Shown: piece by piece, positions 1 through 64,000 of the stretch
How the letters are laid out: the number at the start of each line of letters is the position of its first letter
Numbering within the stretch: position 1 is the stretch's first letter
NCBI RefSeq assembly: GCF_048593235.1
Contig: NC_133622.1
Location: 250,360,055 to 250,424,054 of the forward strand
Direction: 5' to 3'
Length of the DNA stretch: 64,000 nucleotides
Source of the DNA: Sminthopsis crassicaudata
Taxonomy: Eukaryota
Position numbers and translations under genes: made by a program
Notes under the pieces: generated by a model
What the model saw: only the letters and a program-made list of their open reading frames with translations
Databases searched by the model: none
What the model was told of the DNA's origin: nothing

Positions 1-422
1 GACTACATTTGGACGAGATTTGGTATTACCCGGGAGAGTCCAGGAGGGCGGAAGCCGGAAGCTGCACGGAGGAAGGTGGGGCCAAGTAAGCCGGGTTGTT
101 GAGGCTTGTTACCCAGCTTGGAGGGAGGCAGTGAGGGCGGGGTCGGGAAGATGTGATGGCTTGTGATTGGAAGAGGGGTGGGGCTAAGTAAGATTGACGA
201 TTGGGCGGCAATATGAAGGCGGTCTCTTTAGTCCTGAAGGAGTGGGGCCTGGGCACAGATCCCACTGACGGGGGTCGCAGCCGACGAGGTGAATAAGACG
301 TGAGGGGGTCGTCCCGGCGGGAGCCTGGGAAGCTGGGAGGGGGGAGTCAGACGTTAGGATCCTTAAGGGGTCGCTGAGCATCTTGGCTGGGAAGGGCTGA
401 GCAGTGGGGGTGGGACAAGGCC

Positions 423-441
423 GACGTCAACGTCACGTGGG
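423..441 (+). promoter_or_regulatory. CRE/E-box-like cluster in the SAC3D1 CpG-island promoter
   Basis: gacgtcaacgtcacgtgg about 160 nt upstream of the ATG, in CpG-rich sequence; motif match only. Confidence 0.35.
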
Positions 442-451
442 AAGGACGTGA

Positions 452-1806
<1,355 letters not shown>

Positions 1807-1852
1807 AGCACCCGCACCCCCTCATGCCAAAGACTCCTTTGCCCACTCTGCC

Positions 1853-1869
1853 AGTAAAGCGCCTTTATT
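1853..1869. terminator. Opposed poly(A) signals: AGTAAA (+, SAC3D1) and AATAAA (-, NAALADL1)
   Basis: agtaaa at 1853-1858 and tttatt at 1864-1869, between two convergent stop codons. Confidence 0.65.
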
Positions 1870-2265
1870 AACCAGCCGCCTCTGTGGATTATTTGGAGGG
1901 ACGTGGGGAGGCTGGGCCCCGCCTGGTGTCCGGAGGACCGTTGGGAGCACTGAGGTGTTCCCAGACCCAAGCCAGGACGTAGGCCTTGGGCCTGAGTTCC
2001 AGGTGTACGTGGGGGTTGGAGGGCGCTCAGGAGCAGGGGTGACCAGAGCTTTCCCTGCCCCACCCGGGGCTGTGTCAGCAGAGGCAGTGCGCCCCCCTCT
2101 GAATCCCCTGACCCCCTCCGCCGCTCCTTAGAAAGTAAAGACCAGGAGGGCAGAGGACTTGGTTTCCAGACTCTTGTACACTCGGGGTGTGAGGAGAAAG
2201 ATCCCAGCAACAGGAGCTGTCTGCAGACATGGGAGGAGGGAACGTGGGGGGGGCTGGGGCCGACG

Positions 2266-5200
2266 TCAGGCCACGGGCTCCAGAGTGATGGCGGCCCCCA
2301 CCACAGCCATCGCGGCGATGCTGAGCTGCTTCCGCACCGTGGCCCAAGCCTTGGGGTCATCTGGGGTCTTGGCGGCCTCCTCACAGGCGTTGGCCAGGCC
2401 TGGGAACGTGGGCACCGAGGATGTTCGGGGGGCCCAGAGCACGTGGCTGGAGGGAGAGAGGACAGGGCCATGAAGCCTGGGCCGGAGAGGGGGCGTGCGC
2501 AGCCCGGGGCTTCTGAGACCGCTGGGGGGGGCCCCCTCACCTGTAATAGTACTTTTCAGGGAAGGCTCGAGGGTTCAGGAAAGCTCGTTCCAAGAGCATG
2601 AGCTGGTCGTTCACCATGCGGACCTTCAGGGGGCTGGAACAGAAGCAGGGGCGTTCAGAGCAGCCTCTATTCGAGTTGTTCAGTCCCTGTGACTTTCTGT
2701 GACCCCAGTTGGGGTTTTCTGGGCAGAAATGGCATGTTTTTTTCTCCAGCTCATTTTACAGATGAGGAAACTGAGGCAAACACGGTAAAGTGACTTATTT
2801 GAGGTCCCAGCCAAAAAGTCTGAGACTGGATTCGTACTCGTCTTCTTGGCACGAGCCACCTAGCTGTCCCCCATTCAAGTTAGCAAACTTTTATTAAGCC
2901 CCTAGAATGTGCCCAGCCATATGCTAGGTCACATGGGAAAGTCAGCTGGTCCCCGCCCTAACCCTAACCCATTCCTTGGCTAGGAAGGGCTCACGGATGG
3001 GGGCAACAGGAAAGGCTGCCCCTCATCTGAATTTTGGGCGACGCCTCCCAGAGGCAGTGGGGACAAGGGTGGTGGGCAAGTCAGCTGGCGGGACTTCCTG
3101 CCAGACCGCCCCAGGCTGGTTGCCCCAGGCCTGTCCAGTGTTCCAGACTGGGCCATTATCTGCTCCAATTCCCCTCCCTGAAACAGGGCCTTGGCCATGA
3201 GGTCTCCCCTGTGGTCTTACCCCCCCCCCCCATCACCTCCTGTTTGGAGAATGCAATGGCTGCTGGGGAGATCTGCCTGCCTCCCCCCCGCCCCCCCCCC
3301 CCCCCAGAGCTCTGAGCCATGGCTGCCTTTCACCCCCAGGATTAACGATGGACTCCGGCCCTCCCCCCCCCTCCTGCCATCTTGCAAGACTCGGTATTTC
3401 CTCACTCCATGTTGAGAACGACCTTCCTCCAATTGGTCTGGATGGCTGCCTTCCTTCCCTTGAGCTCGGCTCCCATTCACACTATGCATGTATGTCTAGC
3501 TGTGCTCTGTTCCTCATCTCAGACCTGTGACCCAAGGCAAGTCACTTGACCCTCTTTATCTCAGTTTCCTCATCAGTAAAATGGGACATAGTAAGCTGTG
3601 AGGGAAGAGGCGGGCATGTTCAGGAAATAAGAAACAAGCTGAATGTGGAGGTCAGAAGGGAGTATCGTGAGCCCAAGAAGGTCGGCAGCCCCAGCCTGGG
3701 AAGGGCTTTAATCCCAGCAGAAGAGATCAGCCTGGATCCGGGGGCCCCGGGGAGCCTTGGGAGTTCTGGCGCTGGCTGCGCTCCATGCGTCGGGCCATCC
3801 CTCCTGGCTGGATCTCGGCCTGAGACGCCCTGCCCTTCCTGGGACCGGAAACTCACTCTGACGGGTTGTTCTTGAGGGTCTCGATGTGCTGATCCAGTTT
3901 AGCTGCTGCCTGTTCAAACCTCCCAACCGCTGCAGCCAGAGGCTCTGGGGGGACAGGAGAGAGCCACGGCTCAGTCTGGGAAGCGCAGGGCCCGGGGGCT
4001 GGTGCTGCACTGGGACGGAAGGCCCCGAGCAATACCCAGACTGATGCCGCGCGGTGTGAGGACGGGCCCCAGGGCCTCCTGGGCAGCCTGGAGGAAGCCG
4101 CGGAGGGTCTCGCTGTAGTCACTGGTTTTGAAGGGCAGCAGGAGGCTGTCACTGAGCCGGAGCAGGGTGTTGGCGGCTGTGCGGGCCACGGCTTGGTGGC
4201 TGATGAAGCCTGTGCACAAAGAGGCGCCCGGCGGGCTCAGCCCAGCTCCCGGAGCTCCCGGCCCCGCTCCCCGGGCTCCCGGCCCCGCTCCCCGAGCTCC
4301 CGGCCCCGCTCCCGGCCCCCCTCCCGGAGCTCCCGGCCCCGCTCCCAGGGCTCCCAGCCCTCCCGGCCCCCCTCCCGGAGCTCCCGGCCCCCGCTCCCTG
4401 GGCTCCCGGCCCCCCTCCCGGAGCTCCCGGCCCCGCTCCCGGAGCTCCCGGCCCCCCCGGCCCCCCTCCCGGAGCTCCCGGCCCCGCTCCCAGGGCTCCC
4501 AGCCCTCCCGGCCCCCCTCCCGGAGCTCCCGGCCCCCGCTCCCTGGGCTCCCGGCCCCCCTCCCGGAGCTCCCGGCCCCGCTCCCGGAGCTCCCGGCCCT
4601 GCTCCTGGAGCTCCCACTCACCAGGGTCGAGAAAGCTCTCCACATACTGGAAAGTGTCGAAGGCTGTGTGGTAGGTGGGGTAGATCCGGGCCGAAGTTTT
4701 GCTCTGTGGGCGGAGTTCGTTCAGCCACAGGGTCTCAGGGCGGTTGGGGCCCTGTCGGGGGCTGGGGAGAAGGGAGCCCCAAGTCCCGGGGCTCTACAAA
4801 GAGTCTCAAAGTCCGGGCCACAGGGATGTCTGGGAACCCCTGGGCCCCACTCCCGGCCCAGAGACCAAAGAGCAAGAGGCTCCCAAGAGTGGGGAGGGTC
4901 CGAGGACGGGAGGGCTGTGGAGAAGGGCTGGCGGTCCCCGGCTTAGCCAGGGCCTAGTGGGCAGAGGCCGGGACCTGGCTCGCTCACCCGGTCGTAGGTG
5001 TAGGCGATGTCCATCGAGGTGATTCCCAGGAAGTGGACGAAGGCGGCGTAGTCGCTCCCAGCGCCCAGAGAACCCAGGCTGCGGAGACAGGCCGGGGCCG
5101 GGTTTTCCTTTACTCTGTAATTTTCGCCCCAACCGGGGGTACGAGCGGTAGCCCTGACACAGGCACGGTGCCCGGAGTGCAGGCGACGCTCGGTAAGTGG

Positions 5201-8200
5201 GGTCTCCCCAGACCTCAGGCGCCACCTCACCTGGGTATGACTCCGTGAGTGGGGCTGCTCCGGTTGCTGTGTTGGAGCCAGCTGTCGTACACGGTCAGGG
5301 TGCTCTTCCCTGGGGCTGGGACCTGGGCAGGCGGGGGTGGAGTATGCCAGGGAGCCGCTCCCCGATGACCAGGCCTCTTGCCTCAGCTTCCCCCCCCAGG
5401 CCCCTGGAGGACGCCCCCCACGTCCCTCCCTCCCTCCCGGCACCTGTTTTGCTGCAGAGAAGATGACACTCTGGGCAGGTGGGGTCCCCTGTGCCCTCAG
5501 AGTAGCATTGGCTGAGAAAGGAGCAAGGGGAACCGGTCAGTCTCCCCTCCGCGCTGCCCTCCGGCGAACGGTCCCAGTCCTGGGCCAGGACCCGGCTCAT
5601 GCCCCCACCCTGACCGTACCAAACACAGCAATGTCCACGTTGATGTAAGCCACGGCCCACTCTTGCAACTTGGTGAAGAACTCCTGGGGGTCAAGGGCCA
5701 GAAGTCAGCAGATCTCTCCTCACCCCCCCAACCCCCCACCCCGCCCAGCTTGTGGGGTCACTCACTTCGGTGAACTCAGTGGAGCCAATGAGGCCGAACT
5801 CTTCGGCCCCCCAGCTTGCAAACACAACTGACCGGCGGGGGCGCCACGTTCCTGCAGGAGCCGAAGCTGGAGGCCGGGGCTCTGGGGGGCACAGACTCTG
5901 GGCCCAGAGGCCCCCGCTCCAGCCCCCCTCACTCGGCCCAAGGCTTGGGCGCCTGGGCCAGGGAGCTGCCGAGCCTCCAGGAGGAGGGAAAGGGGTGAGA
6001 GGGAGCCGGGACTGTAAGGAGGGCACCGGGGGAGCCTGGGGGTTCGGGGGGAGGAGGAGGCGGGGTGGCTCACCCTTCTTCACCAAGGTCCCCAGCACCC
6101 TGGAGATCTCCAAGAGCACAGCCGTGCCGCTGCTGGGGTCAACGGCCCCGTGCACCCAGCTGTCCCGGTGGTTCCCATACAGGACGTAGCGGTCTGGGGC
6201 GGAGGAGGTGAGCAGGTCAGAGGCGGGGGCGGGGCACAAAGGGTTGGCGGGGGGGGGGGGGGGGGGGGGAGTGCGGGGGGGGGGGGGCTTCCTCACCAGG
6301 CTCCACGGCCCCGCGGATGACGCCCAGGACGTTGGAGGAATTCCTCAGCTCTACGCGATTGTGGACGGTGACATTCACCTGACTGGGGGGAGGGGCAAGA
6401 AGGTGACCGAGAGGCCTGGGACAGAGGCTGCACCCTGGGAGTGCCCAAGGAGGGATTCTGGGAGGGGAGGAGTCCGGGAGCCGGGAGGCATCTTCACCTG
6501 TCCCGGGGAAACTGGCCGTTGTCCAGGAAACCCGGCCCCAGCCTGTACTGGCATCCCAGGGCTCCCTGCCAGGCAGCGGGAGCCGGAGACCCGCCGAGGT
6601 TACTGCGGAGGAGACAGAGGCCCTGAGTTCAAACCTGGGTGTTACAGGGGGGGAAACGGGGGAGGGGGCTGGCCCAAGAAGCCGGCCTCGGGTCACGGCC
6701 TGGCCAAGGAGGCCGGGCCTCCGGGGGGGATGATGCTCCCTGGAGGGGGAAGGGAAGGTCCTGCCCCCCAAAATGGGAGGGAGGGGGACTCACCAGAGCA
6801 GCTGCTGGGCATCCTCGAAGCCAATGGGCTGGGTGGGAATTGGGGGGAAGCCCTGGATGTCAGCATTCTCCAGGCGGAAGGCAAAGGGGGTAGAAGGAAA
6901 GTAGGGTGTGGAGGGGTCCCCAAAGTGCTCGTAATAAGAACCGCGCTCTACCCCCGAAGGAGGCAGTGCCCAGGAGTTGGGGAAAGTCTCGTTGGGCAGT
7001 TTCAGGTTGTCGTTGATGTCCCCGGGGTCGGTGTAGACCAGGACCCCGGCCACGCCATGCTTGGCTCCATTCACCGCCTGCAGGGGGCAGAGGACGGCAC
7101 TGGTCAGCTCCAGCCCTCCCTCCTCACCCTCTTGCTCTGGGGTCGGGAGATGCCTTAGAGAAGAAGGTCCGATCATCTCGTAACGGGGAGTTCCAGTCCG
7201 GGCCGTCAGTTTACAGAAGCCGGTCCCCTGCTGGAGGTACCTCCCAGGGCCCCCTGCCAGGAACGGGGAGCCAGCTGCCGGTTACGGTTACTGCCAGATG
7301 AGGACACTGAGGTCCAGAGGGGCCCAAGAAGGCTGCCTCCTGTGGGGCCGCCCCCCCAAGTGGCCCGGGCCTGTGCCAGCCCGTCTGAGCGGCACTTAAT
7401 GGCAAAGCCCGGATTCCATCCAAGCCTCCCCCACTTTGAGTCCAGGCCGGGCCAAGTCACCCCCCCCCCCCGCCCAGCTCCTGATGCTCACCTTGGCTCC
7501 CCGGCCCACCCCGCCGTAGCGGGTCAGGGCTATGGTGCCCGTGAGGTTGACGCCCTGAGCCTTCAAATGCTCATAATCACTCTCCGAGCCCCTGTTGGCG
7601 TAGACCAGAAGCCCCTGGGCCAGAGAACAAGCAATTAGAGAGGAGCAGGGGGAGACAACGTAGGGAGGGATGGGAAGAGCAGAAGACCAAAGGACCTTCT
7701 GAGACTTCCATGCACAGGGCCCCCTCTACGGAAGGGGAGACGGAGGGCCCCCCACAAGGGCAGGGACTTGCTGGGTTCGTCAGTGGCCAAGATTCTGTCC
7801 AGTCTCCAAGTCCAAGGAGAAAGGTGGCCCCTTCTAGGGAGTGGGGGACAGCTGGAGCAGGGGTCCATACCTGAGGGGTCCCTGCCGGGGCATACGCAGC
7901 GTAGGGCTGTACCACCTCTGGGTCTCCCTGCTCCCCAGTAAGGTTCTCCTCGCTCCGCCGAGCGGAGAAGAGAATGGCTCCTCCGGGACTTACTGTGCGG
8001 AAATGGGAAGACAAGCCCGGGGTCACGCCTCAAGTGGGGCCCGGAGTGAGGACTTGAACTCTGACCCCCACATCCAGGATCCTCGGCCCCCACCCCCGGG
8101 CCAGGCCAGCCTCTGGGGAGCTCAAAGCCGTTCCTCGGCTGCCCGGCTTGCGCTGTTCATAGCAACAGAGCCCGCTCACCTACGCGGACCGTGTTGGGCT

Positions 8201-8723
8201 GCTCCTGGTTGGGGAAGGACAAGAGCACCTCATACACCCCCTGCTCGGCAGCGTCCAGCCCCGACTCGGGGTTCTGCCATCTCTGCAGGAGGAGCCGGAC
8301 CAGATCTTCGTCTCTCGGGGTGGTGGCCATGTGGGGCTTCAAGGACAGCTCCCTGCGGGCGGGAGGGATGAGGCTGGTCATTGTGGGGGACCCCAGGGAG
8401 GGTCACTGGTGCTCTGGTGGGTCACGGCGAGGACATTCTGGGTGGGAAGGGGCTCTCGATCGGGGAGGGAACGCCTGGGGTGGGGAACGGGGCCTTTGGC
8501 AAGGTGGAGATGCTTCACGAGCTCTCCTTTCTCACCGGAGGTTCTCCTGGATCCTGTGGGCATCCAGCTGACTCATGACGGTCCCCAGGAGTTCCTGATC
8601 CAGGTCCTGGGGGGGTGGGGTGGGGTCATCCTTCTTGGGGATGCCAAAGTGCCCCAGGATGATCCCCAGACCAAAGAGGGCAGCAAGCCCCACCACCACC
8701 AGGGTCACCTTCCACCACTGCAT
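2266..8723 (-). CDS. NAALADL1: N-acetylated alpha-linked acidic dipeptidase-like 1 (ileal aminopeptidase, M28 family), 18 coding exons
   Basis: Exons: 8536-8723, 8180-8352, 7871-7992, 7492-7614, 6794-7077, 6498-6602, 6297-6382, 6074-6193, 5766-5851, 5620-5683, 5444-5511, 5231-5322, 4988-5078, 4622-4703, 4036-4209, 3857-3944, 2541-2633, 2266-2446; all GT-AG and in phase. N-terminal TM anchor [26 protein letters not shown]. Zinc and catalytic motifs intact: GNHRDSW, AVDP, WGAEEFG, YINVD, PTYHT. Confidence 0.96.
2700..2865 (-). mobile_element. CORE-SINE (MAR1/MIR-like) in NAALADL1 intron
   Basis: cattttacagatgaggaaactgaggc...gtgactt...ggattcgtactc core, antisense. Confidence 0.6.
3500..3600 (+). 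mobile_element. MIR-like CORE-SINE fragment
   Basis: ctgtgacccaaggcaagtcacttgaccctctttatctcagtttcctcatcagtaaaatggg matches the CORE consensus. Confidence 0.65.
4243..4615. repeat. GC-rich minisatellite (about 21-bp unit ggagctcccggccccgctccc) filling NAALADL1 intron 14
   Basis: About 17-18 imperfect copies, with a higher-order block repeated (about 4320-4440 and 4462-4582); abuts the exon-14 donor. Confidence 0.9.
7190..7290 (-). pseudogene. Decayed duplicate of NAALADL1 exon 6 inside intron 4
   Basis: cag|TAACCGTAACCGGCAGCTGGCTCCCCGTTCCTGGCAGGGGGCCCTGGGA is colinear with exon 6 cag|TAACCTCGGCGGGTCTCCGGCTCCCGCTGCCTGGCAGGGAGCCCTGGGA. Translates [16 protein letters not shown] followed by an in-frame TGA; no donor site nearby. 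Confidence 0.75.
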
Positions 8724-8762
8724 GGCGTAAGGAAATCGCCCCCACTCCAAGCTGGAGACTTC

Positions 8763-8768
8763 TTATAG
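8763..8768 (-). promoter_or_regulatory. TATA box (TATAAG) of NAALADL1
   Basis: CTATAAGA on the minus strand about 40 nt upstream of the ATG at 8723. Confidence 0.5.
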
Positions 8769-9564
8769 CTGGGGTGTCCATGGCCCTGGTTAACTATTAT
8801 CCGGGAAGACTGCACTTTGCACCTGCCTAAGGGTGGAGAGAAATAGGGGATGCCATGACTACAGGAACCAGCCTTCCCCGTCTGGGAACCCTGCTGGGAG
8901 AGACCCCTTTGGAGCAGCCAGAGTCACAGCTCCAGAGTGGATCTCAGTCAGTCCTTTCTATCACCATGCGCCCTTCAGCAGGTCTCCTTAATTCTTCCGC
9001 AGCAGCCCTCGGCCGACCCCTTCCTTCCTGACACCCTCGCGTTCATCACATCATGAGGACACTGCTGCAGTCCTCTCCTTGGAGACCCGGTGCACAACTG
9101 CCAAAATTACCTTGGTAAAGATCCAGGCTGGGGTCCCACAGATTTGTGGTGGAAAGAGCCATCTGCGTTCAGAGAGAGAACTATGGAGACATGTTCAATT
9201 TCATGGTTTTCCCCCCACTTTTTTCTTTTTTTTCCTACCTCACCTTTTTAAAAATTTATTTATTTTTAATTTTTTTTACAAAGTCAATAGCTTACTAAAT
9301 ACTTTTAAGCATGCCCTATGTGCTAAAAGGCTATTTTCTTTCTTCTGTTCCCATTTAAATGAAACTATATAATTCTTCCAAACAGCTTTTGTTAACTTCC
9401 GATGTCATTAAATATGCTAATAGGCAAAATAGTAAATCTTAATTGTATTTGGCAGTGTTTTTAATTTATTCAAAAGACCCCAAATGTCTTTTAGGGTTTT
9501 ATTCAGTAGCATTCCCTCTGCAAAATGCGGATTGAAGCATAAAATTTCTTTTCTTTTTTTTTCC

Positions 9565-9695
9565 TGAGGCTGGGGTTAAGTGACTTGCCCAGGGTCACAC
9601 AGCTAGGAAGTGTTAAGTGTCTGAGACCAGATTTGAACTCGGGTCCTTTTGAATTCAAGACTGGTGCTCTATCCACTGCGCCACCTAGCTGCCCC
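9565..9695 (-). mobile_element. Young marsupial tRNA-derived SINE (WSINE1/SINE1-like)
   Basis: Reverse complement reads ggggcagctaggtggcgcagtggatagagcacc...gagttcaaatctggtctcagacacttaacacttcctagctgtgtgaccctgggcaagtcacttaacccc, with a T-rich (A-tail) flank. Confidence 0.85.
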
Positions 9696-9796
9696 ATAAA
9701 ATTTCTTTATGATAGTTGTTTGTTTGCTTTTTTTTCCCCTTTCTCATGTTTTCCTTGCTTTTGATCTGATTTTTTTTTTCAAAACTTTTTTCCCCT

Positions 9797-9840
9797 TGAG
9801 GCAATTGGGGGTCAAGTGACTTGCCCAGGGTCACATAGCT
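9797..9840 (-). mobile_element. Truncated 3' fragment of the same SINE
   Basis: tgaggcaattgggggtcaagtgacttgcccagggtcacatagct. Confidence 0.7.
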
Positions 9841-10500
9841 TTTTATTTTCAAAACACTTGTAGTTTTTAACATTAACTCTTGTAAAACTTTGTATTCCAA
9901 TTCTTTTCTCCTTCCTTTTCCCCCATAGTAAACATTTCCATCTTCCATCACGTTGTGCAAGAAAAATCAGATCAACTGATTTTTCTTGTGCAGCATAATG
10001 TATAGAAGAATTTCACATTCACCATATATTGGATTATTTGCCATCTAGGGGAGGGAGAGGAGGAAAACATTTTTAGGTGGTTTTGCAAAGGTGAATATTG
10101 AAAACTGTCCTTGCATGTATTTGGGAAAATAAAATACTAATTAAAAATAATTGAAAAACAAAACACTCCTGTCCCGTTAGGACATTGCCCTGCTCAAGAA
10201 CTTTCCTAGGAAGAAGGGAGGGATAAGAATGAAAACGTGCAAGCACGGGGCTAAACACTTTACAATCATCTCATTTATTCCTCACAACATTTCATGGTAG
10301 CTGGTAGCATTATTACCCCACTTTGTTATTACACGTGTGTACTATCCCTTGTGAAGCTACTTGAGGTTTTCGTGGCAAATGCTGAAGGGGTTTATTTCTG
10401 TTCCCATTTAAATGGAACTTTATAATCCTTTGATCCAACAGTTGCCAACTTCTGATGTCATTAAATTTGCCAATAGGCAGAATACTAAATTTTAATTGTA

Positions 10501-10775
10501 TTTATACTTATTTTATTTTATATTTTATTTATAAGAAATAAATGTTATATATAATAGAAATATTATGTATTGTTTATTTATAAATGTATAAAATATATTA
10601 TATATATATATCCATATTATATATATATATATTTTTCCCTGAGGCAATTGGGGTTAAGTGACTTGCCCAGGGTCACACAGCTAGGAAGTGTTAAGTGTCT
10701 GAGACCAGATTTGAACTCAGGTCCTCCTGACTTCAGGGTTGGTGCTCTATCCACTGCGCCCCCTAGCTGCCCTTC
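10501..10775 (-). mobile_element. Marsupial SINE (body 10640-10772) with long AT-rich tail and target-site duplication
   Basis: Full SINE body; (TA)-rich tail at 10501-10635; TTAATTGTA duplicated at 10492-10500 and 10776-10784. Confidence 0.85.
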
Positions 10776-11002
10776 TTAATTGTACTGAAATTATTAAAAA
10801 GACCCAAAATGTTTTTAGAGTCTACTGTGCAAAGATGTGGATCAAAGCATAGGATTTTCATCTTTTTTTTTTCTTGTTTGTTTGTTTTTTTCCCCTGTTT
10901 TTTCTTCTCCAGCTTATTCTCCAGCAACCCTTCAAGATGGTGTCATCCCCATTTTGTTATTATTGTTGTTCAGTTGGGTTCCACCCCTTGTGAACTTACT
11001 TA

Positions 11003-11185
11003 GGGTTTTTGTGGCAGAGATACTGAGGGGGTTTGCCATCTCCTTCTCCAGCTTGTTTTACAGATGAGGAAACTGAGGGAAACAGGATAAAGTGACTTCT
11101 CAGAGTCACCCAGATAGGAAGTGTCGGGGCCAGATTTCAGGCTGGGGAGATGAGTCTTCCTATCCACTTCATCACCTAACTGCCC
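11003..11185 (-). mobile_element. MAR1-like SINE
   Basis: ggtttgccatctccttctccagcttgttttacagatgaggaaactgagg...gtgacttctcagagtcaccca, a CORE followed by an RTE-type tail, antisense. Confidence 0.65.
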
Positions 11186-11992
11186 TAGACCCGTTTTAGG
11201 CAGACACGTTCTGAAATGGACTTATTTGAAGTCAGATCTTCCTGATTCCAGACTCGGACCACTATGCCAGATTGGCTCCCTATTGTCTCTAGGATAGAAT
11301 AAACTTGAGCTTCCTTTAAAGCCTTCCCAATCGGAGCCTGCCCACTTTCCAGATATTTCCCATGCCTCCTCCTCAAACAATCTATGTCCTAGCCGAGCTG
11401 ACGTCTCTGCTCTTCCCCAAGCTCCCTATCCCTCATCCAGGCTTCCCCTAATGCCCAGAATGCTCTCCTTCCCTATGTGAGCCTGCTGAAGTCCTCTCCC
11501 TTCAAGGCTCGGATGCCGACTTCTCCATGAGGTTTTGATCTTTTTCCAAGTGTCTTCCTCCCGGGATTGTCCTTGAGCACTCTGGGTGTCTCCTTTCCCT
11601 TTATCACTCCCTCTTTATTAGTGAACTCCCAAGGGAGATCAAAGCGTTTAAAGGTCTCCATGGGCCTCAGTTTCGTAATCTGTCGGAGACGGGACTTGGC
11701 CCAGGTGACCTCCTCAGTCGCCTCCAGCTCTAAATCTGCCATCCTTTGCCTAGAATCGTGTCCTCTGGCTGACCGATGTCACTGCCAACAGCCTGCGGGG
11801 GCTCGTGAGCCCTGGTTTTTGGTGGATCCAGAATCTCAGAATACCTTGAACCTGGAGGAGCCTTTTAGGTAACCCTGCTGTGTGAGTTGGGGTTCGGTGC
11901 ACCTCTGGATGCTCGATACTTGTGTTCACACCCCCGTTTCCCCGAGGAGGGATTCCTGTAGTCTCAAGGTTCAAGACGGTGCCCTGAAAATA

Positions 11993-12570
11993 GGTGCTTC
12001 TTTTTTTTTTTTTTTCCCATTGGTGTAATTTTTTTTTTTTAATTTGGAATTTTTTTTCACAGTACATATGCATGAGTAATTTTTTTTTATATTATCCATT
12101 GTAATCATTTTTTCAAATTATCCCCTCCCTCCCTCTACTCCCTCCCCTAGATGACAGGCAATCCCATACATTTTACATGTGTTACAATATAACCTAGATA
12201 CAATATCTGTGTGTAAATCCCATTTTCTTGTTGCACATTAAGTATTAGATTCCGAAGGTGTAAGTAACCTGGGCAGATAGACAGTAGTGCTAACAATTTA
12301 CATTCACTTCCCAGTGTTCCTTCTCTGGGTGTAGTTGTTTCTGTCCATCATTGATCAGCTGGAAGTGAGTTGGATCTTCTTTATGTTGAAGATTTCCACT
12401 TCCATCAGAATCCATCCTCATACAGTATTGTTGTTGAAGTGTACAGCGATCTTCTGGTCCTGCTCATTTCACTCAGCATCAGTTGATTTAAGTCTCTCCA
12501 GGCCTCTCTGTATTCCTCCTGCTGGTCATTTCTTACAGAGCAATAATATTCCATAACCTTCATATACCAT
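11993..12570 (-). mobile_element. LINE-1 3' fragment (end of ORF2, 3'UTR, A-tail)
   Basis: Minus-strand translation WYMKVMEYYCSVRNDQQEEYREAWRDLNQLMLSEMSRTRRSLYT is the L1 ORF2 C-terminus; T-runs at 11999-12040. Confidence 0.88.
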
Positions 12571-13715
12571 AAAAATAGGTGCTTCTTGACAAACACTACC
12601 CTGAAATCCCACAATCTCCCAGATGATGGGCAGATAGAGGAAAACTACGCTCCAGCCCCTGTGAACTTGGCTTGTCCCCCGCTTTCTCCACAAAGGGGGA
12701 AACTGAGGTTTAGAGCATCGAAGGTGGTCCGCCACCTTGCTAAGGGTAGGTAGGGATACAGCCAATGAGTCTCATTGCCTCAGACCAGCGTCTCCCCACC
12801 TTGTCCGTCCCTGCCCCTCAAACTTCCCTCATCTAACTTTGGGGCTCCTTAAGGTGGCTCCCATTTCAGGGTGTATAGACTGGCAGGCCTCCCCTCCTCT
12901 AGTCCTTCCCCTTCCCCCCTAATCCCGGGAACTATTTCTGCACGGAAAGGGGACAAGGGGGAAAGTGGGGTTGGTCGTGCATAGGCCCAATGGGGGCCTG
13001 AGTGTGGGTTCTGCCACCTGGATGGCTGCCCCTTCCCCCCAGGGGCCTTGCTGAAGCCTGAGGAAGCCAGTACCAATGGACGGTGAAGGCCTGCCTCCCC
13101 TCCCCCCCAGCACCTTCCTCCCCTCCTCCACCCCCCTCCCCCTCCCCACCGACCAGGCCGGCTCCTTCAGTTCAAGGCGGGCCAGGGTCAGGTCTCTCGA
13201 GCTGAGAGTCCTCCTCCGGACACCCCCCGCGTCCTGACCCCTAAGGCCGGGCCAGAGCTCGAATGGCTGCACTGGACCAAAGCAGGGCTAGGGCCATGGA
13301 GCAGGAGCTGGAAGAGAGCTCAGAGGGAGCAGCCGAGTGTTTTATAGGTGGGGAACGGAGGCCCCCAGAGCTCCCAGGGATGTTCCCATCACAGTATCGG
13401 AAGTGGGCCTTTCACCCAGGCCTGCGCGCTTCCCATGCCAGCGGGAGTGCCGAGGCTGGCCCAGGGCCCTCTTTCCCTGTGAATCACTCCTTTGGCCTCT
13501 GGGATGGGACCAAGCCTTATTTCCTGGGGGAGGGGGGGGGGGGAGAAGGGGGGGCGACCTCTCCCAGGCTCCAATCTCTTCAATCTCAGCCTTATCTCTC
13601 AGTGGGTGTCCCTGCCCTTGAATCACTGGGGAGGGGCTGGGGCCAGGATCCAGGGGGTTGTTCCCACAGCCACCCCCAGACACAGGCCCACAGCAGGTGC
13701 GGGGATAGCTAAGGT

Positions 13716-13721
13716 TTTATT
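13716..13721 (-). terminator. AATAAA poly(A) signal of the 5-exon gene
   Basis: tttatt, 7 nt beyond the TAA stop. Confidence 0.65.
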
Positions 13722-13728
13722 GGGGGCA

Positions 13729-15766
13729 TTAAGAAGGGTGAGATACAGAACCCTGGCGTGGAGCCTTCTTGTGCAGCCCCTCCCTCCCGGGTGCGCCCAG
13801 AACCCCCACATCATCCCCCTCCCACAGCTCTGGGCCCGCCCAGGGCACGGGGGAGACCGGGGAGCCGCTGGGGGCCTCGTTCAGAAGGAAGAACACAGGA
13901 GGTCCTGGGGGCCTGGCGGCCAGCCGGGAGACCTGCAGGGGGGATGGGCATGAGCTTGGAGGGGCAGCGGGGGCTGGCTATCCCCACCTCCGCCCTCCTC
14001 AGGACGGCCCCGGCCCCTCCCGATCCCAGCCCAGGGTCTCACCAGGCTTTGGAGTTTCTCCTCCAGGTCTCGGTGAGCCTTGTGGGTGCTGGCCAAGTCC
14101 TCCTGCAGCCTGGGGGTGGGGGGGAGAAGCCCTTCAGAGTTCCTCCCTCCCAGCCATCCGTGCACCTCAGACTCTGGGATCCGGGCTGTGCCCAAGGAAG
14201 GATCCGCAGCGAAACGCCCGGGGGGCCCCAGCCCTCCCTTCATATCTGCCATCACATCCCCCTGCCAGCCCCTCGTCTTCTCCGGCCTGTGGCCATCCTG
14301 GCTGATCTCTGTCCTTGCTCCACCCCTCGACTCCCTGAAGTCCCGGAGCCGCAGCGGGCAGCCGAAGGGCGGGTGGGCCGCTCCGTGCCCGTGGGGTGCC
14401 GGCCCAGAGGTCGGCCTCCCCCGCCGGGGTCACCATAAAACTTGGGGGCAAATAGCCAAGCTCCCGTTCCGGCCCTTTTCTCCCGGCCCCGCTGGGTCGG
14501 GCGAGTCCGTTTTATCCCTGCACGGACAGACTGAGGTTCACTCGGGGGCCGCAGGAGTCAGGGCCAGAAGGGACCCCAGAGTCTAAACCTCACTTGACAA
14601 ATAAAGCCAAACCCAAGGCCTGGAGAGATTCGTCCCCCCCACAGACGGGCACGCCGCTTTTGGCTTCAGCTTGCCTGCTTTTCCCATGTGCCGCCACTGC
14701 CTGCAGGGTCCTTGACCCAGGTTCGCCCCCACCCTAGCACTCCAGTGGGGGCTTCTCAATGCTCGCCTTACCTCAGGAACTGCTCCTTGAGGGTCCTCAG
14801 CTCCTCCCACACCTGCCACAGGTGGAGCTTGGGATCGCCATCTTCTTCTGTGGATCCCATGTCCAGCGAGCCCCTGGGGGGAGGAGGCAGGCTTGAGGGA
14901 AGGCTGGGGGCACGCAGCTCTAATGAAATAAGACATCCCTGCTCCACAAAGCCTCCCCCATTCCCCCACCGGCAAAGTCCCTCCTCCCCACAGCCACACG
15001 CGGACGCCCGCACGCGGGCTTGCTGTCCCCTGGTGCGTGGAGCACTTCTCAGTCTGGCCGCCCGAGCTCTAGGAGGACGGGGACATCGGGACAGGCCCTG
15101 CCCGCGGGAGACGCTGAGAGTGTTTGTTGAATGAGCGAACGCAGGCTCCTGGCGGGAGCGAGACCATGGGGGGAAGGAGGGGAAAGGCAGCCGGGAGCAG
15201 GAAACTGGGAAAGAGCACAAGGGAGAGCTGGAGCTGCCCCCCACGCTCCCAGCCCTCCACTCACCCTCCCGGAGCAGGCAGATCTGGGTGCGTCTGCATC
15301 TCAGACAGCTGCTCCTCCAGAAAAGCCGGCTGAAAAACAAACAGGATGGGGCAGCGGAGGGCAGGGATCGGCAGGGAACGGCTGCCCCAGGCTTCCTCCC
15401 CTCCCCTTCGCTTACCTGGCTCGGGGGCTCTGCCCTCTGTCTTTCCCCGGGAGGAGCATATCCGAGCTGGTCCAGGGCCCCCTTCCAGCCCAGAGCCCGG
15501 AGCTGAGCAGGACTCAGCACCCTCTGCGTTACCTCGTCAAGGAAAGCAGAAAACCTCAGCCTCTCCCCCGGGCCCCGGCCACCAATCAGGGGTCCCCTGC
15601 GCGGCTCGGGGGGGTGACCCGAGGAGCCCAGGGAGGAGGAAGGTGAGCTCTGCGAGGATTCCTGTGCCCAGGCCCCAGGAGGCTGGAAGAACTTTTCTAG
15701 GACCTTCAGTTTGCCCTCAGCCACTCCCGGAGCGCCCCTTGCCCAGGCCCCTAACCTCTGGCTCAT
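13729..15766 (-). CDS. Unexpected 5-exon gene, 262 aa, with a coiled coil resembling TJAP1/BEGAIN
   Basis: Exons 15416-15766 (ATG in gacaccATG context), 15265-15329, 14772-14873, 14043-14109, 13729-13932; all GT-AG with phases 0/2/2/0 matching; TAA followed by AATAAA at 13716-13721. Segment LHLWQVWEELRTLKEQFLR|LQEDLASTHKAHRDLEEKLQSL. Family call is from memory; an additional upstream exon is possible (acceptor near 15844). Confidence 0.7.
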
Positions 15767-16584
15767 GGTGTCTGCCGCGTACTCGGCCAAGGCCGTCCTC
15801 TTCTGGGGCCCTGACCCCTTTCTGGCTCTCCCCCGCCCGGAGTCTGGGGAGAGCAGCCCTGCAGCCGGAGCTCATCAATATTCTCTTGAACATTTGCCAA
15901 ACGTGGGGAATAGGCTCGGTTATGTCAATACCTTCAGGGACATGTATTGAGGGCTGACCTCCATCCTAGCCCTCTGACCTTGGAGAAGCCGGCCCTGGCT
16001 TTTGTGAGGCTGACTCGTCTCGCTCTGCTCTCAGGAGTGGGAGGCCCGGCCCTGCTTTTGGATTAGATGGGCACCTCTGAGATGGCTCTTAATGGGCCAT
16101 GGTCTAGAACAGTGCTTTGCACTGGGTCTGATTGAGCTGCTCCCCAACTCAATCATCTCCCATGAGCAGGAACAAAGCGGGCTCATCGGTCATGTAACGC
16201 CTTCCTGAACTCGTCCTGGGCCAGCGGGCCAGTTGTGGTGCTGCTCCTCACGCCTCGGGACGGCCAGGACAGCCTCAGTGTGTCCTCGGGATGACCAGGC
16301 TGGCCCCGGTGCTGTTCCTCGTGCCCATGAATCCTGCCTCGTCTTCAGGCCCATGTCCTCCCTGTCCAGGGCAGTCTCCTGACCTCTTAGACCTCCATTT
16401 TCCTTGGAAGCTCAGTGCCACACTGCCCCCCAACCCCCCAATAGCGTAAGCTGCTTGGAGGCACGTACCACTGGAAAAACTATTTCCTCAATTGCCCCTT
16501 GTACTGAATTGACCTTAGCGGGGCCCATGGGCCCAGGCCCAACCTCCGCGAAACCAGACACAAAACAGAGATGGAAGTAAGCGG

Positions 16585-16590
16585 TTTATT
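16585..16590 (-). terminator. AATAAA poly(A) signal ending the about 1.35-kb CDCA5 3'UTR
   Basis: tttatt at 16585-16590; first canonical signal I found downstream of the stop at 17942. Confidence 0.55.
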
Positions 16591-17941
16591 CAGCTTTTAA
16601 AACAAAACCTCCACCTTCTAACAATTACAACACTGAGCCCCTGCTGGGGAAGAGAAAGTCCTTACTGAGGTGGCTAATGATTGCTTCTCGCCTCTGGCCT
16701 GGGCACACAGGGCAGCCATCTCTGTGCACAAGAGCGAGACATGTACCAGCCAGTGACGCGACCTGGCTCCCGGCCCTCTCCCCCTGCATCCCTTCTGGAT
16801 TCATGGTACGTTTCACTGCGGGCCAAGATGCACTTCGGGGCTGGCTTTATTCCTGCCCAACAGGGGCGTGTCTGCAGTGCAGACAGACCTGTCCGTGCGG
16901 AGTCTCACATGATTGGAGAGGCAGGAGATGGCACGAGCTGGGCCTGGGAACCAGCGCTGGTGCCTCCAGACATCCCTGCAGCCCAGCCTCGGCACATCCT
17001 CCTCTTGATCTGAAGCTGGGTTTTCGCCAGAGACCACACTCTGATTCACCAAACTATAAGCCGGATTAAAATATAACTGGAAAACATTTTACAGGATAAA
17101 GTAAATCATCAATACTCATCATTTAGGTCCATCTGTTTGACTCCCGGGCCAAGGCTGAGCCCACAAGGTCGTCAGGAAGGGCAAGCAGTGCCACCTGGTG
17201 GTCAGTGGGAGACTTCTAATCGCCTCACCCTCCTTTGTGCTTCTGGGACACGACCAGCCGGGTCTTCCTCTCTGCAGACCTTCCCCTGGACAGGTCATCT
17301 AAGAGGGGTGATTCACCTTGACCTAACACATCTGTCCCATCACTTTACAAACTGTCTCTTCAAAAGGAAGCAGCAGGGGATGGTCCTGGAGGAGAGCACA
17401 ACGCCATCTCCCATGTGCCTCCCAGGAACAACAGGGCCCTCCCCGCCACAGGAAAGCTGGTGGGGACTATGGGAAAGGAAGGTTGAGGACAGGGAGACAG
17501 AATGAGAAGAATGAGAGCTGGAGGAAGCAGTGCTGTGCAACAGGGGGTGGCGGGGGCCCCACTCCACCCCCCAGCTCCCTTCCCCAACAGCCTGCTTCCT
17601 GTCACCTCTGCATCTTCCAGCCGCCACCTTAATTCTTCCTGGCTAAAACCTGGGAAAGAGCCAATGAGGCACCTCAAGAAATCCAAAGACACCCGGATGC
17701 GCCCGACCGCTGTCCACACGGCCGCTAAGAAACGGCAGTCCTCAACGACACCCCCATCCCCGCAGCCTGCCGGGTGCCCACAGGGCACAGGGACCCAGGG
17801 GGCTCAGAGGGCAAATGCCAGTGCCCCGCAGGAGTAGGGCAGACAACAAGGGCGGTCTAGAGTGCTAGAAAGGGGTGAACAAAGAAGGAACACTATGTAC
17901 AGGGAGGGGGCGATCCAGTCCAAATATCCTCTTCATCCACC

Positions 17942-20900
17942 TCACTCCACCAGGAGATCGAACTTCTCGGCAGCCTCAAACTGGGCGTTCATGGCGGCGG
18001 CCCACTCATCCAGCTCTGACTTCTGCAAGGATGAGAGGGGGTGGGTGAGCGGGGGGAGACAGCCAACGGCCCTTCCCCCCCAAGCCGAGCGGCTGTTTCA
18101 GACACTTCAGACAGAAGGTGAAAGAAAGGAGATGTGGGTAGTTCTTGGAGGACCCCGATCTGGAAGAATGAGGCCCTCAGGGCTCCTGCCTGCCCAGAGA
18201 TCACGGAGTGGGAGCAGAGAGGAGCCTCATTGTAAAGTGCCCGGACATCAGGGAGGGACAAGAGCTCTAGCAGCAGGTGAGCACAGCCCAGCACAAGAAA
18301 ACCATGAGAAAAGGGAAAGGCCTCAGGGTGAGAGAGGAGCGTTCCATTGGGAGGAAAGGAAGGAGTGCCAGGCTCCCGTGGTCTGACTGACTAGCAGAAG
18401 GGGGCAGAAACGGCCCCCCCAAAGCTTTCCTTGGGACTGGAGATGAGCCAGGAGACAGAGCCCTTCACAAGGACCCCGGGTCCCTTGCAGACAAAGGCAG
18501 AATAAGGCCCAGGAGAACGTGGCGGCCGAGGCTGGCGTGAGATGCCTTCGTTTCGGCAGAGGCGGGGGACTACGGCTACAGCAGGTGAACAGGCCAAGCC
18601 TGGTCATGTTGGACTTTTGGGTTTCTGTGTCAAACCACATTCAGAAAGGCTCGACTTTGCTTCCTGGCAAAATCCAGAGCACGTAAAAAAGGGGAGGTTT
18701 GTGGGCACTGGGAACGGGAAGCCGAGACTACAAGGAGCCAGCGGGGCTTCGTCAAGCAGGGGTCCCACCAGCTTCGCCTTCGAGCTGTGGGACCGGGTAA
18801 ATGCCCGAGTACAGAATGGACAAGGCCTTCCATGAGGACTGGATGACCATAGTGCCCTCGAGTCATCCCCTTGTCAAAGGGTCAACAGCTAGACAACCTC
18901 AGGGTGGCGAGGGCCCAGGAGCCCTCGCTGGCACCCCCTCCCCCCCATGGTTTATCAGCAATCCGGATGAAGGCAGAGGGACAGGAGTAGCAGATGGGGG
19001 GATGGGCTAGCTGGTGCCATAGCTAACATGATGGATGTCTGAAGTAGGATCCAAAAAGGCTGAAAGGGGCTGCAAAGAAATGCAAAACCCCTCCTGGGGG
19101 TCGCTGAGCCGAGCCCCACAAAATGGGGAGTGTGTGAGCTCGGCGTCAGTTAAAGGGGAGACGCGGTAGCCAGGATGCTAACAAGAGTGTAAGTGGCAGG
19201 CAGACATTCAGCAGGAGGGAAGAGATTCCCACCATCCTCTGCCTGGTCAGATTCCCCATTCAGGGACGGGGGGAACCTCACTTTGAACCTCACTTTAAGG
19301 ACCCTGCCAAGTGAATTCTGTCTCCAGGTGGGTGTCTGACAGACCAGAGCCCCCAACTGCCTGATCCAAGGGACAGCAAAGATCTGACTAGAGCAGAGGA
19401 GGCGGCCGAGCTGAGCCCCCTCCCGGCACTGTCGTTTAGACCAAGGCTGGACGGTACCACAGGGAAGCTCGGTGCAAGGAGACTCGTGGGAATCAGAGCT
19501 GCCCGTTTAGAAGGGGTAGGGAGAGGTGCAGCGTCTGCCTCCGGCTCACAGGGCGTCAGCCGACAAGCTGGGGGAAGTGCTCACCAAGATCTCGGGCACC
19601 TTCCTCTTCCGGCGCTTCTCCTTGGTCATGGGGATGCCGGGGAGGATGGAGTCCGGCCCCCAGGCCTCCGTGCTGGGGGCGGCTGCTGGGTGTTTCGACT
19701 CCTTCACCACCGGGGAGACGTTCTCCAGCTCCTCTCCCGAGAGCAGCCTCTCAAAGCCAAAGAAGGACCGGCGCTGGTAGTTGGGTGTCGAGGTGGAGCC
19801 CAAGCCCAGCTCGTCGAGGCGGCTGTAAGAACGCCGAACCTTCCTGGACATCTCCAGGTCTCTGGCATCCATGAGAGGTGGCCTGGCGACGGCATTGGGG
19901 GTCAGAGGGCCTAACACTGTGGGGGTCACTTCTGGAGCTGGGCCCGTGGCGAGAGAAGAGCCGCCTTTATGGAGGGGGACATTTTCCTGCAGAGGGGGCG
20001 AGTTCTCCTTCTCCGAAAGTGTGACCTGTAGGAGGAAGTCAGAGGCAGAGGAAAGGGAAAAGCATGGGGAAGGGCTCTGCAGACATGGGCCCCTCCCCCC
20101 CAGCACCTGGTTCTCCGGCCTAGCACCTACATGTGGGCGGTCCTGACACTGCTTTCCTTGCCACCACCTCCCCGCACCCTTGGTTTCCATGACCACCACA
20201 AAATCCCCACTGTCTAAAGTCTCCCGGGTCTCTGCCTCGATGCACTGCGGACACCAACCCTTCTGCCCAACCCCGTTCCCGAGGCCCTGCTCCCAAGGCT
20301 GGGCCGCCCATACACGGCGCAGAGTACGGACGGAAAGCTCCCCGAAGGAGTCTCGCTGTGGGGAGTCCGGAGAGGCCCCGTGTAGAGGGAGAAAACCGAG
20401 AGGCAGAAGTGAACCAAGCGAGGCCGGAGCCCGGCTCCAGGTTAGTTCACGGGGGACGGTTAGTGTAAGAAAACTGGGGGGACAAGAAGGGCTTGGGAGG
20501 CCAAAGAGAGCGAGAGAATGCGGCTGGAGCCCCGTGAGCAGGGCCTGGGTGCACCCGTGTCCCCCAACTAAGTGCCTGGGGGGCCTCAGCCTCTGACTCC
20601 TTGAGGGGAGGGAGGACGGGGGCAGAGACGTCAGCCTGGCTGAGTCCAAGCCCGTGGTGTTTCCCTGACTCTGCTGTCTACACAACAACGTGCAAACAAT
20701 CAGGGCACTTGAGCCTTTTACTGCCCCCCCATTTCCCCCCAAGGGATTCATACCCTACCCCAGCTAGATAGGGGCCTCCCTACCTACTATTCTCAGCCCG
20801 CCCAACTTCAAGCGTGAACCACCCGCCCGTCACTGGGAAGGCCCTCGTGGCCTCCGACTGAAAACCATTGCTCCTGCCTTCAGACTTCTCCCGGCACTCT

Positions 20901-23326
20901 GCCAACCCCCCCAGACTGTGGACCCCCTCCTTTGCATCTGGCCGGAAGCTCGGGGGAGCCAGGTCCGGCTCCACAGGCCTGCTTAAGCTGATGCTTGTGT
21001 CTCGGATGCCCCGGCCCCGACTCCCCTCTGTCCCACCCACGACACCCGTTTGACAGAAAGCGCTCGCTGGACTCTCACGTTCCCGGCTCCCGGTCTCTGC
21101 TGGGGGCACGAGGCGCAGGGTGGCGACGAAAATAGAACAAAGGTTCCTTCCACGCGCCAGAGTGACGTCGTGGAAGGCCCGACCTTCCCTGAGACGTAAA
21201 CCCGCGGCCTCACCTCTGCAGACAGGGACGCCTTCTTCTTGGCTGCGGACCGGCCTCCTCGGGGGCTGGGACTCTGGGACTGAGAGAAGACAGAGGTGAA
21301 GGAAGGCCGGGAGCCGGGGGGAGGATGGGGACTGCGGCCCCCTCTCCCTCACGGAGACGACCCCCGGGCTGCAGGAAAAGCCCACAGAGAAGAGGCTCCC
21401 GAGAGGGAGAGCGTCTCTGCTTAAGCCTCTGGGCGTCTTCCGGCACCCACAGCTCAGCAGAGTCTCCTCGGTCAGAGGCCGCCGCCGCCGCCTTAGGATT
21501 CACGAGAAACGTGGACCGGGCGTCCGTGGTTTTGTCCCCGTGGCAGCAGTGAGAGGGAGGCGCCGCTAGCGTCCCCGTGGGGGGGAGGGGCAGAAGTGGA
21601 CAAACAACAAGCGGCTTTCCTAGGACCGCACAAAGGGGAGGGGGGGCGCCGCTACGCTTGAACTTGGGCCTTTGTTGTTCTGCTTAACCGCCCGTTGCCG
21701 TGGGGGAAGGGGAAAGAAGCGGAGAGCGGTGGGACAGACCACTGGACTTGGGAAGGGGGGGGGCTCACCTCCTGGGTCCTGGCCACCAGCTTCTTCACCG
21801 AGATGGCTCTCCCGGCTACAGCGGGGGCGGCCTGAGGGAGAAGATCATCAGAGACTGGTTCCGAGGCGGAGGGAACGAGTCAGGGCCACGGGGAAGGAGG
21901 CTCACCTCAGGGGTCCGGGGCTCACTCCTCTCTGCGGGAATCTGGGGGCTGCTTCTCTTAGCCCGGGAGCCGGGCACGCCCTTGTCGGTGGGAGCCCCAG
22001 GAGCGCTCTTCCCTGCGGGGGTCTGGGGCGCACTCCTCTCCACAGGAGTCTGGGGCGCACTCCTCTTGGCTGGGATGGACTTCTGGATTCTGGGGGAGGG
22101 GGCCTAGCCCAGAGAAGGATGAGGAGAGGTATCAGCAGCAGAAGGGCAGAGGGGATTGTGGGGGGAGGGGCTGAGGGTGCAGTCTGTCTCACCTCGGGGG
22201 TCCGGGGCGCACTCCTCTCTGCGGGAATCTGGGGGCTGCTTCTCTTAGCCCGGGAGCTGGGCGCGCCCTTGTCGGTGGGAGCCCCAGGAGCGCTCTTCCC
22301 TGCGGGGGTCTGGGGCGCACTCCTCTTGGCTGGGATGCGGGACTCACTCCTCTCTGCGGGGGTCTGGGGAGCACTCCTCTCTGCAGGGGTCTGGGGCGCC
22401 TTCCTCTCTGCGGGGGTCTGGGGAGCACTCCTCTTGGCTGGGATGCGGGACGCACTCCTCTCTGCGGGGGTCTGGGGAGCACTCCTCTCTGCAGGGGTCT
22501 GGGGCGCCTTCCTCTCTGCGGGGGTCTGGGGAGCACTCCTCTTGGCTGGGATGCGGGACTCACTCCTCTCTGCGGGGGTCTGGGGAGCACTCCTCTTGGC
22601 TGGGATGCGGGACGCACTCCTCTCTGCGGGGGTCTGGGGAGCACTCCTCTTGGCTGGGATGCGGGACTCACTCCTCTCTGTGGGGGTCTGGGGAGCACTC
22701 CTCTTGGCTGGGATGGACTTCTGGATTCTGGGGGAGGGGGCCTAGCCCAGAGAAGGATGAGGAGAGGTATCAGCAGCAGAAGGGCAAAGGGGATTGTGGG
22801 GGAGGGGCTGAGGGTGCAGTCTGTCTCACCTCGGGGGTCCGGGGCGCACTCCCCTTCGCCGCTGGAGGCCCGGGCCCTATCTTCTTCAGGGAGAAGGTTT
22901 TCCAGGGGGCAGGCGTGGAAGGCTGGAACAAGGCAGGCGAGGTCAAAGGTCATCTTTAGGGCAAGGTGGAGCTGGGGAAGGGGGGGCGGGGTCTCCCCAG
23001 GACTGATCCATAGGCTGGAAAAGGGCTCACCTGGGGAGGGGCGTCAGGCTCCGATCCGGACTTCCGCTGGGACCTCCTCAGAGCCGGAGCCCGAAGGGGC
23101 GGGGACGCGGGGTCTGAGGAGGGAATGGGGGGGTGATTAATAGGAGGCCAGGCTCCAGCCGGGCCGCCCCGCCCCCGCTGCCCCGCCCCCAGCCCTCGGC
23201 CCGCGCTCGCTCGCCCCCTCCGCCCCCGCCCCGGGTCCTTCCCTCACCGGAGCGTCTCGCCCCACCCCCTCCTCGCTCTCCCGCGGCCCCGGAGCGGCTG
23301 TGGCTCCGGTTCCGTCTCGCCGACAT
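17942..23326 (-). CDS. CDCA5: Sororin (cell division cycle associated 5), predicted about 550 aa with repeat-expanded N-terminus
   Basis: Exons 23248-23326 (MSARRNRS..), 23031-23113 (LRRSQRKSGSE), 22830-22922, 22193-22741, 21906-22103, 21769-21831 (RAISVKKLVA), 21214-21279 (uncertain), 19585-20025 (KEN box, RRSYSRL, RRSFFGF, KRKVPEIL), 17942-18022 (KSELDEWAAAMNAQFEAAEKFDLLVE*). Head-to-head with ZFPL1 as in human. Confidence 0.92.
21906..22103 (-). CDS. CDCA5: CDCA5 extra exon, short paralog of 22193-22741 (66 aa)
   Basis: Same acceptor, donor GAG|gtgagc; 198 nt, phase 0-0. APSPRIQKSIPAKRSAPQTPVERSAPQTPAGKSAPGAPTDKGVPGSRAKRSSPQIPAERSEPRTPE. Confidence 0.75.
22193..22741 (-). CDS. CDCA5: CDCA5 extra exon made of twenty 27-bp units (183 aa)
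   Basis: Polypyrimidine acceptor ctctcctcatccttctctgggctag and donor GAG|gtgaga; 549 nt, phase 0-0, no stop codons. Reads APSPRIQKS followed by IPAKRSAPQ, TPAERSAPQ and TPAERSESR-type units, ending TPE. Confidence 0.75.
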
Positions 23327-23383
23327 CTCAAGCCGCTCGCGCGCCGACGGAAAACCGCCTTCAGCGGAGAAGAGCGCGGAACG

Positions 23384-23410
23384 TTCGAATACCCCGCCAA
23401 TCCGGAAGTG
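23384..23410 (-). promoter_or_regulatory. CDE/CHR element with CCAAT box and ETS site in the CDCA5/ZFPL1 bidirectional promoter
   Basis: Minus strand ATTGGCGG-GGTA-TTCGAA: CDE TGGCGG, 4-nt spacer, CHR variant TTCGAA; ccggaagt adjacent at 23402-23409. Confidence 0.6.
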
Positions 23411-23840
23411 ACGCAGAGGAAGAATTCGCGGCAAAGGAGGTGGGGTCTCCGCATTTGGTCCCGCTCTCCATCAGTGCGCACGCGCGGAGCCCAGGACCCT
23501 GGGGGAGGAAAGAACGTGAAGGAAGCGGAGGCGTGCGGGCGTCGTGGCGTCATCAGCGTGCGCCGCACCCGGAAGAGACGTGGCAGCAAAAAGAGTAACA
23601 AGAGCCGCAGGAGGGGCTGAAGCGACGGCTCCCGGTGAGCGCGGCCGAAGCCTCCCGGCCCGGCCCAACCCGACTCTCCGAGCTCGTGTGCTCGGAGAGC
23701 CCCCGGGCCCGGGGTCTGTCTGTGTTCTGGAGGGGGACAGAAGGAGCGGGGTCTTCGAGGGGGCGGGGCGCCCGGGGGCGGGGCCTCTCTGGGGCGGGGC
23801 TCTCACCTGCTCAGGGGGCGGGAGCACCACTCCCAGGTGA

Positions 23841-26348
<2,508 letters not shown>

Positions 26349-26649
26349 GCCCCGTCCCTCCCTTCCTCACCTCTGGCAGGAATCCCACAGAGCGGGGAGG
26401 AGAGTTGTGGCCACTGTGGGGCAGGGGCTGCTGGCTCTCCGGCCCGCTCCTTCCCCCTCCTGTCTCCTGAGACACTAAAGCCCCACTAACGCGAGGGGAC
26501 GAGGGCCGTCTGGCCGCTGCCACTGAGGTCCTGGGGCTCACTTGGGGCTGAGTCCTGTCCCCTGACCTGCTTTTCCTTGGGAGCACCAGCTCACAGCCAC
26601 CTTTTCCCCTCCAAACTCCCTCTCCCTCAGGAAGAGCTGTGGTGTTGAA

Positions 26650-26669
26650 AATAAACGACAGACTTTATT
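26650..26669. terminator. Opposed AATAAA signals of ZFPL1 (+) and TMEM262 (-)
   Basis: aataaa at 26650-26655 and tttatt at 26664-26669. Confidence 0.75.
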
Positions 26670-26724
26670 AAAATGAGCCGAGGCCTTTCCTTCCCTGGCG
26701 CTGGTGCTGGCTCTCGTCAGCCTC

Positions 26725-27298
26725 TCAGTGCTTCTCCTCCCGGTAGTTGATGGTGAGGAACTCCAAGGTCAGGCGGTTGATAAACATGGCCATGTTGAGC
26801 ACTGGGGCAAGAGAGGGCTGGAAGTGGCCCCAGTTCCCCCCGCACCTGTTCGGGCCCGGGAGTTGTGGGGTCCACTGTTGCCGTCCCCTCCCTCCTCCCC
26901 CTGCCCTCGGCCTCCCTTTCCGCCTCCCCACTTTCAGGTTCCCTGTTCTTACTCAGGATGGTCAGGGCACAGCATTTCAGAACCCTGTCTTCAATCAGCT
27001 CTGCGAAGAGTGACCCCAGGGAAGCCCACCAGATGCTCATCACCTGTGAGAACTGGCGCCCCCACGAGCTGTAGGAAGGGTCCCGCCGGCCCCGGCCCCG
27101 GCCCCCCGCACCCCCCTCGCTCACCAGGAGGATGATGGTGCTGCGGAAGCTCATGTAATTGAAGTTGCGTGTGATGCAGAAGTGGTGCACGTCATTGGCA
27201 AAGATGCTCACGTGCAGGATCAAGAGCAGCAGCGCCGCCAGCGTCAGCACCACCCCTGGCGGGAAGAAGAGCACCGAGATCCTGTCACGCCAGCGCAT
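26725..27298 (-). CDS. TMEM262: Transmembrane protein 262 / CatSper eta, 116 aa, 3 exons
   Basis: Exons 27125-27298, 26953-27052, 26725-26801. [15 protein letters not shown]...DVHHFCIT...[18 protein letters not shown]...[17 protein letters not shown]; length matches human as I recall it. Confidence 0.93.
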
Positions 27299-28329
27299 GG
27301 CAGCAGAACTGGACCGCACACCTCACTGGGGGCAGGCAGTTCTAGAACGCGGGAGGAAGAGGCACAGTGGGCACCAGAATGACCGGAGGGCTCTAGAACC
27401 AAGAGGTAGTTGTGGGGAGAGGGGAGCTCCCTTGCCCAAAGCCTTTGTGACCTTGGCCCTGTTGTTGGGAAAACAGCTACCCAAGGGGGAACGAACCTGC
27501 CCAGTTCCTAGAAGAACCCAGAAGAGGGTCTCGGTTTCCCCCTTTGACTCAAGACATATTAAGGGTCACTTCTGTAGGTCCCGAGCTGGATGTGCAAGAC
27601 TCAGTACTTGCCTTCTTGGAGAATGTGACTCCACATGCTCCTGGAGTTGGAGGATGGGGAATGTGTTCACATGAACCAGCCATGGGCTGGAGAAGGGGGA
27701 GGAGAGCTTCCCTAACGGGCAGGCAGTGGGAATGAGGAGGGGCTTTTGAAGAAAGAGGAGACCCATGGAGTTGGGCCAGTCTGTGGGGAAGGAGCCCGCA
27801 AAGGCAGTGGGGGACATGCGGGAACAGAAACACCCCCACTGACCCCGTGCCCCCTTTCTCTGACATTTCTCCACCTGGCCCATCACTCAACATGGCCCTA
27901 CACACAGTGGACGTTGCATGAGCCGCCCAGCTTGGTGTGTCCATTCTGCCTCATTTTCCATGTTCTCCCATCACACGGCCCTCACATTGGCCACATTTGG
28001 GCACCCCTCTCCACTCGGGGTCGCTGTTTCCAAGGAGCCGGTGCCGGCCGGCCCGGGAAAACTACTTTCCGTTCTTAGTTGAATGGCAGAATTAGCCAGT
28101 TAGGAAAGACCTTCGTGGCCAGCTGGTCCAAGGGAGGCAGTCATATATGGTGCTGGGGATGGCCTCCGGCCCGCGTGCCTCCGGCATGATGCTCCTTTGA
28201 TTACTCTTAGACAATTATTTTGACCTGAGGATCCCTTTCTCCCAGTGATTCCAGGCCACAAGTCAGCTCAGCATCCTGACAGGCAGCCCATTAACCCCTC
28301 CAGGTCCTCTGTGGGCTGTTACAGACCTT

Positions 28330-28697
28330 TGGGTCTCCACTGGTGGAGCAGCCGCCAGGAGCCCGGCAAATCTCATTCCCGGAGTGAGCGGGAGAAGCCA
28401 GAGGCCGGGTGAGACAGAGCCAGACTGGTGGCAAAGGTCATCGGGGGAGAAGAGCTTTGTGCCTTTGGCCATCCTGGGGCACCGCAGCTTCATGGGGCCC
28501 ATGGTGGTTTTTCTGGGTCTCCACTGGTGGAGCAGCCGCCAGGAGCCCGGCAAAGCTCATTCCCGGAGCGAGCGGGAGAGGCCAGGGGCCGGGTGAGACA
28601 GAGCCAGACTGGTGGCAAAGGTCATGGGGGGAGAAGAGCTTTGTGCCTTTGGCCATCCTGGGGCACGGCAGCTTCATGGGGCCCATGGTGGTTTTTC
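28330..28697. repeat. 184-bp head-to-tail tandem duplication
   Basis: Copies 28330-28513 and 28514-28697 differ by only a few substitutions. Confidence 0.92.
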
Positions 28698-29632
28698 AGG
28701 AACAAAATAAGTTTCCTGAGCCGGGGACAGGCCCTGCCATTGAGGAGCAGCTCCTATTGGGAAAGAGCCGCTCGGGCTGATGGCCCTCCTGCCTGCTTCA
28801 TCTGAAGCCATTTGTGTCTCTGCCCCGCCTCCTCCCCACAGTTTTGTGCTGGGACTTCACTTTATATCTGAAATACCTGGCGCTCCTCCTTGGGCTAACG
28901 ACTAAAGTTGGGGGGCGGCCATATTGGGTCAACTCCCATGTTCCAGGTTGAAGCACTGGATAAGGCTAAATGCCTTTTTCAGGGTGGCATTCAAGGCCCC
29001 CCTTGCACAGATCCAGGCTGGTCTGCCTCCTATCTCTGAGCCGGGGCTGCCAGGCTCTCCAGGGCTCCGTAGCCCAGGATGTCCTTCTCTCCCTCCCAGA
29101 GGTGGTAGGTGTGAGGGCCCCATTCTGAGTGAGCTCCCTGAAGGCAGCTGGGGGGCAAGCACCCTCTGTGCCAGGCCCTGGGAGGGGCTCTCTGCCCTCA
29201 AGGGGCTTCCATCGGGCCCACGGGTTCCATTGAGCTGCTCTTGCTGGGTCAGGGCCTGGTGCACCCCAGCAGGGTGGGGGGGGCCTGTCTGGAGGGTGGG
29301 GACGTGAGTGCCTCCTCCCCCCCTCCCGCTCCGCCGGGTGTGGGGGAATGATCACGCCAGCCCCTGACGCGGCACGCCATTCTGGGTAAACTGGTCCCAG
29401 AGCGGCAGAACCAGATCAGATCCGGCTGGCCCCGCCTCGGCCCGGGCCAAGCACACCTTGGTGGTGGTGGGGGCACCCAGCTGGTATCCCCATTTTACAT
29501 CCGGGCAAACCGGGGCAAACAGATGGAGTGAGTGGCGCAGGTTCACGCCGCTAGTGAATGAGGCTGGATTTGAACTGGCCTGGCCCGGGCTCGGAGAGCT
29601 GGGAAGATTGGCGGCCCGGCTCGCCTTGCCTT

Positions 29633-29781
29633 GCGCCTGCGCAGCTGCTTCCTCTCGGGAGGGGAGGGGTCGGAACTATTCTCACGGTCTCGCGTTTTCA
29701 AGGAGGAGGCTTTTCCGGACGGACCGCTCCCCGCCGGGGGAACCTGTTTCCTGCCGCACCACCTCCCTATAGCCGGAAGTG
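29633..29781 (+). promoter_or_regulatory. VPS51 promoter: NRF1-like and ETS sites
   Basis: tgcgcctgcgca at about 29631-29642 and ccggaagt at 29773-29780, upstream of the ATG at 29821. Confidence 0.45.
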
Positions 29782-29820
29782 ACCGGCTACGCTCCCGTGC
29801 GCTTGACAGGCAGGGGCGGA

Positions 29821-32800
29821 ATGGAGGCCGCGGCGGGCCCGGGCCCGGGGCTGGGGGCGTCCCCGGAGGAGCCCGAGGCCCCAGAGCGGCGACGGAAGGC
29901 GCACGGGATGCTGAAGCTGTACTATGGACTCCCCGAAGCCGAGACGGCGGCCTCAGGGGTGCCCCCCGACCCGCGGGACCCCACGGACCTCAACGGCGCG
30001 CATTTCGACCCGGAGGTGTTCCTGGACAAGGTGGGGCCGCCCGCAGCCCTGACAGCCCCGCCCCTCGTGGCCCCCAAAGGTCCCCCAAGCATGGCCTGCA
30101 GCTCGAGGGTCTTTGTGTCCCTGGGGGAGCCCTCAGAGTCCCTGTCAGCTTCCCCAGTGCCCCCCGTCTCCCGGGGGGCTTATGGGTCCCTGACAGGCTC
30201 CCCTCCAGTACACCTGGGCCCTCCCGGTGCCCGACGGCCGCCCCATGTTCTGGTGCCTCCTGACGGCCCCCCAGCCCCAAACTGCCTGCTGATCCTCCTC
30301 CGTTGTGCTCCAGGCCCCCCTGTGCCCCCGGGCCCCCATGAGCCCCCCCGCCGCCCGGCTCCCCGGCCGGTACAAGGCTGACGGCCTGTGCCGCCCTGCC
30401 CCCACAGCTGCGGAAGGAGTGCCCCCTGGCGCAGCTGATGGACAGCGAGACGGACATGGTGCGGCAGATCCGCGCGCTGGACAGCGACATGCAGACCCTG
30501 GTCTACGAGAACTACAACAAGTTCATCTGTGCCACAGGTGAGGGGCGGCCCGACCCCTCCCCTCCCCCTCCCCGTCACTAACGGCTCAGGTTCTGGGCCG
30601 TCTTGTACTGAGGGACCCGCTCGGGGCTCCGGTCATACAGCTCCCCCTGGGGGGCCGGGGGGGCCGGGGGGGCGCTGCGGGCTGAGGGATGGCCGCCCCC
30701 CCCCCAGACACCATCCGCAAGATGAAGAACGACTTCCGGAAGATGGAGGACGAGATGGATCGCCTGGCCGCCACCATGGCCGTCATCACCGACTTCAGCG
30801 CGCGCATCAGCGCCACGCTCCAGGACCGCCACGAGCGCATCACCAAGCTGGCAGGTGGGCGGGGGGCTGAGGGGAGGGGGCTGGGGAGGGGGGCAGGCAG
30901 TGGCGGTCAGATGGGAGAGGCGGCTCCCGGTGCCTCCCTCATCCCCCCCTGCAGGTGTCCACGCTTTGCTGAGGAAGCTTCAGTTCCTTTTCGAGCTGCC
31001 TTCGCGCCTCACCAAGTGTGTGGAGCTGGGGGCCTACGGGCAGGCCGTGCGGTACCAGGGTCGGGCCCGGGCCGTGCTGCAGCAGTACCAGCACCTGCCC
31101 TCCTTCCGGGCCATCCAGGACGACTGCCAGCTCATCACCGCCCGCCTGGCCCAGCAGCTGCGCCAAAAATTCAGGTACCCGACGACGTGCCCGCCCCGGT
31201 CACCCCTCGGCCCTCCTTCCCCGACCCGGCCGTGCCCGCGTGGGGCCTTCTGCCTCCCGCCTCGCCGCAGCCGGGCCCGCTTCTGTCTCCCCACAGGGAT
31301 GGCGGGGCAGGGGCACCGGAGCTGGCCGAGTGCGTGGAGCTGCTGCTGGCCCTGGGGGAGCCGGCCGAGGAGCTGTGTGACGAGTTCCTGGCCCACGCCC
31401 GGGGACGCCTGGAAGGCGAGCTGGGCGGCCTGGAGGCCGAGCTGGGCCCCTCACCACCTGCCCCCGACGTGCTGGAGTTCACCGACCAGGGCGGCAGCGG
31501 CTTTGTGAGCGGGCTTTGCCAAGTGGTGGCGTCCTACCAGGAGCTCTTCTCTGCCCAGGGCCCGGCGGGCGTGGAGAAGCTGGTGGCCTTCGCCCGGGAG
31601 CTGGGCAGCCGCTACTTCGCTCTGGTGGAGAGGCGGCTGGCACAAGAGCAGGGGAGTGGGGACAATTCCCTCCTGGTCCGGGCCCTGGATCGGTTCCATC
31701 GACGGCTGCGGGCCCCAGGCACCATGCTGCCCGCGGCGGGGCTGACGGAGGGAGCCACCGAGATCGTGGAGCGGGCGGCCCGGGAGCGGCTGGGCCAACA
31801 CCTGCAGGGCCTGTGTGCCGCCTTCTCGGGCTGCCTGACGGACGTGCGCCAGGCTCTGGCTGCCCCCCGGCTGGCGGGCAAGGAGGGCCCGGGCCTGGGG
31901 GAGCTCCTGGCCTCGGTGTCCGGGGCCATCCTGGGCCACATCAAGGCCTCGCTGGCTGCCGTGCACCTCTTCACTGCCAAGGACGTGTCCTTCTCCAATA
32001 AGGCCTACTTCAGGGTGAGGGGCTGGGGGCCGAGGGGGCGGGCCAGGGAGCCGGCTGGGTCTGCCTCCCCGGTGTCTGTGGTCTGTGGCTCTCTGCGGGA
32101 GGTGGCTTGTGGAGAAAGGAGGGCTCAGACGGTGCCTCCTGGCTGGGCTGCTCCCCCCTGAGCCTCTCTTGCGTCCCCCTCCAGGGCGAGTTCTGCAGCC
32201 AGGGCGTCCGGGAGGGTCTCATCGTGGGCTTCATCCGCTCCATGTGCCAGACTGCCCGCGGCTTCTGCGACAGCCCGGGGGAGAAGGGCGGGGCCACGCC
32301 ACCGGCCCTGCTCCTGCTGCTCTCCCGCCTCTGCCTGGACTATGAGACCTCCACCATCTCTTACATTCTCACCCTCACCGACGAGCAGTTTCTCGGGCAG
32401 GTGAGCACCCAGGAGCCTTTTCAGTTCTGATGGGCAACCTGCCCACGTGGGTCCAGGGCCATTGGCCACTGACACTTAAGGAAACCGAGGCTGAGGAGGA
32501 GGCGCTTAGGAGGCAGGGGCAGAGCCTGCGGATGGGTGGTCTCAGAACTTGGGCCAGCCATGGAACGGGCCTGTGGTCGGCATCATAGAAGGGAGAGCCC
32601 GGAGGGGCCCTGGCTCAGCCCCCTCGTGGAGGTCAGGAGACCGTGACCCAGACGACATGTGTAACTCCTTTGGCCACATAGATTATGGGAGGCAGAGCCT
32701 GAGTCAGAATCGAAGTTGAATTGGGGGCTTGGCTCCGAACTTCATGCTCCCATCACGCCATCGGGTCCCCCCACCCCGGGAGGCTTCTGAAGGGCCTCTT

Positions 32801-34092
32801 CTCTCTGCTCTGCGTCCCCCCCAGGACCACTCCCCCGTGACTCCGGTGAGCACCCTGTGTGCAGAGGCGAGGGAGACCGCGCGCCGGCTGCTGACCCACT
32901 ATGTGAAGGTCCAGGGACTAGTGGTGTCCCAGATGCTCCGCAAGAGCGTGGAGACCCGGGACTGGCTCACCACCCTGGAGCCCCGCAACGTGCGGGCCGT
33001 CATGAAGCGCGTGGTAGAGGACACGACCGCCATTGATGTGCAGGTGCTGGTGGGGAGGGAACAGGGAGGGATCAAGACCCTGAGAAGAAGAGCATCGGCA
33101 TTCATGGTGGGGGGATCCCGAGGTGGCTGCGGGGGGTGTCGACTCAGCCCGAGGGCTCCAGGGGCAGCTCCTGACTGGGCCTCTGGCGCAGAGAGTCCCC
33201 ATCTGAAGGAGGAGCCAGGGCTGCCCGGGGGTGGGGGAGCTCCTCAGGGAAGGCCCCCCCGGGCCTCGGCCAGCCTGCCTATCCTGACAGGTGGGGCTTC
33301 TCTACGAGGAGGGCGTCCGCAAAGCCCAGAGCAGCGATTCCAGCAAGAGGACGTTCTCGGTGTACAGCAGCTCCCGGCAGCAGGGCCGCTACGCCCCCAG
33401 CTACACCCCGAGGTGAGGGCTGGCGAGGTCGGGGCCGGGTGCTCAGGGGCTGGGGGCTGGGCCCCCGGGCTGACTCTTCTGCCCTCCCCACTAGCGCCCC
33501 CATGGACACCAATCTTCTGAGCAACATTCAGAAGCTCTTCTCAGAGCGCATCGATGTCTTTAGCCCTGTGGAATTCAACAAGGTCAGAGAAGACCTCCTT
33601 CCCCCTCCCCATCTGTCTCTTCCCTACTGCCCCTGTCCTGTCTGGGCCCTGCCTTTGTGGCTTCCCAACACCAGTGACCCCTAGGAGCAGCCAGAGAGCC
33701 TCCACTCAGCAGCACCCCCCCACTGGTGCTGCTTTTGTCCTCCTCCCAGCCTCCACCTGGCCCCCATGCATCATCCCTGCCCCCACAGGGCCCCCGGACC
33801 TCATCCACACTGTCCCTCTCCCCTCCCCCAGGTGTCTGTTCTCACAGGCATCATCAAGATCAGCCTGAAGACACTGCTCGAGTGCGTGCGGCTGCGGACC
33901 TTCGGCCGCTACGGCCTGCAGCAGGTCCAGGTGGACTGCCACTTCCTCCAGCTTTACCTGTGGCGCTTTGTGGCTGACGAGGAGCTCGTCCACCTGCTGC
34001 TGGACGAGGTGGTGGCCTCGGCCGCCCTGCGCTGCCTCGACCCCGTGCCCATGGAGCCCAGCGTGGTGGAGGTGATCTGTGAGCGCGGCTGA
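29821..34092 (+). CDS. VPS51: VPS51 subunit of the GARP/EARP complexes, 10 exons
   Basis: Exons 29821-30030, 30408-30537, 30708-30854, 30955-31174, 31297-32014, 32185-32400, 32825-33043, 33291-33412, 33495-33582, 33832-34092. [50 protein letters not shown]; ATTAAA at 34193-34198. Confidence 0.97.
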
Positions 34093-34559
34093 CGCGGCCC
34101 CCGGCCAAGCCCCACGTTCTCCCTGGGGCCGGGCAGCCGGCCCCATGTCCCTCTCTGAGAGAGTCTGTCCACCTTCCCGTCTTCCCCGGTCAATTAAAGA
34201 AGTGTATTATTCTCCAGCCGGTGCTGGACCTCCTTCTTTGTGGCAGCAGGGGAGAAGCAGGCGGCACATACCCTGCCCCCCAGGACATAAGCCTGGTGGC
34301 TCCGTGAAGCTGCCCTGGGCTCTGGGGTCTCCTCGGCCCCTGCAGGACCCCTCTTCCATCCTTGCAGCCAGGGCTATCTGGCTTCCTCTTTAAGATGATT
34401 GCTCAGAGATTCAGCCAGGACGGCTCTTCCTCTCTCTGCCCGTTGCTTCCCCACCTGCGGCTCTCCTGACCGTCATCCTCTTTTCCTTCTCACCTTTGCT
34501 CCCTCAAGCCAGTGGTGCGGCCCGTGAGAAAGCAAGTTAGGAAAGACTGGTTGTCTCCT

Positions 34560-34690
34560 GTCCGTTAACGCCCGTTTGAGTGTGTAGTGGGTGTGAGCGT
34601 GAGTGTGTGTAATGTGTGTGTGAAAGTGTGTTATTGTATGTTATATGTGTGTGAGCAATGAGTGAATGTGTCACGTGCGTGTGCCTGTGA
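34560..34690. repeat. Degenerate (TG)n microsatellite
   Basis: gtgtgtagtgggtgtgagcgtgagtgtgtgtaatgtgtgtgtgaaagtgtg. Confidence 0.6.
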
Positions 34691-35831
34691 TTACCGGCCC
34701 GAGTCCTGGAAATAAGACCACAGTAAAGTCATCCCTCCCTTCTAGGAGCTGAAAGTCTAAAAGGAGAAGAGTCTAGTTAGGAGTCCCAGGTAGTTGGGGG
34801 AGGGGGCCGCAGTGACGAGCAGGGGAGCCAATCCTTGGTGCTGCTGGGGGGGTGGCGGGCCAGCTTGTCCCCAGGGCAGGGCGGGGCACAGAGTCTGAAG
34901 CCAGGGCCCTGAGGGTGCTTGTTTGCAGGCCACAAGGGGCAGCCTTCAGAAGGAAGTCAGTGAGTTTCTTAAGCTCCTACTGTGTGCTGAGCAGTGCTAA
35001 TGGCATGCCCTAGTCTTCCACCAATAAGGGGAGCCGAGCACTCCCCAGTGAGTCCATTCGGGCCGCTGTGGCTGTAGGCTCTGGGCGACTCCCGGGCTCT
35101 CACCAAGGGCAAGGAGGGGCCAAGAAGTAAATACCAGCTACTCCTCACACTTGGCCAGGGGATGTGAGTCCCCCAGGGGCCGCTGTTGGTGCCAGAGTTG
35201 AGGAAACTCATCTTACTGCACTTGGGTTCGTTAATCACATTGTTAACATTCCCTACTTAGAAGCCGGGTGAGGGAAACGCTTTGCAAAGCTTAAAGCATG
35301 AAAAATGCCATTAGCATTAGTCAATATCGCGCCTCTTTAATGAGCAAACATTAAGTGCCTACTGCGTGCCAGGTACTCTGCTTAGCATTGCGGATCCAAG
35401 CAGACAGGCCCAACCTTCAAGAAACGCAGAAGCTGGGGGGGAAACATGCGGACACCGGAGCGGACTGTGGGGAGTGAGGAAATCGGGAGCAGAGGAAAGG
35501 CCGCGGGAGCAAACTTCCTGCAGGAGGGGACACTCGGGCCTTAAAGGAAGCGGGAGGCTAGGGGAGCGGAGCCGCGAGCCGGGACACGGGAGAGGAGGCC
35601 CGGCCGCCCGAGAGTCTTGTTCACCGAAGGGTGCGGAGGCCCGGAATCTGGGCCCAAGCGGACCTGCCAGACCAGGAAGACTAGAAAGGGAGGCTGGCGG
35701 CCCCGGGGCCGGGAGCCCGAGGGCTGTGCTGCGCCGGGAGGGTCCGGGAACAGAGCCTTCCACGCACGAGCGCCTTGGGGCCCCCACATCCCCACCGGGA
35801 GGGCGCTGCTTTATTAGCTTATTATCCCATT

Positions 35832-36120
35832 CTATAGCCGGGAAACCGGGCACCAGGGCCCCGCGCCAAGTAACGGGCCGGGCCAGCTTCCCGCCTCCCT
35901 CGCCCCCCGCCATTTTGCAGCGAGCAGCCTGAGCCCGGAGCGGGCAGCAAAGCTGTGGATGGCCACGTCCGGCGCCAATGTCGAGCGCCCCTCCGGGGGT
36001 TCGGGCCCTTCCCGCGGCTCCGCCGCCTTCCCGGCCCGGGGGGCGGGGGCTTGGCTCGGCGGGCTCAGGGCGGAGTGGCTGGGGGGCGGGGGGAAGGAAC
36101 CGCCCAGAGGGTCCTCGCAG
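35832..36120 (+). promoter_or_regulatory. Putative upstream promoter and 5' exon of TM7SF2
   Basis: ctatag at about 35833, YY1 motif cgccattttg at 35908-35917, donor CAG|gtgggg at 36120, and strong acceptor ctttgtctgtctcccag ending at 36529, 16 nt before the TM7SF2 ATG. Confidence 0.45.
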
Positions 36121-36545
36121 GTGGGGTGCGGCCGCGAACCTGGGGAGCCGGGACGGGCGGGAGCAGGTGCGGGGCGGCTCGGGGGGCGGGGGCGTTGTCC
36201 GTGCCCACCAATCCCGGCCGCCCGGGGAGTCCGGCAGGTCCAGAGCCCGGCCCTGGCTCCGCCCCCGGCGGGCGACGATTGGCTGTGGCGTGAGCAGGGC
36301 TCCGGGGATTGGAGGCGGGGAGGTGGGAGGAGGGTGGGCAGGCAGGGATGAGCCGAGCTGGGGCGGAGAGAGGGGAGGTGTGGAGGAAGCCCCGCGCCCC
36401 TGGCCCTGCCCTGCGGCCGCTGGGCAGCGCTCCTGAGGGCTAGAGGGTCAGCTGGGCTGCCTGTCAGCGCCCTCGGCCGGCCCCCTCCGCCCGGGTTCCG
36501 CAGCCTCGGGCCCTTTGTCTGTCTCCCAGGCCCGGATCCAGAGCC

Positions 36546-39500
36546 ATGGCTCACCGGCAGCCCCCGCCGCGGCCCGACGATCTCGAGTTTGGGGGGCCCC
36601 TGGGTAAGTGACGGGCCGGCCGGGCTCCGGGGGCGCCGCAGCCCCTGCGAGAGGAGGCGGCTCCGGGAGAGCTAGGGTTTCTGCAGGTGGAGTCTCGGCG
36701 GGAGGGGGTGGGGGGCAGGGGCTGGGAAAGGCCCGGGAGGCGGGCCAGGGCCAGGAGCTGGCGTCCCGGCGTCCCCTCGGTAGGACGGAGGGAGCCGCTA
36801 ACGGGGGCGGGCCGGCCTCCCGGGCAGGTAACGTTGTGGGGCAGGGGTTTGGGGATCCCCGGGTGAGCTGCTTTTCCCCGCAGGGACGGCTGCCATGCTG
36901 CTCCTACTCCCCGTCACCCTGTTCCACCTGCTCCTCACCTGCCACTCGGGCGCCTGCAGCCTGCTCAGCCTGCCCCCCCAGCTGCCTCCGGCCTCGGCCC
37001 TCTGGAGTCCCTGGGCCCTGCTGCTGCTGCTCCTCTGGCTGGGCCTGCAGGCCGCGCTCTACCTGCTGCCCATGGGCAAGGTGAGGGCAGCGCCTGGGGG
37101 AGAAGGGGCGGGCAGCCGGGCCGGGCCGGGTCCTCAGAGCTGCTCTCTGTCCTCCGCAGGTGTCTGAGGGCATGATGCTGAGGGACAAGAGCCACTTGCA
37201 ATATCCAATTAACGGTGCCAGTCCGCTTCCTCCCTAGACTTCCCCACCCGTCCCGGGCCCTTGTCTCGGCCCCCATTCTGTGCTAGGGAAAGGGGGTGGG
37301 GGTGGGGATCTGTTCCCATTGCCCCTCTGGGAGTGGGCTCCTCCTGCCCACGGCTCCTTGGGAAGTGGCCTGACCCCATGGGGCAGCCCCTTGCTGAGAC
37401 ACTGCCCCCCCCACCTGTCATTCTGCCTCAGGGGCCCTGCCCAGGCCCCCAACAGAGATGTATGTAGGGGCTTCCACTGTGGTTTTGGGGAGGCTCTTCC
37501 AACGAGATAGGCCCCTGCCCTGAGACTGAGCTCCAGGCCTTGTTTTCCAGGGTTCCGATGCCTGGCACTGACCGTGCTGCTGGTAGGGCTGGGGCTGGCA
37601 GGGGGTCTGCCCCTCGGGAAGCTCTCAGAGCTGCTCCTGCCTCTGGCTTCTGCAGCCACTGCTATAGCTTTCATCCTCAGCCTCCTTCTCTACCTGAAAT
37701 CCTTCACGGTGCCCCCTTCAGCTCTTGCCCCCGGGGGAAATTCAGGTAAGCCCCAAGGGATTTCCAGTCAGGGAGACTAGACCTTGGGTGGGTTCTGGAA
37801 CAGGGGCTGAGGAAGCACCTCACCTTCTGGGCTCTCCCATCTTCCCGATCCAGGGAACGTCATCTATGATTTCTTCCTTGGCCGAGAACTGAACCCGCGA
37901 TTCGGATTCTTTGACTTCAAGTATTTTTGTGAGCTTCGTCCAGGGATGATCGGTTGGGTAAGGGCTGACTCTGGGCCAGGGGGATTCCCTGCGGGGAAGG
38001 CTCAGGCAGACACTCAGACCAAAGAAGGCTTTAAAATGCGGAAGTAAACCTGGGCATTTTACAGGGTTGAGGGATATCCACTGGGGCAGCAGATAAAGTG
38101 CCCGGCCAAAATTCAGGAAGACTCCTTCCAGGTTGGAACCCAGCCTCAAGACACTCCCTAGCTGTGTGACTCTGGGCAAGTCACTTCACCCTGCAAATTT
38201 CCATTTCCTCATCTGTAAAATGAGCTGGAGTGGGAAATCTGTGCCAAGAAAACCCCGAATTGGATCACAGAGTTGGACAGGACTGAATGACGCATTTGGA
38301 TTAGCCGCTGTCGGCGACTGTTAGCGCCACAGAAAAATTGTCAAAAGAATCTCTGCCATGTGCCCTTTACTCTTGATTTCCCAATTTGTTATCTGTACAG
38401 AAGTACAGAAGGGGAGAAGAGGTGGAGTATGGGAGGAAGGAAGAAACCTTCTAGCAAAAAGAAGACAAAAAGCCGAGAAAGCTCAGCTTGGGACCAGAGG
38501 CCTGACTCCTTACAAAATAATAATCATGAAAAATAATAACACTAGCTAACATTTCCATAGGCCTCTTCTGTGCCAGGCACTGTGCTAAGTAAGCTCTTTA
38601 CAAATATTGTCTCATTTGATCCTCACAGCAACTCTGGAAGGTAGGGAGTATAATTATCCCCATTCTACAGTTAAGGAAACCGAGGCAGACAATGTTTGTA
38701 AGTGTGTGAGGCTGGATTTGAACTCAGGTCTCCCTGACTCAGTCTTGGCTGCCAGACTCTTTCCTGATGCCCTGGGATGGAGCCCAGGTTGCTCCAAGCA
38801 GGTTCTTCCGGTCCACGGAAGCATGGGTTAGCCTTCGTCTTCTCTGCCTAGGCCCTGATCAACCTGGCTATGCTTTTGCGGGAGGCAGAACGCCGGGAGG
38901 GTTGGCCTTCCTTGTCCATGGGGCTGGTCAATGCCTTCCAGCTTCTCTATGTGGTCGATGCTCTCTGGAACGAGGTGAGGCTGAGGGAGAAAGGGCAGTC
39001 TGCATCGTGGGCCCTGAGGGTGGGGAATCCAGGGCAGAAATGCTGTAATCACCGAGAACAGGTATCATGCTGTTCCATTCTCAGAACCCTGAGCGTGGGT
39101 GGGGAACAGCTCTTGTGGGAAGGGTTAGGGTGCATGGGTAGAACAGGACGCACAGTGTAGACAGGCGTGGGGGGCAAGAAGTTTGTTCTCTCAGACTGTT
39201 AACTATTCCTAACAGGAGGCAATTCTCACCACCATGGACATCATCCATGATGGCTTTGGCTTCATGCTGGCTTTTGGGGACCTGGCCTGGGTCCCCTTCA
39301 TCTACAGTCTTCAAGCCCAGTACCTCTTGAATCATCCCCAGTCATTGGAACTGCCTGTGGCTGGGGCCATTTGTCTGCTGTTTGGTTAGTTGATGGGCAA
39401 GGGGCTGGAGGAATTGGGTTTCAGTCCCAGTTCTAACCGAGGGCCATGATCAAGTTCTCTATGACAAAGGGGGTGGAAATGTCGAAGACTCTTTCCAACG

Positions 39501-40332
39501 CTGGCATTCCATAGCCCAGTGGGGGATGGGGAAGGGAGACAAACAGGGGACAAGATGGCACAGTGGAGAGTGATGGGCCAGGAGTTACTCATCTCAGATC
39601 TGTTCTTTCTCCCATAGCAATTGGCTATTTTATTTTTCGTGGGGCCAACACACAAAAAAATACCTTCCGGAGGGACCCTTCAGACCCCAGTGTGGCTGGT
39701 GAGTTGGGATGAGGGGCAGGAGGAATATGCTGGAAGAATTTGGGCTTCTGCCTTTTTGATTTTTGGTCCCCTCCATCTATCCCAGGCCTCCAGACTATCC
39801 CCACAGCTACTGGACGGCGCCTGCTGGTGTCAGGGTGGTGGGGTATGGTCCGGCATCCTAACTACCTTGGGGACCTCATCATGGCTCTGGCCTGGTCTCT
39901 GCCCTGTGGTGAGTTGGCTGTTATAAAAAGAAAGCTTTGGCTGCCGGAGTCAGGGGGAGACGCTGGCAGGGCCCAGGCTTAAGCTCTCGATTCTAGATGG
40001 CTGGGAGGAGAGGATGCTGGGGGCCGGGTCACCGAAGGAGCTGGGATGGAAGCGACCCACCCCTGGGGAAGGGACCTGGGCAGGGTTTGGCGAAGTGAGG
40101 GGCTCTCCACGATGACCTCCGAGGGGAGATGTGCTCCTTGTCCAAACTGAAGCCGCTGTCTCCGTTGGCAGGGGTGACACACCTGCTTCCCTACTTCTAC
40201 GTTGTCTACTTCACCATCTTGCTGGTGCACAGGGAGGACCGGGATGAGCGCCAGTGTCTCCAGAAGTACGGCCTGGCCTGGAGGGAATACTGTGCCCGAG
40301 TGCCCTACCGCATCATACCCTACGTGTACTGA
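36546..40332 (+). CDS. TM7SF2: Delta(14)-sterol reductase (ERG4/ERG24 family), 10 coding exons
   Basis: Exons 36546-36603, 36884-37080, 37160-37214, 37551-37745, 37854-37957, 38852-38974, 39216-39384, 39618-39698, 39786-39908, 40172-40332. [57 protein letters not shown]. Confidence 0.97.
38130..38292 (+). mobile_element. MAR1-like SINE in TM7SF2 intron
   Basis: ctagctgtgtgactctgggcaagtcacttcac...tttcctcatctgtaaaatgagctggag...cacagagttggacaggactgaa. Confidence 0.7.
38540..38745 (-). mobile_element. MIR-like SINE
   Basis: tgtgccaggcactgtgctaag...tcatttgatcctcacagcaac...cccattctacagttaaggaaaccgaggc...ggatttgaactcagg. Confidence 0.75.
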
Positions 40333-40723
40333 GCCTGCCCGCCCACAGATGAAGGAGGGGAGAGGGGGAGAGACGCCCTGCCCCCTGCTGCCCATCCTCT
40401 GAGTTCCCCTTCCTAGAGGGCGTGGCCAGTTTGAAAAATGGTGGGTGTCAACCATCTGGAAGAAATGCCCAAGGACTGCCGGCCCTCTCCCTCCCCCAGG
40501 GCGCTAGACCCAGGAGCCGAGGACACCGCCCCTTTGGGCAGATTCCTGATAGTCGGAAGCTGAGGTTCCTCCCAGGAGGCAGAAGGAAGGCTGGGGGGAG
40601 GGGCATCTGAATTCTCAGAATACAGATCCTGCAGAAGGACCGTCCTTAGGTCTCGGAGTCTTTGCCTGCCCTGGGGGCGGGGGGCGGGGCCTACACCCCC
40701 CAGGAGGTCGGTCTCCAGGCGCC

Positions 40724-40866
40724 TTTATTGGGGGAGGCGGACACACAAGCACACACATACAGAGCCCACGAGGCCCGGGTCCGTTTCCAGGTGCCTTTAT
40801 TCTGGGGAAAGGGGGCACACACACACAGAGCCCACGAGGCCCGGTCCGTCTCAAGACGCCTTTATT
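40724..40866 (-). terminator. Three tandem AATAAA cassettes downstream of ZNHIT2
   Basis: tttatt at 40724-40729, 40796-40801 and 40861-40866, within about 70-bp repeated units (cacacagagcccacgaggccc..gtccgt..gcctttatt). Confidence 0.8.
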
Positions 40867-40892
40867 CGGGGTCGAGACAGGGCCAACTGCCT

Positions 40893-42038
40893 TCAGGCCA
40901 GCTCTTGGATGAGGGTCCTCGGGGCCGGGGGGCGTGGGCCCCCCCACAGGCGCTCCAGCTCGGCGCTCAGGGCCTCCACGTGGCCTGCCTCCTCCTCCTC
41001 GGCGCGGTACTCTTGCGCACAATCCAAGGCTAGCGGTGTGAGCGCTTCCTCGTGCTCGTTGGTCCAGGACAGTAGATATTGGCATTTCTTGCGCGCTCGG
41101 TAGAGACGTTCTCGGAGCTCGCCCGCGGGCACCAGGTTGCGCGCGCGCCCGAATGCGCGCGCCAGTTGCGCCAGCGCTGCTAGAGAGAAGTTCTTCTGCA
41201 CGCCGGGTTGCGCACTCTCGCCCAGCAGGAGGCGCGCGACTTCACGCATAGCACCGCGCGGTCCCAGGGGCCCTGGTGGATGCGCGCCGGCACTCAGCGC
41301 GTGCGCAGCCGCATGCAGCGCCTCGCGCGTGGAGCGGAAGGCCTGGCGGGCGCCGAGTGCGCCGGCTACGCCCAGCACGGTGGAGCACACGTCCAGCAAC
41401 AGCTCTGGGTCGTCGTCGAGGCCGCCGTGGTAGAGGCACTGCGCATGCGCGTAGGCGAAGAGCACGTTGGGGAGCTGGAAGCGAAGCAGGGGCGAGGGCG
41501 CGCGGCCGCCGCAGAGCCGCGCCAAGGCGGGGATGACGTCGGGCAGGGGCGGTGGCGTGGCCACAGGTTCGACCTCGCCCTGGGGGACGGGTGTGGGCTC
41601 AGGCGCGGGCCTTTCGGCGTCCTCCTCGTGCACGTGCAGCTCTTCCAGCAGTGATACCCGAGCACCTGCGCGCCACCACCACGGCCGCCACGGTGGCAGT
41701 AGCCGCCCGGCCTCGCCTCGACTCAGGAGCCGCTCGAAGGCCGCCTTCTCGGCGGGCTGCAGCCGCTCCCACAGGCCCCCCAGGCCCTGGCCTTCCTCCG
41801 GCGCCTCGGTCTCGCGCTGCTGCCGCAGCCGGCGCAGGGCGCCCGCCAGGCGGCTGGGCGAGGCGGTGCGGCCTCGGAGCTCGCCCAGCACCTGGTCCCG
41901 GTAGAAGGCCTCGGCGCAGGCCCCGTGCGCCCGGTAGCAGGGCAGCGAGCAGTAGGGCACGTTGCAGCGGGGGCAGGTGTAGCGCGCCGGCCGCTCCTCG
42001 CCAGGGGGGCACTGGCCGCACGGCCCCGTGGGCTCCAT
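40893..42038 (-). CDS. ZNHIT2: Zinc finger HIT-type containing 2, intronless, 381 aa
   Basis: MEPTGPCGQC...RYTCPRCNVPYCSLPCYRAHGACAEAFY (zf-HIT); C-terminus PRTLIQELA*. ATG at 42036-42038. Confidence 0.96.
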   Translation of the reverse strand: MEPTGPCGQCPPGEERPARYTCPRCNVPYCSLPCYRAHGACAEAFYRDQVLGELRGRTASPSRLAGALRRLRQQRETEAPEEGQGLGGLWERLQPAEKAAFERLLSRGEAGRLLPPWRPWWWRAGARVSLLEELHVHEEDAERPAPEPTPVPQGEVEPVATPPPLPDVIPALARLCGGRAPSPLLRFQLPNVLFAYAHAQCLYHGGLDDDPELLLDVCSTVLGVAGALGARQAFRSTREALHAAAHALSAGAHPPGPLGPRGAMREVARLLLGESAQPGVQKNFSLAALAQLARAFGRARNLVPAGELRERLYRARKKCQYLLSWTNEHEEALTPLALDCAQEYRAEEEEAGHVEALSAELERLWGGPRPPAPRTLIQELA

Positions 42039-42469
42039 GGCTACGGCCTTCGCCGGGCCCGGAAGTGCCTCCCGCCGTTTTCCGCTCAGCTTCGCGGTAC
42101 TTCCGCTGGTGCGGGGCTTAGCTCTGTGATCGCGGAAGCCTCCGCCCCTGTGCTTCCGGCAGCGCTCTGATTGGCTTTGGAACCTTGAGGGCGGGCCCCC
42201 GGGTTCTTCCGGCACAGTCTCTGGCCGTATCCCCTCCCACGTTCCTTGGAAACTCTTTGGAGTGGGCGGGCTTCTGACTTGGAAGGGAGGGCTAGACTTT
42301 CCGTGACCACGGCGGGTCAGAGCAGCTCCCAGCCCCCTCTAGTGAGAAATACGTCCGATAGGGATCCATATATTACGAGCTCCGTCGTTTCTCACGCGGG
42401 GCCCGTGGAGCTCGCCCTTACACCCCGTCCCTCTAGGATTAGTGCATTCATTAAGCGGGCAGCTGTGTG

Positions 42470-42560
42470 TGCCATGAAGGAGGAGGGGCTGCGAGCCGAG
42501 ATGTGTCCTAGCTGTAATCATATAACCCTGCCTCAGTTTCCTCATCTGCTAAATGAACTC
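42470..42560 (+). mobile_element. MIR-like SINE fragment
   Basis: cctagctgtaatcatataaccctgcctcagtttcctcatctgctaaatg. Confidence 0.5.
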
Positions 42561-43631
42561 TGGAAATAGCAAACGAGTTGTAGAGAGCCAGAGCTCTGGA
42601 GCTTATTTGAAACAGGGCGTTAACTCAGAGGAATGGGTAAGACAATAGTTATCGGTTACCATGGTACTTAACGTAGTTGTACAAGATTCACACCAACGAC
42701 TTATTAAGAGTATCTAAGAACCAACAAGGACCAGCTGAGAGACATTCATTCCATCTCACACCATGGTAGACGCTGGCCTGTCCTTCACTCTGGGGCTCGG
42801 CTCTTTCTGGAGGGCTTTCAGAGGGGACTTGGTTTCAGTGATGAACTGAACAGAGCTGCCTCCACATGACACCGGCACTGGCTCTTTGCCCCCAAAGCGC
42901 ACCTAGCAATATTTGGGATCATTTTGATCTGGCATCCTTCCTAAACATCAGCCTGGGGGATTGGCCAAGGCCACGGCAGTGGGACTTGCTCTCTGCGGCC
43001 ACAGCAATGCAACTAATTCTATTTAATAGAATACTGGCCTGGTCCCCAACTCACAATTTGAACTCAAGACTGCTTCCTTCCCCCCAAACCAGATTAAATG
43101 GACCCAGCATTCATTTGTGAAACTTTCCATTCAAATCAGTCCTTTCCTCATACCAACGGGGTGGAAATGCCAAGGAGGGCAAACCAGTCCTACCATCTCA
43201 CTCCCAAAACTTACTGTTTTGAGATTGACAAGACACAGCTGAAGGAAATCTAAGAAATCTCATTACTGCTTTAGAAATTAAGAAGTGGTCACTTTGATCT
43301 GCCTGGTGCCAACACCTGATACCAGATTTAAATTTTGCACATAGGATTCTGATTTGTCTTGTTCATAGTTTCAACTAGTGAGTCAAAAATGGGCAGAGAT
43401 TGGGTGTAGAAATACAAGTATCAACAACGGAAGCTTATGGCGACTTTCTCAGCCAATTCCTGACAAGCGCAGGGCCTCCCTCCCCCCACCCCAGCTGCTT
43501 GGAGTGCCCTTTTTCTGCTCTCCCTTCACTTTTCCTCAAGGCCTGAAAACATTCATTTCCCAGGAAAACAATTAAGAGTCTCAGTATAGTAGTAGCGGCT
43601 TTATTGGGGACAGACGGAAACTACCACTGGG

Positions 43632-46055
<2,424 letters not shown>

Positions 46056-46245
46056 GGTGGCGACTGCGGAGACACAGGAGGAGCGGCTGAGCCGGGGCCG
46101 GGAGAGGCCGCCAAGGGCCGAGAGGGGCTCGGGACAGGGCGGGCGAGAGGCCTGGGGCCGGTCGGACCAGATGAGGGTCTGGAGCTCCGGGGACGCCTCG
46201 TGCCTCGGCCTCCCCGCTCCCCCCGGCCTCGGGCCGCGCACTTAC

Positions 46246-46301
46246 CTCGGACACGCTAGTCCTGCTTCCGCCGCGGCGAAGATGGAGACCAGAAAGAGAG
46301 G
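46246..46301 (-). promoter_or_regulatory. FAU: FAU non-coding exon 1 starting with a 5'TOP/TCT motif
   Basis: Minus strand cctctctttct (46291-46301); donor GAG|gtaag at 46246; acceptor before 46063. Confidence 0.8.
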
Positions 46302-46548
46302 CAGAAGCCGAGGGCGCGCACGTTCGTCTTAGCACGCCGAGTGCGTCGTGGCGCAGGAGGACGCGCCCGTCCCCTTTGGCCAATCGGAGGAGCGCAACGT
46401 CCAGGGGAGGAAGTCGCAAGTTCGAACCGGTGCGGACGCGAGGGAAGGGAGGCGGGACCGGGCTCCGCGTGCATCGCGCCTGCGCGAGACGGGCAGTGGG
46501 CGGGGCTAGGCAGGCGGAAATCCTCCCCCGGACGCTAAGGGCTGCGGG

Positions 46549-49499
46549 ATGGCGGCGGCGGCGGTCGTGGCTTCCGCTCTCCGCATAGGGCTGCGAGCCT
46601 GCTGGCGGCCGGGACCCTCGGCCTGCGGGCTCCGCTGGCAGGTGAAGGCGGCCTCGCCTCTGTCTGGGCCGGGGTTGGGGGAGGGAACCCTCTGAAGGAG
46701 CCTGGTCCTTAAGCGTCCTTTACAGCCCCTCGTCCGGCCCCTGCGGGTGTAAATGGGGAAACTGAGGCCCTGAGAAAGAGCCCCCTCCCACCCCGATTTA
46801 CAGGTGGGACCCGAGTCCCACGAAGGGCAAGGTCACATCGGGGACCCACAGCATGACCGCCCCTGCGCGCGGGTCCGAGCCTCTTCGCAGTGTGCCCGAC
46901 ATGCAGTAAGCGCCTAATAAGTGCTCGTTAGCGAGTCGGGACCAGCCTGGCCGCGGGCTGGAATGGGGGGTTCGGGACCTGGATGTCGGGAAGGGGGGGG
47001 AGGGTGACTAAACCCCCCCCCCCCCACCGGGCCTGTTTCCTCTGTCCCTCATCGCGGCGGAGCCTTTCTCCTGAACCCTGCCTGGGGGGTCTGAGGGAGG
47101 TCTGGAGCCGGGGCCTGCTCTAACCATTTCTCTGTGTGTGCGCGCGTGCGTGGGAGCCTGTGTGAGGTGTGTCCACCTGCGCGAGCTGAGCGCTCCTAAT
47201 TCACACTTGTGCTGGTAGACGCACGTGTGGGGGGGATCACTTGATGTTACAATGCTAAAGTGGGGGGTGGGGGTGTCACGGCTCTTTCCCAGGGGGGCGG
47301 GCTTAAGAAAGCTCTAGAGAGAAGGGTCCCAGGGAAGCTGGGACCCTGGAGGCAGGGGCAGGGAGGAGGATGGAGCCTCTGCTCTGAGGCCTGGCTTCTT
47401 CAGCCAATCAGTAAGCATTTATCTTGTGCCTGCTGGGTCCGGGCTCTGGGCTGGGAAGGCCAAAACGAACCGCCCCAAGGGAGGGCTGGGTCCATCAACC
47501 ATCAACCAGCCTCCTGCAGGCGGCACTAGATTGGGGTGGAATCTCATAAGAGGGAGGGGAGAAGCGTGAACATGCCCGGCCTGGGCCCCCGCTTCCTCTC
47601 TGCCCCAGCCGGCCCGGGCCTGAGACTGGCAGAGCAGCCAGGAGGTCCCTGCAGGGGTCCGGACCAGAGAGAAAAACCTGCCCCTCAAAGAGGCCCCAAA
47701 GGGGACCGAGCCTGGCAGCGCCTTCGCCGAGGGAGCCCGGTTTTCCTTCAGGCAGCTGCGCCTGGTCCCAGTTCTGCCCCTTTGTTACTTGTGCTCCGAC
47801 TCGGCATCCCACAAGCCTCTGGCAGCTTCATGGTCCCTCCCAGGCTCTGCCGTCCCGGATCCCGAAAGGCTGCTGTGGGGCTTGGGGGAGGGGGCAGCGG
47901 GCCTCTGGCCCTGGGCATCCCAGGATGCCCCTTTCTGCTGGGCTCCTTGCAGGGAAGGCAGAACCTTGGATGTGCATTTCTGCTGTCAGTGCTGCCCAGG
48001 AGGATCCTTAGTGGGACCGGGATTGGTTAGGGAGTCTCCTCTAGCCCGCATACAGCAGGTACTTCCTAAGTGCTTGGCATGTGAAGGATTCAGTTCATTC
48101 TGTCTCAGAGGCAGGCTCAGGCACTTGCCATTGGAGGGCCATGAAGGCCTTAAAAGATGCACTCCCCCTCCCCCTGCTCCTTCCTTCTCATTGGAGGGCC
48201 GGCTAGTCCAACCCTCTTCCCTTCAAATGAGAAAACTGAAGGAAGGGAAAATGAGATGGAGATGAGATCAGCAAAGCCAGACTGTGGGGGCTTCAGGGAC
48301 TGATGGGACCTCTCTGCCGCAGAGCCAGAGCCGGGAGCCGGCTGCCTATCCTGGAGTCGTGGAGTCCTCGGAAGAATACGCCTTTGTGGAGCGCCTCATC
48401 CCTCCCACCAGCATCCCGGAGCCCCCCAGACATCAGAGCTACCCCACCCCAAGTGGCTGGCAGCCCCCTCGAGGTGAGCAAGCAGCGGCTTGGGCTGTGG
48501 GACTTCGGGAAGAACGTGGGGTTTGGCAGCGCAAGGGACCTCAGGAACGATCCTGGATTTCCAAGGCTGAGAGAGGTCACTTGCAGTCCTGTCCGAAGGC
48601 CACCCAAGAAGCTGGGCCAGGATTTGGACCCAGGGCCGTTTCTGGGGGCCACAGTCCACAGTAAAGAGCTGTTCAGCTCACGGGGTTAGCCGCAGGCTTG
48701 CGAGCTTGTTGCCCTGGAGAGAAGTCCTCCAGGCCCGGGAGCACTCCTTCATAGAGAAGCCAGGGCCATTGGAGACTCCAAACCCCTATGAGGTACTTAG
48801 GACAATGTTTTAAAAATAAAATACCCAGGATTACAAAGGAAATTGGGATCCCACAGAAACTCACTGGAGATGGGCTCTGATGCCCCGAGCATTAGCTCGA
48901 GATCCAGAAACTTCATCCCAATTCAGACTAATGGGGAGGGCCTTCCGTTGCCTCAGTCCGGGATGCCCCGGGTAGAAGAGGGGAGGTGCTGAGTGACTGA
49001 GCCCAGGGGTGAAGGTGGGAGCCATTCAGCTCCACTCCGGGGATTGTCCTCAGAGCCAGGGCAGCCCCGGCCTTTGGATGGGGACCCAGGAGCCTCAGCT
49101 CAGTCCGGTTTCTTCCCCTCAGACCCACCACCGAACCTCCCCTACTTCATTCGTCGCTCCCGGATGCACAACGTTCCCGTCTACACGGAGCTCACACATG
49201 GCAACCGAAAGATGACTCTGATCCGAAAGGTGGAGGGGGACATTTGGGTAAGTCAGAGGGTCTTGGGGGAAAGCCAGGAAATATGGGATGTGGAGCCGTG
49301 ACTGGCAGGGGCCAAGCACTGGGTCCTACTGGTTTCTCTGTCCCCCCCCAAGGCCCTGCAGAAAGATGTGGAAGAATTCCTGACTCCTCTCCTGGGGAAG
49401 ATGCCTGTGACCCAGGTCAATGAGGTCACCAGGACGCTGCGGATCAAGGGTTATTTTGACCAACAACTCAAGGCCTGGCTTCTGGAGAAGGGCTTCTGA
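46549..49499 (+). CDS. MRPL49: Mitochondrial ribosomal protein L49 (mL49), 171 aa, 4 exons
   Basis: Exons 46549-46641, 48323-48473, 49123-49247, 49353-49499. [11 protein letters not shown]|[21 protein letters not shown]...KVEGDIW|ALQKDVEEF...KAWLLEKGF*; head-to-head with FAU. Confidence 0.96.
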
Positions 49500-49601
49500 A
49501 GTAGCCTCTGTGGAAGGCCCACAGCACCCCTCCTGCTCTCCATTTGTGGCTGGGAGTCTCCAAGGGGATTCTAGGCAAGTTTTGTCAAAATTATTCTTTT
49601 A

Positions 49602-49732
49602 GGGACAGCTAGGTGGCACAGTGGATAGGGCATGGGCACTGAAATCAGGACGACCTAGGTTTAAAATCTGATCTCAGACACCTCCTAGAGGTGTGACCCT
49701 GAGCAAGTCACTTAACCCCGCTTATATCAGCC
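49602..49732 (+). mobile_element. Marsupial SINE in the MRPL49 3'UTR
   Basis: gggacagctaggtggcacagtggatagg...gtgtgaccctgagcaagtcacttaaccc. Confidence 0.8.
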
Positions 49733-50007
49733 AAAAAAGAAAAATTTCTTTTAATTACTCCCCAGTTTGTAGTGAGGAGGAGCATTCCAGGGAAATTTCC
49801 CTGAAAGGAAAAATATTTCTCATGTAGCCAGTGCCAAAAACTGATAGAGGCCTTAGCCAAAAGGGGTCTTCCCCATTCAGTTCTGGACTAGGAATCAACA
49901 GCAGCCTAAGGAAGACCAGCAGGGCACAAAGGAAAGAAGACATCACCACCAGTACCCAGGGAGAAGGGGTACCATGTCACAACCTGGCACCAACTTTAAT
50001 GCAAGTT

Positions 50008-50068
50008 TTTATTTTGGCCGTATATACAATTGAGGCTATTAAAATTTGTACAATATTTACAAATTAAA
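50008..50068. terminator. Crossed poly(A) signals: SYVN1 (- AATAAA) and MRPL49 (+ ATTAAA)
   Basis: tttatt at 50008-50013 and attaaa at 50063-50068. Confidence 0.6.
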
Positions 50069-51150
50069 TAATCTGAAACTGTCTCCAGCAACTTTTGTAA
50101 CACACAAAATACAGGGCAACAAAGGAGAGCAGAGGGAGGCTGGGCCCACTCCTGGCAACGCAGACCTGGAGAAACCCTGAGCAAGGCTCCCTCCCCCCCT
50201 CCCCTCCTGGGCTAGCGGAAGTGAGCTCTCAAGTTGGGTTATGACCAAAAAGAGGGCAGTAAGAAACTCCCCCCCTCCCCAAAGCAATGAGTTTCAGAAA
50301 GCTGCTGGTGCTTCCTGGCCCGGGACAGGTCTGGTCCAGAGGCTGGCCTTGTTCTGGCCCAGTCTGGGCAGAAGAAAAGCGAGCTTTCTGGCCAGGGGCG
50401 GCTCAAGCCTCTTCACACCTGAGCACCGCACGCTGCCAATGTCCCATCGTGTCACTAGTGGGGAGCGGCTCAGCAGGGGTGTCTCCCTCAGGGGCCCTCC
50501 ACCCAGAACAGGCTGTCTTAGCCTGGCCCAAGTACTCCTGACACATATGGAGGTGCCTGTAGGACACAGACGGGAGTGGGAAGGGGCAATGGGGCGCTAC
50601 TGGTACTACAAACAGACTGCTGGAGGTAGGGGTCGTAGAAGCCCAGCTCGCCTTGAGCCCCTGGGAGCAAGAGCTAATACTGTTGGGAGCAGGGGCCACT
50701 CCCTCAGCCTTGAGCTGGGCTCTGCAGCTCTGAGGAAACGCATCTTCAGAATGTCCGCCCTCCTCCCAGCTTCCCCCAAAGGGAGGAGTAATGGGGCCGG
50801 AAACTGGCTTCTCAGGGGCCTCCAGAGCCCCAGTTCTGCCTGGAGTTAGGACAGGCTGCATGGGCTGGGCAAAGGTCAGGAAGGAGGCTGACCCACAGAC
50901 CTCTAGCCCACCACTCCAGCGGGCACATAAACGGCCCAAGCCACATGACTTGAATTTGGGAGCTCCCAGGTGGCACGAGCGGGGGTCAGGCCTTTCTTCC
51001 AGTCGGGAGAGGAAGTCGGAACCTCACATTCTTTTCCAAAGCCTGGTGAGAGGAGAGATGGCACTTGGCGGTGGGATCCACTTCTCACCCAAGCACGAGG
51101 GCACCACAGTCAAAACACAAGGTTGGGGAGTGGGACGAGGTCAAGCAGTG

Positions 51151-54100
51151 TCATTGGGAAGCAGGGGACCCCAGCTTCTGCAGGCGGCGGCGGCGGAGCT
51201 CCACTGCGTCAGGTTCCGCATCTTCCGCCAGGTCCTCGGCCCCAATAGATTCTGCAGCTGGGAGACAAGAGAGGCAAAGGTCAAGTTCTGACAAGTTACT
51301 TGTGTGGCCCCCACCCCCCTCAGGAGATTCCTTACATGGGTCCGGCTGCTGCTGTACTGGGTCGGGGGGAGGTGGAGAGGCTTCCGGTGAGGGGGGTGTA
51401 GCCTCAGAACTGGGGATGCTGCTGGAAGAGGAGGCTGCAGCAGCAGGTGTAGATGCTGCAGGGGGGCTGGCAGGAGCAGGAGGTCGGGGAGGGCTGGGGA
51501 AAGAAGCAGAGAAGGGTGAGCTGTGGGTGTGGGCCCTGGCCCCCAGCTGACCTTTCCCTCCACATCCCTGGGGCCTCACCCTAAGGAGGCCAGCACAGTG
51601 AGGTACTGGTTGATCTGCAGCATGGCGGCGTCCAGCAGGGTGTGGATATTTCGAAGGCTTTGTAGCCGAGCTTCCAGATGCTGCCGCTCGTGGCCCTCCA
51701 GGGCCTGCAGCTCCTCGGCCGTCAGACCTGCAAAGCCTGCTGGGGGCACTGGCATGGGGGGGAATCCTGTGGAGCAAAAGGAGGCTGGGCCCAAGGTGTT
51801 GGACCTGGGCCCGGAGGCAGCCCCAGCATCCCCTTCTCTCTGGGGCAGCCCCAGTGACCCCACCTCTCTGGGTAGCTCAGGAGGGAAATGACTTACCAAA
51901 CGGTGGAGGCAGGGGCATGCCCATCCAGGGAGGAGGAAAGGGAAAGCCGGGAGCCGGAGCAGGCTCAGGGACAGAACCAGAGGCCCGAGAAGCGTTGGCT
52001 AGGAAGAGCAGACAGAACACAGATCATCAGAAGGAGAGCTTTGCCCATCGCCTCATCTGGGAGGTGAGGTCCAGAGGCCGTCTTCCCTTTCGGGCCCAGA
52101 ACTAAGGAACCCAGGCTCCCTTCCCCCTCTTCTCCCCCTAAAGAGGTCCCTGTTAACCCCCATGGTGACAGCTGTGTTCTGACACTCAGCCAGACTCACC
52201 TGATGTGGAAGGCGAGGCAGGAGGGGCATCTGCATTGCTGGGGGGTGGCATGGGGGGGAAGGGACCCATGGGAGGCCAGAGGGGGAACATCCCAGGAGGA
52301 AATGGAGGCAGGAGGCCTTGGGGAACTGCAATGAGAAGATAATGAGAATAGAATGGGGGCCCAGAAACTCTAGATGGGAGCACCTAGAGAGCCTCCCTGA
52401 AGTAGCTCAAAGTGGAGGGTCTGTGGAGGTTTGGGCTACTTACAGTTAGGGGGCTGGGGGAGAATGGGGGGCTGGTGGGGAGCAGGTGGGGGGCCATGCT
52501 CAGGAGCCTCTGGTGCCGGTGGGGACTGGACAGGAAGTGAGGCCCGAAGAACGTCCATCCGGCAGGTGGGGCAGGTCTGCTGCCGCTGGAACCAGGAGCG
52601 CAGGCAGCTGGGAAAGCAGAGAGGCTCCTTAGCCCTCACAGCCCGGTCTCCCTGTGGCCTGGGAAGTGGCTCAGCCCCCTTCTCACCTGGTGTGGAAGAT
52701 ATGGTTGCAGGGAAGCCTCTTGGCGCCTGTGACCATCTCTTCTCTGCAGATGATGCAGACATTGTCCATGGCTTGGAGCTCCTCAGCCGTGGCGTCTGGG
52801 TACCTGAGAAGGAACCGCCCACATAAGTCGGAGCCTTTGAGGCCTTGGGGAGGGGGAGAGGCCTGCAGAAAGGGGAGCACTCACAGCGTGTTCATGTTGC
52901 GGATGGCCCGGCGAGACATGATGGCGTCCGTCACCGCTTTCTTAAACTGCCTGCAAAGACAGGAGGGGCCGGTGAGACCCAGGCTCGGGCCTCCCATCCT
53001 GGCCACACTCTGTGGAGTCCCCATGTCTTGCACCCGTACCTTCTGGCCAGTCCTCAGCCCGCTCAGGCCCTAAACCTTCCTCCCCGGCTGTTGCCCCTCC
53101 CCCAAGGTCCTGTCTAATGAGGAAACTCACACAGACCCCAGTCCAGCCCCACCTTGGCCGGCTGCCTGGGCTTCGAGAAGCTTACCTCATGGCCAGGTAC
53201 ATGGGCCGGATGGCAAAGAGCGGGAACGTGTGCACCTTGATCATGATGGTCATGAAGGCCATGTAGAGCAGCACCTTGATGAAGCCTGGAGGGAGGGAGG
53301 AGCCGTGGAGGTGCTGCCCGGAGGAGGCCCAGGCGTCCCCAGGTTCCCCGCCCCCACCGAAAGGGAGCTCACCTGTGAAGAGCTCCGTGTAGAGCATGTA
53401 GACTGCCTTGTTATCCCAGGGGTTCTCGTTCTGGAGGTCGATGGAGTGCAGGACATACTTGATGAAGATGGTGAGGACCATGGTCATCAGGATGGCGTAC
53501 TGTGGGGCGAGGAGGATGCTGGGTGTGGGAGCCTGTCCTCAGGCAGCCCTGCTCCCCCATTCCCCTAGCCCCCCCCCATGGTACCTCAAAGCCGAAGACC
53601 AGCTGCACGGACGCCCCGCGCGTCAGGATGCTGTGATAGGCATGATTGACAAAGAGGAAGTCCAGGGCGCCCAGGAGGAGCATGAGGGCTGCGGGGAATC
53701 GAGGGGAGCGTCAGGGGGGCTGGTTGCCTTCGCTCAGATGCTCTGGCCCTGAGGTTACTGTTAGGGGAGGTGGGAGCCCCAGGGGCCCTCTGGGAACTCC
53801 CAGCCTCCCCTGGAGGGGAGCGGCAACAGCCCAGTCTCCTGGGTGAGCAGACATAAGAGGGAGTCTCTTTGGGACTTAAGGCAGCTGAAGTGCCCTGGAG
53901 TGGAACAGGGCAGGGAGAAAGAATGCAAATGAGCTTCTCAAATTAGCTCTGGGGTCCAGCTGCCTGTCTCAGGAGGCTGGGGGATGGGGGACAAGGGGCA
54001 TGGCCTCGGCTCCCCTCCCCTCCCCTGCCTGTACAGGGTCACACCAAGCCTCCGTCCAGGGCCACTCACAGACAATTCGGCAGTGAAAGAGCCAGGAGAT

Positions 54101-54795
54101 GTTGGGGCTCCGCTCCATCTGGGCAAGAAGAGCAAAGGGCCGTGAGGGAAGCCATCCCTTCCCTGGGGCTCCATCTCCATCCCCCCCCTGGCCTTTTTCT
54201 GCCTCACTCACAAAATCCACTCGGTCCTCCGCCAGCCAGTGGAAACACTTGAGGAAGAGGAGGAGGGTGAAGAGCGCCACGAAGCGGGGGCTGAAGTCGT
54301 CCCGGAACACCGTGAAGGCCAGACAGGTCTCGGTCACTGCGTACCAGGAGCGCTCCAGCAGGTGCTGGGTGGGGACGGACGAGACCCTCCGGCATCCGGA
54401 CAGCCGGCCCGTACCACCTCTCCCCTTGGCCCCCCGACACTCAAACACAGTCCCCGGCACTCCCCTGCCAGGCCCCCTCCCCCCTCACCTCCATCTCGGC
54501 GGCTCTCAGCTGCCCGAAGAACACCTTGCCCATCACTTTGCCCAAGAGAAAGACGAGCACGAAGGCCTGGATGTACAGGACCTGGGGGACAGGGGAGGGG
54601 GCGCTCAGGACGAGGGCGGGGACAGCCTCACTCCCCTCCGCCCCCGGCCAGGTGCACACTCACCGCCATACTGGGGCTGGACTTGGTCAGGTAGACCACG
54701 GTGGGGTAGAACTGGTGCTTGAGGTAGTAAGCGTGAGCCACCACGGCCCCGGTCAGCGCCAGGCTGGCGGCCATCATCACGGCGGTGCGGAACAT
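51151..54795 (-). CDS. SYVN1: Synoviolin/HRD1 ERAD E3 ubiquitin ligase, 15 coding exons
   Basis: Exons 54664-54795, 54489-54581, 54212-54364, 54070-54118, 53585-53688, 53373-53499, 53186-53285, 52885-52950, 52687-52803, 52444-52607, 52201-52325, 51897-51998, 51580-51766, 51336-51493, 51151-51257. MFRTAVMMAASLAL; RING-H2 CIICREEM..CNHIFHTSCLRSWFQRQQTCPTC; ELRRRRLQKL. 5'UTR exon donor at 54989. Confidence 0.98.
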
Positions 54796-56769
54796 GGCCC
54801 CGGCCGGGAGACCTGGGGGGCGAAGGCGGCGGGTGAGCGGCCTCCCCGCCCCCACGTGTCCCCAGGGCCGCGGACACCGGGGGTGGCGAACTCCGCGGCC
54901 CCGGCCCCGCCTCGGCGAGCCCGCCGCCCCCGCCCGCGGGAGGAGCCCGGCCCCGAACGCCAGCCCCGCCCGGCCTGCGCTCACTCACCGGGAGCTCGGG
55001 GCCCCGGAGCCCGCGGGTCTCGAGACGACGGGGGTAGAGATAAGGCGACTAGCGGCGGAGAAGCGCTGACGGGGACCGTGACGGGGGCGGTGGCGACTCC
55101 ACCAGTTAACAACACTCCCCACCCCCTCTAGGCCGGAAATGCGAGCCACAGACACCTCACTTCCGGCCGCTGGGGCGGCGGGGTGGGACGTACCAAGTGC
55201 ATCGCCCCTAGCCTCCTGCGGTCCTCTGGAAATCCTATCCGATCTAAGCTGAACGGGCAGTTAGAATGCCGAGGAAAGTGGAGAAGGGAAGCAGAGGACC
55301 TTCCTCCCGGGGGGTGAGGCACGGGCTTTGGAGGAGTAGGGTATCCCCTACCTCCTGGTCACACATGGTATGTCCCGGACGACCCAGAGGAGGGTTTTAC
55401 CCTTCGCTACCTGAAGGGAGGGGGAGGCTCCTCTCCTGGACCGCAGCCAGGGCTGAACTATTCGAAGGGGTGAACGACCAAGAAAGTTAAGATGGGAGAC
55501 CACGGAGGAGGGAAAGAAAGAGAAAATGAGACACAATACCGTAACAACTAAGAAAAAAGGATGTGGAAAGTGTGTGCTTTTGGGAAACGGAGTAGCACTT
55601 TCCCGCTGGGAAAATATCTGTATCTACCACTCCCCCTTTTAGGTCTGTGGAGTGAGATGGGTCGCCGTGGCCGCCTTTGATTGGCCAGCTCAGAGGCACG
55701 CGGACCAATTAAAAAAAATGTAAGTTTGCCTACCAATCGGAAAAGCGAACCGCGTATGGCTGTTGCTAAGAGGAACGACCCTGGAAGCCAAGCCGACTGT
55801 CAAAGCGCGCGGAGGACTCGGAGAGTGGGGGCGTGGCCGTGGAGGCCGAAACGGCAGGGGCCGGAGAGCGGCCGAGGCGCGGAATTAGGAAGCGCCTCAG
55901 CCTTCGGGGCCGCGTGGACTGACGGGTCCATTAAGAATGGGGGCCGCAGGCTGCCCAGCTGGAGGCATGCGCCAACCCTGACTCGCTTTGTGACCTTGGG
56001 TCAGGAGGGCATCTTTGTCCTTCCGCGCCCTGAGGCTCCTGGTTGTTTCTCAGCCTTGGCCTCGAGTCCCTTCTGCCGGGACTGGGGAGATGAAGCGAGA
56101 AAGTCTCTTAACTGAGGACCTACTACGCGTTATCCTAATTTAGGAGAATCTGGCCGCTGGGAGCTTACTGTATCTCACGTCCCTGCGCTGACTAGGGGGA
56201 ACCTTGTAACCTCCGAAAAGCCTCAGTTGTTACTTTCGGCTCCGCCCCCTCCCCCGGGTCCTTCCGGACCCGGAATCCCCCGCCAGATAGGCCCACGCTA
56301 AAGAACCCGGGCCAGACCCTGGTTCCGCACTGGTTTGCTCCGAGCCCCTTTGTTTGCACCCCTTCGGTGCAGGTGTAGCTATAATGAAGGCCGTGGTAAT
56401 ACTACGGAAAGGGGCATGGAGGGGGTGAAGGAGATGTGAGGGGGCTGCCTCCCGGTGCCGCGGCCCATCTTAGTAGCGTGTGAGCTGGCGGTGACGTGGG
56501 GTTGGGAAGGAGGCACGTGCCCGGGAAGCCCGGATCTGCCCTTCGGAAGAGTTAACCACCAAGCAATTCGAAGCCGGATAGTTCAGAGAACAAATAGAAA
56601 GGTTTGCCCAAGTGGGAACTGCGGCTGCCACTCAGGTGGACCCTCTCCCCCCCCCCAACAGGTGTGGCAGTGCCCTGACTTAGGGAGCTTTCCCGACGCA
56701 CTCCCCCAGGCAACGCTTCCTAAGACTTTCACTCGCGATTCCTTTTCACTGGAGAAATGTTTACAGGAC

Positions 56770-58450
56770 CCCAGGGATAAGAGTTAATAAAACAGGTGAA
56801 CAAATCAAACATTTGTGGACAACAAATCACTTTGCGACCCTCAGATTCAATTACAAGATCCCAGATGATCTCAAGAACTACAGTTTATGAAGCTGAGCAT
56901 TATTACTGAAAGCCTACGCTTCTGGAGAACAACTGATCAAAAAGTAAGATAGATATAGTTACAAAAGAAGCCAACTCCACAGAAATACATTTATCAGATT
57001 TTTCCCCCAAAAAATCAAGCCCTCAAGAGAAGAGCCCTTCTTGGAAGTTGTTTCCTGTATAGAGCAACACTGAAAATTCTATTCCTGAAGTCCTAAATGT
57101 TCTTGAAAGTGGGGCTGTTTGCAAAACTAGTGCATATAGAACCTTCAATACAAAAGTGACAAATTTTTTTTTGCCTAGAGAGATTCATGTCCAAAGAAGC
57201 ATTATGCATCTAAAAAAAGATAATTTTGATAACGTCAATTTTTTTTTTAATTTTGCACAAACAAAATGCAACCGAGATTAGAAGGAAAGCAGGGAACAGG
57301 GAACAAAATGTTTACTGTAAGCTTCCCAGATAAAGGCCTCATTTCTCAACTATATAGAGAATCAAGACAATTCTATAAAAATATGAGGCATTCCTTAATA
57401 AATGGTCAAAAGATATAAATAAGCAATTTTCAGAAGAAATCAAAGCTGAATTCAAAAGAAATTAAAGGGGCAGCTAGGTGGCGCAGTGGTTAGAGCACCA
57501 GCTCTGAAGTCAGGAGGATCTGAATTCAAATTTGGCCTCAGACATTTAATAAGCCCTAGCTGTATGACCCTGGTCAAGTCACTTAACCCCAATTGCTTTA
57601 ACAACAAAAAAAAAATTTTTTTAATTATATATATATATATGTATATGAAGAAAATGCAAGTTAAAACAACCTGATGCCTTGTAAGATTAGCTAATATGAC
57701 AGGAAACAAATGTCAGAGTGAATGTGGGAAATTTAGAATATCAATTCACTGTTGGTGGAATTGTAAACTGGTCTTAAACATTCTGGTCCAGGACCAGTGC
57801 TGCCCCTCCAACCATTATGGAATACAATTTGGAACTATATTCAAAGAGTTATAAAATTGTGCATATCTTTTGACCTGGAAATTACTATTACTAGATCTAT
57901 ATCCCAAAGAGATGAAAGAAAAAGCAAAAGACTCTACATCTACAAAAATACAGCAGTTCTTTTTGTGGTAGCAAAGAACTGGAAATTGAGGGGATGCCCA
58001 TCAGCTGGAAAATGACTGAACAACTTATGGCATATGATGGTGATGGGATAGTATCAAAAATGATGAGTAGCACACTGTCAGAAAAAACCTAGGAAGAGTA
58101 ACATGAACTTATGCAAAGTGAAGTAAGCAGAACTAGAACATTATATACAATACCCGTACATATGTTGATCAACTGGAAATAACTTAGCTATTATCAGTAA
58201 TAGACAATGTTAAAGAACTTATGATTTAAAATGCTATCTTCCTTCAGGAAAGTCTAAATGCAGATTGAACCTTATTTTTAAAACTTTGTTATTTTGGCGG
58301 GGTTTTTTGTCTGCATTTTCTTTTGCAACATGGCTAACATGGGAATATTTTGCATGATCACACATCAGATTGCTTGCTTTTTGATGCAACTCAAAATTAA
58401 ACTCATATTTAATTGGAACTCAAAAAAAAAGTTAAACTTTTTTCCTTTAC
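56770..58450 (+). mobile_element. Degraded LINE-1 ORF2 3' remnant interrupted by a SINE
   Basis: L1-like text such as cactgttggtggaattgtaaactgg and QPLWNTIWNYIQRVIKLCISFD..LFVVAKNWK; many stop codons. Confidence 0.7.
57467..57600 (+). mobile_element. Young marsupial SINE with A/TA tail
   Basis: ggggcagctaggtggcgcagtggttagagcaccagctctgaagtcaggagg...caagtcacttaaccccaattgc. Confidence 0.88.
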
Positions 58451-58789
58451 ATGTAATTGAAAAAATGTTAAAAAAATTTAAAAAAATAAACATTTGGAAA
58501 GCTGGAGGAAGAGAAATCCAGATCATACTTAAGGAAGGCAGAGCATCTAAAGCCCCTGAGGTTGCAACTGGTAAGGCTTTTGGAGGAGACAAGATCCATC
58601 ACCCTATCTGGGTTGTCACTCCTCTCTTCCCAGTGCCTTGCCCCTACATCTGGTGAGATTCCAATTCAGTCAATAAACATGCATGTATTAAAGGCCTAGT
58701 TATGTGCCAGGCACGAAATACCAGAAAACAACAGCAAAACCTTCCTAAAATTCAAGGAACTTACACTCTAAGAGGAGACACCTCTCCAA

Positions 58790-59800
58790 GAACCTGAGTG
58801 TTCATAGGACTGAGTAATTTGAGGGTTGAAAAGTGCCTCGGTGGTCAGGTTGTCTAAACCATTCACAAAAGGAAGTCCCATTATATGAACCTAATAAATA
58901 GTTGTTTGGTCCATGTTTGAGGACCCCTGAGAAGAGGGTATATCACCTCTTGAGGAAGACCTCTGCACTCTGGCATGCCTTTATTTATAATTGTCGGCAA
59001 ATTTGTCCCTGACAGAAACTGCCATTCTACCCTCCTCACCACTGCTCCCACCCCTGCCCTCTAAGACCAAACCAAAAAAGTCTTAATTTTTCTTTTTCAA
59101 GGAGCCTTTCAGCTTCTTGAAGATAGCCCTCATGTCCCAATGAGAATCACTTCCAAACAAAATATACCCACTTCGCAGGATGGACTCTCCCAGCCCTTCT
59201 TCATCCTGATTGTAAACCGTTATTCTCTAGCATATGATGGATCAGACTGAACTCAACAATCCCAATAAAATCTGATGAGAGCTGGATTCAATGGCATTCT
59301 CTCCTTCCCTATTCTCTTTTGCAAATGACCAAGAAAGCCCTCACTTTTTTTTGGCTACCAATTCATTCATTAAAGGAGTGTTTTTGTTTTTGTTGAGGCA
59401 ATTGGGATTAAGTGACTTGCTCAGGGTCACACAGCTAGGAAGTATTGTCTGAGGCCGGATTTGAACTCAGGTCCTCTTGACTCAGGATTGGTGCCTTACC
59501 CACTGCACCACCTCGCTGCCCCAGGAAGGTTTTCTTAACTGTTGTCTATCTGCACCTGCCTGCTTCTCTCATTGTATATTTGGCAACTAGATATTTTTGT
59601 TCCATGGGCAAGACTTTATAGTGTCATCTCTACTGAATTTCACCTTATTAGCCTGATCCTGTCAGTAACTTTTCAGATTCCACTGCTAGCTTCTCCTTCC
59701 AGTTCTGTCATCTGCAAATGAACTGAAGATGCCATTGGTCCTAGATCCAAATGACTGGCAAAAAATATGAAACAACCCAGAGCCAGGAACGTCTTAGGAT
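58790..59800. mobile_element. Probable ancient L3/CR1 fragments
   Basis: ttctgtcatctgcaaat and gtcatctctactgaatttcacc resemble remembered L3/CR1 text; weak evidence. Confidence 0.35.
59395..59522 (-). mobile_element. Marsupial SINE
   Basis: gaggcaattgggattaagtgacttgctcagggtcacacagctagg...ccactgcaccacctcgctgcccc. Confidence 0.85.
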
Positions 59801-60834
59801 ATACTCCTCTGGAGACCTCCAAGGGTGTGGACTTTGAAGTAATAACAAGTACTCTCTCAGAACAAGCTAAGATCCAAAAGAAGTCCTAGGAAAAGTCCCA
59901 AAGAAGGAAAGGGAGGATCCACAAAGGCAGAATATTGCATACAGTACCAGGATTTTGTTTTGGTTTGGGTTTTTTGGCTAAATTTTTTCTCTTTAAAAAC
60001 ATTGTTAGATGGGATAATTCTCTAGGAGGAAGAATTGGGGGAGAAAACCAAAACAGAACTTATTGAAAACAGCAACAGCTTTCATTCTCAGTCTAGTCAC
60101 CTGAGCAGTTCTGAGCCCAGCTTGAGGGGTTTCCCCTAATTCGTGGCCTTTTCCCCACAAGAATCCTGTACTTTTATAGCAAAGGCTGTGCTCCCATCTG
60201 GGTAAACTTTAGTGATAGCAGTTCTTTCTGTCAAAAACGGAGCTAAAGTTAGTCTGGGGACACCTGCCAGTTTTTGAGGGAGACATGATGGCTCTTGGTA
60301 AGAATCGCTTCTTTTGAGGCCCTCAGTAATTCTTACACAACCCCATCTGGAATGGCTGCCCCTGCTTTCTCACCTGTCTCTGCTGTGCTCAGCCCTCAGA
60401 CTGAGGGAGGGAGAGATTTGGGAGGGCCCAAATTCTCCCAGGCCACTACAAGCTCTTCTCTCACCTATCCTAGATACAAACTCCCTGCAAGACACCATTG
60501 TTTTGTCATTTCCCATGTACAAGTGAGTCTCTGCAGAAAAACACATGGAAATACAAAAAGAGCAGCTTTACCTTCCCATGTTGTCAGCCAGTAACTATTT
60601 GCTGTGTCTCCTATGTGGCAGGCTCTGGGAATACCATAGAGGAAAAGATAGTTTGGGACCTTGAGAAGTTTCCATTTGAACAAATGAGACAAAATGCAAA
60701 TATGTACAAATACTCTTATGTACAGGATAAATGAAATAATAGAGGGGAGGTCCTAGAATTAAGAGGGATAGGAAAAGGCTTCCTGTAGAAGGTGGAACTT
60801 TAGCTAGGACTTAAATAATGACTGCCAAAGATTC

Positions 60835-61692
60835 TTATAGAGGCCTCATTTCCAAAATATATAGAGAACTGACTCTAATTTATAAGAAATCAAGCCATTC
60901 TCCAATTGATAGTCAAAGGATATGAACAATTTTCAGAAGAAGAAAAGCATTTCTAGCCATATGAAAAGAAAATCCAAATCATTATTGATCAGAGAAATGC
61001 AAGTTAAGACAATTCTGAGATATGACGACACACCTCTCAGATTGGCTAGGATGACAGGAAAAGACAATGATGAATGTTGGAGGGGATGCGGGGAAAACTG
61101 GTGCATTGTTAGTGGAATTGTGAATGCAGCCAACCATTCTGGAAATGGAGAGTGATTTGGAACGATGCTCAAAAAGTTATCAAACTGTGCATACCCTTTG
61201 ATCCAGCAGTGTTACTACTGGGCTTACATCCCAAAGAGATCTTAAAGAAGGGAAAGGGACCCACATGTGCAAGAATGTTTGTGGCAGCCCTTTTTGTGGT
61301 GTCCAGAAACTGGAAACTGAATGGATACCCATCAGCTGGAGAATGGCTGAATAAATTGTGGTATATGAATCTTATGGAATATTATTGTTCTGTAAGAAAT
61401 GACCAGCAGGATGATTTCAGAAAAGCCTGGAGAGACTGACATGAACTGATGCTGAGCGAAATGAGCAGAACCAGGAGCTCATTATATACTTCAACAACAA
61501 TACTATATGAGGATCAATTCTGATGGACGTGACCCTCTTCAACAATGAGATGAACTAAATCAGTTCCAATTGATCAGTGATGAACAGAACCAGCTACACC
61601 CAGTGAAAGAACACTGGGAAATAAGTATGGGCCACAACATAGCATTTCCACTCCTGTTATTGTTTACTTGCATTTTTGATTTCCATATAGGG
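60835..61692 (+). mobile_element. LINE-1 3' fragment running into the assembly gap
   Basis: Frameshifted ORF2 C-terminus: SLLIREMQVKTILRY, IPFDPAVLLLGLHPKEI, MFVAALFVV, EWLNKLWYMNLMEYYCSVRND. Confidence 0.9.
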
Positions 61693-61858
61693 NNNNNNNN
61701 NNNNNNNNNNNNNNNNNNNNNNNNNNNNNNNNNNNNNNNNNNNNNNNNNNNNNNNNNNNNNNNNNNNNNNNNNNNNNNNNNNNNNNNNNNNNNNNNNNNN
61801 NNNNNNNNNNNNNNNNNNNNNNNNNNNNNNNNNNNNNNNNNNNNNNNNNNNNNNNNNN
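61693..61858. other. Assembly gap (166 N)
   Basis: Run of n characters. Confidence 1.
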
Positions 61859-61859
61859 G

Positions 61860-63300
61860 ACTTCCTCGAACAGACTGTATATTTGGGAGGCAATAGGGCC
61901 TTTGGAGTTCAGGGTGGGGTGACCTAGGTAGACTATACTTGAGGAAAATGCCTTTGATGGCTGAATGAAGGGACTCGAGGTAGGCTGATGCAGAGTCTGA
62001 AGTGTTAACTGATTGCATCAGGAGGAGGGGCGGATTCAAAAGTTGCTGCAGAGGTGAAACTGGCAGTTCTTTACAACTCAGATGGGGGGAGTGAGAAGTT
62101 GGGGACGCCTGTGTGGCGAGTGTGGGGGTTTGGGAGAGGGTGTCACTCTACAGTAATAGAACTGAAGGAGGAAGATCACGAGTTTGGGTTTGGACATGTC
62201 CAAGTGGTCAGCGGGGAGGGGAGGGCTGTGGTCAGTTGTTCCATTTAGCTGTTTTGTCTTAAATTCTCCCTTTTCTTCCCCCCCCCCCCAAGTCCCTCCT
62301 TTGCTTCAGTGCCTTCTCAGACCTTGCATTCCTGACCTGATTTTTCCAGGTCTGAGTCTTCTATTCCCACAGTCTTGCTCCCACCATTCATTAGGAGCTT
62401 GAGAACACCCTCACTCACTCTTCTCCCTCCGCTGCTTCCAGGGTGCTCTCCTAACTGGATCATTTCTGTGGCTCAGTTCCATCATCATGGGATGGACTAG
62501 CGTCTTCTTCCTCCTCAGAGCATCCAGCTCTCTCCACGTTAGGGAGCTCCAGGGAGTTTTGAAGCTCTAATGGCACGAGTGCCCCTTTCCTTCCCTTTGC
62601 TCTCTGTTCTCTTCCATCCTCTCCCTCACAAAGGTACAATCTCCTACTTAAGAGCCCTCCCTCCACCTGCCACTCCTAAATCTTGTTTCTTTTAGGAATT
62701 CATTGTCCCTAAAAACTTGGGAGTGTGGAGAGGCAGCCTGCAGTTCCTTTGTAGCCACATCAGCCGAACGCAGATAAGCCCTGGACTGGGGCAGAAGTGC
62801 CAACCTCACACTCCAATCACTGCGGTTCCCCCTGCTCTCCATAATGGGAATTCTGGCAGCCTTTCTCAGAACTACTTGTAGTGTATATACGTACCACCAC
62901 ACTAAACCCAAGCACCTGATTAAAATCACAGATGGCCAACAAGCTTGAAAAAGGAAAACATTCACAACCAAGTTGTCCCACCCACCGATGCCCGCTCCTG
63001 GTTTCCTGTCTACAGCCTCACCAGCGCTTCCTCTTTGCTCTCTGAAGACCTCCTCTCCCTTTTCCAGTCACCCTCCTGGGTGACTCCCCGAGAACTTTAT
63101 CTGCCTCCATCTGCGCTTGTTTTTTATAAATTAACTGTATCATGGCTCAGGAACTGTTTAACATCCCCCCCATCTCTACCACCTTCTGCCAAACCGCTTC
63201 TCTGCTTAGCCCCAGTTAGCTCCAGGATGACCTCCTTTGCAAGCAGCTTCCATCCTCTTCTCATCTGCTGCAGTGTTGGGGAGCATGGAGGTGGGAGCAT
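61860..63300. mobile_element. Probable L2 LINE remnants
   Basis: gagtttgggtttggacatgtc (L2-like text) and ccagtcaccctcctgggtgac (PVTLLGD, endonuclease-like); highly decayed. Confidence 0.4.
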
Positions 63301-64000
63301 GCCAAGAGACACAAAGGAAAATCGAGCCAAAGAAGTTGTGTGTGTTTGCATGTGCCAAAGGTCACCCAACTTGGAGACCAGCTTTCTAACGGGGCGGAAG
63401 CCCAGCCCTATGGCTCAGAGGGGAACTACAACTGGTCTGGAGGTCACCAGTACTACCTACAGCCCTGCCCAGGGCCCAAGCTCCAGATGAAAACCTCTCT
63501 GAGGGGCACACCTCCCAGGGATGTGTAAGAAGTCATTGGGCCTGTGGATCCCCCTCAGTGGGAGGTATGAGCTGGCTGCCTACAGAACGTCTCCGTCTGG
63601 GTGGACTTGCAAATGCCTCACACTCACCCTGTTCTCCATTGAGCTCCTTAGGCCTGACCAGTGAATCTGCATCTCACCTGACTTTGGTCTTTGAGATCCT
63701 CCCAAGCACCAGTTCTGACACCTGAAACGTGAAAAATCTAGGATTCACAGCCATCAGGTCAAACCCTCATCATTTTAAAGAGAAAGCTCTTTGGGATCAG
63801 AGAAAGCAGGAGATCCATCCAATCCTGGCTAGTCAGGGGCAAGACTGCTCTGGACCCAGGTCCTGATTCCTGAGCTGGCTTGGGCTTCTTTTCCCCTCAA
63901 GGTTCCTTCATTCTTCCTGTTCGTGGGTCACTTCGCCCTGCAGATTTTATTCTGGTGGCATGTCCCCCTCCCTGGTCAGACCCTCCAACAGCGGCCCCAC

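Follow-up and report, generated by a model that had tools for sequence, protein, structure and literature searches.

A probable marsupial ortholog of a third TJAP1/BEGAIN paralog, reduced to 262 amino acids, between CDCA5 and NAALADL1 of the fat-tailed dunnart

A Five-Exon Gene between CDCA5 and NAALADL1

The window analysed here is a 64-kb stretch of fat-tailed dunnart (Sminthopsis crassicaudata) DNA in which a gene with five minus-strand GT-AG exons is found at positions 13729–15766 (Table 1). Pyrimidine-rich acceptors are present in every intron, and the exons, whose phases match, add up to 789 nt, i.e., 262 codons and a stop. Domains of SAC3D1 and NAALADL1 lie in the window on the expected side of the gene. 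A previous sequence-only reading of this DNA had proposed these five exons together with an ATG in Kozak context, a stop codon and an AATAAA signal, and each of these elements was borne out (the start context is ACCATGA and the stop codon is TAA). The translation is identical, in every letter, to the NCBI protein of LOC141546000 (P0001), with exon 1 matching P0001 residues 1–117 at 100%. The gene had been presented as hidden, but RefSeq already lists it for the fat-tailed dunnart as “uncharacterized protein LOC141546000” and annotates it, likewise as an uncharacterized protein, in at least eight further marsupials.

Table 1. Features of the dunnart gene (positions are those of the window)
Feature	Positions	Strand	Description
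Exon 1	15416..15766	-	351 nt; ATG and codons 1-117; carries the N-terminal motif and the LRFS block
N-terminal motif, GKLKVLEKFFQP type	15680..15718	-	Residues 17-29; diagnostic for the third paralog
LRFS block (ERLRFSAFLDEVTQRVLSP..LGW)	15479..15568	-	Residues 67-96; helix common to the third paralog and TJAP1 long isoforms
Exon 2	15265..15329	-	65 nt; codons 118-138 and 2 bases of codon 139; weakly conserved linker
Exon 3	14772..14873	-	102 nt; acidic linker and first half of the BEGAIN-type coil; 3′ end is a split Arg codon AG/G, phase 2
Exon 4	14043..14109	-	67 nt; further part of the retained coil (LQEDLASTHKAHRDLEEKLQSL); ends in phase 0, ...CTG/GT
Exon 5	13729..13932	-	204 nt including TAA; codons 196-262; helix end, marsupial-conserved PPGPPVFFLLNEAPS...PW stretch, variable tail
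AATAAA polyadenylation signal	13716..13721	-	8-13 nt past the stop; read directly in the sequence

The coherence of the exon frames had been considered unlikely to arise by chance. By itself, this coherence is weak evidence of a gene, since the local DNA, at ~65% G+C, has many long open frames; a 340-aa frame at 14768–15790 stays open all the way from exon 1 to exon 3, across introns 1 and 2. The evidence that the locus is a real protein-coding gene comes from its orthologs, from dN/dS and from a spliced RNA contig.

Conservation and Selection in Marsupials

Orthologs are present at the same position in at least eight marsupials besides the dunnart, including the devil, wombat, koala, sugar glider, tammar and Dromiciops. 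The gene order ZFPL1, CDCA5 (sororin), dunnart-type gene, NAALADL1 is kept in the devil, koala and Dromiciops. The exon structure is the same, and the frame intact, in at least nine marsupials that represent Australian lineages and Dromiciops.

Comparison of dN/dS across marsupials, which had been proposed as a check on the gene, gave values of 0.29, 0.33 and 0.42 for the annotated frame, whereas the two shifted frames gave 0.7–1.6. Within the conserved blocks, dN/dS was 0.13–0.19. The annotated frame is under selection in marsupials.

Exons are better conserved than introns: the identity to devil is 0.89 for exon 1 and only 0.77 for intron 1, and introns 2 and 3 are scarcely alignable in koala and Dromiciops, which leaves the exons as conserved islands. 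The most conserved is exon 4 (identity of 0.96 to devil, 0.87 to koala and 0.90 to Dromiciops), while exon 2 is 0.83 identical to that of devil. The LRFS block is invariant or almost invariant in the marsupial alignment. The C-terminal tail encoded by exon 5 is variable, with indels of 6–7 nt between species.

Relationship to a Third TJAP1/BEGAIN Paralog

TJAP1 and BEGAIN are scaffold-binding proteins of poorly understood function that are treated as a two-member family. When a profile of the marsupial protein was searched against 1.84 billion proteins, it retrieved long proteins of 550–1100 aa from turtles, lizards, amphibians, ray-finned fish and rays. E values were 5e-16 (turtle) and 5e-13 (gecko), and each of these two proteins shares three collinear blocks with the dunnart protein. 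Some of the long relatives are named “TJAP1-like” (“tight junction-associated protein 1-like”) or si:ch211-276i12.4, and the Pfam domain BEGAIN_coil (PF27583) is present among them; TJAP1/BEGAIN-like matches are what the sequence-only reading had expected. These proteins probably constitute a third paralog, whose range takes in cartilaginous fish (sharks and rays) and bony fish as well as amphibians and reptiles. The protein sets searched contained no match to the marsupial profile from placentals, monotremes or birds. The proposal that the gene is absent from human agrees with this lack of placental matches in an exhaustive search of proteins.

Third-paralog proteins have a common layout, consisting, in order, of an N-terminal motif (V/M)(L/M)E(K/R)FF(T/Q)P, a large exon containing the LRFSxFL(D/N)EIT helix, a BEGAIN-type coil encoded by a 67-nt and a 108-nt exon, and a disordered tail of considerable length. 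Of these parts, the marsupial proteins share the VxEKFFxP motif and the LRFSxFLxEIT helix, together with the coil's first half (48–50% identity). A regular expression for the N-terminal motif found 26 of 201 fetched proteins, all of which were either marsupial orthologs or third-paralog proteins; VLEKFFQP stands at residue 22 in those marsupial proteins that have an N-terminus. In a tblastn search, turtle residues 30–48 aligned at the dunnart N-terminal motif, and the beginning of the dunnart protein (MS... and the motif) matches that of the turtle protein. Alignment of the marsupial and third-paralog profiles by hhalign gave 98.7% and an E value of 1.5e-16. The LRFS block was 53% identical to the third-paralog profile over 32 columns (hhalign), and it also aligned to TJAP1 long isoforms.

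The gene structure points in the same direction. An intron that splits the Arg codon of F-x-R/LQ in phase 2, followed by a 67-nt exon and a phase-0 intron, is found in identical form in the dunnart gene, the turtle third paralog and leatherback TJAP1. The turtle third-paralog gene (Mauremys reevesii LOC120369056, locus L004) is located directly upstream of NAALADL1 and on the same strand, as is the marsupial gene; the product of the gene that follows it in the turtle has PA, Peptidase_M28 and TFR_dimer domains. The pike third paralog has other neighbours, a tetraspanin gene and a HOOK_N gene.

In a 76-column tree that sampled marsupial proteins, third paralogs and TJAP1, the marsupial proteins formed a clade (100/98) that fell outside that of TJAP1 (90/97) and shared a polytomy with the third paralogs of turtle, gecko, newt, bichir and sturgeon. 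Support for the third group as one side of a branch was low (45/44), and the tree did not recover marsupials as a sister group to the tetrapod third paralogs. Taken together, the profile matches, hhalign, intron phases and turtle synteny support the idea, put forward from the sequence alone, of a third family member at the NAALADL1–CDCA5 position. The accompanying suggestion of an ancient paralog retained in marsupials agrees with the relatives found from sharks to turtles. We therefore think it likely that the dunnart gene is the marsupial ortholog of this uncharacterized third TJAP1/BEGAIN paralog, which is set apart from BEGAIN by synteny and motifs and not by the tree.

Could the gene instead encode an unrelated small coiled-coil protein, whose likeness to TJAP1 and BEGAIN is a matter of generic heptads? 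Pfam searches with whole marsupial proteins produced weak matches, far under the cut-offs, to unrelated coiled-coil families (ATG16, Lebercilin), and nothing useful came from searches with separate exon translations. Protein-language features, too, resemble those of the testis coiled-coil proteins SPZ1, CBY2 and TSKS. Such kinship was considered and rejected: the shared-feature counts in the protein atlas are below the same-family level, and sequence, introns and synteny point elsewhere. Structure neighbours of the marsupial protein in the atlas all had TM <0.4. An unrelated origin is contradicted by the intron positions, phases and exon length, which are the same as in TJAP1 and the turtle paralog, and by the NAALADL1 synteny shared with turtle. 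In addition, the match extends over three separate, collinear blocks, only one of which is coiled coil. We consider this explanation very improbable.

Truncation of the Marsupial Protein

At 262 aa, the marsupial ortholog is much shorter than the third paralogs of other vertebrates (550–1100 aa), and some three-quarters of the ancestral sequence is missing. The difference is apparent already in exon 1, which has 117 codons in dunnart and ~460 in the turtle third paralog. The marsupial gene also has no counterpart of the 108-nt exon, which in the third paralog codes for the rest of the coil. Nor does it have the long tail, where the third paralog carries PPxxFxD, TAFxPWKQ and YQxAQ motifs and a ...DSTLL end. 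When the window was searched by tblastn, no relic of turtle residues 530–867 was detected, and neither the 108-nt exon nor the tail was found. Comparison of the marsupial C-terminal tail with the post-coil part of the third paralog gave a non-significant hhalign E value of 0.38; the suggestion that exon 5 arose by collapse of the last exon seen in turtle is thus unproven. On our reading, what the marsupial gene retains is the N-terminal motif, the LRFS helix and ~45 residues at the start of the coil, while the 108-nt coil exon, the greater part of the large exon and any recognisable tail have gone.

Transcription of the Locus

Support from RNA for the predicted junctions was thin. A contig of RNA run X5 joins 14108/14109 to 14771/14772, which corresponds to the exon 3–exon 4 junction, at a depth of ~4. 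However, the same contig keeps intron 2, intronic pieces are found at similar depth, and coverage of exon 5 in this run is zero. Overall depth is 3–6 over the gene, versus 120–190 at the 3′ end of the neighbouring CDCA5, and an X5 contig that covers exon 1 extends unbroken for 700 nt upstream, toward CDCA5.

Since CDCA5, the dunnart gene and NAALADL1 are all on the same strand, the latter contig could mean that the exons do not form an independent gene, being either alternative 5′ exons of NAALADL1 or part of a 3′ extension of CDCA5. Yet an ATG, a stop codon and an AATAAA belong to the gene itself, and there are separate gene models in four marsupials and in turtle. Among the RNA contigs of run X5, no join to NAALADL1 or CDCA5 exons was seen, and the start of the dunnart protein is, as described above, that of the turtle protein. 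That the exons belong to a neighbouring gene is thus highly implausible.

The low RNA depth next to the strongly expressed CDCA5 just upstream, the unbroken contig and the retained introns would also be expected of a decaying relic, i.e., an eroded third paralog with low transcription, perhaps through read-through from CDCA5, and with a functionless open frame. The loss of most of the ancestral protein and the variable C-terminal tail, with its indels in exon 5, would be in keeping with such decay. A relic is nevertheless quite unlikely, because the exon structure and frame have been maintained in both Australian marsupials and Dromiciops, the dN/dS values distinguish the annotated frame from the shifted ones and are lowest within the blocks, and the exons stand as islands between introns 2 and 3 that can barely be aligned in koala and Dromiciops.

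Comparison with TJAP1 and BEGAIN

The alignment of the spliced coil segment with TJAP1 that the sequence-only reading proposed is supported: hhalign of the marsupial profile with TJAP1 long isoforms gave 95.9% and an E value of 5e-9, only the first ~45 coil residues being present. The LRFS block is likewise shared between the marsupial protein and the long TJAP1 (Pilt, TJP4) isoforms of sharks, teleosts, reptiles and birds.

In other respects, the marsupial protein differs from TJAP1. No marsupial ortholog has the N-terminal KPYRKAPPEHRE peptide, by which TJAP1 binds the PTB domain of Mint (PMC10820826). Among the proteins fetched, 105 TJAP1 sequences carry this peptide, and the EKFF motif is found in none of them (0/105). 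The ERYRQDCNLAVQLLKC exon of TJAP1 is missing as well. The Pilt domain (PF15453) has no match in the marsupial proteins and is also unrecorded in non-mammalian third paralogs, whereas it is present in every TJAP1 listed; it follows that this domain marks TJAP1 proper and not the wider family. Finally, TJAP1 sits at a different locus, and marsupials also own a TJAP1 (koala P0171, Dromiciops P0167).

BEGAIN gives its name to the Pfam family (BEGAIN_coil, PF27583) that non-mammalian third paralogs carry, and the relationship to BEGAIN is drawn at the level of this family. No BEGAIN was present among the 120 listed matches of the homology search. BEGAIN is located in the DLK1 region (human 14q32) and has a Pilt-type C-terminal part. 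In the Pfam record, PF27583 is listed for the third paralogs of turtle, lizard and pike and for TJAP1, while none of the seven marsupial proteins has a Pfam entry. A local Pfam run detected BEGAIN_coil neither in marsupial proteins nor in turtle P0009, the model apparently being missing from that run. The half-length coil of marsupials may fall under the BEGAIN_coil cut-off.

Predicted Structure and Possible Function

AF2 predicts helices at residues 16–26, 66–91 (66–83 and 86–91) and 153–201, the last with pLDDT >90, and disorder elsewhere. The marsupial protein would accordingly be mostly disordered and would probably dimerise through the ~49-residue helix, which has regular leucine heptads; such a dimer would offer two short conserved helices to partners.

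Since it has neither the Pilt domain nor the Mint-binding peptide, the marsupial protein probably falls short of the complete range of scaffold interactions of TJAP1 or BEGAIN. The regions that would bind the guanylate-kinase domains of DLG/PSD-95 are probably missing too; the literature searched on BEGAIN and GK-domain binding gave no location for the binding region. Having lost its tail and the later half of the coil but kept the dimerising zipper of TJAP1, the protein might act as a natural “coil-only” modulator that forms mixed dimers with full-length TJAP1 or BEGAIN and tunes or blocks their scaffold function. This proposal is speculative and, in our view, rather doubtful. If true, it would describe a lineage-specific regulator born by truncation of an ancient paralog that placentals lost entirely.

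Significance

The function of TJAP1 has been called “essentially unknown” (PMC10820826), and the sole mention of the third paralog found in the literature searched is that of zebrafish si:ch211-276i12.4 as a marker of one neuron cluster (PMC8869500). The dunnart locus ties a set of unnamed marsupial proteins to what is likely a third, vertebrate-wide member of the TJAP1/BEGAIN family. The LRFS helix emerges as an ancestral module of this family that is still present in long non-mammalian TJAP1 isoforms. The old duplicate appears to have met differing fates: reptiles, amphibians and fish have it at full length, in marsupials it is reduced to three conserved modules but is still under selection, and no placental protein was detected. 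The marsupial protein may therefore be regarded as a minimal natural construct for probing the role of the conserved modules.

Gene Model and Marsupial Orthologs

A sequence-only reading of the window had proposed a hidden gene of five exons. Re-reading the minus strand from 15900 to 13650 and assembling the exons returned exactly the same numbers: all introns are GT..AG with pyrimidine-rich acceptors, and the exons sum to 789 nt, i.e., 262 codons and a stop codon. Since the region has ~65% G+C and long open frames are abundant, the coherence of the exons is a weaker argument for a gene than it appears, and the case must rest on other evidence. One 340-aa frame (14768-15790, minus strand) runs without a stop from exon 1 through exon 3, introns 1 and 2 included; it reads exon 2 in another frame, and its TAA end overlaps the exon 3 donor site. 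A G-rich run, gggggagggggggggggggagaaggggggg, is located at 13526-13550, ~170 nt past the polyadenylation signal.

Features of the dunnart gene and of its low-coordinate neighbours
Feature	Position in window	Strand	Remark
SAC3/GANP domain	596-1750	plus	confirms SAC3D1 on the low-coordinate side
Peptidase_M28 exon	~5.7-6.3 kb	minus	confirms NAALADL1 on the low-coordinate side
AATAAA polyadenylation signal	13716-13721	minus	read from sequence
Exon 5	13729-13932	minus	204 nt including TAA, read from sequence
Exon 4	14043-14109	minus	67 nt, read from sequence
Exon 3	14772-14873	minus	102 nt, read from sequence
Exon 2	15265-15329	minus	65 nt, read from sequence
Exon 1	15416-15766	minus	351 nt, read from sequence

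The gene is not hidden, since its model is already public at NCBI. Exon 1, queried within its long open frame with candidates of 187-595 aa allowed, retrieved the dunnart's uncharacterized protein LOC141546000, which has 262 aa and is 100% identical to the gene model. The same query also matched orthologs without a name in Tasmanian devil, wombat, koala, sugar glider and Dromiciops and in one MetaClust entry; a tammar ortholog was found in a later search. No Pfam domains are on record for the marsupial orthologs. The ortholog lies between sororin/CDCA5 and NAALADL1 in devil, koala and Dromiciops, with ZFPL1, on the opposite strand, beyond CDCA5. What looks like an interspersed repeat lies at 12000-12590, between the dunnart gene and NAALADL1: contig depth there is enormous, at 10^3 to 10^6 in all four runs, and variants and loose ends are numerous.

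Alignment of the marsupial proteins revealed conserved blocks with variable linkers between them: an N-terminal GKLxVLEKFFQP, then GRGPLIGGRGxGERLRFSAFLDEVTQRVLSPAQLRALGW, a coil (VWEELxTLKEQFLRLQEDLASTH.AH..LEEKLQSLVSRLA) and PPGPPVFFLLNEAPS...PW. The devil gene model (L001:11809-13375) departs from exon 5 following ...PWQG and joins an additional exon ~1.4 kb downstream, which yields a different C-terminus, and devil exon 5 differs from that of dunnart by a 7-nt insertion; the protein tail is evidently unstable among marsupials.

Transcription and Selection

Among coded sequencing runs with contigs matching the window, coverage by X1-X4 is even over exons and introns and resembles genomic DNA. 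A contig of X5 connects 14108/9 with 14771/2, which is exactly the exon 3-exon 4 junction within the coil; the sequence it skips has CT..AC ends (GT..AG on the minus strand). RNA support for the proposed splicing thus extends to one of the four junctions; the same contig continues into intron 2, pieces of intron 3 are present at similar depth, another contig spans exon 1 and 700 nt further upstream, and exon 5 had no coverage in this run. X5 depth over the gene is 3-6 vs. 120-190 on the adjoining CDCA5 3′ end. Expression in the libraries examined is low and partly unspliced. Intron 2 is kept in an X5 contig; as the 340-aa frame is open through this intron, a transcript that retains it would have exon 1 and the exon 3 half of the coil in one frame. 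The rise in X5 depth from ~6 to 120-190 occurs at 16531-17900, probably the 3′ end of CDCA5, ~0.9 kb upstream of the dunnart ATG on the same strand; read-through from CDCA5 into the dunnart gene is possible.

The dunnart gene was aligned to the fetched devil, koala and Dromiciops loci. Identity between dunnart and devil was 0.83-0.96 in exons, 0.74-0.77 in introns 1-3 and 0.86 in intron 4; with koala and Dromiciops, the exons were alignable and introns 2 and 3 mostly unalignable. By the Nei-Gojobori method, dN/dS in the annotated frame was 0.29 (devil), 0.33 (koala) and 0.42 (Dromiciops), as against 0.72-1.60 in the two shifted frames, which bears out the proposal of a protein-coding gene. Conserved blocks had dN/dS of 0.13-0.19 vs. 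0.41-0.66 for linkers and tails, a partly circular contrast, as the blocks were picked from the protein alignment. Overall, the locus is protein-coding and moderately constrained, with the constraint concentrated in a few modules.

Relationship to TJAP1 and a Third Paralog

A profile of seven marsupial proteins, searched against 1.84 billion representative proteins, gave 41 matches. Outside marsupials the best match was to an 867-aa turtle protein, in three stretches (E 5e-16); an 881-aa gecko protein likewise matched in three stretches (E 5e-13). Further matches, of 450-1100 aa, came from salamander, frogs, lizards, alligator, bichir, sturgeon, eel, other teleosts, manta and shark, under source names such as “tight junction-associated protein 1-like” (turtles), “TJAP1 protein, partial” (bichir) and “si:ch211-276i12.4” (teleosts). 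No placental, monotreme or bird was among the 41, judged partly by source name and otherwise from sequence. The turtle and fish relatives are loosely labelled TJAP1-like and carry BEGAIN_coil (on record in Pfam for the turtle protein); the marsupial proteins have neither name nor domain.

On reading, the matched sequences fall into two groups. True TJAP1 carries the N-terminal KPYRKAPPQHRE, and its long isoforms (sharks, teleosts, sauropsids) have, ahead of the coil, a large exon that includes an (E)EKLxFSxFLDEIT block. The other group, a third paralog, starts with ...GKLxVMEKFFTP and has an LRFS block of the same kind at residues ~280-320, the coil ...WEEL..LKE.F.RLQEDYS.TQ.TNQ.LEEKL... and a long tail. 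Its N-terminal motif, LRFS block and coil recur in this order in the marsupial protein. TJAP1 long isoforms reach 900-1070 aa in sharks, teleosts, turtles, lizards and birds (P0023, P0159, P0176, P0118, P0113; L005:1001-2509), and their giant first coding exon shares with the third paralog the LRFSxFLDEIT helix and a SLxRSLxF...KGILK...RK(A/S)xSxE block. Among the TJAP1 isoforms listed, those of marsupials and bats (533-568 aa) are without it.

With hhalign, the marsupial profile matched the third paralog at 98.7% (E 1.5e-16, 48-50% identity over 42-46 columns) and TJAP1 long isoforms at 95.9% (E 5e-9); the LRFS block formed a second local match (53% identity over 32 columns). Of 201 fetched proteins, 26 carry the EKFF motif, all of them marsupial orthologs or third paralogs; none of the 105 bearing the TJAP1 peptide does. 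In a tree of TJAP1, third-paralog and marsupial sequences on 76 columns (LRFS block and coil), the marsupial clade (support 100/98) lies outside the TJAP1 clade (90/97), where it forms a polytomy with the third paralogs of turtle, gecko, newt, bichir and sturgeon. TJAP1 and the third paralog occur together in species such as koala, Dromiciops, sugar glider, Kemp's ridley turtle, manta and several lizards and frogs, and are therefore paralogs.

The dunnart coil is split within an Arg codon (AG|G), and the next exon is 67 nt long and ends in phase 0; split Arg, exon length and phase are common to dunnart, the turtle third paralog and leatherback TJAP1. In both turtle genes a 108-nt exon (36 aa) follows, whereas dunnart lacks it. 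Next after the turtle third paralog, on the same strand, is a NAALADL1-like gene (PA, Peptidase_M28 and TFR_dimer domains). Profile matches, the shared 67-nt exon and phases, and NAALADL1 synteny together uphold the kinship with the TJAP1/BEGAIN family put forward in the sequence-only reading. The neighbourhood differs in teleosts: in northern pike (L006), a tetraspanin gene and a 1660-aa HOOK_N gene follow the third paralog instead of NAALADL1. The latter might be of CCDC88 type, which would fit 11q13/14q32 paralogy.

Origin, Losses and Predicted Structure

In human, no annotated gene is known between NAALADL1 and CDCA5. TJAP1 is located at 6p21.1 and BEGAIN at 14q32, and we take the dunnart locus to be 11q13-like. 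The three regions presumably also hold KLC4/KLC1/KLC2 and PPP2R5D/C/B, so that an origin of TJAP1, BEGAIN and the third paralog in the vertebrate whole-genome duplications would fit these map positions. In the literature searched, the third paralog was found only as si:ch211-276i12.4, among genes marking a mature neuron cluster of the zebrafish tectum (PMC8869500).

The first exon encodes ~460 aa in the turtle third paralog vs. 117 aa in the marsupial gene. The turtle protein matched the window by tblastn in exon 1 (E 6e-7) and weakly over exon 4 and nowhere else, with no match for residues 530-867; the marsupial tail after ...EEKLQSL had no significant similarity to the turtle post-coil region (hhalign E 0.38).

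From a 23-row alignment, AlphaFold2 predicts three helices (16-26, 66-91 and 153-201), of which the third has pLDDT >90; the remainder is predicted to be disordered, and mean pLDDT is 60. Hydrophobic residues 164, 167, 171, 174, 178, 188, 192, 195 and 199 of the third helix are spaced, by eye, as regular heptads. The TJAP1 coil is predicted to homodimerise, and TJAP1's N-terminal peptide binds Mint PTB domains (PMC10820826); unlike TJAP1, the marsupial protein has neither this peptide nor the Pilt domain. The marsupial protein is most likely a small dimeric adaptor, which would present the EKFF and LRFS helices to partners.

Follow-up and report, generated by a model that had tools for sequence, protein, structure and literature searches.

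Sororin, encoded by CDCA5, is a small, essential and mostly disordered regulator of sister-chromatid cohesion, and its locus in the fat-tailed dunnart, Sminthopsis crassicaudata, raises the question of whether a 27-bp minisatellite has become part of the coding sequence and what the added residues might do. The original prediction, made on a 64,000-nucleotide stretch of DNA (hereafter the window, to which all unprefixed coordinates refer), had placed two repeat-bearing exons, here called RA and RB, at 22193-22741 (549 nt) and 21906-22103 (198 nt), and their positions, acceptors, donors and phase 0-0 are all borne out by the sequence. They are two of the nine exons of a CDCA5 gene on the minus strand. 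E1 starts at the ATG (23248-23326; supported by sequence, frame and an RNA joint) and is followed by E2 (23031-23113; frame and RNA joint) and E3 (22830-22922, 93 nt; frame and the RNA joint 22922>23031). An 88-nt intron (22742-22829) leads to RA, which encodes 183 amino acids and is assigned from its frame, the GT..AG joint at 22193 and the RefSeq protein; an 89-nt intron (22104-22192) leads to RB, which encodes 66 amino acids and is assigned from its frame and the RNA joints 21906>21831 and, at its acceptor, 22103; and a 74-nt intron (21832-21905) leads to E4 (21769-21831, 63 nt, AAPAVAGRAISVKKLVARTQE; frame and RNA joints), a paralogue of the ancestral repeat exon. RNA joints delimit all three introns, the last in three runs. 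The gene continues with E5 (21214-21279, 66 nt; frame and RNA joint), E6 (19585-20025, 441 nt; RNA joints and a Pfam domain) and the last coding exon (17942-18022), which carries the Sororin box and stop codon and is joined to E6 in RNA (18022>19585).

The downstream exons identify the gene as sororin, a family that antagonizes WAPL and so protects cohesion, a role presumed for the dunnart protein as well. The last exon matches Pfam Sororin_C (PF25220, minus strand of window positions 17945-18022; 3.4e-11, 43.3 bits against a cut-off of 27.4) and E6 matches Sororin_middle (PF09666, 2.7e-9). Using the consensus sequences [M/W]S[K/Q]KVRRSYSRL for the YSR motif and [S/T]-hydrophobic-FGFExL for the FGF motif (PMC10656103), we found that E6 begins with a KEN box, a putative APC/C-Cdh1 degron (SEKENSPP), and carries a YSR motif, MSRKVRRSYSRL, with R where the consensus has K/Q and with RRSYSRL intact, an FGF motif, SFFGFERL, and a basic stretch, KEKRRKRK, ahead of the Sororin box. 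Translation and Pfam matches thus agree with the earlier claim that the KEN, YSR, FGF and C-terminal motifs are intact. ZFPL1 lies head-to-head with CDCA5, an arrangement also present in wombat. Spliced together, the exons give a 550-aa protein identical in sequence to NCBI XP_074129563.1 and XP_074129564.1, both named "sororin [Sminthopsis crassicaudata]", and the long sororin model is therefore not new, being already present in RefSeq and UniProt; our literature search found no paper combining sororin and marsupials.

Both repeat exons have a pyrimidine tract running into an acceptor that ends in ctgggctag before the first exonic G, a donor in which GAG is followed by gtgag, and a stop-free phase 0-0 reading in the frame set by E1-E3. 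Openness of the frame is weak proof of exon status, as a second sense frame of RA and RB is likewise stop-free and an antisense ORF of 357 amino acids also crosses this GC-rich repeat; exon status is taken from the spliced RNA contigs and from the identical RefSeq protein. An apparently stronger acceptor 14 nt into the exon (cccccag before an A) was rejected, because its use would bring a stop into frame and because the TAG before G is the acceptor found in the RNA joints. The RNA evidence consists of Logan contigs, which cannot span the array, and in contigs from three runs (X5, X6 and X8) canonical GT..AG joints were found at every CDCA5 intron. The joint from RB to E4 (21906>21831) is present in all three, at a depth equal to that of the neighbouring constitutive E5-E4 joint (40.3 versus 41.8 and 14.6 versus 14.6), and a contig joint is also present at the 22103 acceptor. 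Further upstream, E3 and RA share their final 23 nt and donor, and in each of the three runs the contig that joins a donor to the repeat-exon head ends after these common 23 nt (reported side 24, cut +1). Because it stops exactly where the two donors diverge, this contig implies that the E3 donor and the RA donor are both joined to a repeat-exon head. The predicted junctions 22830>22741, 22193>22103 and 21906>21831 are confirmed in their coordinates by GT..AG joints, with E3>RA and RA>RB placements interchangeable because the junction contig is short. These observations confirm that the two repeat exons truly belong to CDCA5. RB also contains a Ser>Gly polymorphism in the RNA contigs.

The array itself is a coding minisatellite in which every unit is 27 nt long, lies head-to-tail with its neighbors, is stop-free in the gene frame and carries no frame-breaking indel. 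Tandem Repeats Finder and unit listing delimit a homogenized core at 22293-22715 (period 54, 7.8 copies, 88% matches, 0% indels, score 671), with a basic period of 27 nt and higher-order periods of 54 and 108 nt. RA consists of a head (APSPRIQKS), 15 homogenized units, a degenerate four-unit tail and a terminal TPE; RB has the same head and tail with only 2 core units. There are 20.3 units in RA and 7.3 in RB, and RA exceeds RB by exactly 13 units, as had been claimed (549-198 = 351 = 13 x 27). Translated units read IPAKRSAPQ, TPAERSAPQ, TPAERSESR/ASR and TPAERKAPQ. The resulting 249-aa insert, residues 86-334 of the protein, falls within the N-terminal half, where conservation is poor, and precedes every known sororin functional motif; it is rich in Pro, Ala, Ser and Arg, lacks Leu, Phe, Trp, Tyr, Met, Cys, His and Asn, and has a net charge of +29 and a pI of about 11.7. 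This amino-acid composition indicates a region that is probably disordered. Re-derivation returned the unit sequences TPAERSAPQ, IPAKRSAPQ and TPAERSESR and the 18 S/T-P and 9 KRS motifs of the original prediction, together with 14 P-x-S/T-P and 11 [KR]-x-[ST] motifs, against 10 S/T-P, 4 P-x-S/T-P and 8 [KR]-x-[ST] motifs in the remaining 301 residues. The full CDK consensus, S/T-P-x-K/R, occurs at 0 of the 18 S/T-P sites of the tract, and 7 of its 11 [KR]-x-[ST] motifs have Ala or a hydrophobic residue at +1.

We next compared the locus across mammals. The dunnart protein resembles eutherian and non-dasyurid sororins (human, 252 aa; wombat XP model P0061; opossum P0067), which come from the same gene in the same ZFPL1 head-to-head neighborhood, are largely disordered and share the KEN box, YSR and FGF motifs, basic patch and C-terminal Sororin box. 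What sets it apart is a run of 9-aa repeats, 249 additional residues in all, that follows the N-terminal exons and precedes the KKLV-motif exon. At the array site, a single exon of 16-21 aa is all that is found in wombat, koala, tammar, Dromiciops and opossum, and the eutherian sequences compared have one copy of an RKPIVLKKIV-type motif; the repeat tract is absent from these five marsupials and from those eutherian sequences. By contrast, Tasmanian devil CDCA5 contains an orthologous in-frame array of 24.3 or 25.3 units in two records (UniProt A0A7N4PVH9, 642 aa; UniParc UPI00062BF059, 582 aa), which differ by one unit and may stem from different assemblies. A search with the repeat region as query recovered no proteins beyond that of dunnart and the two of devil, a result that does not show other dasyurids to be array-free. 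The expectation of a lineage-specific tract holds on this sampling, as does that of a variable unit number with the frame kept, in the latter case between species. Dunnart and devil share a recognizable head (APSSGVQKS in devil), the core units IPAKRSAPQ and TPAERSAPQ and a homologous degenerate tail. In devil, however, the array is a single uninterrupted block, whereas dunnart has two exons from an extra exon-plus-intron module duplication and evolved the unit variants ...SESR and ...SASR.

The comparison shows an expansion by 27-nt amplification, an ancestry shared with devil and a module duplication in dunnart. In wombat, three tandem 63-nt exons (L001:2121-2183, 2267-2329 and 2403-2465) are separated by introns of 83 and 73 nt; E4 shares 53 of 63 positions with the third, and the RB head best matches the middle one (48/63, versus 36 and 40 for the others). 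The array began as an internal expansion of one of three tandem symmetrical 63-nt exons, the amplified segment being the middle 27 nt, which code for IAVKKIVAQ in wombat, with slippage or unequal exchange as the likely cause. It was already present in the common ancestor of dunnart and devil, and in the dunnart line a further unequal exchange duplicated a module of exon tail, approximately 89-nt intron and exon head to give RA and RB. The RA-RB intron is a duplicate of the E3-RA intron, with 1 mismatch and 1 single-base indel between them.

Assembly readily goes wrong at tandem repeats and near-identical modules, and the two devil records differ by one unit, so an error producing the array or the RA/RB duplication had to be weighed. 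We regard it as extremely improbable and reject it: words specific to RA and to RB recur with no or few mismatches in independent RNA runs from several studies, transcripts in which an RA-type donor is spliced to a repeat-exon head require two repeat exons in tandem, and devil carries the orthologous array. A different concern is predominant skipping of RA, perhaps accompanied in some tissues by that of RB, which would leave a 367-aa RB-only form or something shorter as the main protein. Skipping would keep the frame because all exons of the block are phase 0-0, and there are precedents: the orthologous 63-nt exon of tammar is a cassette in RefSeq, where model X2 includes it and models X5 and X6 lack exactly 21 amino acids, and a devil-like record (P0001) splices E3 straight to E6. 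In dunnart, one junction contig of run X6 was assigned to E3>RB, and in run X8 the RA tail has a binned depth near that of intron. The X6 contig, however, cannot separate E3>RB from RA>RB or E3>RA across the 23 common nucleotides, and the end of the donor contig at the point of divergence implies an RA donor>repeat-head joint in all three runs. Depth over RA itself says little about how often the exon is included, since repeated words inflate it and bins average over holes; run X1, which looked like unspliced or DNA-like material, was unsuitable as a copy-number baseline. An RA-specific contig (22210-22326) is nonetheless exon-like in X5, with a depth of 29.4 versus 7 for the adjacent unspliced intron contig, and RA words are fully present where intron words are poor, reaching 0.55-0.69, a near-maximal share, in RNA runs where no more than 0.31-0.38 of the locus is represented. 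RefSeq contains the full-inclusion protein only, from two transcripts, and no E3>E4 joint skipping both repeat exons was seen in the RNA contigs, so the alternative splicing raised by the original prediction did not find support there. Predominant skipping is on balance quite unlikely. The joints in three runs, the RA words in intron-poor runs and the RefSeq identity place the repeat tract in mature mRNA and show that both RA and RB are spliced in, giving a protein of 550 rather than approximately 300 amino acids, with a calculated mass near 58 kDa compared with some 32 kDa if the tract is left out.

What the tract contributes is a question of constraint. Apart from the Sororin box and the FGF and YSR motifs, sororins show little conservation and are for the most part unstructured (PMC10656103), and they are switched off through Cdk1 and Aurora B phosphorylation (PMC10656103, PMC12976308). 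On this background, the original prediction proposed a regulatory role for the tract. In this reading it would be an adaptive module whose S/T-P and KRS sites become substrates of CDK1 and Aurora B in mitosis, with MAPK-type kinases as further candidates, and their modification would change when, or at what threshold, sororin leaves cohesin or chromatin. The density of motifs in the tract and a core unit conserved across two dasyurid genera agree with this proposal, but no S/T-P site has the full CDK consensus, the decisive Aurora B site, S145, lies within the Pds5-binding YSR motif, remote from the tract, and eutherians and non-dasyurid marsupials do without the tract. In human sororin, critical sites adjoin the Pds5-binding motifs, the C-terminal region is necessary and sufficient, and neither of the N-terminal fragments 1-149 and 1-222 prevents chromosome arms from resolving, even after tethering to chromatin (PMC12976308). 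Nonsynonymous sites, moreover, change freely in the tail units and between paralogous copies: the non-homogenized tail retains 26 of 39 identities between devil and dunnart (67%, against 92% for E6), and the RA and RB tails differ by 3 nonsynonymous changes and 1 synonymous change. Judged from these motifs and comparisons, phosphorylation tuning appears weaker than first stated, and we consider it unlikely. Also unlikely is a gained functional module, a strongly basic, multiply phosphorylatable arm with charge-switchable affinity for chromatin or DNA, in which array length, perhaps variable between individuals, would determine when cohesin is released in prophase. Dunnart and devil have the same IPAKRSAPQ unit and both contain TPAERSAPQ, although the flanking tail has diverged by a third; these shared core units could mean selection on the core rather than neutrality. 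Most likely, we infer, the tract is a tolerated basic spacer and not a tuned regulatory module. Its residues appear weakly constrained, frame and splice phase presumably being retained so that the essential motifs downstream are still translated, and it may lend the protein non-specific affinity for chromatin, together with some sites for proline-directed or basophilic kinases. The reading as a whole, in which internal exon amplification and a dunnart module duplication built an expressed, tolerated, basic disordered spacer, is in our judgment probably correct.

We read the locus as a real, moderately interesting, lineage-specific expansion of a disordered region, whose practical yield is modest, since RefSeq and UniProt already list the gene model and coding VNTRs in disordered regions are familiar. 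A natural lineage has nearly doubled sororin by inserting a basic repeat of approximately 26 kDa upstream of every known motif, which shows the extent to which the protein can tolerate change in its N-terminal part. Should the tract matter, dunnart, devil and other marsupials would form a natural length series for the effects of charge and phosphorylation outside the binding motifs on cohesin release. The 54-bp VNTR of PER3 and the KSP repeats of neurofilament-H are coding VNTRs that add phospho-site-rich disordered units, and in both length polymorphism and phosphorylation have been shown experimentally. Like them, the dunnart array has in-frame units that code, within a disordered region, for Ser/Thr-Pro or basophilic kinase motifs, and its copy number differs between species and potentially between alleles; unlike theirs, its phosphorylation is predicted and its length polymorphism putative, and it is set among tandemly duplicated micro-exons. 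The locus is thus a clean case of tandem duplication at two scales within one gene, that of 27-nt units and that of exon-plus-intron modules.

The minus strand of the window carries a CDCA5 gene of nine exons, which begins at an ATG in E1 (23326-23248) and continues through E2 (23113-23031), E3 (22922-22830, 93 nt), the repeat exons RA (22741-22193, 549 nt) and RB (22103-21906, 198 nt), E4 (21831-21769), E5 (21279-21214) and E6 (20025-19585) to a last exon that runs from 18022 to a stop at 17942-17944, all exons following the end of E2 being phase 0-0. Pfam assigns Sororin_middle to E6 (2.7e-9) and Sororin_C to the last exon (3.4e-11), and the translation contains a KEN box, MSRKVRRSYSRL, SFFGFERL, a basic patch and the C-terminal box, motifs that match the consensus features of vertebrate sororins (PMC10656103). 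The predicted spliced product of 550 aa shows no differences from the protein filed by NCBI as XP_074129563.1 and XP_074129564.1, "sororin [Sminthopsis crassicaudata]", which places the window in the fat-tailed dunnart; the gene model is already in databases, and the exons of the original prediction are those of RefSeq. Our literature search found no paper naming sororin together with marsupials. A ZFPL1-like start lies at 23883 on the plus strand, head-to-head with CDCA5 as in wombat, and the 556 bp between the two ATGs suggest a shared bidirectional GC-rich promoter. Directly downstream of the first ZFPL1-like coding stretch lies a GC-rich 84-nt tandem repeat (23995-24172, 2.1 copies, 92% matches).

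The original prediction held that CDCA5 had gained 249 aa of phospho-site-rich repeats, and its sequence observation is confirmed. RA exceeds RB by exactly 13 x 27 nt, both exons have ...ctgggctag/G acceptors and GAG/gtgag donors, and their units read IPAKRSAPQ, TPAERSAPQ, TPAERSESR/ASR and TPAERKAPQ, giving 18 S/T-P and 9 KRS motifs, with the KEN, YSR, FGF and C-terminal motifs intact downstream of the array in the translation and by Pfam. Tandem Repeats Finder places the core at 22293-22715 with a score of 671 and zero indels, and a 108-nt block of four units is duplicated in the interior of RA, so that the array has undergone recent turnover. A stop-free frame would by itself be weak proof of coding, because a second sense frame through RA and RB is also without stops and an antisense ORF of 357 aa (21672-22745, plus strand), most likely a by-product of the stop-free GC-rich repeat, spans the whole array. 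The coding reading is nevertheless correct.

Evidence on splicing came from Logan contigs of four sequencing runs (X1, X5, X6 and X8) aligned to 17900-23400. X1 showed no splicing and resembles DNA or unspliced material; X5, X6 and X8 showed canonical GT..AG joints (CT..AC on the plus strand) at each model intron. The predicted junction from RB to E4 (21906>21831) was found in all three at depths of 40.3 in X5 and 14.6 in X8, equal or nearly so to the adjacent E5-E4 joint (41.8 and 14.6), and RB therefore looks constitutive. An E3>E4 joint, skipping both repeat exons, was not reported in the contigs of these three runs. For the other two predicted junctions, E3>RA (22830>22741) and RA>RB (22193>22103), a donor joined to a repeat-exon head was recovered, but the two placements are interchangeable: equivalent contigs were placed as E3>RA in X5, E3>RB in X6 and RA>RB in X8. 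In every run the upstream side of this contig is 24 letters long with a cut offset of +1, leaving 23, and in the alignment these correspond exactly to the sequence common to the RA and the E3 donor up to their point of divergence. When a contig of a de Bruijn assembly ends at such a point, both predecessors are implied to be present. Judged from these side lengths, the contig letters themselves not being displayed, both donors are therefore implied to join a repeat-exon head, so that RA would be included and the two repeat exons would stand in tandem. An RA-specific contig in X5 (22210-22326) at a depth of 29.4, against 7 for the neighboring unspliced intron contig, agrees with RA inclusion, as do the shares of RA words present in runs X12 and X14 (0.55-0.69; maximum across runs 0.72), where the share of the 3.9-kb locus was 0.38 and 0.31, respectively, and the exon share ~0.40. 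Since the RA/RB exon block is entirely symmetrical and the frame survives skipping of any exon, since tammar RefSeq isoforms differ solely in the orthologous 21-aa exon, and since one devil-like record splices E3 directly to E6, it is plausible that RA behaves as a cassette exon. The full-inclusion protein is the only dunnart form in RefSeq.

Marsupial orthologues came from a HMMER search with E6 as query, followed by a second search. Tasmanian devil CDCA5 is represented by two records with identical flanks (UniProt A0A7N4PVH9, 642 aa, and a UniParc record, 582 aa), whose arrays comprise 24.3 and 25.3 units. Like that of dunnart, the devil array is in-frame, has the same head (APSSGVQKS), contains the same two core units and ends in a homologous degenerate tail; unlike that of dunnart, it forms one block rather than two exons. 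At the same position wombat has a single unexpanded exon, ATSPGAQKSIAVKKIVAQTPE, koala, tammar and opossum have one similar exon each of 21 aa, and Dromiciops has VSSPAVQKRAGPQTPE, a range of 16-21 aa across the non-dasyurid marsupials sampled. The eutherian sequences fetched lack the tract and contain one RKPIVLKKIV-type motif only. The expansion is thus common to two dasyurid genera and missing from every non-dasyurid sampled, which upholds the proposed lineage specificity, with array in dunnart and devil and none in five other marsupials and the eutherians fetched; unit number also differs, both between dunnart and devil and between the two devil records.

The wombat locus points to a source for the array. 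It contains three tandem 63-nt exons (L001:2121-2183, 2267-2329 and 2403-2465; introns of 83 and 73 nt) with 63-73% mutual identity and a GAG/gtgag donor on each. The opening 63 nt of RB align most closely with the middle exon (48/63; 36 and 40 with the outer two), and E4 matches the third at 53/63. The 27-nt unit corresponds to codons 10-18 of this ancestral exon, IAVKKIVAQ having become IPAKRSAPQ, and its amplification was accompanied by loss of the hydrophobic KKIV signature. In dunnart, the introns preceding RA and RB are one mismatch and one single-base indel apart, the final 23 nt of E3 and RA are the same, and the RA and RB tails differ at 4/117 nt (three nonsynonymous, one synonymous), which together point to duplication of an exon-plus-intron module by recent unequal exchange. 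E3 is 93 nt in dunnart against 63 nt in wombat, the extra tail (22830-22860, minus strand; PPAAKGSAPRTPE) being repeat-like, and this tail, with the RA-like 23-nt end and following intron, suggests that gene conversion or unequal exchange extended into E3. The repeat-like tail of devil E3 is longer still. More generally, marsupial CDCA5 (window 21769-22922, minus strand; L001:2121-2465) contains a short series of symmetrical 63-nt exons in tandem, with a TPE or TTE ending, a K-x-I-x-V-K-K-I/L-V motif and micro-introns of 73-89 nt; opossum has about 4-5 copies and wombat 3, and the eutherian sequences fetched show one motif.

The 26-kDa insert (Pro 20%, Ala 17%, Ser 14%, Arg 13%) is without Leu, Phe, Trp, Tyr, Met, Cys, His and Asn, carries a net charge of +29 with a pI of 11.7, and its composition makes it a disordered basic tract. 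Its place is in the N-terminal half, which is poorly conserved in human sororin (PMC10656103); in human cells, fragments 1-149 and 1-222 leave arm resolution unblocked even when chromatin-tethered, residues 223-252 being both sufficient and necessary, and the YSR motif contains S145, the decisive Aurora B site (PMC12976308). None of the 18 S/T-P sites of the insert fits the full CDK consensus, 14 conform to P-x-S/T-P, and [KR]-x-[ST] occurs at 11 sites; the proposed retuning of cohesion release by phosphorylation is speculative, and its motif basis is weaker than originally stated. Dunnart and devil are 67% identical in the non-homogenised tail and 92% in E6, and a plus-strand T>C at 21950 in X6 and X8 turns AGC (Ser) at RB codon 52 into GGC (Gly), the residue found at the homologous devil position (SRPKRSGPQ). 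Taken together, composition, position, motif fit, tail divergence and nonsynonymous changes lead us to regard the tract as an expanded disordered region that is tolerated and weakly constrained; its frame would be maintained because essential motifs lie downstream. Against this reading, IPAKRSAPQ is identical in dunnart and devil and TPAERSAPQ is found in both, and such common core units could be due to selection. The dunnart CDCA5 array is a genuine evolutionary variant of a known protein, tidy and of moderate interest.

Two further observations concern the runs themselves. Run X6 has 5 other letters in place of 56 nt within the E5-E6 intron (20560-20617), an intronic indel polymorphism. X5, X21 and X22, which carry different organism labels (B and D), contain this locus or RA words in near-identical form; X5 (organism B) has zero mismatches to the window and organism A runs show SNPs, and the labels could stand for synonyms, subspecies or close congeners.
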